Source: the human T2T-CHM13v2.0 reference genome, Homo sapiens. From it: a DNA stretch of 64,000 nucleotides. The notes beneath the pieces were generated by a model, which saw only the letters and a list, made by a program, of their open reading frames with translations, ran no database searches and was not told the origin of the DNA. The translations under genes and the position numbers were made by a program. The stretch lies in the NCBI GenBank assembly GCA_009914755.4, contig CP068257.2, positions 37,024,001-37,088,000 on the forward strand, in the 5' to 3' direction. Each line of letters begins with the position of its first letter. The stretch's first letter is position 1. This document shows positions 1 to 64,000 of this stretch, piece after piece.

Positions 1-164
1 CTCAGTTCTAAGTAACATTTACATAGTTATAATAATGTTACAAATGCATATCAACTTAACCAACATTATGATTTACCTACATTGGAAGGATGGAGAAACA
101 GGAGATGGGGGAAGGGGGCATGAGCTAAATTCTCATCTACCTTAGGAGAAAATTGATAATGTCT

Positions 165-524
165 GATATGGTTTGCCTGTGTCTCCACCCAAATCTCATC
201 TTAAATTGTAGCTCCCGTAACTTCAACGTGTTGTGGGAGGGAGCCGGTGGGAGATGATTGAGTCATGGGGTGGTGTCTCCCACACTGTTCTTGTGGCAGT
301 GAATAAGTCTCACAAGATCTGATGGTTTTATGAGGGGAAACCCCTTTCACTTGGCTCTGATCTGTCTTGCCTGCCGCCATGTAAGATGTGCCTTTCACCT
401 TCTGCCATGATTGTGAGGCCTCCCCAGCCACGTGGAACTGTGAGTCCACTAAGCCTCTTTTTCTTTATAAACTACCCAGTCTCAGGTACGTCTTTATCAG
501 CGGCGTGAAAATGGACTAATACAA
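165..524 (+). mobile_element. THE1-type MaLR solo LTR
   Basis: Starts TGATATGGTTTG..CCACCCAAATCTCATCTTAAATTGTAGCTCCC..GTGTTGTGGGAGGGAGCC and ends ..ATGGACTAATACAA. Matches the THE1/MST LTR consensus over about 360 bp with TG..CA termini. Confidence 0.85.
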
Positions 525-874
525 AGTCCAAATGAAAAGCTCATGAAAACGCAGTGATGTATCAACAAGGAGGTAAATGACAGAAGAAACAGCTAAGAGG
601 ACAGCAGTTACCTCTAGGAAAGGGGGCTCTCTGGGAAAATGGAAGGCAGAGAACTGCTATTTTTCATTATAAGCGCAGAAATACTATTTGACTTTTACAA
701 CTATGTATTAGCATGAGAAATATAACAACTAGAATAGAACAGTGATAAAACATGTAGAAAATTTCACAGTGAATAAACTAACGCATACATAGATAGGCAA
801 CCGTTTTCTGAGAGTCAGTTGTGAACCCAGAAAAGGCATAAAATCCAGTTCTTCAGAGCCATCCCATGCTCATT

Positions 875-1238
875 GCATGTACCACCAGTTTGTTTCCTCC
901 CAAAATTCACATGTTGAAATCCTAACCCTCAAGGTAATGGCATTAGGAGCTGGGGGGCCTTTGGGAGGTGATTAGGTGTTGAGGATGGACCCTTCATGAA
1001 TGGGATCAATGCCCTTATAAAAGGGACCAGAGAGAGCTCCCTTCACCCCTTCTACCATGTGAGGACACAGCAAGAAGATGCCATCTATGAACCAGAAAAT
1101 GGGCCCTCAACAGACAACAAACCTGCCAGTGCCTTGACATTGAACTTCCCAGCCTCCAGAACTATGTGAAATAAAGTCTTGTTTATGACCATCCAGTGTA
1201 CAGTATTTTGTTATAGCAGCCTGAATGAACCAAGACAC
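875..1238 (-). mobile_element. MaLR-class LTR (MLT/MER-like, 'ctataacaaaata..cacagttctggaggctgggaagt' family), antisense
   Basis: The reverse complement reads gtcttggttcattcaggctgctataacaaaatactgtacactgg..catagttctggaggctgggaagttcaa..ggattt caacatgtgaatttt, the canonical start and end of this LTR family. The subfamily name is uncertain. Confidence 0.6.
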
Positions 1239-4200
1239 TCATCATCAGGGCTGTTGCATCTGCCCCTTCCCACCACAGTCTCACTAAAGCAACCGGAAAG
1301 AGGCACCAAATACGTCCCCCTTTGTTATGTTAGTAACACAGTCATGTTATAATACAAAATAAACTAAGCAATGTCAAACAGATCAACATAATTATTTAGT
1401 ATGACATAAACCTCTTCCAAATGCACATGCAAATTTTTTCATTATTTACCTTTTAAAAGCCTTAAAGCTTAAAGTGAAAATTAGTGTGAAAAAAAAAACA
1501 AATTTCTGAAAGGTAATTTGTCAGTCTATATCAAAAGATTAAAGATACATATCTTTCATCACACAATTCCACTTTCAAGAGCGTATCTCAGTCTGATAAA
1601 CTACAGCATGGTTTGAAACAGTAATTTTCATCTTGGAGGCATGTGAGAATACTGATTCCTGGGCCCCACCCCAAGACAGCCTGATTCAATTGGCCTGGGA
1701 TAGGACTTGGGCATCTGCATTCTGCACTCAAGATTGGGAATTCCTGGTTTATAATATAGAAAACTAGAAACAGCCTGAATACTCAACAGAAGAGGACTAG
1801 GTAGATAAATTTATAATGACAGAGACATACGATGGAATACTAGACAGTTTAAAAGTAATGTGGCATTAAAAATATCATTAAGCATACCTATGAACATGGG
1901 CAGATACTTCTAATGTGCTGGTAAGTGAACAAAACAGGTGCCAGCACATATATATAAAAGTGTATATATAATATGATCCCCTTTGGGGAAAAACATGTGT
2001 ATAAGAGAGAAATTCCACTATCTGGAATGAAATGCATTACTTTTCAATAGCCATTATGTCTGAGTGCAGAAAGATTTAATTTAAATACTTTTGTTCATCT
2101 GTATGCTCACGGTAAACAAAGTATTATTGACACCATCTTCTAAAGTTCAAAAATGCTGTTATATATCACTTGTAAGTTTTAAACATTTTAGTACTGTTCA
2201 TATAGATTTCACCTCACACCCCACCCTGCCCCAGCCAATAAATCCATATACACAGACCCACTCAAACTCTCACCTGCAGATTTTCAGAGCACACTACATC
2301 CTGCCAAGTCTCCAGCGTGAAGAACAACTTTTGCATAGGTTTCATCTTTCCTTTGTATTAATAGGTAACAAAGTCTGGCTGCCTCAAACTCAGAACATCC
2401 TTGCAACACTGTTACACCCACTGATCTTCCAAGTTCACCTTCACAAATGTGCAAGGGATGAGGGGGACAAAGACCAAGTCACCAGCACCACTCCTGATCC
2501 CCCAGATTCCAGCCCAGGTAAACCATTCAGCATCATTGGTCAAAGGTATTGGGTCACTGAAGGAGGAGAGGGGTAGAAACAAGGCATTGATTCAAATACT
2601 TCCAAAATATGTATGTGTTTTCCCAAGCAGCTGTTACTCCCCAGCTTGAGGAAAGTGCTGAGTTACAGATGATGGAGTATGAAACACTGAGAGAGGGCAC
2701 ACCCTGTGCCTTCGCAGCAAGAATGGCAGAGCTACAGTGGCTTTGGTGTTTTACTTCACCCACTTTTATGCCTACTCTTTTCTTAGCGCCCCCTTCCCTT
2801 ACTCATTGCATCAAAGTGATCCACTGAAAAGAATTAAGTCAACTGCAGAGTTCCAGATAGCTATCCTCAGGAGTTTTAAAACTTAAGATGAAAGCAGTCA
2901 GGGAATTAAGACTAAATCCCGAATATGTAAGAAAAGGGCTTTCCCACGTGGCACAATACACGTACTGTCTGCTTCACAGGTCCAGCCTGGTAGCAATCAG
3001 GCAGGATACCAGAGCACGCAGGAAATCCAAAATTAGGTTTTACTACCTATAATGGAAGATTTACGGGATGGTTTAATTGGTAGTCTCAGGACTAAAACCT
3101 GAAGCAGGGGAACAAAAACGTCTTTCTGGACACAGCCAGTGAGCCCACGTGCACCCCATGACACTCGCTCATAGGACACACAGGCCCGAGGCTGCAGGGG
3201 ACAGAGTAAGGTCACAACTCCTCCTTCTCCCAACCTTGATGCACACCAAAGCCAACAACATGCTATTTCCTGTTCCTTTTATTTAAGAGGCAAATTTGTT
3301 TCTTGTGGTAGAATGGGTCTTCAAGCTACACACACAAACTCAGGTGTTCCGCAAAACAAAAGAACTCATTCAATTCAGTCCTCCCCTGTATTTCCAAACC
3401 ACAGGGGCAACACTCACAAGCTGCAAAGAGGATTCCGCCCCACCGGGAATGCATCGGTCTGCACCTGTCTGTTGCCATTTTCAGGGTTAGCAGGGCCACT
3501 GGAAAATTTCCTCAGTACCATTTTGGGTCAATGTAAAGGATAATTGAAGTGCATGTTTCTGTAAATTCCACGTGCTCAGAGAGATTTCAAGTAAACACAG
3601 GAAAATAAGAACTGTGGGCTTGAGCCATATGTTGGCAGGCCACGTGGGGCAGGAAGAACACACACTGTCCAGGCAGTGAGTAACTGAAAACCAAGTGCCC
3701 ACAGACACCATCCACTGCCAGAACTTGGGAAGCTGGGGTCCCAAGGGACAGTCCCCTCTGCTCACCCTCTCCCCTCCTTTCTTTCTCACCCTCTCAACAA
3801 ACTTTAGTGGAGTTGGCTTTTTTTCCTAGAGGCCTTCATAGCCACTTTTTCCCCTCTCCAGGTGGTAGCCTGGGACCTACTGTGCAGAAGGACACACAGG
3901 TCTGAATTGAGGTCAAGCCAGGAAGAGGAAGAAGTGCAGAGCAGGGCAGCCACTGGCTTCTGAAATCCAATGGAAGAGGCGGCACCATTTAGTAGCATGA
4001 CATTCTGTCTGCAAACCACCATGATGATATTGTTACTAAGTAGAAGAATCCCTTTTAAAAGAACTTTCGATATATTATAACATACTATAACAAGATGGGA
4101 AGACATTTTTCCTTTTAATAAATTGATTTTCGTAAAGGAGATTTCAACTTTCCAGTGATGGACACTTTTCCTGGCTTCCACTTGTTTTCTGAAGGTTTCC

Positions 4201-4652
4201 ATTTGGGTGTGATTTCTTAGCAAACAAGAGCCTTCCCAAACATTGCCTGCAGACATCTTGGTCTGTAGAAACACCTTATAAGGAGATCAACGTATAACAC
4301 AGTCTTTTTCTACCTAGAGAATTAGCAAAGGGTGAAATTTGGTATGACAGGGGTCTTCCCTGGATTCCTTTCAATGTAGTCCAAGGAAGAACTAACTTAG
4401 GCTGAATTCTATTAAGACAAGGTTATCACAATATTTACAAGATTATTTATCAGGATTATATCAATTAAATATTTTGGGGGAAAAAATTGCCATACAAAAA
4501 TCATATTAAAATTGAGCCAAGCAGTGAAACAACTCTGAAATGGCCTAGAAATAACATGTATTTGATATTCACTTTTTCTGAATACAGATGTGATCTTCAT
4601 GCCATCATTGACCCCAGGTGGTAAGGATCATTAATGTTTCTAGAATCCTACA

Positions 4653-4943
4653 CTGGGCAGCTGATGCCTGTAATCCTAGCATTTTGAGGGGCCAAGGAGG
4701 GAGCATTTCTTGAGCCCAGGAGTTAGAGAGCAGCCTGGGCAACACAGCGAGACCCCATCTCTACAAAAATATTTTAAAACTTAGCCGGGCATGGCAGCAT
4801 GCACTTGTAGTCCCAGCTACTTGGGAGGCTGATGTGGGAGGATCATTTGAGTGTGGGAGATGGAGGCTGCAGTGAGCTGTGGTCACACCACTACACTCCA
4901 GCCTCAGTGACAGAATGAGACTCTGTCTCAGAAAAAAATAAAC
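4653..4943 (+). mobile_element. Alu SINE (5'-truncated by ~15 bp, older AluS/J-like)
   Basis: CTGTAATCC..TTTGAGGGGCCAAGGAGGGAG..AGCCTGGGCAACA..middle A-rich linker..right arm..GCTGCAGTGAGC..poly-A. Confidence 0.9.
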
Positions 4944-5767
4944 GATTTTAAAAATTTTAAACCCTTAAAAATAAGTAAATAATAAATTCCTACACTGTTG
5001 TACAGTTAACGGCCCCAATTACTAAGCTCAAAGGGAATTACCCAGAAAAGGCAAGAAAAACCTAAGTGTGAACTATGGCTATAGAGAAACAAATATATGG
5101 CTTGTAATATAAATAGGTTTCATATACATAAGAGTGTAGGCATACATTGCAATGTATCATCTCATCTGACCCTGCTACCAAATAAACCACAATGTGATTT
5201 TGCTACTGTGGAATCCACTGTGAAACGAGTCATATTTCAAAGAGGTATTTTTAGTGATTTTTAAGGGCAAGAATTCACAGACTTCAGATCTGGGTTCCAC
5301 GTGACCATGACAAGCACTTGGTCAGTTCTGCGGCTTGGGCTCCAAATTCAATGTGTGGATCACCACTGACTCAAACTAACTCTATCTGTAAGATGATTCA
5401 AAAGAGACAATTTGGAAAAACAGAAGGGAGGAAAGACTTGAGAAAGAGTGAGCTTTTACAACTAAACAGTATTTGCTTGAATTTAAACACCACTTAAAAC
5501 ATAGACAACAAAGACAAAAAGCATCAGTGAAAATGTATGTCCCTTTTACATTCCAAATACAGGCCCAGAAAGCAATAAGCAAAAGGCACAGCTGGGCTCT
5601 GTATAGCCGACTTGTTGATGTTTAATGCAGGTACCACTCTGATCTCAGCCCCCAGATAGAAGCATATACTCTAGTGATGGCCCAGGAAGACGTCGACCAG
5701 CACAAAGCATCACCACACTTCCCACATTCTGAGTTGGATGCAACCATTCTCTTAGAAACCTAGTCTT

Positions 5768-6104
<337 letters not shown>

Positions 6105-9100
6105 TCATGGTAACATCCTTTACCATTTAATCTCTCCTAGAAGACAGGGCATTGCCATACCATTACTCACTTGAAGATGAGAAGTGGAGGATTTGTTAGG
6201 ACTGCAGGTGATGAGGAGAGACTCAAACAGAATGTTAGATTCTGACCGATCTGCTCTGGTTTCACACACTTCTTTCCCTTCCTAAGAATCTGCTTTTCCC
6301 TTCATGTACTTTTTCCTATTTTCAGTATCACTGGGTCATTTCTAGTAACTCTGCTTAAGTGATCCTGTCAGCTACAGGGCGTGGGTGGGTTATTCAGCTC
6401 TGCCTCACAGAACACTCACCCTCCATCTCTGAGTCAGTTGCCTTTTAATGGAAATACTATTCGCTGATCATGTTCATACCGGCCCAGTTTTGTTTCTCTT
6501 GACAATGGCCCAGGTGTTTTTCTCTTCTGATTGAGTTTTGGGGTAAGCTCAGCATCTTTGTTGTTGTTGTTTGTTTTATTACATTTCCATTTTTACTGGA
6601 GGGGAAAGATCAGAGTCAATGTGATCCAGCTGCTGCACGTCAGTCCCGCCACATGACCTGCACTGTTACATCCAAAGCGTGCAGGGAAAAGGCTGCGTGC
6701 TCAGGTCCAGAAGTTCATAAAGGCAGCCTCTCCCATCAGCTCACCGGTGGCTGCCAGCCTCCATGCCGCCTTGCTCTCTCTAGGCTACTGGTTTTTGCAA
6801 CCTTCTGCTTTTGTCCACTCATAACTTTGATAAGTACCGTGTCACCTTCTCATACGTGGAAAACATGTGGTCAGCGATTCGGCATGTTTAATGGTGCTTG
6901 AACAATACAAAGGGGAGCTGTCATCCATCTTTTGTTTTCTCATTATCAGTTTTCAGGCCACGTTCTAAACAAGGACGACAACCAACAGAACATCATTCCC
7001 TGGTGTCCCAGTCCTTGCTTACTTTGAATCTCCTCACCACCTTCAGTCCTTTCTAAGGTCACGTACGGGCATCCACCGTCTTTTTTCCTAAACAGAATAC
7101 TTTGCAAAGTCAAGTATTGGCATTTCGTATTTAAGCCATGCATCCTCAAGGAGGCTAAAATTAGTTCTTGAAGGATGAAAAAAGTCTTATTCCTTTTCTG
7201 TATAAAGCACAGATATACCTAAATGTAGACATACGTATATGTATAATGCAAAGTACTAAAACAGTATATCTGTGGTATTAAATTTTCATGTGAGGAGGGA
7301 CAATTAGGAAAAAAAATCAGAAAATGCTTTTTAGGAGGTTGATCATGAAAACAGGAGGTTGGTCATGAAAAAAAAGGTTGAAAAACACTAATTTAAGCCT
7401 AAATGTAACTACATTACAAAATGTCACTACTTCTTGCTGGTTTTGGCACCAGTGCCTCAGGTGACACAGAAATACTAAGTTTTCTTTTATTCTGATATGC
7501 TTAAGGTATCCCCAAAATGATTTCTCTAAGTTGGGAATTGAAAGGGTTATGTTACACTCATTCACTCTTTAACAAGTCATATACACGTCACCTCCTATTT
7601 TAGAAGCCAATGGGTATTAAAGCACAAGAAATAAAACCACTGAAAAAGCAAAAAATAAAAAGGAAAGAAATAAAGACTCGGCACTCTGACACAGATGAAG
7701 CAGATGATTATGTTTATTTAAAACAGCAACTTATTTTTTAATGTCTATGAACTAAAGATTTCTCAGGACATCTTATTTCATGTTAAGTGTCCAATGCAGC
7801 AATCTTTGCCTTGCAAAGCCCATTACAAATAGGCTTGTGCATTCCAGAAAGGAAGCATGCATTTAACTTTCCCAAATATGTAATATGCAATTCTTTTTTT
7901 TAAATTTTTTACTTGCTTGGAGCAAAGACTGAAAGCAAGTATTTAATCTCGCTTCCTTTGCCAGTGCAAACGTAACTAATTCTGATCCTCATTTCCATTT
8001 CTTCCTTAATCTTTTTAAATCAGGGTTGGGCCAGCATTTATTCCCAACCTTTTGGAGAAGTAGCCTGTATTTCAAATGGGGCCGCGATGCTACCGCATGT
8101 TGTCCTGACCAGTGCCGTCCTGATCCTTGCTGGAGAAAGAAATGGAGGCATTTTACTCACAATCACAGAGCTTACGTATGCCAGCATTACAGAATGCAAA
8201 AAATAACTTTGCAACAATCTGAAAGGGTAATTTATGGAGCGTGGACAGTAAATGGGGTATGTTTTCTGTCCTGAAAATCCCAGATGAGGGCAGGCTTATG
8301 AATAATTTTCAAAAATCAGGAAGTCTGTGGAAATCCCTACTGTCTTATAAAGATTGCACCGTGCTCATCGCATCTCCCACGGCCTCTGCCTCCTCCTCCA
8401 CCTCCTCCGAGGTTCCTTGGTCCTGACTCCTAATGGCAAGGGCCAAAGAACACAGGCACCTGCCTCCAGCAAATCCACTCCGATTCCCCCTCATTCCCAG
8501 ACACAAATTTCCATGAAAACCAGACAGAGGACAGAAAGCAGGGGCAGGATATTCCAAAAGCACTTCAGATCTGCAGCCTGATTTCATTGGACTCGCTGGC
8601 TTGTTTCTTTTAGTCCCTGGGTGTGTTGACTGCAGGAGAAACCTCACTAACGACGACACTTCAGAACTGTGAGTCCAAACACTTAAGGAAGGACGTGCCC
8701 AGGAGGAAGGTCTAGAAGCTCAGAGACAGTGAGGAAGGGGCATTGCTCAGCGATGCTTAGATGCCTTCATGAGCTGACTCTACTGGGAGTCACTTGTCAT
8801 GCCCCTGAATCCACCCACACATCTCTATAACATATGAAAACTGTTCAGCCCAAAGGAAAAAATAAACTCGATGGTTCTCATTAATCCAAGTTTAACTAAA
8901 CACAACAGTTTCCAAGAGTACATTTCAGCCATTTCGTACCCGCAGATACCCAACCTGAGAAGCTGATGGGAAACGGCTGTTTTGGCATCACCGAGGGCTG
9001 CGGCAGGCAGCACCCAGGGGGCTTCTGTCTCCCCTGTGGCGCTGCAGCTGAGAGCCACACCCATGAGCTGATGACGTAGCGTTTCTCTCAAAGGTCTCCC

Positions 9101-10125
9101 TTGATGATGTGGCAAACTGCAAGGACCAAGCACAGAGGCACCTGGACACCAACCCTTCCCTGCGAGCCACATGGCCAGTCAAACGTTCTGGTTACCGGGG
9201 ATGACACGCTTTTTCCGACAAGATTTTAAGCACTTGTGGCTTACATCAATGTGGTCTCGTATTCATTGTGTGTTTAGACCACTTGCCTCGCACGTTCTCA
9301 TATTTACACATGTTCACTGAACGTAACCTCAAGTGAATTATTTAAGAAGCCTTAATGTGCTTCAGACTGCTCAAATATAATTTAGACTTTAAATTAAATT
9401 TGTACTCTGATACGAAACTGCAATGCTTGAATGCAGCTTACGGCATCAAGTGGACATGCAGGAGGCCTTGGAATAGAATTTCAGTTACCCCTAAAGGGCT
9501 CACACCTAGTGGCCCACGTTCCTTATAGGACGAAACAAGATTCAACTACAAAATCCAACTCATTGCCTACGTTTGAAAGCTGGGGAGCCTGCAGTACACA
9601 AGATAAAGTCTTGCTTCTCCATTTGTCCTTACGTGACCCTACAATGAAGCATCGCTACACACCAGAGACGTATAATGCTAGACGCGAGAACACACAGCCA
9701 TGCTCCTTGGTCAGAGGTTTTGGGTATGGTTGGGTGTTTTAATAAACCACAATATTCCTTCTCCTTCACTGTTTGGTTACCAATAATTGTGCTGCCTTAG
9801 GTGTAAAATTCAATATGGTGATTAGAGTCTAGAGAAGCCACACTTATTTTATTTAGCAGTTTTTGTTTTATTTTTACAGTAAGCACTGCCCACTGGGAAA
9901 AATAAACCAAAATAAAAAGAGTGAAATTCCCTTATTATGCACTAGCGATAATGAAAACAAACTTATCTACAAAGAACCACAGACGAGAAATTTGCCTAGA
10001 GACCAGCTACTGGAACTAAAAACAAATTTCTTATTCAGGAAAATGTGAATGAGTAAGAATCTGCTAGTGAAGTTTCTTACTTTGCACAAAAAATTAAATG
10101 AAATCTTAACTTTAAGAGTAGCATA

Positions 10126-10431
<306 letters not shown>

Positions 10432-11149
10432 GAGTGGCATAGTTAAAAGGGTAGAAGGTTACTCAATGACGCATCACGTATAGTACACATATAGCACACT
10501 GATAATAACAAATGGCATGTAAGCACTGTGGATTGACTTCAGAAGACTTTTCCATAAGCTTCAGTATCACAAACGAAGGGAAAAGCCTGTGTTATGTGCA
10601 ACCTGTCATGATCAAATAGTGTGAATATGTCCTTGTAAAGGTTAATTCTATAGCAATACATTTAGTTGATGTGCTTTCTTCCTCTGGGATTCTAGCACTT
10701 TAAGAATGCCGTTCTTCAAAATAATCAATTGTATTATTCTCAAGAAACATGCAAAATAAGAAATTTGTCATCAAGCTGGAATTATCTTTAAATAGAGGAT
10801 ATTCAAATAGCATTTTTATGCCTGGAGTTGTCGCAGCATGATTCCGGCAAAAGCCGCACTATTTGTTAGCTGGCACACAGAGTTTTGGCCTGAAATTCAG
10901 TATTTTATTTTACCCTTTAAAAGCATGAAGTGACTCAACAGGAAATTATACATACATTTTTCCCTCCAATGTAAAAACTGCAGATCTAGTACCGAACATG
11001 TCACGCTGGCATTCAATTTTCTATTGCTATCATATCTGGTTCCTTAGTGACATAAGGTCACAAAACTTCTACTCCTGTGGCCAAGAGACATAATAGATGT
11101 TGCGGTTGCTCATTATATTAAATTTGAATTCCTAAGCTAAACATTCTAG

Positions 11150-11420
11150 ACCTGCACTATTCGGCATGGTGGCCACTAGCCACATGTGACTATGGAGCCC
11201 TTGAAATGTGACCAGCCCAGATGGAGACGTGCTGTAAATATACACTACACAATGGATTTTGAAGATTTCATATAGAGAAAAAATAAAGTCAAATATCTCA
11301 TCCATATTTTACACTGATTACATTTGAAATGGTAGTATTTTCAGCATGTGTTACATAAATTACATTATTAAAATTAATTCCACCTGTCCCTGTCTTTTTT
11401 AATTTGGCTACTGGAAGATT
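11150..11420. mobile_element. Probable hAT-type DNA transposon relic (MER1/Charlie-like)
   Basis: Contains the characteristic ..GGTGGCCACTAGCCACATGTGACTATGGAGCCCTTGAAATGTGACCAGCCCAGATGG.. motif (tagccactagccacatgtggctat.. in MER-type elements). Boundaries and family are uncertain. Confidence 0.35.
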
Positions 11421-12654
11421 TAAAACTACCCTTGAAGTTCATGTTCTATTTCCTTTGCCCAGCACTGCCAGGACCTTACACGGACTCTGCCTCCACGTCA
11501 CTCGCTCCCTTCCGGTCACTTCCATAACAGGCCCGCCACTCTGACCAAGATAACTACACACAGCAGAGTCCCATGGGTGGATCTCAGCATCCGCCTGCCT
11601 GGTTCTGATGCTGCCCTGGTTCCCACTACTGTGTGACTCCAGGCAAGGTGCTCAGCACTCCTGAGCCTCACTGCTATTCTGGAAAATGAGGACAATTAGA
11701 GCACCTCCTGCAAAGAGCCACAGTGAAGACAGTCCTGGCAAAGTGTCTCCTGTGGCTATACCATCTGGTGAGTGAATGTCACCTGCCACCTTCCACAACA
11801 TCACACCTCTCCCTTCCCTTATGTAAGACTGCTTTCTTCCCTACCTCTTAACTTTACACCTGAGATATTGAAGTAGGTGTCTGGTCTGATCCCTCCAACA
11901 CTCCAGAGGATTTGGTCAGTTTCCACACTGTGTGACCCACTCCCAGGTAACACTTCCACCCTCCAAACACACCAGCAGGCCTGACTCCTCCACCCTCCCG
12001 CCCACTGCTATCTCTACCATTCCCGCCAATCCAGATCCAACACGCCATGGCACAGCTCAAGGGCCTCAGCCTCCGGGTAGCATGCTCTGATCCTCTGATC
12101 TTCCTATGGAATGGTGTAGATTGCTTTTGGATTGCATGATTCTATTTTATGTTATTTATACTCTACCTTGTTCCCAAAAAGGGACTCAAAGTGGTCTACA
12201 AGGATATATGCAATATGACAAGGTTGTTTAAAATTCAGAAGCAAAATAAAAAATAAAGATGATGCTAAAGGGAAACAAGGGTAAGAACATAAACTCGAGC
12301 TAGGAATGCAATGGCCCGCCAGGCAGGCCTCAGGGTCTCACATATCTGCTGGAGTTGGGTCATTCACACGTCTCCAAATAATGAAATCCAACCAAATGCT
12401 CAGACAATGACTCCTGATGCTAAGGCTAAAAATGAAATCCTCCAATGATTCCATAAGAAAGAAGGACCTGTGTGATAGCAAGCATGCCCAAGAACGGCCC
12501 TACAGCAAACCCAGTGTATTGCACGAGGCTGTCTCCCTGCTCGGGAACATCTCCTCCATTGCCATACAGTCTAGAGCCCTGTTCACTGCCATGCTGGCCC
12601 AGTTGAACCAGGTGGTCCCACTGAGGATGCCACTCTTGTTGGTGTGTGAACTCA

Positions 12655-12965
12655 TCTCCTTCGAGATTTCATGATGCGCACATTCACCCCCGTTCTAGAT
12701 TTCATGACACAAGCATTCACCCCTTTTCTAGATTCTATGGCAAGTATGTTCACCCACTTTCCAGATTGCACGGCATTCGCATTCACCGCCTAGATTCTAG
12801 ATTCCACGGCATGCACATTCGCCCACTTTCTAGATTCCACGATGTGAATGTTCCCCTCCTTTCTAGACTCTGTGGTGTGAATGTCTGCCCCAATTCCATG
12901 GCATTCTTGCTCACCTCCCTTTCTAGATTCCATAGCATGCGGATTCATCCTCTTTCTGGATTTTG
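12655..12965. repeat. Minisatellite, ~33-bp unit x ~9-10 imperfect copies (consensus ~ TTTCTAGATTCCACGGCATGCACATTCACCCAC)
   Basis: Visible periodicity in agatttcatgatgcgcacattcacccccgttct / agatttcatgacacaagcattcaccccttttct / agattctatggcaagtatgttcacccactttcc / ..agattccacgatgtgaatgttcccctcctttct... It generates the repetitive 145-aa ORF (SRFHD..IHP..)n. Confidence 0.85.
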
Positions 12966-13947
12966 CCTCCCTGAAGGCACTGTGCAAGTCTTCTGCATAG
13001 TGTCTTGCATGAAGTCTTACACAGAACATAAGGCAAAAACATGGACTAAATGGACAGCTTGCCTTCCACCATACAGTCTGTAGCTTCTAGCCTCCGTTCC
13101 TTTGCACGTGCCTTTCCCAGGATCCGGAGCACCCCCTCTGTGGATGGAGTCCTGTATCTTCTCACCTTGAGTCAAATCTGACTGCCCGCTGATCTCTGCC
13201 TACTCAGCATTCCCTGAATTCTCAGGCATTCCACTTGTCCTGTATTAATTTCCACCTGTAGGTATTTATCCTAAGGACACCGCATTTAGAGTGTCCTTGC
13301 AAGAGGGGATGCTCCTCTCTTCAGCTAAACTTAGCTATTTAAAGTAAAAAGGGTGGTAGTTTTGTTTACCTGTTAACACAACTCATGGAAGAGAGAAAAA
13401 TTCAAGCATGCCACTAATTGCTGCAGTCAGACAGACAGGTGGATAGGCGGGCTCCATAGCGGAATGTTCTGGCTTCTCCCACTAAATTTGCAGTTGTTCG
13501 TCTAATCTCTAGACGTGTCCCGTGTCTTAACAGTCCCTGTATGACTTATGCTCCCACCTCTTGTTTGGGACAGTGCTCTCATTTAATAGATGCTCAATAT
13601 ATTTTAATTAAGAAATGTATTTTCACGTTGCTTAAGACCCATAAAGAACAATTAATACAATGTAATGCTTAATTTTGCAAAGAAAAAGTTTATATTGATG
13701 CTAAATGCATTTACAAATGTGCTCGTAATGTACAAACAAATACAGCCCTTACTGTGGGTTACACATACTTATGAAATGATTTTATTGACTTACCTTTGGT
13801 TTTACAATTTGGCTATGGGGTACTTAGAAGAAACTGCCCTTGTGGGACATTCTGTCTAATCACTTATATTTACAAGCCTTAGAAAACTGTAAAAATATAT
13901 TCAGTTTCATTAAGAGATATTCGATCTTCAGAACTGATACTATTTCA

Positions 13948-14260
<313 letters not shown>

Positions 14261-26918: not shown

Positions 26919-28920
26919 TTCCTACTCCCAAAACAGCTGGAGTCTACTCCTTCCATTGCTAGTGTCATTCTTCACGCAGTTACAAGGTCCTGGATACTGG
27001 GAATCCCTTCCACATTTTGTCCCCTTGTCCTGGAATGTCCTTCCCATCCTTACCGTAGCAGATGTCATTCATTTGGATCTACCATTTAAAAAGCACTTAC
27101 ATGTGTATTTCCCCTGGGGATAAACATGCATGTAAGTGCTTTGTAAACGCCCACCAGTCACCTTGCGCAGCGGTGACAAGGTAGAAACTCCAAGTTTGCA
27201 CAACTAGAAAGCGAGTCAAGACTCAAACCCAGGCCTTGGGGCTTTCCCTGCATGGCCAGCTTACCACCCTCCCTTATTCAAGGTCTTTTTCTGGGTACCT
27301 CCCTGCCAGCCCTGTGCCTAATTTAATTCCTGCCCTCCGGCACCCCTTCCCACCTCTGTGACGGCACTTACTTCTCCTAACTTCATTATCCACGAACGGG
27401 AACTGTCTGCATCTTTTGCTTCCCTTTTACACATCAGCTCCTTCAGGCAACCTTAGTTCCCCTTGACTTTGTTTACAACAGTGACTCAAAAAGAATCAGA
27501 TCTTTGAACCCTGACCCTCACTTGCCCCATTGCTAAATAGTTACCACAGGCCATGTTGACTCCCCACAGCTCCCGTGAACACCCCGTTTTGTCTATTTCC
27601 AGGGCCAGTTTGCCTCGTTCAAGGTTTTATAACCTCACACCTGGCCACTGAGGCTGTCTCCTAACTGCCCACCTGGTCACTGGTATCTGCCTGCACCAAG
27701 TCCCCCTGCACCTGCGCTACAGCAAACACCATCATACAGTCTTAGAAACCTTCAGGAATGCCTCCTGCCTGCTGAGTAGATTGCAGATGTACTTGCTGGG
27801 TGTCACAGGATGAGAATTAGAAAACTAGAGCATACTTCTTTGTTTTTGCCTTGCAGAAGGCAAGCTCTTCACCAGGGACAAGCTTTGATGTCCGCCTACC
27901 TGCCTGGGAGAGAAGGGGAGATTAGGATTTGTTACAGAAGAAATTCAAGGTGCAAAGTAGGATTATGGAGCAGAACAGGAGCTGTATTTCTTTAAGGCTG
28001 TGCACTCAGCACTGCACTGGCCTGGAGCATCCACTCAGGGAGTGTGCTGACAGTGTACACAAAAAGAGAATCCTGTGTGCCATTAAGATGTAGCTGGAGA
28101 GTTTGAATTCAGGAAGGGGAAAGAATAACACAGGGGAAAGCCTGCTCTTTCTGAAGCCCATGAATTGTGGGGAGAGATAAAGGAAGGAGTTATAAAAATG
28201 TCTAGGTCCCTACTGCCTTCTCTGGCTTCTGCCCAGAGCCGGGGACCAGGTCAGGCCAAAGCTCAGGGCAGAGGGAGTTTTTGCACCCAGTCCCTAATGA
28301 GGACCATGGAAGCTCTTGCACTCCAGAACCTATGGTGGCGGAGGGGTCCTGGGTCTTCCTCTGCGGTGTAGATTCTGAGTGGAGATTCGAGGCATCTGCT
28401 GCAGTGAGGTAAGGTCACAGTGAACCTTGGAAATCAACCTTTGGTCTTGTGGGCTGGGTAAAGGGTGTGGCTGAGCCTGGTGTTAAACAGCTGGCAGGCC
28501 CTGAGGGAAGGCCAAGTGGCCAAGAGATGCCAAGGAAGGCCCTGGACAATGAGTTCCCCCAGCCACGGGCTTCAGCCATGTAGACCAGCCCAGCAAGAGG
28601 AACCCAGAGGATAAGGGACTTTCCCCAGAAACCCAAAGACATTGTGTCTGAGTACCTCCATTCTTCCAGAAGACCCGTGCTACTCCAAGTGTGGATCAGG
28701 AACGGTCTGTGAAATTTGTTACCGGTCTCAACAAGATAAGTCCAGAAACTGAGGGTAAGCATGTAGAAACGTCTATAGCTATCTGACCGAGTATTTTCAT
28801 GTCTGTTCAACCTAATAAAACTTGAGCTTGGATTTTGTGTGTCTTTTTTATTTTGTTTTTTCTAGTAACTTATTTTTCTCATACTTCACAAAATATCCAT
28901 TAGCACCATACTGAACATTT

Positions 28921-28946
28921 TAAAACAAACAAACAAACAAACAAAT
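28921..28946. repeat. (AAAC)n microsatellite
   Basis: aaacaaacaaacaaacaaacaaa. Confidence 0.9.
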
Positions 28947-30779
28947 TGGTTTTTTATCGTGGAACGTTTGAGAAGCGCTGCGGTAAACCACAGCAAGCCC
29001 ACAGGCCCCAACACCATCTTAGAAAGAGACTCAAGCAAAGAGTTACAGAGCATTTTATCCAAGGGAGACCTGGCCCTGCCTAGAGACTGTTTACTGGATC
29101 AGACTTAAAGCGCTTACCAGGTCTGGTAATAAAGCTAACATTTTTCCTGCTAACCAGCAGGTGGGGCACAGGAGGAAGCTCAGATTGACTAAAACAATGA
29201 CTCTTTCTCTGCACACACAAGTTGTGGTGTGAATTAAGATTTGTAACTCCTATATGTGGGTATCTGGGTCTGCCACAATCTGGGTCCAGGTTTTCTTTCT
29301 AATTAAACGCCCATCACTTTCTTACATGAATCTCCATAGGCCCAGAATTCTCTCCCGAATCCTTTCTGACCATGCACAACCTACCATTCTTATGTTTGCC
29401 CCATCTGGCACAGCATCAGAAAGATACTCCATCTTAACAAATCTCTATTGATTTCTTGGCCTTTGGTATCACATTCTGAGCCTCAGGCAACAGTGTTTGT
29501 GACCCATCTCACTTCCTAGTACCTACCTATGACCAACATAATTGACTCTCACCCTAGATCCCACTGGTCCACCTCTCTGAGTTCACCCACAGTTGTAGTG
29601 GACCATTCACTCACATACTGACAGGTTCTTGGCATGAGCATCTCTGGCTTCTCTGAAACAGGCTTTCGCTGGGGCCACTGAAGCTTGTTCAGCCTTTGTG
29701 CAAAGCATCCCAGAAGGGCTGAGGATGGGCTACCCAACTCTCGACCCATAAGGGAGAGCAGTTGGTGAATCAATGCCCCAGCTCCTCACTCCCCAGAGGC
29801 ACAACTCTGAAGTTCATTCCACAGGATTCCTCGGAGGCTTCCCATGCAATCAGGCCTCGACTGTCCACTGAAGCAGTAATGAGCTTCTCTTAATTGGCCA
29901 GCCTCCCTTGTTCCTGTTCTCCACTCCCTCACTTTTGCTTCCTGGGGTCACTTTCTAGGTGAACTACCTGAACCCAGAGTCTTGTCTCAAGTATTCTTTA
30001 AATGGAAACCAAAAAAAGGCACCATCCCAATGGGCTTTTTGTTGTCTATGTTTGCCCAGACTCTTATTCTTCCAGCATTGGTGCAGAACCAAACTGGCTT
30101 CCAGGTGGAAGGCGCCCGTGGACCTGATCCAGGAGGAGACCAACAGCCAGGTGATATGGCCAAGAAGAGCTAGAAGCACATCTCTGTGGAGAAATGAGCC
30201 TTGAGTGATTCAGAGGCCTCATCCTCTTGCAACCTGACTGATGAAGCAGCTAGTGTCAAAGAAGATGGCAACTCTGTCACTTTTGCCTAAAAATACCCAA
30301 AGCTCCCTGTGATCCAAGAGGCCCTCATCTTTCCAGCTGTCACCACCAGCACAAACAGGAGACAGCCCTAACCCCTTACACACCACCTGATTTTTTTCAC
30401 TCCTTTGTAGCTCCTTAGTAATCACTTTAACCAAGGAGGCAGAGGAAAAGATGGTACAAAGAAATACAGAAAAGTCAGGATACAATACAGATGATGTAAC
30501 TCTGCCTCACCCATTGGTGACTATAACTGCCAGAAGACTGAGGGTGTTGGGGAAAGCGAGTCCCCACCCAGGACTGAGCACAACTCCCAAGGCACGCGGC
30601 CCCACCGAGTACTGAGCCTGTAGGTGCACATCCGTCTGTCTGCGAAGGTCGGAGAGAAAGGGAAAGAAAGCACTGCAAATAGGAGTGTTCAGTATTTCTC
30701 ATGCAGCCTCTCGCACAAGCAGGGTGCACTCTGTTCCTGAGCTATTTCACACGCTCTTCCATTATGGAACTCAGCACAC

Positions 30780-30900
30780 AATCTTGATGATGTTGGTCTC
30801 TGTCTCCTGCCAGCCCGTGTGTTTCTTGATGGCAGGTTTGTCTTATTTATCTTAGTACTCTCAGAGCCTGGCACATGGGAGATATTGAATAAATGTTTTT
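30780..30900 (+). mobile_element. MIR SINE 3' fragment
   Basis: ..TCTCAGAGCCTGGCACATGGGAGATATTGAATAAATGTTTTT matches the MIR core/tail (gcctggcacatagtaggtgctcaataaatgtttgttgaatgaatga). Confidence 0.5.
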
Positions 30901-30984
30901 CAAATTAGGTTGCAATAAATTAAATTGGGTCTACTTTGGCTCAGATGAAAATACACTGGAGATAAAAACAAAGCGTAGTGCAGT

Positions 30985-31080
30985 TTGTATGAGTTGTTCT
31001 GTCTCTCTCTCTCTATATGTATATATATTTATATTTAGTTGTAAGAAATATAAATATAAATTTATATGTACACACACACT
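30985..31080. repeat. Compound simple repeat (TC)n/(TA)n/(AC)n, low complexity
   Basis: gtctctctctctctatatgtatatatatttatatttag...atatgtacacacacac. Confidence 0.8.
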
Positions 31081-33523
31081 TCCTTCTGAATTGGTCTGAG
31101 TTGAGGCAAACCAATGTGTGTTCATTCCATTAATCAGTCAGGTCCAGTGTTCTGTTCATTTATAACTATATTCAATAAAGGATTCTAAATCATCATCATA
31201 GAAAGACAACCCCAGAACTCAGGGCCTTGCAGCCCAATTCCAAAGAAAAGAAAATGTGAACTTTTTCTCCAAAGTGTTAAACTGTAAGGAGTGGTTTCCC
31301 CTGTGTGTTACTTCTGGGCCCACAATTGAGTGCCAAATTGCTAATGAATAGGTAGACCGTGTTGTCCATTTACCCTTGGCAATTACGATTAAAGTTACAT
31401 ACTTTTTATGATATCCTCCCCAGCCCCCAGAATAAGCCATGACAGCCACACCTTTCCCCCTGAAATATCCCCTTCATTTTTCACCCGCTCTGTGGCTATT
31501 CCTGGGACTGAGCCCCTTTTCATGAGTTCCAGCGGGTCCCCATCAACCCCCAAATCCCACCACAGGCCACATCGTCCCAGACCAGACCACGTCTGTTGAG
31601 CTAGCTGTCTATGTGAGTCTATCACCAAAGTAAGTTACATTCTTTCACTACCAAAGTTACTGGGCCTTTTTTTTTTTTTAACAATCCTTGGAAATGATCC
31701 CAGCTTAAAAAAGAACGAAACTCTCAACAGTCAGCCAAATACAACTGTTGAATAATTTAAATGAGAGCTACTAAGTCTTTTGAAAACAACCCCAACCCTG
31801 TGTTCTCTGATGTGAACAGGAAAAAAAAAAATTATGCACCAATGTGCAGAATTTGAGCCTATGCAGATGGCATGTTTTGCACCGTAGACTGCTGTTACTG
31901 TTTTGGCCAACGCGTTCCTATGGGATGCTGAGTTTTGTTTGTGGATTGATCTCTAAGTTACTTTATAGTTGAATCTATCATCATATTTTCCTGGGATTTT
32001 ATTTCTCTTCATTTTAAACAGATACATCAGAGACGGAGCAAGGAGCTTAGGCTAGCAAGCAGCCAACCTCCTCTGTTAGACCAAAATGTTCCCTCACTTT
32101 CAGAATAATCTGTGAATGTTGTTTGAAATGAAAAGAAAGAGTAAAGCATTTAGATAGTTCCTAAAGAAAAATAAAGCTTAATCAAGCCACTGTAGAGACA
32201 TCTCCTTTCTTCTGGGGCCATGACCAATAGCACTGTATAGAGAATCACATAAATAGACAAACTGCTTTCCCGTCCATTTGGGACACCTTAGACAGACAGA
32301 AAGGAGAGAGTCCAGAGACCTTTACTAAGCACCCATGATGTATGATGCGCTGTGCCTGGGATAAACTGTGATTTCCAGGAGCTTCTATTCTTCTTCTACT
32401 CTTACGAGCACCTACACAAGAAGCTACAAAAAGATTTTGTAAGCTAAGGGAAAGTAGGTACAGAAATAGAGCGAATTACTATTAACAAGTTTAGCTGCAA
32501 GAACAATTTTTTTCTGACGTTGGGCACCGAGGTGACCTTCTTGTAAGTGGTTCAAACTTGGATTTATTGTCATTGTGTTCTCATCATTCTACTATAAGTG
32601 GATCAGGCACCACCGACACAAGCACACATTCATTTATGCATTCAGCACACACGTATGGTGCACCTAGTGTATGCATCATGCCAGGAACTGAGGAAGAGAA
32701 GATGATGAGGACTTCTGTCCTCCAGAAACTCATGATCTGCTGGGGGAGACGAGTATGCAAATGTATCCTTTAAGAGCACTGTCAGAAGTGCAATGAGAGA
32801 GAGAAACTGTCCGTTCACAAGACTCACTCCTTCATACCTGGATGCAATACAGATGGAGGTAAGATTTAGGACTTTCTGCAGAGCCACTGCATTTTAAGTA
32901 GACTCAAACTGCATCTTTCTAGGAAGCGAGGCAGTATTTATCTGTCCAAGCAAAAATTGAATGAAGCACATGACTTCCATGGATGCAAACATTATAAACA
33001 AGGTCTCTGTGTGAATTTGCAGGATTGAATCTCCCAGATTACAGTTGAACCCTACCACCTAGAAATACTATGATTCTTATCAGACAAAATCAAGACATAC
33101 AAATTTAAGTTGGAACAAAAGAATAAAATGTAGTTGACTCACTTTATTTAGCACAGATTTGGATTTTTGTTGTTGTGTATATCAATTCAAGAACTAAGAA
33201 TTCAACCCAAGTTTTAAAATGTAAAACTGACTTCACGTATCTTTAGTAAAAGGCCAGCAACACCTCCCAAAGAGTTCATAATGTTTTTAGGAATAAAGTG
33301 CCAGGGGTTGACTAAGACTATTAAGAAAATTGGGTATAAATTCGAAAGAAATTGTGTGTGGGTCCCTCCCAGACCATCTTAGCCCATAGAGGTCTCTTAT
33401 TTCCTTGAGATTATTTCAAGGCATCAGAAATCTCCTTCTCACGTTACCTACCCTGCCCCATAAGCCAACATTTCATTCTCTCTTTGCATGAATCATTTCT
33501 CGCCTGTAAAGAATCTCTTGCCG

Positions 33524-33853
33524 TTGTTTTTTGTTTTGTTTTGTTTTGTTTTGTTTTGTTTTGTTTTGTTTCTGAGACAGAGTCTCGCTCTATAGCCCAG
33601 GCTGGAGTGCAGTGGCACAATCTCGGCTCACTGCAACATCTGCCTCCTGGGTTCAAGTGATTCTCCTGCCTCACCTCCTGAGTCACTGGGACTACAGGCA
33701 CATGCTACCACGCCTGGCTAATTTTTTGTATTTTTAGTAGAGATGGGGTTTCACCATTTTAGCCAGTATGGTCTCGATCTCCTGACCTCATGATACTCTT
33801 GCCTCGGCCTCCCAAAGTGCTGGGATTACAAGCGTGAGCCACCATGCCCGGCC
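33524..33853 (-). mobile_element. Alu SINE (minus strand) with (GTTTT)n [= (AAAAC)n] tail
   Basis: (gtttt)n then TGAGACAGAGTCTCGCTCTATAGCCCAGGCTGGAGTGCAGTGGCACAATCTCGGCTCACTGCAAC...GGGATTACAAGCGTGAGCCACCATGCCCGGCC, the reverse complement of Alu. Confidence 0.93.
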
Positions 33854-35117
33854 TTGGTTTTGCTTAGACTGAAGACTTTTCAAAATCATGAGTCAGTTCT
33901 CCCTCTTCTCTTTTCATTCCTCAAATTCTCTGAAACTCTATTAAATATAGGAATTTAAAAATGGCTGTTGAATCAGTTGTTTCAGCTCTATTGTTGCTAA
34001 GCCACCTTTGAAACAATTAAGACACCATCAATTTTTCTGCAGTTTATATAGTACCAGTGTACAAAGTAGATACTCAGGAAAAGGTATGGGTAAATTAACT
34101 GATTCTGAAGAATTGAGAATTTGTCCCTGAGTTATATAAGAATGATTGTGTATATTTTTAGTTGAAAGCATGTAATAGCCCCTAAAGAGCTTATAACGCA
34201 AACGACAACTAGGTTCTCAGGTTTTAAATCTCTGGTTAACAGGCTCATGGGTACTACTTTGCGGGACATATTTTAAAATAGAGTGGGGTGGGGGGGAATG
34301 TACACAAGTATTATTTGAATTCTATTATCATTTACTTATTTAAAACTTATTTTTGTATTTCATGTTTACTACTTTTGTTTGCTTTGCTTTGATAGAAACT
34401 AAAACCCATCTTCTCTGACAAAGTACTGTTTTTGATATTCAATAAACAGAGCTTTCTTATTCATCCTTTTCTTTAAAAATTACTTTCCTGTATTACAATT
34501 TGTATTTGTTAATCACGTATGGAATCAGCTTTTAAACAGAAGAAAACAAGCATCAGCTCTGTAGAAACTGCAGACGTTTTGGAGAAGATTAAACAAGACA
34601 GCTTCAAAAGACCAAAACATGAATCCACCCCAGCCCTTGTTGGTCAAACCACGTGGGCCTTCAGCTGTCTCGTCTTTCCAGAGTCTCATCTTATGATGAA
34701 AGTTAAATAAATTCCGTTGTAAATGATGTTTTTTAAAACTCTAAATGAGAGAAGCAATAGAGACTTTACCCCCTAATAATGGGATACTATATGTAATTCT
34801 TAAAATTAATAAAGGCCATTTGTGCTGTAAGAATTCTCCATTTTCTTTTGTAAAGGTGACTTCTTTAACCTGAATATTTTAACAGGTCAATAAGATATGC
34901 CCCTGGTAGTAGAGTGACATTTTTTTTCACTCCTCAAAAGCCATTTTATAAGACAATGCACATTTCAACATCAGCGTAAATAACAGCCTTGTTTGAAAAC
35001 TCAGGAGACAGCTTTACTCTTTCTCTGCCTTCTTTCCTACCCAGCCCTCCCCCTCCTCTGAACTGAACCACACCTCTCTAGAAATACTCGCGTTCTTAAT
35101 GAAAACCATATTTAAAA

Positions 35118-35147
35118 AAAAAAAAAAAAAAAAAAAAAGTTTGCATG
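35118..35147. repeat. poly(A) tract (~30 nt)
   Basis: aaaaaaaaaaaaaaaaaaaaaaaaaaaaag. Confidence 0.9.
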
Positions 35148-35560
35148 ACCCGCCGAAACGCCTGGACAATCTTTAATGTCAGCTTCAGACGACACGTGTC
35201 TTATGAAAGTCTGGGGCCCTGCTCGTCTGGCAGAGCGAGCTCTGTCCCACATCTTTATGAGAAAGAGGGACAAAACTTCTGTTTTTGGCATTTTATGTTG
35301 GAGTCTGTTTTAAGCAAGGAGGAAAAAAATAGCAAAGTAGAGTCTAGACAGAAAAGATGGGGGTGAAATCTGGAAGCCATTCACCCCGGCAAGGGCAGCA
35401 GCAGCCCGTCGGCAGCAGGGATCGCCTTACGCTGCCTAATTACACATGAAAAATGTACACACCGCGTCTCTCAACTGCTTGGAAAAATAGATGCTAGGAT
35501 GGCGCTTTTGGACGGTGGCAACCGAACCAGTTGTATATTCTGGATGCGGGATCTCTTACT
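35140..35560. promoter_or_regulatory. Candidate conserved non-coding element / enhancer (CpG-retaining, non-repeat block)
   Basis: At least 12 CpGs (gacccgccgaaacgcc, gacgacacgtgtc, gctcgtctggcagagcgagc, cccgtcggcagc, gatcgccttacgctgcctaattacaca, caccgcgtctc, ggcgcttttggacggtggcaaccgaacc, atgcgggatc, ccacgcatt) within about 420 bp of otherwise CpG-depleted AT-rich DNA. It includes a TAATTA homeodomain core. No repeat signature. Confidence 0.35.
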
Positions 35561-37281
35561 CCACGCATTTTGCAATGTGATTTCCTTTTTCAGGGGCATA
35601 GGTATTCCTTTCATCCTCCCCCCAAGATGTTTTAAATGTATTCTCAATTTGGCAAATGGTCACATTCTGTGAAGAATATTTAGATATTAAAGTAGGTTCC
35701 GTATGAGATCAAGTTAGACACATTTCTATGGTAAAGAGTTTGCCTAAGAGTAAGATCAAGACTATGAAGTCCTCAACATATTTTAGGATCTCATTGATGG
35801 CTTGAGGTGATTTGCAGTTACAAGGATAACTTCTAAATCATTAGCATGGCCTGCTCATGCAATCACAGACTTTGTGCCAAGCATAGGTCTACATTTTATG
35901 CAGGATAATGATTTTTTAAGAATCCTTTAATATAGTGTCTTTTTCCAGGAGTTCAAAGCATTTTTCACAGATATTAGCATTCAGTCACATAACATTCCTG
36001 GAATCTAAGGAGGGACGAGGCCGTAGCCAGGAGCTGACTGCAGAGGAGGTGTGTGTGCAGGCTTTGATGCTGGAGAGATTCTCCTGAAGAAAAAATGGTA
36101 GGAGAGAAATTTAGAACCCAACCTTAATGGATGTTAGAGAGCACAGCTAGCTGTGTGGGTGACAGAGAGACTGACAGACAGACTTGGAGAGGTAGGTAGA
36201 GGTCAGGGAAAGCCTGGGATAGAGAAACTGTCCAACAGAAGCTCAAAGCAAGTAAAAGAGGAGGCCAGGGAGCTATTTGGGGCCCTGAAAAGGGGTCATC
36301 TATGGAAGGTTTGGGAACATCAGGATACCAGGAAGGCTGGATGCCATGAGTGGTGAAGTCAATGGGATCAGCTCCTATGGGCTCTGGGTAAACACTGGGA
36401 AGGAGCCAGGAGCTGTGGGCAGAGTGGGTGACATGGCCTGGCTCAACTTGGGGGAGGCTCCCTGGCCAGGAGAGCAGAGACTGTGGGGGCTCTAAGGGGA
36501 GACTTAGGGAGAGACTGTTGTTCTGCTAGCAATAGATGGTGATGGTTTGGACCAGAAAGAGGAAGAATCTAGAAATACTTCCCTAAGGCTGATTGAAGGC
36601 TGACTCTATCATCCTGCCAGGGGCCCAGGGGGAATTGCAGTAGGTACAGCAAACATCAAAGACAAGGGCCTCCTTCTGACATGAAACATCTATGTGCCCT
36701 TCAGTGAGGATTATTAAGTGCAGCGGGGCAATCCCACCAAAGACCACCAAAGAACCACACCAAAGACCACTAAGCAGCCACTAAAAATGATATCTTGGGG
36801 TGGTAACTGCAGCAGGTGTACACTTCAGTCAAAATACCTCAAATTGTGCATACACTTAATCTCTGGCCAGTTTATTCTATACAGAACATGCTTTAATAAT
36901 AAATAGTAAATTAATTATTTAACCAACGTAAGGCTAGGATAAGCCTCGTACGTGCCTCTGAATGTCCCTGGGGCTGTACTTCTGATTGAAACCACAATAG
37001 CAATAGCTAATATTTTCCTCATGTTGCCAATGTGACCAGAATTCTTCTAAGCATTTTGCATAGATTAATTCAGTTAACAGTTCCAGCAATGCTATCAGAT
37101 AGATACTATTATTATCTCCATTTCGCTTGGGAAGAAACGGAGTCACAGAAAGTTCGCGAGCTTTGGCCGAAATGTCTCATCAGTGGGAGCCTGAGGTTAT
37201 CTGCAGCCTCCTTCCCTCACAGGGCAACTCTAAGAACCAAGGAGAGGCAGGCACCAAAGGGCTCTGAAAAGTGCAAGGATC

Positions 37282-37732
<451 letters not shown>

Positions 37733-38575
37733 TTACTTTAATTACCCTTTCCAGAGCCCTGTTTTCCATCCTCGTAATCATTACTTTTGCTCTTTTCTGA
37801 ATTCTCTCCAATTTTCTTACACCTCTCTAAAAATTTGTGGACACTATTGACCTACAAAGAAAGTTTGAAATCGTTGACAAGAAAGACGTTTGCAGGAAGA
37901 CCTTGCAATAGACGGGTCAGGTTTACAGAAGATTTTGATATCTGGGAGTTATACATGAGTTACTAAAACCCTGGCTTCTGTCCCAAACTTAGGTCCCAGG
38001 TGTTTAAGTCACCAGTGAGGAACTGTTTTTGTTACTGGCTGGAGGTCTGGTGGTGTGGGGAGGTGGGTCTGTGGCAGTGATATTGAGGTTACGACCCACA
38101 GTGATTATCAGAGCTTATTGACCCTTGAAGCCTCCGGGAGTGCTCAAGTCCTCCCAGCCTCATATCCCAGCACAGAGCCCTCTCTGGAAGTAAGAGCTGG
38201 CAGGTTTGGTTCTGGGGAGGTAACTGTCTTAGGACTACACGGTGTCATTTCAGAGGCCCATTGCCCCCTCTATCAGGCACAGGAAGACCCCAAAGAAAAC
38301 CTTGCTTCCACCATGAAGCTGTGCAACTTTACACAAATTCCCTAAGCTCTCTGGACTTTACTCTCCTCATTTGTAAAATGGAGCTAGCAATATCTTCCTC
38401 ATAGGGTTTCCGAAGATCAGAGGTGATAGCAGGTAAGATGCCTGGCGTGGAGTAGCCTTTGTGACAATGGGGAAAATTTGACACCCCAAGTACCAGCCCT
38501 TGGGTTGACATTCCAAGCCTTTCCCACAAACAGGTTCTTACTCAAGGTTTGAAGATTCACTAGAACATTTACAAA

Positions 38576-38760
38576 GGAAAGGGAAGGGGAGGGGAAGGGG
38601 AGGGGGAGGGGAGGGGGAGGGGAGGGGGAGGGCAGGGGAGGGGGAAGGGAGGGGAATGGGGAGGAGAGGGGAGGGGGAGGGGATGGGGAGGGGGAGGGGA
38701 GGGGAGGGGGAGGGGGAGGGGAGGGGAGGGGGAGGGGGAGGGGAGGGGAGGGGAGAAGTG
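38576..38760. repeat. G-rich (GGGGA/GGGAGG)n tandem repeat, ~185 bp
   Basis: ggaaagggaaggggaggggaaggggagggggaggggagggggagggg... This explains the Pro/Ser/Leu-rich ORFs on the minus strand and the Gly/Glu/Arg-rich ORF on the plus strand at 38417-38898. Confidence 0.95.
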
Positions 38761-40127
38761 GAGGGCTTCCAAGGGCCCACATCAACCATGCAGGAATTTC
38801 TACTTTTAAAATTCTGGGTAAAATTGTATTCCCCCATTTCCCAGGCTGGGGTGTGGAGGTACCCAGGGAAGGGTCACAGCCAGCCTGTGGGACTTTGAAT
38901 GCTGTTCCATCTCCCAGATATCATATTGAGTGAAGGGCACCAAAGACCTTCCAGAGCTGGTACACATTAATGAGATCACATTGGAGAAAACATGAGGCAA
39001 AGCTCAAGATCATCATAGTTGTTCTTGTCTGGGCATACTACCATCTAACGGAAGGAAGCATAGTCTATGACCAAGACCAGGTAAAACAGTTAAACAACTG
39101 TGAAGGGGCTACTGAAATTGGACCGAGCATACAAAGAACCACCAGTGGGAATCTATGCCACCAACAACAACCCCTAATATCTCCCCAAAAGAAGAATTGA
39201 GGAAAGTGTCTCTCTTGTAGTTAGAGTCCATTTTTATTAACTGTCCATATAAATGTCAGACTAAAGAATTGTGCTTATAAAATGAACCTTAGGTATGACC
39301 CCGGAATTCAAAAATGCATACCCTTTGTGACCAGCAGAGACACATCTTCATTTGGGTTAAACACTGGCAGAAATAGAAACCAAGAGACGGGCTAGACCCT
39401 CAGTGGATGACCTTGAGCCATGACTTTGCTAAGTCTTTGCTTGCCCGGTATGGTTGTTAGATGACCTGATTGACAAGGTCTGCTCTAGTGATGTCCTACC
39501 AGGACTCCCAAGTATAACTTTTTCTATTATTGCTGTTTCTCAGCGGTCAGTGGGTGTAAGAGAAGCTAACCAGAGGAAGTGAATCACTTCCTGTGGTCAT
39601 TCTTCTGCCCACAGTTGAGCTATTTTTAACAGTCCATATAAAAATCATAAATCCAACCCTGGGCGTGTGTTTTATTTAACAAGTGCCTAATAAGTTAGGT
39701 GGAGGTGGAGACAAAAATGGGAAGACTTGAGCCAGTGAGGAGGAAACCATTAAATAAATTCCCCCAGATAATGATAATCTCTGTAGCTTCTTTTGGAAAA
39801 CTTGTCACAAAGAACAAGAATAATGTTTTTAGGGTCACTTCTATGGAAGTTCCCATTCCATATGGAAGAAACTAATTTATAAAGCAAAAGAGCTGCCCAA
39901 CTTTCACAGTGTCTGTAGTAAATTACTCAAAATATTCCAGCAACCAGCCAGGGTGATTTTTCAAAAATCTTTCTCTTCTTTATCACTGCTATTTCTTTCC
40001 ATTCGAATATGGTGGTATCATTTATACAAAATCTGTGAATAATTAGACAAGGAATGTGAAATGATTTACTAAGAAATGCTTGGAGATTAAGTACAATCTC
40101 ACTCCAGCATTGAATGAAGGAGAGTAA

Positions 40128-40556
40128 CAGCTTGGGCATCCATTTCAAAGGACCACAGACTGGGCAGCTTAAAACAACAGAAATTTATGTTCTCACAGTT
40201 CTGGAGGCTGGAAGTCCGAGATCAAGTTGTGGGCAGACTTGGTTTCTTCTAAGAACTGTGAAGATAGATGCTGCTCCAGACCTCTCTCCTTGGCTGTAGA
40301 TGTTCATTTTCTCTCTGTGTCTCCACGTGGCATCTTCCTCCTATGACTGTCTCTGTGTCCAAATTTTCTCTTCCTTTAAGGACACCAGTCATATTGGACT
40401 AGTGCCCACTCTGATGACCTCATTTTAGCTTAACTGCCTCTGTAAAGACCCTATCTCCAAATTGGGTCACATTCTGAGGCAATGGAGATTAGGACTTCAA
40501 CATGTGAATTTGAAGTGGGGATTGCTGGGGGAGACACAATTGGCCCATAACAACAA
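40128..40556 (+). mobile_element. MaLR-class LTR (MLT1-like)
   Basis: ..GACCACAGACTGGGCAGCTTAAAACAACAGAAATTTATGTTCTCACAGTTCTGGAGGCTGGAAGTCCGAGATCAAG..TTAAGGACACCAGTCATATTGGACTAGTGCCCACTCTGATGACCTCATTTTAGCTTAACTGCCTCTGTAAAGACCCTATCTCCAAATTGGGTCACATTCTGAGG..GGACTTCAACATGTGAATTTGAAG..CCCATAACA. Confidence 0.7.
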
Positions 40557-40962
40557 AAGAGTTTCTTTTATTGCATCGTGACTTTATCACATATCAGGCT
40601 TTCATAGTATTAAATATCTACCTAACACCTCTAGTCTGCCTTCCACTCATATCCCCCGTGTAGATGTAGCCCACCCAGAGAGAGAAAACCCAACATAAAT
40701 TCTGAACAGGATGCTGCTCCCTGGACCTGCCCGCTGGAGGCACCATTTTTGAGAGAACTTCTGGTCTAGGTGCTCTTCCTAACAACATCTCAGATGCTTC
40801 TAACACTAGAGTTCAGACAGATCACAGACAACACTCAGAGGGCTATTTATAATTTAATATACACAACATATGATAAAATGAATTGTTTCACCATTTTATA
40901 ATATGTTGAGATGTCTGCAGCTCTTCTCATCAATCGTTTAAAGCAGGAGTCTGCCAACCTCT

Positions 40963-41358
40963 TGATATGGTTTGAATCTGTGTCTCTGCCGAAATCTTGT
41001 TGAATTGCAATTCTCAATGTTGGAGGTGAGACCTGGTGAGAGGTCATTGGATCATGGGGGCAGATTTTCCCCTTTGGTGCTATTCTCATGATTGCATTCT
41101 CATAGGATCTGATTGCTTAAAAGTGTGTAGCACCTCCCCCCTTCTCTCGATCCTGCTCCTGCCGTGTAAGACAAGCCTGTTTCCCCTTCACCTTCTGCCA
41201 TGATTGTTAGTTTCCTGAGGCCTCCCCGGAAGCCAAGCAGATGCTGGAACCATGCTTTCTGTACAGCCTGCCGAACCATGAGCCAATTAAACCTCTTTTC
41301 TTTATAAATTCCCCGGTCTCAGGTATTTCTTTATAGCAGTGCAAGAACGGACTAATAA
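40963..41358 (+). mobile_element. MST/THE1-type MaLR LTR (more diverged subfamily, MSTB-like)
   Basis: TGATATGGTTTGAATCTGTGTCTCTGCCGAAATCTTGTTGAATTGCAATTCTCAATGTTGGAGGTGAGACCTGGTGAGAGGTCATTGGATCATGGGGGCAG...CCTCTTTTCTTTATAAATTCCCCGGTCTCAGGTATTTCTTTATAGCAGTGCAAGAACGGACTAATAAAC. Confidence 0.8.
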
Positions 41359-42511
41359 ACCTCTAGGAAAGGGCCAGACAGTAGATATTTGAGGGTTTGC
41401 AGTACATTCAGCCTCTCCGAAACTTCTGAACTCTGCCGTTGTAACATGAAAGCAGCCTTAGGCAACACATGCATGAATGATCGTGGCTGTGTTCCAGTAA
41501 ACTTTATTTGTGGACACTGAAATTTGACTTCTATGTATTTTTCATATGTCACAAAATATTCTGCATCTGATTATTTTCCAACCATTTAAAAGTGTAAAAC
41601 TGAAATATTCCTAATATGATTCTTTTCCAACCATTTAAATGTGTAAAACCATTCTTAGTTCATAGGCCACTGAAAAACATGGTGGTTGGATTTTGCCAAT
41701 GCCTTAGGTTTGCTGAGCTTTGTCCCTGTTTGTTCCTGGTGAGCCATCATCTGCACACTATGCCTGTTTCTTCCTTGAAGGCCCTAATTTATCCCTTTCC
41801 ATCCATACTACTCAGCTCTCCCAACACAGCCTTGAATCCTTCTCTACTGATTTCCACAAGAGGCCTTGATCCTAATCCACTGTACCAGATAATAACTGCA
41901 TGCCAGATAGGGAGGCTCCACCACAATCTTTCCAACAGGAGCTTTCCAAGTCTTTGCTTCCCTTTATCAGTGCCTTTTTTAGGATCAAGATTGCTTTGCT
42001 TCCTTTAGCCAGTGGGGTGGTGGTGAGAACCAAAACTTCTGGTGGTGGTCAGGGTAATTTTTTACATTGAGAGGAGCTAAGAACAGCTTTCCTATTGAGC
42101 AAAAACATCAACACCATGATGCTTCCTACTAAACATTCTCCATCCCCTCTCTCCCTCCTCCTCCCTCCCTTAAGCAGCAACCCTTGCATTCCTCTTTGGC
42201 CATTTCATGCTCAATATCACCTTGCTTATTTGCCATCTTAGTAGAGCACTGGGCAGTACTCAGTAAATCCTCCCTAAACATTGGCCAAGTGCTGAAAACC
42301 CCTGGGATGATGGGATTTCTGTACTGCAAAAACATTTCTTGAACATGAAGTTCCCCTCTACTATGTGTTTCAGGTAAATCCAATCCTCCAAATGAAGGAA
42401 AACAACTACGAAAATATTTTAGGCATGAAATCATGGTACAGGTTTGGATGCCAGGAACTCTGTTACTGGTGACATATTTTTCATCCGAGTAATTAATTAA
42501 TCAACAATTGG

Positions 42512-42877
42512 TGATATGGTTTGGCTCTGTGTCCCCACCCAAATCTCATCTCAAATTGTAATCCCCATGTGTCACGGGAGGGACCCAGGGGGAGCTGATG
42601 GGACTATGGGGGTGATTTCCCCCATGCTGTTCTTGCGAGAGTGAGAGAGTCTCCTGAGCTCTGATAGTTTAAAAGCAGCAGTTTTTCCTGTGCTTGCACT
42701 TCTCTTCCCTGCCGGCTTATGAAGAAAGTGCCTGCTTCCCCTTTGCCTTCCGCCATGATTGTAGCTTTTCTGAGGCCTCCCCAGCCATGCAGAACTGTGA
42801 GTCAATGAAACCTCTTTCTTTTATAAATTATCCAGTCTGTGGTATTTCTTTATAACAGTGTGAAACGGACCAATACA
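42512..42877 (+). mobile_element. MST/THE1-type MaLR LTR
   Basis: TGATATGGTTTGGCTCTGTGTCCCCACCCAAATCTCATCTCAAATTGTAATCCCCATGTGTCACGGGAGGGACCCAGGGGGAG...CCATGATTGTAGCTTTTCTGAGGCCTCCCCAGCCATGCAGAACTGTGAGTCAATGAAACCTCTTTCTTTTATAAATTATCCAGTCTGTGGTATTTCTTTATAACAGTGTGAAACGGACCAATACAA. Confidence 0.85.
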
Positions 42878-44529
42878 ATGGGGTATATGCACCCTGAGTG
42901 AGTATACATCAGAGGGTGTTCACCTTTCAGAGGAGGTAGGAAGTTTTGTGAAACTCATTTTTCAGAGAATTTTAACTCTAATAGCATTAAAAAATGTAAT
43001 GTGGATGCCAAAATTGGCATTGTCCCAGTCACTGCAAATCAAGGTACTAATTAATGTTTTCATCATTCTCCTATGCTTACCCGTATTTGAAAAATGAAGA
43101 CGTCTACATGGGATGTTTTTCCCAAGGATCAAGTACCAAGACTAAACAAAGATTCACTGCCTGATTGAGTTTAGACCCGGCAAGCACAAGACCATTGCTT
43201 CATCTCCACCTTGGATTGCAAAATCTTTCAGGACCAGGGCTGTTGGCTGAATAACTTGCTCCATGGTACCAGGATCTGCAACTCTTGGTGCAGATTGTGG
43301 ATGGAGGTGAGTGGTGAGACAGGGTGGCAGCTATCCTTGCACCTGAAAGAAGTTTGGTGACTCTCTGGGGCAGGTATGCTTCGAAGGGAGCAAGCTCTTC
43401 CAGCTGCAGGGGGACCCTGCACAGCAGAGTCCTCAGCAAACCTTGGCATTGCTTGTGGGCAGCCTCGCAGCTCAGCGGTGTGCTCATGCCAGCTCCTCTA
43501 GATGATGCTGTAATTGGATAGCAACTTTCTTCACTAGGTCACAGGTTCAAGAGCAGCCCAGACCCTTCAGATGTTGCTTTGTCCTCCCTCTCCCAGCCTG
43601 CACAGCATCAAGCTACTCCTGGGGCCTGCCTGTCCTCTCTTCTGCCCCTTACACAAGCTGGGAGCTGAGCTGAAGCAGAGCTGGTTTTAAAGCTCTGACC
43701 TCCATGAGGCAAGGACCACAAAAACCCTGGACCACAAAAAGCTAGGCTGCAGAGACAGGAACAAAAGCAAGGGATGGCAGGAAGCTGATTGACATGTGGG
43801 AATCCAACAATGCCCCAGTCTTCCAGGCGGTGTGGGTCATCTCAGCCAGCAGCACTCCTCAAATGAGAATGAGACAGGTCACCATGGGTCACAGAGCCTC
43901 TCTACCAAAGAAGGAGAAAAAGATCAAGGGGGGCTTTTGTAAAAAGGGAACATATGGACTGGCAAAATAAATCAGAGCTGGCCATGGGGTAAGATCTTCT
44001 TATCCGAAGACCGTAGTCATCGTTCCTGTCACCTTGGCTCTAGAATAAAGCCCACACCCTCATCCCTGACTTCTGTAGACTAATTTAAAAAGATTAAGTA
44101 ACGTTCCTTGTTGTCGCTATCAGGATGTGAACTTGGGGTGCAGCCACCCCAGAAGGGCTGTGCGGAATGGTATTGCTCTAATTCAAAGGACGAGAAGGGA
44201 ATTTTGGTTTTCATGAATTACATCATAGGGATTTTTTTTGTTTGCTGTTGTTTTTGTTGTTGTTGTTTTGCCAAGAAAACATCCTGAGTTCCCTGGTCCT
44301 GAATCTGACCTCATTAGGGGTAGAGGTTGGAGCTACGTCCCTGGCAACACCACCCTCCCACCTGGAGCAGCAGTGCTGCAGTGAAGAGGAGTTTCTCATG
44401 GTTTAGGGATAAAATGAACTGAAGAGTTCTCACCATGGCTGCCTAGGCAGCTGACGGGGCCACGGTAACTGACTCTGGATCCCACGTTCCAGCTGAACAC
44501 CAAGTTATGTCTTAGTCCACATGGGTGGC

Positions 44530-45070
44530 CATTGAAAGCACCCCAGACTAGGCAGCTTAAACAACAGACATTTATCTTCTCACAGTTCTGAAGGCTGGAA
44601 GTCCAAGATTAAGTTTCCGGCAGGGTTGGGTTCCCAGCCAGGGCTCTCTGGCTGTGTTCTCACTTGGCAGAAAGATGGTGGGGAGGGGGGACAGTGAGCC
44701 CTAGTATCTCTTTTTTAAAGGCCACATATCCTTTATCAGATCAGAACTCTACCCTTATCACCTCATCTAACCTTAATGACTTTTGGCTGGGCGCGGTGGC
44801 TCATGCCTGTAATCCCAGCACTTTGGGAGGCTGAGGCGGGAGAATCACTTGAGGTCAGGAGTTTGAGACCAGCCTGGCCAACATGCTGAAACCCCATCTC
44901 TACTAAAAATACAAAAATTAGCTGGGCATGGAGGCGCGTGCCTGTAACCCCAGCTACTCAGGAGGCTAAGGAACAAGAATCACTTGAACCTGAGAGGCAG
45001 AGGTTTCAGTGAGCCAAGATCGTGCCACTGCACTCCAGCCTGGGGGACAGAATGAGACTCCATCTCAAAA

Positions 45071-45105
<35 letters not shown>

Positions 45106-45215
45106 CCTTAATAACTTCCTTAGAGGCCCCATCTCCAAGTACCACCACGCTAAGGGTTAGGGCTTCAGCATAAGAATTTTGGAGAAACGTGAACTTTGGC
45201 TGTTGAATGCAGCCC
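44530..45215 (+). mobile_element. MaLR-class LTR (MLT1-like) interrupted by an Alu insertion (LTR parts 44530-44784 and 45105-45215)
   Basis: 5' part CCCCAGACTAGGCAGCTTAAACAACAGACATTTATCTTCTCACAGTTCTGAAGGCTGGAAGTCCAAGATTAAG...ACCTCATCTAACCTTAATGAC. After the Alu it resumes AACCTTAATAACTTCCTTAGAGGCCCCATCTCCAAGTACC..GGGTTAGGGCTTCAGCATAAGAATTTTGGAG. Confidence 0.65.
44785..45104 (+). mobile_element. Alu SINE, full length with (TAAA)n tail, inserted into the MLT-like LTR; TSD AACCTTAAT(G/A)AC
   Basis: GGCTGGGCGCGGTGGCTCATGCCTGTAATCCCAGCACTTTGGGAGGCTGAGGCGGGAGAATCACTTGAGGTCAGGAGTTTGAGACCAGCCTGGCCAAC..(TAAA)9. ccttaatgac precedes it and ccttaataac follows it. Confidence 0.93.
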
Positions 45216-45596
45216 CCATGCTCACTCCTGACTTCCTTAGACTAACCAAAAAACTTAATAGTATTCAACATTATTGCTACCAGAGTACTAAACTGCCTAG
45301 GATGAGAACTTGGGGTGTGGCTCCCCAAGTCCATAACAGATATGTGACAAAAGCACCCTCCTGGATCACTTTCACTATTCATTCATTCACGCGATTGTTC
45401 CTTGACTTAATACTTATCCACTGGAGTGACCGAAGGCCAGGTGTGCTCCCAGAGGCAGGGATAACAGTGGTGAGCAAGGAGCCACCATGCTCAGGGAGAA
45501 GTCAGACAAATAAAATGGAAAGACAGAAGAAAATAGAATGTGGCACTTCCCACCATAAGAACAAGTTGGTTTTCATTTGTGCACAACTTCACATTC

Positions 45597-45715
45597 TTTT
45601 TAGAGATGGGGTCTCACTACATTGCCCAGGTTGGTCTCAAATTCCTGGCTTCAAGTGATCCTCCCACCTCAGCCTCCTGAGTAGTTAGGATTACACACGT
45701 TTGCCACTGTCCCCA
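45597..45715 (-). mobile_element. Free left Alu monomer / Alu fragment (FLAM-like), minus strand
   Basis: TAGAGATGGGGTCTCACTACATTGCCCAGGTTGGTCTCAAATTCCTGGCTTCAAGTGATCCTCCCACCTCAGCCTCCTGAGTAGTTAGGATTACACACGTTTGCCACTGTCCC, the reverse complement of the Alu left arm only. Confidence 0.8.
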
Positions 45716-45897
45716 GCTACCTTGGTTTTGACATAATCTGGCCTGTAGCAGCTCCCTTTTCCCGTTCCTTCTTTAAGCTTTTCCAAACAGATGAATATCT
45801 TTCAATTTTCAGAAAAGTAATATCCTCAAACTCTTCAGAGTACTCCTCCCTTATCTGCAGAATTTAAACAATACCTCTTGCTTCTGTGTGTTGTTCA

Positions 45898-46287
<390 letters not shown>

Positions 46288-47240
46288 TTATTTTTTGTAT
46301 AATTGTAAATTATCAAAGAGGTCATTGTTTCTTTCTCCTTTAATATCATTTTAATCGGTGGATCTCCACTTTTCCTCCCCAGATTTCTTGCTCTGAAAAT
46401 GAAAAGTGGCAAAAGTAGAGGAAAAGACACTGGTGGGTAGAGTCATGACAAATTTGACATTTCTAAACTGGGCTTGACAGTGGAACTTTGAAAATATTTA
46501 TCTATCAGAAAATAGTTTCAGCCATGGGCAATTTGGTAAAAGGTTTAGTTGATGGAAAAACCGTAACTCAGTGTGACTGGCTTTAATGTAAGATGTTCTT
46601 GAAGGCCACAGAATCACCAGCATTTCCAACAACCTGGAAAATTTAGACCAGCTTGGAAAAATAACAGGGGGCTGGGGTCATAGCCAAAACACTGTGCAAG
46701 ATTAGATAAATTTATGTGCTTTAGAGATTTGGATTTAAATATTAAATTATAAATGAAAGCAATGCTGAGGCTGTGTTTAAACAGGGCTCTCTGCCTATGT
46801 TCTGGTCTCTTTTGCCTCCAAAAGATTGGAATAACTTTCCAAAATAAGGTGTGTGCTGCATCTATATATAGTTGTTTCCCATTTGCATTTCTCGTAAAAG
46901 TATGTGCTCCTATGGCTCCTTTAAGTAGTTAAAAAGGACTCTGCCCTGTGGGTGCTGGCCTGTGTCTCAGTACTTTTGTGTGCCTTCCAAGCCCAAGACA
47001 ATGACTTCTCTAAGAGGCAGCACTGCTCATCTGAGGTCCTTCCTCCTGCCACCCTGGCTGGTCTAGAGTTTCAGCCTCTGCACAGGCAATGGGCTAGTCC
47101 ACTTGAAGTGCTGGGTCCATTCTGCCTTTTTCACCTGCCATGGCCCTAAAACGACTCTCTTCTTGAATTGTCTGGTGAACATAATCAGATTTTCTCCAAT
47201 TTTGTTTCTGTTTTCATACCAAAAATGAAGAAAGCAACTG

Positions 47241-47600
47241 TGTTAGTCCGTTCTCACACTGCTATAAGGACGTATCCAGGACTGGGTAATTTATAAAGGA
47301 AAGAGGTTTAATGGACTCACAATTCCACATGGCTGGGGAGGCCTCACAATCATGGTGGAAGGTGAAGTAGGAGCAAAGTCATGTCTTACATGGCAGCAGG
47401 CAAGAGAGTGTGTGCTGGGGAACTGCTCTTTATAAAACCATCAGATCTCATGAGACTTCTTCACTATCATGAGAACAGCACAGGAAAACCTGCCTCCATG
47501 ATTCAATTACCTCCCACCGGGTCCCTCCCATGACACATGGGGATTATGGGAGCTACAATCCAAGATGAGATTTGGGTGGGGACACAGCCACACCATATCA
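47241..47600 (-). mobile_element. THE1-type MaLR solo LTR (minus strand)
   Basis: TGTTAGTCCGTTCTCACACTGCTATAAGGACGTATCCAGGACTGGGTAATTTATAAAGGAAAGAGGTTTAATGGACTCACAATTCCACATGGCTGGGGAGGCCTCACAATCATGGTGGAAGG...GATGAGATTTGGGTGGGGACACAGCCACACCATATCA, the reverse complement of THE1. Confidence 0.88.
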
Positions 47601-48149
47601 GCAACCCCCTTCCTGTAGAACAAACAAACCATCTGCAGAACAAAGGAAGAGTAAACCCAAGGCTTCATCATGGTGGTCCTCCCCCTTGCCCCTTTTTTCA
47701 TCCCTCAAATTATACATGGAGTGGCATTAACCATTAACCACTCTTAGGTTTAAAACCCTCCTCCCTGTTGCCCTGAGAGTAATTTCCAAAAACATAGCTT
47801 GGTGTGGAAGCCCCGCTCATCTTCCCAGTTCTAGAGTCCCCCAATGCCCCCATCTTTGCTCTCTGTTTCTACCATAGCCGAGTAGGTTCTGATTCTTTCT
47901 ACCTTCCCAGGTGTTGGAACATTCCAGGTTGGAGTGTTATTCTTACAACTCTTGTCCCCCATTTCAGTTGGCCAACTCCCACTCACTCTGCCAGGGTTTC
48001 CCCTAACCATCCCCCACTGTTGGCTTAAGTGGCCCCACCATGAGCTGTCATGCCATATCGCAGCGCTATTTTTGCACACTCCAATGTAATTGCGTTTGTA
48101 CAGCTGCTCCCTGTTAGACTCCTGGAGGGCGACGGCTGTTTTGTGTTCC

Positions 48150-48235
48150 CTGTTGTGTCCTCACAGCCCCGCACAGTATTCAGCATATGATATGTGTTGA
48201 ACAAATACTTGATGAATGGATGAATACAATTACAG
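48150..48235 (+). mobile_element. MIR SINE 3' fragment
   Basis: ..CAGCATATGATATGTGTTGAACAAATACTTGATGAATGGATGAATAC resembles the MIR tail. Confidence 0.4.
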
Positions 48236-49764
48236 GAACCAATGTTTAGGTTGAGCCATATGAAATGGCTGCTATTTAACCATTTTTAACCTACAAACAT
48301 GGCAGTTTCATGATTCTATCTAATGAACTAACTGTCTTAGGAATACTGTGCCCCAGCACAAAAGACTGCTTGAAATTACCTCCAAAAGATGTAGGGGTCT
48401 AGGCCCCATGAAGAGAAGCTTCAGATAACACAGGAGAGGACAAAGGTAGAAGGAAAAGAGGATTTTGTGAAAAGAACTGAACAGGCATTTCCAATCAATT
48501 ATATGCTCAGAATTTTTCCTGGTCTCCCAAATATTGCCCTTCAGCCTTGCAAACCATCTGGAAAGTTCTTTCCTCTGGATGAAGCATGCTCATGCCAAAT
48601 GTGAACTCTGTACTCTCTGACAGTCACAAGGAAGACTGTCAAATCAGGTATCACTATTGAAAAAAAAAAGAAAAATACTTTTTCTAAATCAGAAAATAAT
48701 TCAATTTTATTCAGCTTTCAGAGAACTAAATAACCATGAGATTAAAATGCCAAATTGTGTATCACACTGTAGGCTTATAAGTACTATTATTCAGAAAAAC
48801 TGGGTTGTAGGAGGAAAATGAAGCCCAAAATAAGAAACAAGAAAAAGTGAGATGGTCTAATTTGGGTGGAAGTTGAGAACATGCCGTTCTTGCCATGAGT
48901 AATTGAGAGTTTGATGGTTAAAAAGAAAACCGACCCGGTACTCTTCTCCTCCTCTGTAAGGAAGACCATTAAGGGCATAAATCCTTATCAAATCCAACCC
49001 CTCTAACTGGGATTGAGGAAAAGCTGTCTTGCATAAGGAGGGCTGAGGGTGTCTAAGCAACAACTACAGTTCTCCCTGGTGTTAAGGTCTCAAGTTAATA
49101 AAATGAACAATTCTGGAAAATGCAAATAGAAAACCAACCCCAAAACTGTGACTGCCATGTTTGTGCAGTGGATGGAATTCTTAAGTGTTGTGCATTCGGG
49201 CTGCACAGACTCTGTTTCAGAAAGATGCTTCCAAGAGGTGGGATCTATTCAACAGAATATCATCCACAATGCAGGAGATGCCCAGGGAATATCATTCAAA
49301 AATAAACCAGGAAAATCCACAATAGCCATTTATCATGCATTCATTAAGAACTTGGCTCTGGGGTCCAGAGAAACACAGATGAAGAAGCCGTAACTCTGGC
49401 CTCCAGGATTTTGCCTCTTGTGTGGGAGCTGAGCTGACAGAAGTTCCTGATGCCAAATGGGATGTACAGACACAAAGCAAGGATATGAGGGGGCATTCTT
49501 GGTTAACTGCCAGGTGTGAGGAGTGAACCTGGCATGCTGCAAGTCAAGGAAAGGATGGCAACTGATGGAAACTGGGAAGGTCTGTAAGACATCATGCAAG
49601 AGACAAAAGCTGATCAATGTTCAAAGGTTATGGAACCACTTCTCTGTTATGCTTTTAAAAAGCAACTTCAAAGAGGAAAAGGGAATGGGATAGTTTATGC
49701 TTTGTTCCTAAACCAAACGATAGTAAACTCTGAAATTCAAGTCCTTCAAGAAATAATTATTTCT

Positions 49765-49965
49765 CTCTCTGTCTCCTCTTTCTTTCCCTCCTTCCTTCCC
49801 TCCCTCCCTCCCTTCCTTCCTTCCTTCCTCCTTCCTTCCTGCCTTCCTTCCTTCCTTCCTTCTTCCCTCTCTTCCTCCCTCCCTTCTTTCTTTCCTTCTT
49901 TCTTTCTCCCTTTCTCTCTCTGTCTCTCTTTCTCTTTGTTTATCCTTCTCTCTCCCCTCCTAAAT
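49765..49965. repeat. Long polypyrimidine/polypurine mirror-repeat tract ((CTTCC)n/(TCCC)n/(TTTC)n), ~200 bp
   Basis: ctctctctgtctcctctttctttccctccttccttccctccctccctcccttccttccttccttcc...ctttctctctctgtctctctttctc. The plus strand is >97 % pyrimidine. It explains the ORF pair at 49594-50027. Confidence 0.95.
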
Positions 49966-50289
49966 GAGTGAGGTAAATTTAATTGGGTCTGTGAAATCTC
50001 ATACCCTTTGGGTTGATATGAAGACACTAGGAAAGTACAACTTTATCTGACTACAAACATGATTATCTGTTGTGTTTTTCTAAAGAGTGTTTTCCTTTTA
50101 TGGATAAATTTATCTCATTTACTTTTATTGACATGTTTAGAATTATTTCTGATGTTTTATTTCTTTTTATGCTTTCTGGATTTTTTTAACCTTTAAATTG
50201 AAGTATAACATATATATAGAAAAATAAACAAATCAAAACTGTATAACTTGAAAAACTTTTATAGAGTTGAAGCATCTGAGGAACCACCA

Positions 50290-50590
50290 CCCAGATCAAG
50301 AAATGAAACATGACTTCTCACTTATAAATGGGAGCTAAACATGAGTATACATGGACATAAAGATGGGGATAATAGACACTGAGAATTGCAAAATGGGGGA
50401 GCGTAGGAGGGGAGTGAGGGTTAAGAAATTACCTATTGAGTACAATGTTCAATATTTGGATAATGGGTAGAATAGAATCTCAATCTCCATCATTAGACAT
50501 GTAATACCCAAGCAACAAACAAGTACATGTACCCACTGAATCTAAAGTAAAAGTAAAAATAAAATAAATAAAATAATTTTAAAAAAAATG
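50290..50590 (+). mobile_element. Older L1 (L1PB/L1MA-like) 3'-end fragment
   Basis: ..CACTTATAAATGGGAGCTAAACATGAGTATACATGGACATAAAGATGGGGATAATAGACACTGAGAATTGCAAAATGGGGGAGCGTAGGAGGGGAGTGAGGGTTAAGAAATTACCTATTGAGTACAATGTTCAATATTTGGATAATGGGTAGAATAGAATCTCAATCTCCATCATTAGACATGTAATACCCAAGCAACAAACAAGTACATGTACCCACTGAATCTAAAGTAAAAGT..A-rich. Confidence 0.75.
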
Positions 50591-50679
50591 GAATATGACT
50601 GTCATCTACAAACCATTGAGATCCTTCCAGTCACTAACATTCCCCTGGGGTAACCACCAGCCTGATTTCTAATTCCATT

Positions 50680-50892
50680 TTTGCCTATTTTTGAACTTTA
50701 TATACATGGAATCATGTAGTATATACATTTTCATGTCTAGCTTCTTTTGCTCAATATCATGTTTAAGACATTTAATCATATAGTTGCATGCAGTTGTAGT
50801 TTATTCATTCTTATTGCTGAATAGTATTCCATTGTGTGGTTATACCACAATCAATTTACCCATTCCACTGTTGTTATGCATTTGGATAGTTT
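50680..50892 (-). mobile_element. Old L1 ORF2-3' region fragment in antisense orientation
   Basis: CATGGAATCATGTAGTATATACATTTTCATGTCTAGCTTCTTTTGCTCAATATCATGTTTAAGACATTTAATCATATAGTTGCATGCAGTTGTAGTTTATTCATTCTTATTGCTGAATAGTATTCCATTGTGTGGTTATACCACAATCAATTTACCCATTCCACTGTTGTTATGCATTTGGATAGTTTCC, the classic antisense L1 segment. Confidence 0.75.
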
Positions 50893-51195
50893 CCTCATTC
50901 TCAGCAAACTATCGCAAGGACAAAAAAACAAACACCACATGTTCTCACTCATAGGTGGGAATTGAACAATGAGAACACATGGACACAGGAAGGGGAACAT
51001 CACACACCGGGGACTGTTGTGGGGTGGGGGGAGGGGGGAGGGATAGCATTAGGAGATATACCTAATTCTAAATGACGAGTTAATGGGTGCAGCACACCAA
51101 CATGGCACATGTATACATATGTAACTAACCTGCACGTTGTGCACATGTACCCTAAAACTTAAAGTATAATAATAATAAAATTAAAAAAAAAAGAA
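50893..51195 (+). mobile_element. Young L1 (L1PA2/L1HS-like) 5'-truncated 3' end (~300 bp) with poly-A
   Basis: TCATTCTCAGCAAACTATCGCAAGGACAAAAAAACAAACACCACATGTTCTCACTCATAGGTGGGAATTGAACAATGAGAACACATGGACACAGGAAGGGGAACATCACACACCGGGGACTGTTGTGGGGTGGGGGGAGGGGGGAGGGATAGCATTAGGAGATATACCTAAT..TAAATGACGAGTTAATGGGTGCAGCACACCAACATGGCACATGTATACATATGTAACTAACCTGCACGTTGTGCACATGTACCCTAAAACTTAAAGTATAATAATAATAAAATTAAAAAAAAAA. Nearly identical to the young human L1 3' UTR as I recall it. Confidence 0.9.
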
Positions 51196-52086
51196 ATAGT
51201 TCTACTATAAACATTCTTGTACTTGTCTGTTTGTGAACATATGTATGTATTTGTGTTTGGCACCTACAAATGGAATTGCCAGGTAGTCATAGGGTTTGTG
51301 GATTGTCAGGTTTAGTCGGTTCTGCCAAGTAGCTTTTCAAGGCAGTTGTGAAGATTTACATTCCCACCAGCAATCAGAAAGCCAATATGATTGAAACTGT
51401 AATGCTTCCTCAGACAATAAACATATATTGAAGAAACCCCTTCTATACCAAGTCAGCATGGCCTGAGAGCTTAAGTATTAAACATTTTTGTTGCTTTCTT
51501 AGGACAAAAATAAGAGTTAGCTACACTGTTTTTAAAAGGAAGGAGGCTAGGAAGAAGTGGGTTCTGATAAGCATTAAGGACTCCTTTCCAAGATGAATGA
51601 ATAATGTAAACTAAATAAAGGCTGATGAAATGGCACAAAATAACAGTTAAGAATTACCAAGATCATGCCAGAGGGTGGTTAGAGAACCAGATGTTTCCAG
51701 GAAATTATGGTCCTTGTTTTGAACTCAGCTGGCCAAAAGCTGGGTAAAATTGTACATGTTTAACTCACAGGACTATCTGACAACAATGTTTATCCCACTT
51801 TGCAAAGAAAAATTTCCTGAGATACATCAGGAAGAAAATGCTGATAAGATTTTTTAAACTCAGGGGATACGTTTTTTAAGAACTTTCTAAGTTAATAATT
51901 TAATGATTTCTGCATTATTTTCCAGCATCATTAGCTTTAAAAATGTTGAAAGAAATTGAAAGTGAACATCCAAACTGGCTGGAGACTTGGAAAGGTGAAA
52001 TCTTTTCTAAGCTGCAGGAAAATGCAATGGAACTTCAGTGATAAAGACACATCCTTGTAATGATTTCCCATAGATTCAAAAAGAGC

Positions 52087-52224
52087 AGGCCAGGTGCGGT
52101 GGCTCATGTCCGTTATCCCAGCACTTCAGGAGGCCAAGGTGGGCGGATCACCTGAGGTCAGGAGTTCAAGACCAGCCTGGTCAACATGGTGAAACCCTGT
52201 CTCTATTAAATAAAAAAAAAAAAG
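52087..52224 (+). mobile_element. Free left Alu monomer (FLAM-like) with A-tail
   Basis: GGCCAGGTGCGGTGGCTCATGTCCGTTATCCCAGCACTTCAGGAGGCCAAGGTGGGCGGATCACCTGAGGTCAGGAGTTCAAGACCAGCCTGGTCAACATGGTGAAACCCTGTCTCTATTAAATAAAAAAAAAAA. No right arm follows. Confidence 0.85.
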
Positions 52225-52334
52225 AAAGAGAGAGAGCATACAGTATAGGCACACAAGTCTACATACAAGGGTATAAAATATTTCCAGAAAGAGATACAGA
52301 TCTTACCACACTTGTTCTCTTCTTAAAACTCTTC

Positions 52335-52636
52335 GGCCGGGCGTGGTGGCTCATGCCTGTGGTCCCAGCACTTTGGGAGGCCGAGGTGGGTGGATCACGA
52401 GGTCAGGAGATCAAGACCATCCTGACTAACACGGTGAAACCCCATCTCTACTAAAAATACAAAAAATTAGCTGGGTGTGGTGGCAGGCGCCTGTAGTCCC
52501 AGCTACTCAGGAGGCTGAGGCAGGAGAATGGCATGAGCCTGGGAGGCAGAGCTTGCAGTGAGCCGAGATCATGAACTCCAGCCTGGGAGACAGAGCAAGA
52601 CTCCATATCAAAAAAAAGAAAGGAAAAAAAAAAAAA
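52335..52636 (+). mobile_element. Alu SINE (AluY/S-like); TSD AAAACTCTTC
   Basis: GGCCGGGCGTGGTGGCTCATGCCTGTGGTCCCAGCACTTTGGGAGGCCGAGGTGGGTGGATCACGAGGTCAGGAGATCAAGACCATCCTGACTAACACGGTGAAACCCCATCTCTACTAAAAATACAAAAAATTAGCTGGG.. aaaactcttc lies at 52325-52334 and again after the A-tail at 52635-52644. The right arm has a small internal deletion (GATCATGAACTCCAGCCTGG). Confidence 0.93.
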
Positions 52637-54289
52637 ACTCTTCAGGTATTTGGTCCCATTGCCTAAAATCCCAGCTTTTTGACATTGCATTCAAAGCCAT
52701 TTATGAGCTAGCCTTTCCCTCTCTCTCTGACTCTATCCTATAACCACCTGCATTTCATCTCTTCCCTCTTGCATGGTTTTTCCAGCAACATCAAAGTAAA
52801 GATGCCTTTACTGATAAAAGACCACTCACCAGAAATGTTTAGGAGATTATTCCCTCGAAGGGGTGAGCAGGTGTCCTACCCAATGACTGACTGATACAGG
52901 AACACAAAAGCCCAGCTTCCATGCACTAAGGAGGGACAACTCCACAGTGCCCCGAGTGTCCATGTGTGAGTAGGCTGAAGTGAGACCTCAGCTGGAACCA
53001 CGTCTTTGCCCAGCTTATTCTCAGCCCTATTTCACATCTCTCATCACTCCTCAGAGACTGCCCTCAATAAATTACTTGCACAAAAATCCCCATATCAGGC
53101 TCTTCTTCTAGGAAACCCAATGTAAGAGAGGCATTTCTCACTTAACAACCAAAACAATGCTTTTGATGGACTTGTCCCCTAAATTGGCCTATGATCCATC
53201 CATCCTCTTCATCTCCATAAATGACATCACTTGCTCCACTGCTTGGTGCCAAAACCTAGGAATTGTCCTTGGTTCTTATCTTTCTCTCATGCTCCAGATG
53301 CAATCTGTCAGCAAATCCTGCTACCTTTGCCTGGCACATCCTGAATCTGACTCCGGCTCAGCACCTCACCTCCCATCTGGACTGAAAGAGCCTCCTTACT
53401 CGTGTCTGATTCCCTGTTCTTGTTCCTCTTTAATCAGTTCTCCACAGAGCTGCCAGAGTGAGCCTCTCAAAATGTAAGTAGAAAAAAGTGCCTCCTCTGC
53501 TCAGAATCCTGTAGTGGCTACCTATTATGCCTAGAATAGAATCACTTGGCCTCTTGTGATCTCTTCAGCTAAGTCTTCCACCTCATTGTATTAATCAGCT
53601 AAAGCTAAGACATGGCAGGTAACAAGCATTCCCCAAGTCTCAGCAGCTTGCTCCAACTACATGTCTTAGGGCTACTCCAACACAAGAGGGCAAATGACAT
53701 CCCCAGAATGTTTTGCAATCCCTACCCAAAGTACAACTAACTATACGTATTGGTTTCATGGGCACTATAAAGACACATTTTTACTTTTTCATTCATCACT
53801 GTTAAATATCCATTCCCTTAAAAATTCATAGGTAAAAAATGTTTGGAGAGAAAAATAAAAATAAAATAGAACATATCCTGTCTAAATAATATTAATTAAC
53901 AAATACCATATATGTTATCTTTAAAGAAAAACAGTAACAATGGGCAATGGATGTGACTTAAGAAGTGAAGACTCACAGTACTGTTAAACTCAATATGTGT
54001 TTTTAATATTCACTGACTCTCTAAAAAATGATATGGGAAGTGTACGAAGTATTTCTCTTGTGTCATTCTCTTTTATCCACTTGAGAAATGTTCTCCGTTA
54101 TGGCTCTTCTCTTTAAAGAGCTGGGTGAAATATCTCTGCAACCAACAAACAACCTGCCTCTACTCCAGGCACTGCTGTGCCTCTCTTTCTCCTTCAAGAT
54201 CCAACTTAAAAGTCACCTTCTCTACGAAATCGTCCAGCCTTCAAAAGCACCCATCCTGTTTCCTCTGGGTTTCCATTTGATTTTGCCCT

Positions 54290-54375
54290 GTTCATCTTCT
54301 TTTCCTTAGCAACAAGCCTAGGCCCTATGCACAGACTGTGTCAAATAAATGTTGAGTGAATGAAAGTATTAATGA
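54290..54375 (+). mobile_element. MIR SINE 3' fragment
   Basis: ..CTAGGCCCTATGCACAGACTGTGTCAAATAAATGTTGAGTGAATGAAAG resembles the MIR tail. Confidence 0.4.
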
Positions 54376-55077
54376 TCTAGAATGGGCACAGTGGAGTGGG
54401 CTGCACAACTTCAGGCATTTCCCAAACTCCTTTGGAGAAGAGGAAAGTTTCTAGAATCACAGGTAGCTCAGAATTTGCTCAAACTAATCCATCACAAATG
54501 AGCATGAAAAGATGCCTCTTTCTGTGCTCAGCATAATTTAAAAAATATATATCTAATTCAACATTCTGCTGGTAAAGGAGCATCTAAATAAAAAAAAGTT
54601 TTGACATCTCTTGATCAAACATGCTATTGCCTGCTTCTGTTTGGAGCACACAATGTCTATCATGGGTGTTTCTCGGGAGTCAATGACGATGAACAACAAG
54701 TTAATGGCCTGATTTATTCAAACGCGTCTCTGGACAGGCACTCAGTGGTGGCTCACACAGAAAGTTTTCTCCTTGGGATGAACAAGATCCACTGGTCCAC
54801 TTGCTAGGTTTCCATGCCCAGACAAATAGGGGAAAAATAGAGAAATCCTTCCACAGTTCTGGAAATAAATTCTGGGTGTGCAAGGGATTTGGCAAAGTTA
54901 AGCATTAAACATTTGGAAAGTCAAGTTTTGGGAAAAACAGACAGACTGCGTTTCCATGTACTCCCCATAATTTTAAACCAGGAAGTACAGTGAACAATCC
55001 AAATTAGACAAAACACTGACACTGTAGTTTTGTGAAAATTCCACAGAAATGCATTTACAAAATTGTTCTCCTTTCGT

Positions 55078-55125
55078 GTGTGTGTGTGTGCACGTGTGCA
55101 TGCACTTGTGTGTGTGGTTTACAAG
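55078..55125. repeat. Imperfect (GT)n / (TGTGC) microsatellite
   Basis: tgtgtgtgtgtgtgcacgtgtgcatgcacttgtgtgtgtgg. Confidence 0.85.
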
Positions 55126-56907
55126 GCAGACCATCGTAGATGCTGGACCTCTTGGCAAATGCAATTAAAACAGCCTGGAGTACCCCACAGAGGATCATAG
55201 ATGAGCCTCAGAGACCCCTGGTGCCTTGCAAAATGCCAGTTAGCATCTTTATAAAGGATGGCTCTTGGTTTAACTACAGTGCGCCTCTGGCAAGCCACTT
55301 GTTTACGAGAATTGAGTATGACAGGGGAGATTTTTGTTCACTGGTAACCACAGGTAGAGAGTGCTGTATTCCCCCATGCCATCACCCTAATGAGAGCACA
55401 GCTGTTCACCCTCCCTTGGGGCTACCTCTGCCACCACTTGTCAGTCTAGCCCACCTGTCTCGATCACATGGAAAGTGTCATTTGGGAAGCTCGGTCCACC
55501 TCTGAAGCTGGAGCTGCTGTCAGTCAATGCTCAGAACCTCTTGGCAAAGCTCTGGCTTAATAGGAGGCTTCTTCCTGGGGTGTTGATAAAGAATGGAGTG
55601 GGTGGAGTGGTGATTTTCTCAGCAAAGGGAGCAGACCAGACACACCAAGGTCAGAGAAAGCTATTCAGTGCAGCTGTGGCTTCAGCTGACAAGTAGGCCC
55701 AAGAGGAGGGACTCAAGGTTGTGAAGTCTGGGGAGGCAAGACCATGACACTGAACTTCATTCTATAAGCAAAGGGGCACTGTAGGTGGCTTTTTTTTTTT
55801 CTTTTTGACATGAGGGGTGACCTGATCAGATTTGCATTCTGGAAGGATCAGAGGCTCAAGCGTAGAGAGAGAAAGAGAAAGAAGCAAGGGGAGCAGTTGG
55901 GGGAACTTCTGCAACTGTCTTGATAGATGTGATGGTGCCTGCTTAGGACATGGCAGAGCTGAGGAGGAAGGAAGAGATGCACGGGAGGTGGCATCGATGG
56001 GACTGTGCATTGATCATTACAGAAGTGTGAAGAGTGAAGAGCAGTGGTCTCCCCAGGTCTGACTGTCGTAGAGCCACATGGGGACACCAGAAGATGGCTT
56101 CAGAATAAACAAAGCAACCAATTTCATTTCACCCAAGGTGCAGTTGAATGCATCTGGGCATCCAGCTGTGCCCTCGCTGGGAGGATCTGGGTGAAGACCA
56201 GTATGAATCACCTGCATTGCCAGCGTGAAAGGGGCTAGGAAATTAGATCTATGTTTAGCAAAATAGTAACCAATAAAAGAATAAAAAATCATCTTCCAAT
56301 CGGAGGAATGAGAAATAATGGGTAAACAAAAGGTTAATGTGTAGGTGACTTCTAAATTTTTTGCTTTTGCTTGCCTATGCTTTCTAAAATTTCCCCAGTG
56401 AACATAAATTATTTTCTAGAAAAGAACAATCAATAGAAAGCTATTTTTAAGGGGAAAGCATGTAGACATCAGTGAACAGGGAGGCAGCAAATGAAAGATG
56501 AACGTGATGTAGTAGGTGTGAAGGGTGGGGGGAAGTGCAGCGAGCCCTGCAGCAAGACCTGGGCCATCCAGCCAAGGACACACAGCTCCCCTTCTGGCTT
56601 TCCCCGGCATCACAACAAAGGGCTTCTTCATATGGCTGCTCCTTTTCTGGAAGGTTCAGCCCCACATCATGCTCACCTCCTGAAAACACACCCTACCACC
56701 ACCACCTTCATTCATGTATGGCTTTTATCTTTTACCAAAATATACCAGACAGTATCTGTGCCTGTGGTGGGGCAGAGGGGAGGAGAGGTGTTCCAGAGAG
56801 GAAGGAGAGTGGCACCCTGCACAAGCCAGTCCTCCACATCCTATCCTCTCTCTTCACCTTCACAGCCCACTAAGTATTAAGATGCTGACTTCAATTTAGA
56901 AACTGAG

Positions 56908-57266
56908 TGTATTAGTCCATTTTTATGCTGCTGATAAAGACATACCCAAGACTGAGCAATTTACAAAAGAAAGAGGTTTAATGGACTCGCAGTTCCACAT
57001 GACTGGGGAGGCCTCACAATCATGGTAGAAGGTAAAAGACACATCTCACATGGCGGCAGACAAAAGAAGAGAGCTTGTGCAGGGAAATTCCCCTTTATAA
57101 AATCATCAGATCTTGTGAGACTTATTCACTATCAGGAGAACAGCACGGGAAAGCTCCACCCCCATGATTCAATTATCTCCCACTGTGTCCCTCCCACAAC
57201 ACATGAGGATTATGGGAGCTACAGTTCAAGATGAGATTTGGGTGAGGACACAGCCAAACCATATCA
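56908..57266 (-). mobile_element. THE1-type MaLR solo LTR (minus strand)
   Basis: TGTATTAGTCCATTTTTATGCTGCTGATAAAGACATACCCAAGACTGAGCAATTTACAAAAGAAAGAGGTTTAATGGACTCGCAGTTCCACATGACTGGGGAGGCCTCACAATCATGGTAGAAGG...GATGAGATTTGGGTGAGGACACAGCCAAACCATATCA. Confidence 0.9.
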
Positions 57267-58576
57267 CTGAGATTCAGCTGTATCAAAGAACTTGCTCCAA
57301 ACCCCTAGAGACAGTAGGTAGCAGGACCAGGACATCTAGTGCTGCCTCCCAGGCTGAAAAGCCCCTGGGGAAAAACAGAGTGATTCTGAATGTGCATTCA
57401 GGAGTAGGACCGCCTGGTTCATATCCAGCCCCACCACTAAGAGCTGTATGACTCAGGGAAAGATGGTTGCCAGCCCACCATCTGTGGTAGGTTCTTAATG
57501 AGCATTTGAGTGAGAGAGTTCATGGTTGGTGCTTAGACCATGCCAGGTGCAATATACGTGCTCAATACATGTTTTCAGTGGTTGTTTTCTTTTCAGCACT
57601 CCACTCTGCCCCTCCAGCTACTCCAGAGCCTCACTGTGAAGACACCCCCTTCTTTGGCACCTCACTGACTAGTCTTCAGACAGGCTCCAAGATGGCGGAT
57701 CCTCTGTGGTAAAGAGGATGTTGAGAAGATATCAGCTGTAAAGATCTGTTAAACCAAGTCCTCTACTGCATTCTAGTTTTCCTGACCATCCAAGAATATC
57801 TCTGAGTACTGTAATTCCTGTTCTCAGAGCTGTAGGAAACATTCAATTTGATTCTTTTCACCAGGTGTTGATAAAGTCACAGTACAAGTTCTGGGCAGTT
57901 CTAGAACTTCATGGAATCTGACAAAACTCCCAGTATGTCACTGAGTCACTTATAATTTAGTCATAGACATGATAAAACTGTTAGTGAACGAGGACTGCTT
58001 TGAGGGAAAGGAGAAGGAAATACACCCCAAGAAATGAACAGAAAAGGATGAGGCAAGGTTGTAAAACTAGAGGCTGGATGGCTGCAGGTGGAGAGGGAGG
58101 GAGCCTCCTGCTGGGAGGCAGCCCCTCCGAAGGCATGGAACTTCCGTTTCCAGCTCTTTCCAGTGGTTTGTCAGCCTACAAACCTAGCATGATATTGATG
58201 AATTAACTTACAACAAGAAATATAACCATGTGGTAGCTGATTACCACTGCCCCCTCTCTGAAGGCACAAATACACCAAAAGACAAATTATCATGAAAAGG
58301 CAGGTTAGCCATCTTGAAACCAGAGCCACTGGAGTGAGCCAAGGGAATCTTATGGCGTGGTCATCCACCTAGGACCATGATATCCCTGACACTTTCCTGT
58401 GCCCGATTCTGCACGTGACACCATCTCCATGGGGTGCGTTGTCAAAGTTTTGCCATCCTATGGAACAAGATATTACATGAGAAGCTTTCTCTGGGGCATC
58501 AAGAAAGTGATAGATTTTAGACTACAAGTGAATTGTAAAACAGACCGTAATGCAAACATTTAAAGTAGGTGATAAA

Positions 58577-58756
58577 GAACTAGTTAGATAATTTGCCCAC
58601 ATCAAGGGCATACAGAGGTCAGGCTTGAGAAGCAGAGGGTTAGTGAAAAGGATTTCTTTAGAGAAAGAACTAGTTAGATAATTCACCCACATCAAGGGCA
58701 TACAGAGGTCAGGCTTGAGAAGCAGAGGGTTAGTGAAAAGGATTTCTTTAGAGAAA
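58577..58756. repeat. 90-bp segment tandemly duplicated (2 copies, ~98 % identical)
   Basis: Copy 1 at 58577-58666 and copy 2 at 58667-58756: GAACTAGTTAGATAATT(TG/CA)CCCACATCAAGGGCATACAGAGGTCAGGCTTGAGAAGCAGAGGGTTAGTGAAAAGGATTTCTTTAGAGAAA. They differ at only 2 positions. Confidence 0.95.
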
Positions 58757-60585
58757 ACTATGAGACACCTTCTGGGGGTGGGTGAGGGAAGTGGGTGGGT
58801 GGAAGTGTGTGCCCCCCTTCATCTCAAGCCAAGAGACTGACCTCTATAGGGTTGATTGTGACCTTGCTCCATGTGCCCTGGATTTTGGGAGGCCTGGTGG
58901 ACTATGTTTGCCACCTGAGCAAAGAACCCATTGATGAGGAGCTGTGGGCTGTGGGCTTGCGGCAGCAGAACAAAGAGAGGAGCACTGGACACAGTGGGTT
59001 TGATGTCCACTTCCACCAAGAGGTGGTGCTGTCCAGGGACCAGGTGTGGGCACGTAGGAGAGAGACAGTGGATCTTAAAGCCTGCTCAGGGGACCTCCTG
59101 GAAAGGTGCTGGGACCACCACCAGGAAAGTCTGGGAGAGTAGAATTTGCACAACCATGGGCTGGAGCTGAGCAGCAGCAGGGAAGCCTGCATCACCACCT
59201 TGGGGAGGGCAGGTGAGCCTATGCAGCAGGATCCACAGCGATCCCACAAGGAACTCAGCTGCAAGCACAAGGCCATTGCTGTCACTTGGCTGAGTGCTGC
59301 TCTTCCCAGGGCTTGGTCACACGTGGGGCAGCACAGCTGTAAGACAAGGCCAATGCCTGAGACAGACAGTAGCCACCACTCCAGTGTCACTTAGATCTCT
59401 CTAAAGACAGAAAAGTAAGGAAAGAACCCAGAGTTCCATCAGGCAGAAAATAATTGAGAGAAGGAAACTTGCTGAAACCTTAATAGGATGCCTTCAAGCT
59501 ACACAAATCAGACGGAATAGTTAGGTAATGGTAAAAACTATTAAACCCAAGGGGCAGCTGAAGCGTGGGACCTGAGGCTTCCCATTTTTTAAAATGCTCA
59601 GCCAGTCCCAGTCCAGTGTTGCAAATAGAATCCTGCTTGTATCAGCTGGGGTTAGTTCAGAGAAACAGAAGCACTAGGAAGTGATAGACGATATGAGAGA
59701 TTTATTTTAGGGACTTAACTTTATGCAATTGTGGGAGCTGGTTAGAGAGTCTCCGTGAACCTGTTTTCTTTGTGTCTAGTGCTTATGCTTGAAGTCTGCA
59801 GGGTAGGCAGTCAGATTGGAAGAGCTAAAAATGATCTCCTAAATCACCTCCATACAAAACTAGAAAGAAAAATAGTGATGCCATCGGCTAATTTGCCTGC
59901 AGGAATAGGTAAAGAGAGCTCCATGCTAGGGGTGCTTGAGGTGGTTTCTGTAGATCCCCCAGAAGGCCACTGGCCCCAAAATTCTTCCTGGAAGTGAAGG
60001 TTGATGGGGAAAAGCATTTACATTCTCATCCATCATTTCCAAACCAATAATCCATTATTAACAAAAACTCATCATCCGTCACTAAGTAGGGTCAAGAGGA
60101 ATGAGTTGAGGGCAAAGATAATTCAGGTCAGGAAGTGGAGAAAGAGCTTCTGATAAACCTGATGGTTGTCAAAAGCCTTTCATATGCCTGCCATGTTTCC
60201 CTGGAGCCTCAAATCACCCCACTGGGCAAAATGGCCAGGCCTTATTATCCCCTGTTTATAGATAAAGAAACAGAGGCAGGTGCTGCTCAGCTGGGCCTCA
60301 GTGTCCTGACTCCCAGGACGGCAAGAGGCAAAGACCAGGCTGACAGGTGCCAGGGACAACTTCAGCCACTCCACTCCAAACTCCCCTGCTCATCAGACAA
60401 TAAATAAGACAGGCCTCAGTGAGGTGCCTTCTCTTCTGTAAGGCATCCCTGACACCCCTGAACCCCTCCCTCTGAATCCAACCTCATGCCACACACTCCC
60501 CAGTCTCTGTGCCACCAGCAAGATGGGTCGATGAATGGATTCAGGTTGTAAGGAGCCAGAGGATTTCACAAACTAGTATCAGAAT

Positions 60586-60990
60586 TTCAGCAGGCATCTC
60601 AGTCCATTCCTGCTGCTATAACAAAATACCTGACACCAGGTAATTTATAAATCATAGAAATGTATTCCTCACAACTCTGGAGGCTGGGAAGTCCAAGATC
60701 AACGTGCTGGCAGGCTCAGTGTCTGGTGAGGGCTGCTCTCTGCTTCCAAGATGACTCCTGTTGCTGCATCCTCCAGAGGGGACAAACGTTGCGTCCTCAT
60801 GTGGTGGGAAGGACAAATCACCCCCTCTAGCCCTTTCATAAGGTACAAACTCATTCATGAGAGCAGAGCTCTCAAGGCCCGATCACCTCCTAAAGGCTAA
60901 ACCTCTTCTTCTTGTTGCACTGGGGATTAAGTTTCAGCAAGAATTTTGGAGGGAACGCAAACATTCAAACCATAGCAGCATCCCAGGCTG
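60586..60990 (+). mobile_element. MaLR-class LTR (MLT/MER-like 'tcagtccattcctgctgctataacaaaatacc' family)
   Basis: CATCTCAGTCCATTCCTGCTGCTATAACAAAATACCTGACACCAGGTAATTTATAAATCATAGAAATGTATTCCTCACAACTCTGGAGGCTGGGAAGTCCAAGATCAACGTGCTGGCAGG..TCATGAGAGCAGAGCTCTCAAGGCCCGATCACCTCCTAAAGGCTAAACCTCTTC..GGGAACGCAAACATTCAAACCATAGCA. Confidence 0.65.
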
Positions 60991-61567
60991 AAATCAGTAG
61001 AGCAAGGCCAGCCCAGAAGGTGAGAGATGGTTTCATCTACTTCCACCCTAATCTCATAGATAATAAATCATGCCGAGAATTGGAGGCCTTAAATACAGAA
61101 GGGATCCCAACGTGGCATCTGAGGTTCTCATCACATTCACTTACAGAGGAAACTCAAAATGCAGATGCTTGGAGCACGTGATCCAACAGGTTAGGGTTGG
61201 CTTTAGACTTTGCACTTTTAGCAAACACCCTTACGAGACTCTTAGGTAGAAAGCATCATTCCAGGGGAAGCATCATTATTTCCATCACATGGACAAGGAA
61301 AGGGGACCCAGCTGGCTTAAATGGTTTGTCCCAGGCTCCACAGCAATAGAGCTGCACAGAGAGGTCCTCCTACCCTGGCCCCAGCCTTTTCTCCCTCTCG
61401 CACGCCTCTTGCTGGTGGGAACCATATCACAGTCACCTGTAACCTGGCAATAGTATAAATGAATGAATAAATGAGTGAATGCTTTCCTGCAGGACCACAT
61501 CCAGGCGTGTTGCTGTGTATCCATCTGGGGCAGAGGCGGGTAACAGAAAACATCAAAAATGAGTGAG

Positions 61568-61632
61568 CCAGAGGATTTCACAAACTAGTATCAGAATTTC
61601 AGCATGCATCTCAGTCCATTCCTGTGTTGCAG
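61568..61632 (+). repeat. Dispersed 62-bp duplicate of 60554-60618 (46 bp of LTR 5' flank plus the first ~20 bp of the LTR at 60586)
   Basis: gccagaggatttcacaaactagtatcagaatttcagca(g/t)gcatctcagtccattcctg occurs at both positions with 1 mismatch. The sequence diverges completely afterwards. Confidence 0.9.
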
Positions 61633-62620
61633 GCTCATGACGTTTTGCTCCTTGGAAAATTGTTTTGAAAGAAGAAAGCTTGTAGGTTTCTGTGTTGATT
61701 TTGAAATATTCACTCTTCACTAAGACTCTGGAGGGAATAGACAAATGGCAGAAGAGGAGAGAGTTGGCATTTATTTTCTCAACACTCTCCCTTCACTGCC
61801 TGAGCAGGCTCACCTACACCCAGGGTGCTTCACAGCTGAGAGACATCACTGGGTGCAGCTTAAATGTTTCCAACTTTGCTTTTGCAATCAAGCCAAAAGA
61901 CAAACACACTTTTTCACTAAATTCCTTCCACCCAGGTTGCAAATTGACCTTATTTTAATTTGAGGTGCATGCCTCAGCCCTTAGACATTTTACCTATCTG
62001 ACAGTGAGAACTGACATGTTCCTTAGGCAGCCCTTCCGCTTTGGCCAATTTGACTGATTAATTGAAGAACTCTTCTTGATCCTCACAGAAAGATGTCTGG
62101 CAGTGTGATATTATGGTCACATTGCTTCTGCGCTTTTGCAGCACAATGATGTCGTGAGCAGAACACGTTTATCAGCTGGCCAGGCGCTCCGGGACCTGCC
62201 GCCTGCCAAACCCAGCAGTTACACTTCGCAGTTTCCCCGATTAAAAAGTGTTTAAACATCTGCTACTTAAACAACACTTAAAAAGTAATAAATTAAAAAC
62301 AGGGGGAATAGAACTTAAATAGAGAAAGTGAGCAGAGAACTAAAAGGTCTATATAAAGAGAGAAGCCATATATTTTCGTTTCTGAAATGATCCCTTGACA
62401 ACTTAAAAGTAAGCACTAACTCAAGCGTCCAGGGTATAAAATAAATCTGAATAAGCTTAATGAAAATCAGGCAGTAGTCCATAAAGAAATGCAATATCTT
62501 TGCCCTCTTGCTTCTAATGGGTCTGAGTTTGTTTTACATGGACTTTCAGGGATGACAGGGTCCCTCAGCCAGGAGGAGAGGAGCAATGTCCTGAAGCCAA
62601 AGCTCCTCCACCATGTGTGA

Positions 62621-63090
<470 letters not shown>

Positions 63091-63123
63091 AGAACCTTCT
63101 CTCTTAATGATAGGTCATAATTA

Positions 63124-63488
<365 letters not shown>

Positions 63489-64000
63489 TTAGATAACACC
63501 GTGTTGCCCATTTAGCTGAACCATCTCTTTCATATACATGCTGTTATTTGAGAATATTCTAACTCACAACATTCATCACACCCGTCTCAAGAAGAAAAGT
63601 TAATTTCTAGAATTAAAAGTTCGGCCAGGGCGTCATATGTAAAAGGAAAGATGGAAATTCGTGGGAACACAGCAGCTTGAATCAGTTCTATCAGTTTACA
63701 CAAATGCAATTCTATGTCTCTTCTGTATCACACACAATTTCATCTCCCACCCTCTTCTCATTCTCCGATGAAGATCTACACAACTTTGTACTAGTAGTTT
63801 ATTCTTTGTTAACAATAATTGCTTTGGTACTTAGCTCAAAAACAGATTTTCTTTTTTGCACATTGCTTATGTTACAGATGTGGGTGGAGGGATTTGTATA
63901 AATAAGCATTCAGAATGTGTATAATTTCTACTGCTTGCAGTTGTTCCTCACCCTTTTCCGGTCTGGACATAACACAAGCTTCTCTCTTTGGTCTCTTTTG

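What the first reader, a model, noticed from the sequence alone, without database searches (positions are those of the whole stretch)
35140..35560. CpG-retaining, repeat-free ~420-bp block with a homeodomain TAATTA core. Candidate conserved enhancer
In the methylated vertebrate bulk genome CpG decays quickly. This block keeps at least 12 CpGs (e.g. gatcgccttacgctgcctaattacaca, ggcgcttttggacggtggcaaccgaaccag), while the flanking 10 kb has almost none outside Alus. The block is not a recognisable repeat. CpG retention outside islands is a hallmark either of purifying selection (conserved non-coding elements near developmental genes) or of a locally hypomethylated regulatory element. The TAATTA core fits a homeobox-regulated enhancer. 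The strand-asymmetric motif ggcaaccgaaccagttg could be a TF site.
Basis: inference. Interest (0 to 1): 0.55.

Follow-up and report, generated by a model that had tools for sequence, protein, structure and literature searches.

The report
Deeply conserved non-coding element, likely enhancer
This roughly 450-base stretch of primate non-coding DNA is about 85% identical to a bird or reptile sequence despite some 300 million years of separation, so it is a real conserved regulatory-type element of a well-known kind, probably a developmental enhancer, though no activity was tested.

Summary
The block 35140-35560 has 18 CpGs (observed/expected 0.73, against 0.29 for the window). It is the most CpG-dense repeat-free, non-island stretch in the 64 kb.

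One metagenome scan found a single orthologous contig. It carries the 3' end of a CR1 LINE, so it is host DNA from a sauropsid, most likely a bird. Window 35057-35503 aligns to it at 79% over 471 bp (E 9e-109). That is 85% without one spacer, and six sub-blocks are 93-100% identical. Almost nothing else in the 5.25 kb aligns, apart from a second block in the same order 4 kb downstream.

The element is not coding: every frame has stops and the indels break frame. It matches no Rfam family and folds no better than shuffled sequence.

Three corrections apply:
- The element starts about 80 bp further left, across an A25 run, and fades by about 35503.
- The "ggcaaccgaaccagttg" motif is poorly conserved.
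- Only 4 of 17 human CpGs are shared with the sauropsid, so the CpG richness is specific to the human lineage. Local hypomethylation or GC gain explains it better than base-level constraint.

Enhancer activity, the target gene and the identity of the locus remain untested. This is a known kind of element and of modest interest.

The parts
35057..35503 (.). Whole conserved non-coding element (human-like primate versus sauropsid contig L001 2391-2852)
   Evidence: blastn gives 79% identity over 471 bp, E 9e-109. The maximal scoring segment is 35057-35503. Excluding the spacer, 362 of 426 aligned columns are identical, 85%.
35057..35113 (.). Conserved sub-block A (TCTGAACTGAACCACACCTCTCTAGAAATACTCGCGTTCTTAATGAAAACCATATTT).
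   Evidence: 54/57 identical to L001 2391-2447.
35114..35138 (+). Pure A25 run forming most of a non-conserved spacer between sub-blocks A and B. The sauropsid has an unrelated ~25-nt spacer (TTGGGCATTTTTCTCCCCCCGCATG).
   Evidence: Sequence; alignment. The spacer between CCATATTT and TGCATGACC is about 28 nt here and about 25 nt in L001 (my count on the alignment).
35166..35215 (.). Conserved sub-block B, containing the 10-bp palindrome GACACGTGTC (CACGTG E-box, 35191-35200) and two CpGs shared with the sauropsid.
   Evidence: 49/50 identical. The palindrome occurs once in the window. CpGs at 35190 and 35195 are shared.
35241..35315 (.). Conserved sub-block C, with two TTTATG cores (CTTTATGAG, TTTTATGTT).
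   Evidence: 71/76 identical, with one 1-nt indel.
35323..35377 (.). Conserved sub-block D (AAAAAAATAGCAAAGTAGAGTCTAGACAGAAAAGATGGGGGTGAAATCTGGAAGC).
   Evidence: 51/55 identical. It follows a 13-nt indel.
35427..35461 (.). Conserved sub-block E (TTACGCTGCCTAATTACACATGAAAAATGTACACA), holding the TAATTA core at 35437-35442 and a shared CpG at 35430.
   Evidence: 35/35 identical.
35476..35493 (.). Conserved sub-block F (TGCTTGGAAAAATAGATG).
   Evidence: 18/18 identical.
35504..35560 (.). It is CpG-containing but only weakly conserved, and includes ggcaaccgaaccagttg.
   Evidence: 25-column identity is 0.52, 0.60 and 0.24. The motif matches at 11/17 positions (my count on the alignment).
39574..39693 (.). 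Second, weaker conserved block in the same order and orientation as the first in L001 (4970-5093). It supports orthology and a cluster of conserved elements.
   Evidence: blastn gives 70% identity over 129 bp, E 8.7e-8; alignment.
20000..21500 (.). Nearest CpG-island promoter region, about 14 kb upstream. It is a candidate target promoter, given as context only.
   Evidence: 178 CpGs in 1.5 kb at GC 0.61-0.75. By eye: TATAAAA at about 21084 on the + strand, and consensus splice donors on the - strand at about 21413 and about 20279. No link to the element was tested.

Best explanation
Window 35057-35503 is a non-coding element conserved across amniotes. It most likely acts as a cis-regulatory module, a developmental enhancer. 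Six short blocks of near-invariant sequence would serve as clustered binding sites for transcription factors, separated by spacers that are free to vary in sequence. The blocks include a TAATTA homeodomain-type core, a CACGTG E-box palindrome and TTTATG cores. The module would act on a promoter in the surrounding regulatory domain, for example the CpG island 14 kb upstream.

In the human lineage the element is also CpG- and GC-enriched. This is best explained by the element staying unmethylated in the germline or early embryo, so that CpGs escape deamination decay, possibly aided by GC-biased substitution.

Shown: deep conservation, non-coding status, block-and-spacer architecture, and lineage-specific CpG excess.
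Inferred: enhancer activity, the factors that bind, the target gene and hypomethylation.
For: 1. Conservation: one orthologous contig (Ga0065711_1026741) aligns at 79% over 471 bp, E 9e-109. That is 85% without the spacer. Six blocks total 291 columns, 278 of them identical.
2. Origin of the contig: L001 1-290 is the 3' end of a CR1 LINE ending in (TTCTGTGA)x3, the octamer tail described for CR1 in PMC2612034. Its ORF2 tail matches 3,753 proteins at up to 98% identity, including one on another contig of the same metagenome. Mouse and chicken diverged more than 300 My ago, and most non-coding DNA does not align between them (10.1101/2024.05.13.590087).
3. Island of conservation: the rest of L001 does not align to the window, except a second block in the same order.
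4. Not coding: at least 4 stops in every frame in both species, indels of 2, 1, 13, 1 and 1 nt, and no protein homologues.
5. No sign of a structured RNA: no Rfam match, and folding z-scores of -0.87 and -0.16.
6. CpG excess: 4.8 sd above repeat-free background.
7. Lineage-specific CpG and GC: 4 of 17 CpGs are shared. At mismatches the human base is G/C and the sauropsid base A/T 38 times, against 14 the other way (p = 0.0012).
8. Literature: most tested conserved non-coding elements act as enhancers in reporter assays (PMC3826495). CpG-rich conserved enhancers are a described class (10.1101/2020.08.05.237768; PMC11170920).
Against: - No functional or chromatin data could be consulted, so 'enhancer' rests on class statistics and architecture.
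- Only one non-primate orthologue was obtained. CpG changes therefore cannot be assigned to a lineage, and the depth of conservation beyond amniotes is unknown.
- The motif assignments are my reading of short consensus cores. TAATTA is not over-represented in the window.
- The block meets even permissive CpG-island criteria only marginally: one interval, 35190-35431, at GC 0.50 and observed/expected 0.61.
- The locus and target gene were not identified.
- Some conserved non-coding elements act as insulators or have no detectable reporter activity (PMC3826495).
Confidence: 0.6

Rival explanations
1. The element is a conserved cis-element of another type: an enhancer-blocking insulator, a silencer, or a Polycomb-tethering or poised element whose main role is topological rather than activating.
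For: Some conserved non-coding elements without enhancer activity act as insulators (PMC3826495). CpG-rich distal elements are linked to poised, Polycomb-associated states (PMC11170920). The block is CpG-enriched.
Against: By my reading of the alignment, there is no conserved CTCF-like core. The nearest resemblance, GCAGCAGGGATCGC at about 35412-35425, lies in a poorly conserved spacer. CpG density is only borderline for an orphan island. The sauropsid copy is not CpG-rich, so CpG-dependent recruitment cannot be the ancestral function.
Confidence: 0.17
2. The element is a conserved exon, promoter or untranslated segment of a transcript (a long non-coding RNA or an unannotated UTR), conserved for an RNA-level or transcription-initiation function.
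For: CpG enrichment suggests a weak alternative promoter. The block lies 14 kb from a CpG island that looks bidirectional. Human and sauropsid both keep a short minus-strand ORF starting MPK.
Against: By inspection of the alignment, no splice acceptor or donor is conserved at either edge on either strand. There is no TATA box or polyadenylation signal within the block. No Rfam family matches and there is no excess folding stability. The MPK ORF is read in different frames in its middle part because of 1-nt and 2-nt indels, so the peptide is not conserved. The pattern of invariant blocks with variable spacers is more typical of binding-site clusters (inference).
Confidence: 0.13
3. The block encodes a protein-coding exon or a micropeptide.
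For: Stop-free stretches of up to 101 codons overlap the block (35367-35669 +), and there is a 59-aa minus-strand ORF.
Against: Every frame has at least 4 stops across the element in both species. The indels break frame. Searches of the 5.8-billion-protein collection and of PDB sequences found nothing. Transitions and transversions are about equal (33 and 31), and substitution phase is only marginally uneven at 20/14/30.
Confidence: 0.02
4. The CpGs survive because the block is a young insertion (a retrocopy or transduced sequence next to the A-run), or the CpG cluster is chance.
For: A pure A25 run abuts the block.
Against: Sequence on both sides of the A-run is orthologous to one contiguous sauropsid sequence, so the block predates the mammal-sauropsid split. 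Only the spacer was replaced. The CpG count is 4.8 sd above repeat-free background and is the maximum in the window. No target-site duplication was found.
Confidence: 0.01

Closest known systems
Vertebrate conserved non-coding elements clustered around developmental genes (as catalogued in CONDOR, ANCORA, TFCONES and the VISTA Enhancer Browser; reviewed in PMC3826495)
   Same: It is several hundred bp long, non-coding, and far more conserved than its surroundings over more than 300 My. It sits near another conserved block in the same order and within reach of a CpG-island promoter. It meets typical catalogue thresholds such as 70% over 100 bp.
   Different: Conservation was shown against one sauropsid only. 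Fish or amphibian conservation is unknown, the neighbouring gene is unidentified, and no reporter data exist.
Ultraconserved non-coding elements of UCNEbase (at least 95% identity over at least 200 bp, human-chicken)
   Same: Six sub-blocks together reach 95.5% identity (278/291 columns).
   Different: The blocks are interrupted by variable spacers. The best 200-column window is 81% identical, so the criterion is not met against this sauropsid.
Conserved enhancers carrying orphan CpG islands, with species-specific turnover of the CpG content (hs754 near IRX2 in PMC11170920; poised enhancers in 10.1101/2020.08.05.237768)
   Same: It is an ancient constrained element whose human copy is much richer in CpG than a distant orthologue: observed/expected 0.76 against 0.54, with only 4 of 17 CpGs shared.
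   Different: It is only borderline by island criteria: one 242-bp interval at GC 0.50 and observed/expected 0.61, against a 608-bp island in hs754. The comparison is human with sauropsid, not among mammals. The direction of change and any effect on activity are unknown.

Membership tests
Conserved non-coding element (vertebrate) | Significant sequence identity between distant vertebrates above catalogue thresholds (for example at least 70% over at least 100 bp) | tested here: met
   79% over 471 bp, E 9e-109, against a sauropsid contig. Thresholds are from the table in PMC3826495.
Conserved non-coding element (vertebrate) | Does not encode protein | tested here: met
   At least 4 stops in all six frames in both species, frame-breaking indels, and no protein or PDB hits.
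Conserved non-coding element (vertebrate) | Orthologous (syntenic) rather than paralogous or repeat-derived match | tested here: inconclusive
   A second block lies in the same order and orientation 4.1 kb (human) and 2.2 kb (sauropsid) downstream, and there is no other copy in the window. However, only 5.25 kb of the 60.9-kb contig could be read, no flanking genes were compared, and no repeat library was available.
Ultraconserved non-coding element (UCNEbase definition) | At least 95% identity over at least 200 bp between human and chicken | tested here: not met
   The best 200-column window is 81% identical and the best 100-column window 85%. The species of the contig is not known to be chicken.
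Transcriptional enhancer | Drives tissue-specific reporter expression, or its deletion changes target-gene expression | not testable with these tools
   No experimental or VISTA data are accessible. A literature search for sequence cores found nothing.
Transcriptional enhancer | Accessible chromatin with H3K4me1/H3K27ac and transcription-factor occupancy | not testable with these tools
   No epigenomic tracks are available.
Transcriptional enhancer | Cluster of transcription-factor binding motifs | tested here: inconclusive
   TAATTA, the GACACGTGTC palindrome and TTTATG cores all lie inside invariant blocks. No motif library was available, and TAATTA alone is not enriched.
CpG island (orphan) | At least 200 bp, GC at least 50%, CpG observed/expected at least 0.6 (criteria as used in PMC11170920) | tested here: inconclusive
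   The whole block has GC 0.485, which fails, and observed/expected 0.73. A single CpG-bounded interval, 35190-35431 (242 bp, GC 0.50, observed/expected 0.61), just passes. Sliding 200-bp windows within 35320-35579 also pass.
Known structured RNA family (Rfam 15) | Covariance-model match at or near the gathering score | tested here: not met
   No hits at gathering score in the whole window. The best permissive hits are 7-16 bits, against thresholds of 47-60.
Young interspersed repeat or retro-insertion | Lineage-restricted presence, target-site duplication, and multiple genomic copies | tested here: not met
   It is present in a sauropsid orthologue on both sides of the A-run. No flanking direct repeat was found and there is no second copy in the window. 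Genome-wide copy number could not be tested.

The most novel reading that the evidence does not exclude
An enhancer conserved across amniotes has gained, specifically in the mammalian, primate or human lineage, a near-island density of CpGs and a GC shift (38 against 14 weak-to-strong differences). This would be a case of orphan-CpG-island turnover that changes the strength or poising of an ancient developmental enhancer, comparable to hs754.
Probability: 0.25. Interest if true: 0.45.

Novelty: already known. Interest (0 to 1): 0.25.

Why it matters
The result shows that CpG retention in a methylated primate genome correctly pointed a sequence-only reader to a truly constrained element, even though the CpGs are mostly not the constrained bases. 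If the element is an enhancer, it belongs to the regulatory landscape of a nearby, probably developmental, gene. Variants in it, including length changes of the embedded A25 run, would then be candidates for regulatory effects. As a class this is well-trodden ground: elements conserved between human and birds are routinely captured by conservation tracks, so the individual finding adds little beyond annotation.

Tried and rejected
- Block ORFs against proteins: a lookup of the 73-aa ORF found nothing on record. A search of the 5.8-billion-protein collection with concatenated six-frame segments of the block also found nothing. Spurious ORFs from vertebrate non-coding DNA are evidently not in that collection here.
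- Reaching more of the sauropsid contig: the same trick with ORFs of L001 gave no hits. Only 5.25 kb of the 60.9-kb contig could be read.
- Identifying the locus from coding exons: PDB sequence searches with concatenated open segments of at least 60 aa, covering 0.8-16 kb and 28-42.5 kb, found nothing. A codon-usage scan found no credible coding exon outside the GC-rich island. The gene remains unidentified.
- More orthologues: scans of bacterial and archaeal genome contigs and of viral contigs with two invariant cores found nothing.
- Literature: full-text searches for six sequence cores and for the metagenome identifiers found nothing.
- RNA: whole-window and permissive local Rfam scans gave nothing meaningful. 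Folding is no better than for shuffled sequence. Two-sequence covariation is uninformative.
- Rejected readings: young retro-insertion next to the A-run, chance CpG cluster, coding exon, solo LTR (TG...CA ends but no target-site duplication), and a CTCF site (the resemblance is not conserved).

Full report
**The observation.** The window is primate: Alu pairs flank the region. The flagged block 35140-35560 contains 18 CpGs at GC 0.485. Its CpG observed/expected ratio is 0.73, against 0.29 for the whole window. I compared it with all 42,455 repeat-free 421-bp windows outside the CpG island at 20.0-21.5 kb. Their mean is 4.2 CpGs (sd 2.9, maximum 19), and every window with 18 or more CpGs starts at 35127-35154. 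The flanking 10 kb has 0.90 CpG per 100 bp outside repeats, against 4.28 in the block. 'Almost none' is therefore overstated, but the contrast is real. The block has no second copy in the window. TAATTA is present at 35437-35442, but as a hexamer it is not special: there are 24 in the window against 16.9 +/- 4 expected.

**Finding an orthologue.** It returned one contig, Ga0065711_1026741 (60.9 kb, of which 5.25 kb is held as L001). BLAST aligns L001 2388-2852 to window 35054-35503 at 79% identity over 471 bp, E 9e-109. A more sensitive run adds one further block in the same order and orientation: L001 4970-5093 against window 39574-39693, 70% identity, E 8.7e-8. Nothing else in L001 aligns beyond low-complexity matches.

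**What the contig is.** L001 1-290 is the 3' end of a CR1 LINE. It encodes the ORF2 tail ...RKNFFPLRVTEPWNRLPREVVESPSLEIF and ends in three perfect TTCTGTGA octamers. This is the terminal repeat described for CR1 elements in birds (PMC2612034). That protein fragment matches 3,753 proteins at up to 98% identity, and one of them lies on another contig of the same JGI metagenome, 3300005287. The contig is therefore host DNA from a sauropsid, most likely a bird. I could not name the species or the sample. Mouse and chicken diverged more than 300 My ago, their non-coding DNA is mostly unalignable, and only about 10% of enhancers are sequence-conserved between them (10.1101/2024.05.13.590087).

**Anatomy.** The conserved element spans window 35057-35503. 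It consists of six near-invariant blocks:

| Block | Coordinates | Identity |
|---|---|---|
| A | 35057-35113 | 54/57 |
| B | 35166-35215 | 49/50 |
| C | 35241-35315 | 71/76 |
| D | 35323-35377 | 51/55 |
| E | 35427-35461 | 35/35 |
| F | 35476-35493 | 18/18 |

- The blocks are separated by variable spacers carrying indels of 2, 1, 13, 1 and 1 nt.
- Together the blocks are 278/291 identical. The whole element is 85% identical without the A-run spacer.
- The A25 run at 35114-35138 occupies a spacer that is an unrelated sequence of similar length in the sauropsid.
- To the right, conservation fades after about 35503.
- Block B contains the palindrome GACACGTGTC (a CACGTG E-box), which occurs once in the window.
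- Block E contains CTAATTAC, and block C contains two TTTATG cores.
- Reading these as bHLH, homeodomain and Hox/Cdx-type sites is my inference from consensus cores, not a tested result.

**What it is not.**
- Not coding. Every frame has at least 4 stops across the element in both species, the indels break frame, and protein and PDB searches found nothing. A short minus-strand ORF beginning MPK exists in both species, but its middle part is read in different frames, so the peptide is not conserved.
- Not a recognisable structured RNA. There are no Rfam matches at gathering score in the window, and only 7-16-bit noise locally. Folding z-scores are -0.87 (+ strand) and -0.16 (- strand).
- Not a young insertion. 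Sequence on both sides of the A-run is orthologous to one contiguous sauropsid sequence.
- Probably not a spliced exon. By inspection of the alignment, no splice site is conserved at either edge on either strand.

**The CpGs.** Of the 17 human CpGs inside the element, 4 are CpG in the sauropsid, 8 are TG or CA there, and 5 are something else. Of the 11 sauropsid CpGs, 4 are shared and only 2 are TG/CA in human. The sauropsid copy is barely CpG-enriched, at observed/expected 0.54 against 0.42 for the rest of L001. The human copy stands at 0.76 against 0.24 for its flanks. At mismatched positions the human base is G/C and the sauropsid base A/T 38 times, against 14 the other way (p = 0.0012).

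It fits protection from methylation-dependent decay, perhaps with GC-biased substitution, better than base-by-base purifying selection. Without an outgroup I cannot say which lineage changed.

By island criteria the block is borderline. The whole block fails on GC, and one CpG-bounded interval (35190-35431, 242 bp, GC 0.50, observed/expected 0.61) just passes the permissive definition used in PMC11170920.

**Most likely function.** The evidence is: several hundred bp conserved for more than 300 My, invariant blocks separated by free spacers, a second conserved block 4 kb away, and a CpG-island promoter 14 kb away. Together these match the known class of conserved non-coding elements around developmental genes. 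Most of those tested act as enhancers, and a minority act as insulators (PMC3826495).

CpG-rich conserved enhancers, and turnover of their CpG content between species, are also described (10.1101/2020.08.05.237768; PMC11170920). I therefore commit to a developmental enhancer that stays hypomethylated in the human germline or early embryo, with confidence about 0.6. That it is a functional constrained non-coding element of some kind I hold at about 0.9. Activity, bound factors, target gene and methylation state are all inferred.

**Limits.** Only one non-primate orthologue was found. I could not identify the locus or gene: there is no credible coding exon in the window and no literature hits for sequence cores. 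No chromatin, methylation or reporter data were accessible.

**Verdict.** This is an already known kind of element and of modest interest. The most novel reading still open is a lineage-specific gain of CpG density within an ancient enhancer.

Noticed in passing
window 39574-39693 (L001 4970-5093): A second, weaker element conserved between human and sauropsid (70% over 129 bp, E 8.7e-8). It lies in the same order and orientation as the main element, about 4.1 kb downstream in the window and 2.2 kb in the sauropsid contig. Conserved cores include CACTTCCTGTGGTCATTC, GCTATTTTTAACA and TTTTATTTAACAAGT.
   Followed up: partly
window 8800-9700 (also 6435-7276): Another repeat-free stretch with unusually many CpGs (up to 16-17 per 421 bp, second only to the flagged block) and a conserved-element look (for example TGATGACGTAGCG, CTTAATGTGCTTCAGACTGCTCAAATATAATTTAG). 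It may be a further conserved or hypomethylated element.
   Followed up: no
window 20000-21500: A strong CpG island (178 CpGs, GC up to 0.75) with a GAG/GGA-rich tract at about 20745-20815 and TATAAAA at about 21084 on the + strand. The - strand has two consensus splice donors (CTCAG|GTAAGC at about 21413, CTCG|GTAAGT at about 20279) and a CCAAT box at about 20470. It looks like a bidirectional promoter with non-coding first exons. The gene was not identified.
   Followed up: partly
window 35114-35138: A pure A25 mononucleotide run sits inside the conserved element, replacing an unrelated spacer of similar length in the sauropsid. It is likely to be length-polymorphic and would alter the spacing between two invariant blocks.
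   Followed up: partly
L001 1-290; L003 (Ga0065711_1030954); L002 (ENA ERZ27241762 k141_136160): JGI metagenome 3300005287 (Ga0065711) contains long contigs of sauropsid, probably avian, host DNA carrying CR1 fragments that were called as short 'genes'. The L001 CR1 tail matched 3,753 proteins in the protein collection, many listed as JGI or ENA metagenome entries. This is host contamination that can serve as an accidental vertebrate resource.
   Followed up: partly
window 35112-35291 (- strand) and L001 2422-2625 (- strand): Both species keep a short minus-strand ORF starting MPK.E and sharing ...QTFIRHVSSE.DIKDC.G.S.GHA. A 1-nt and a 2-nt indel shift the frame between the two shared parts, so the middle differs completely. 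I judged it a by-product of DNA conservation, not a peptide.
   Followed up: partly
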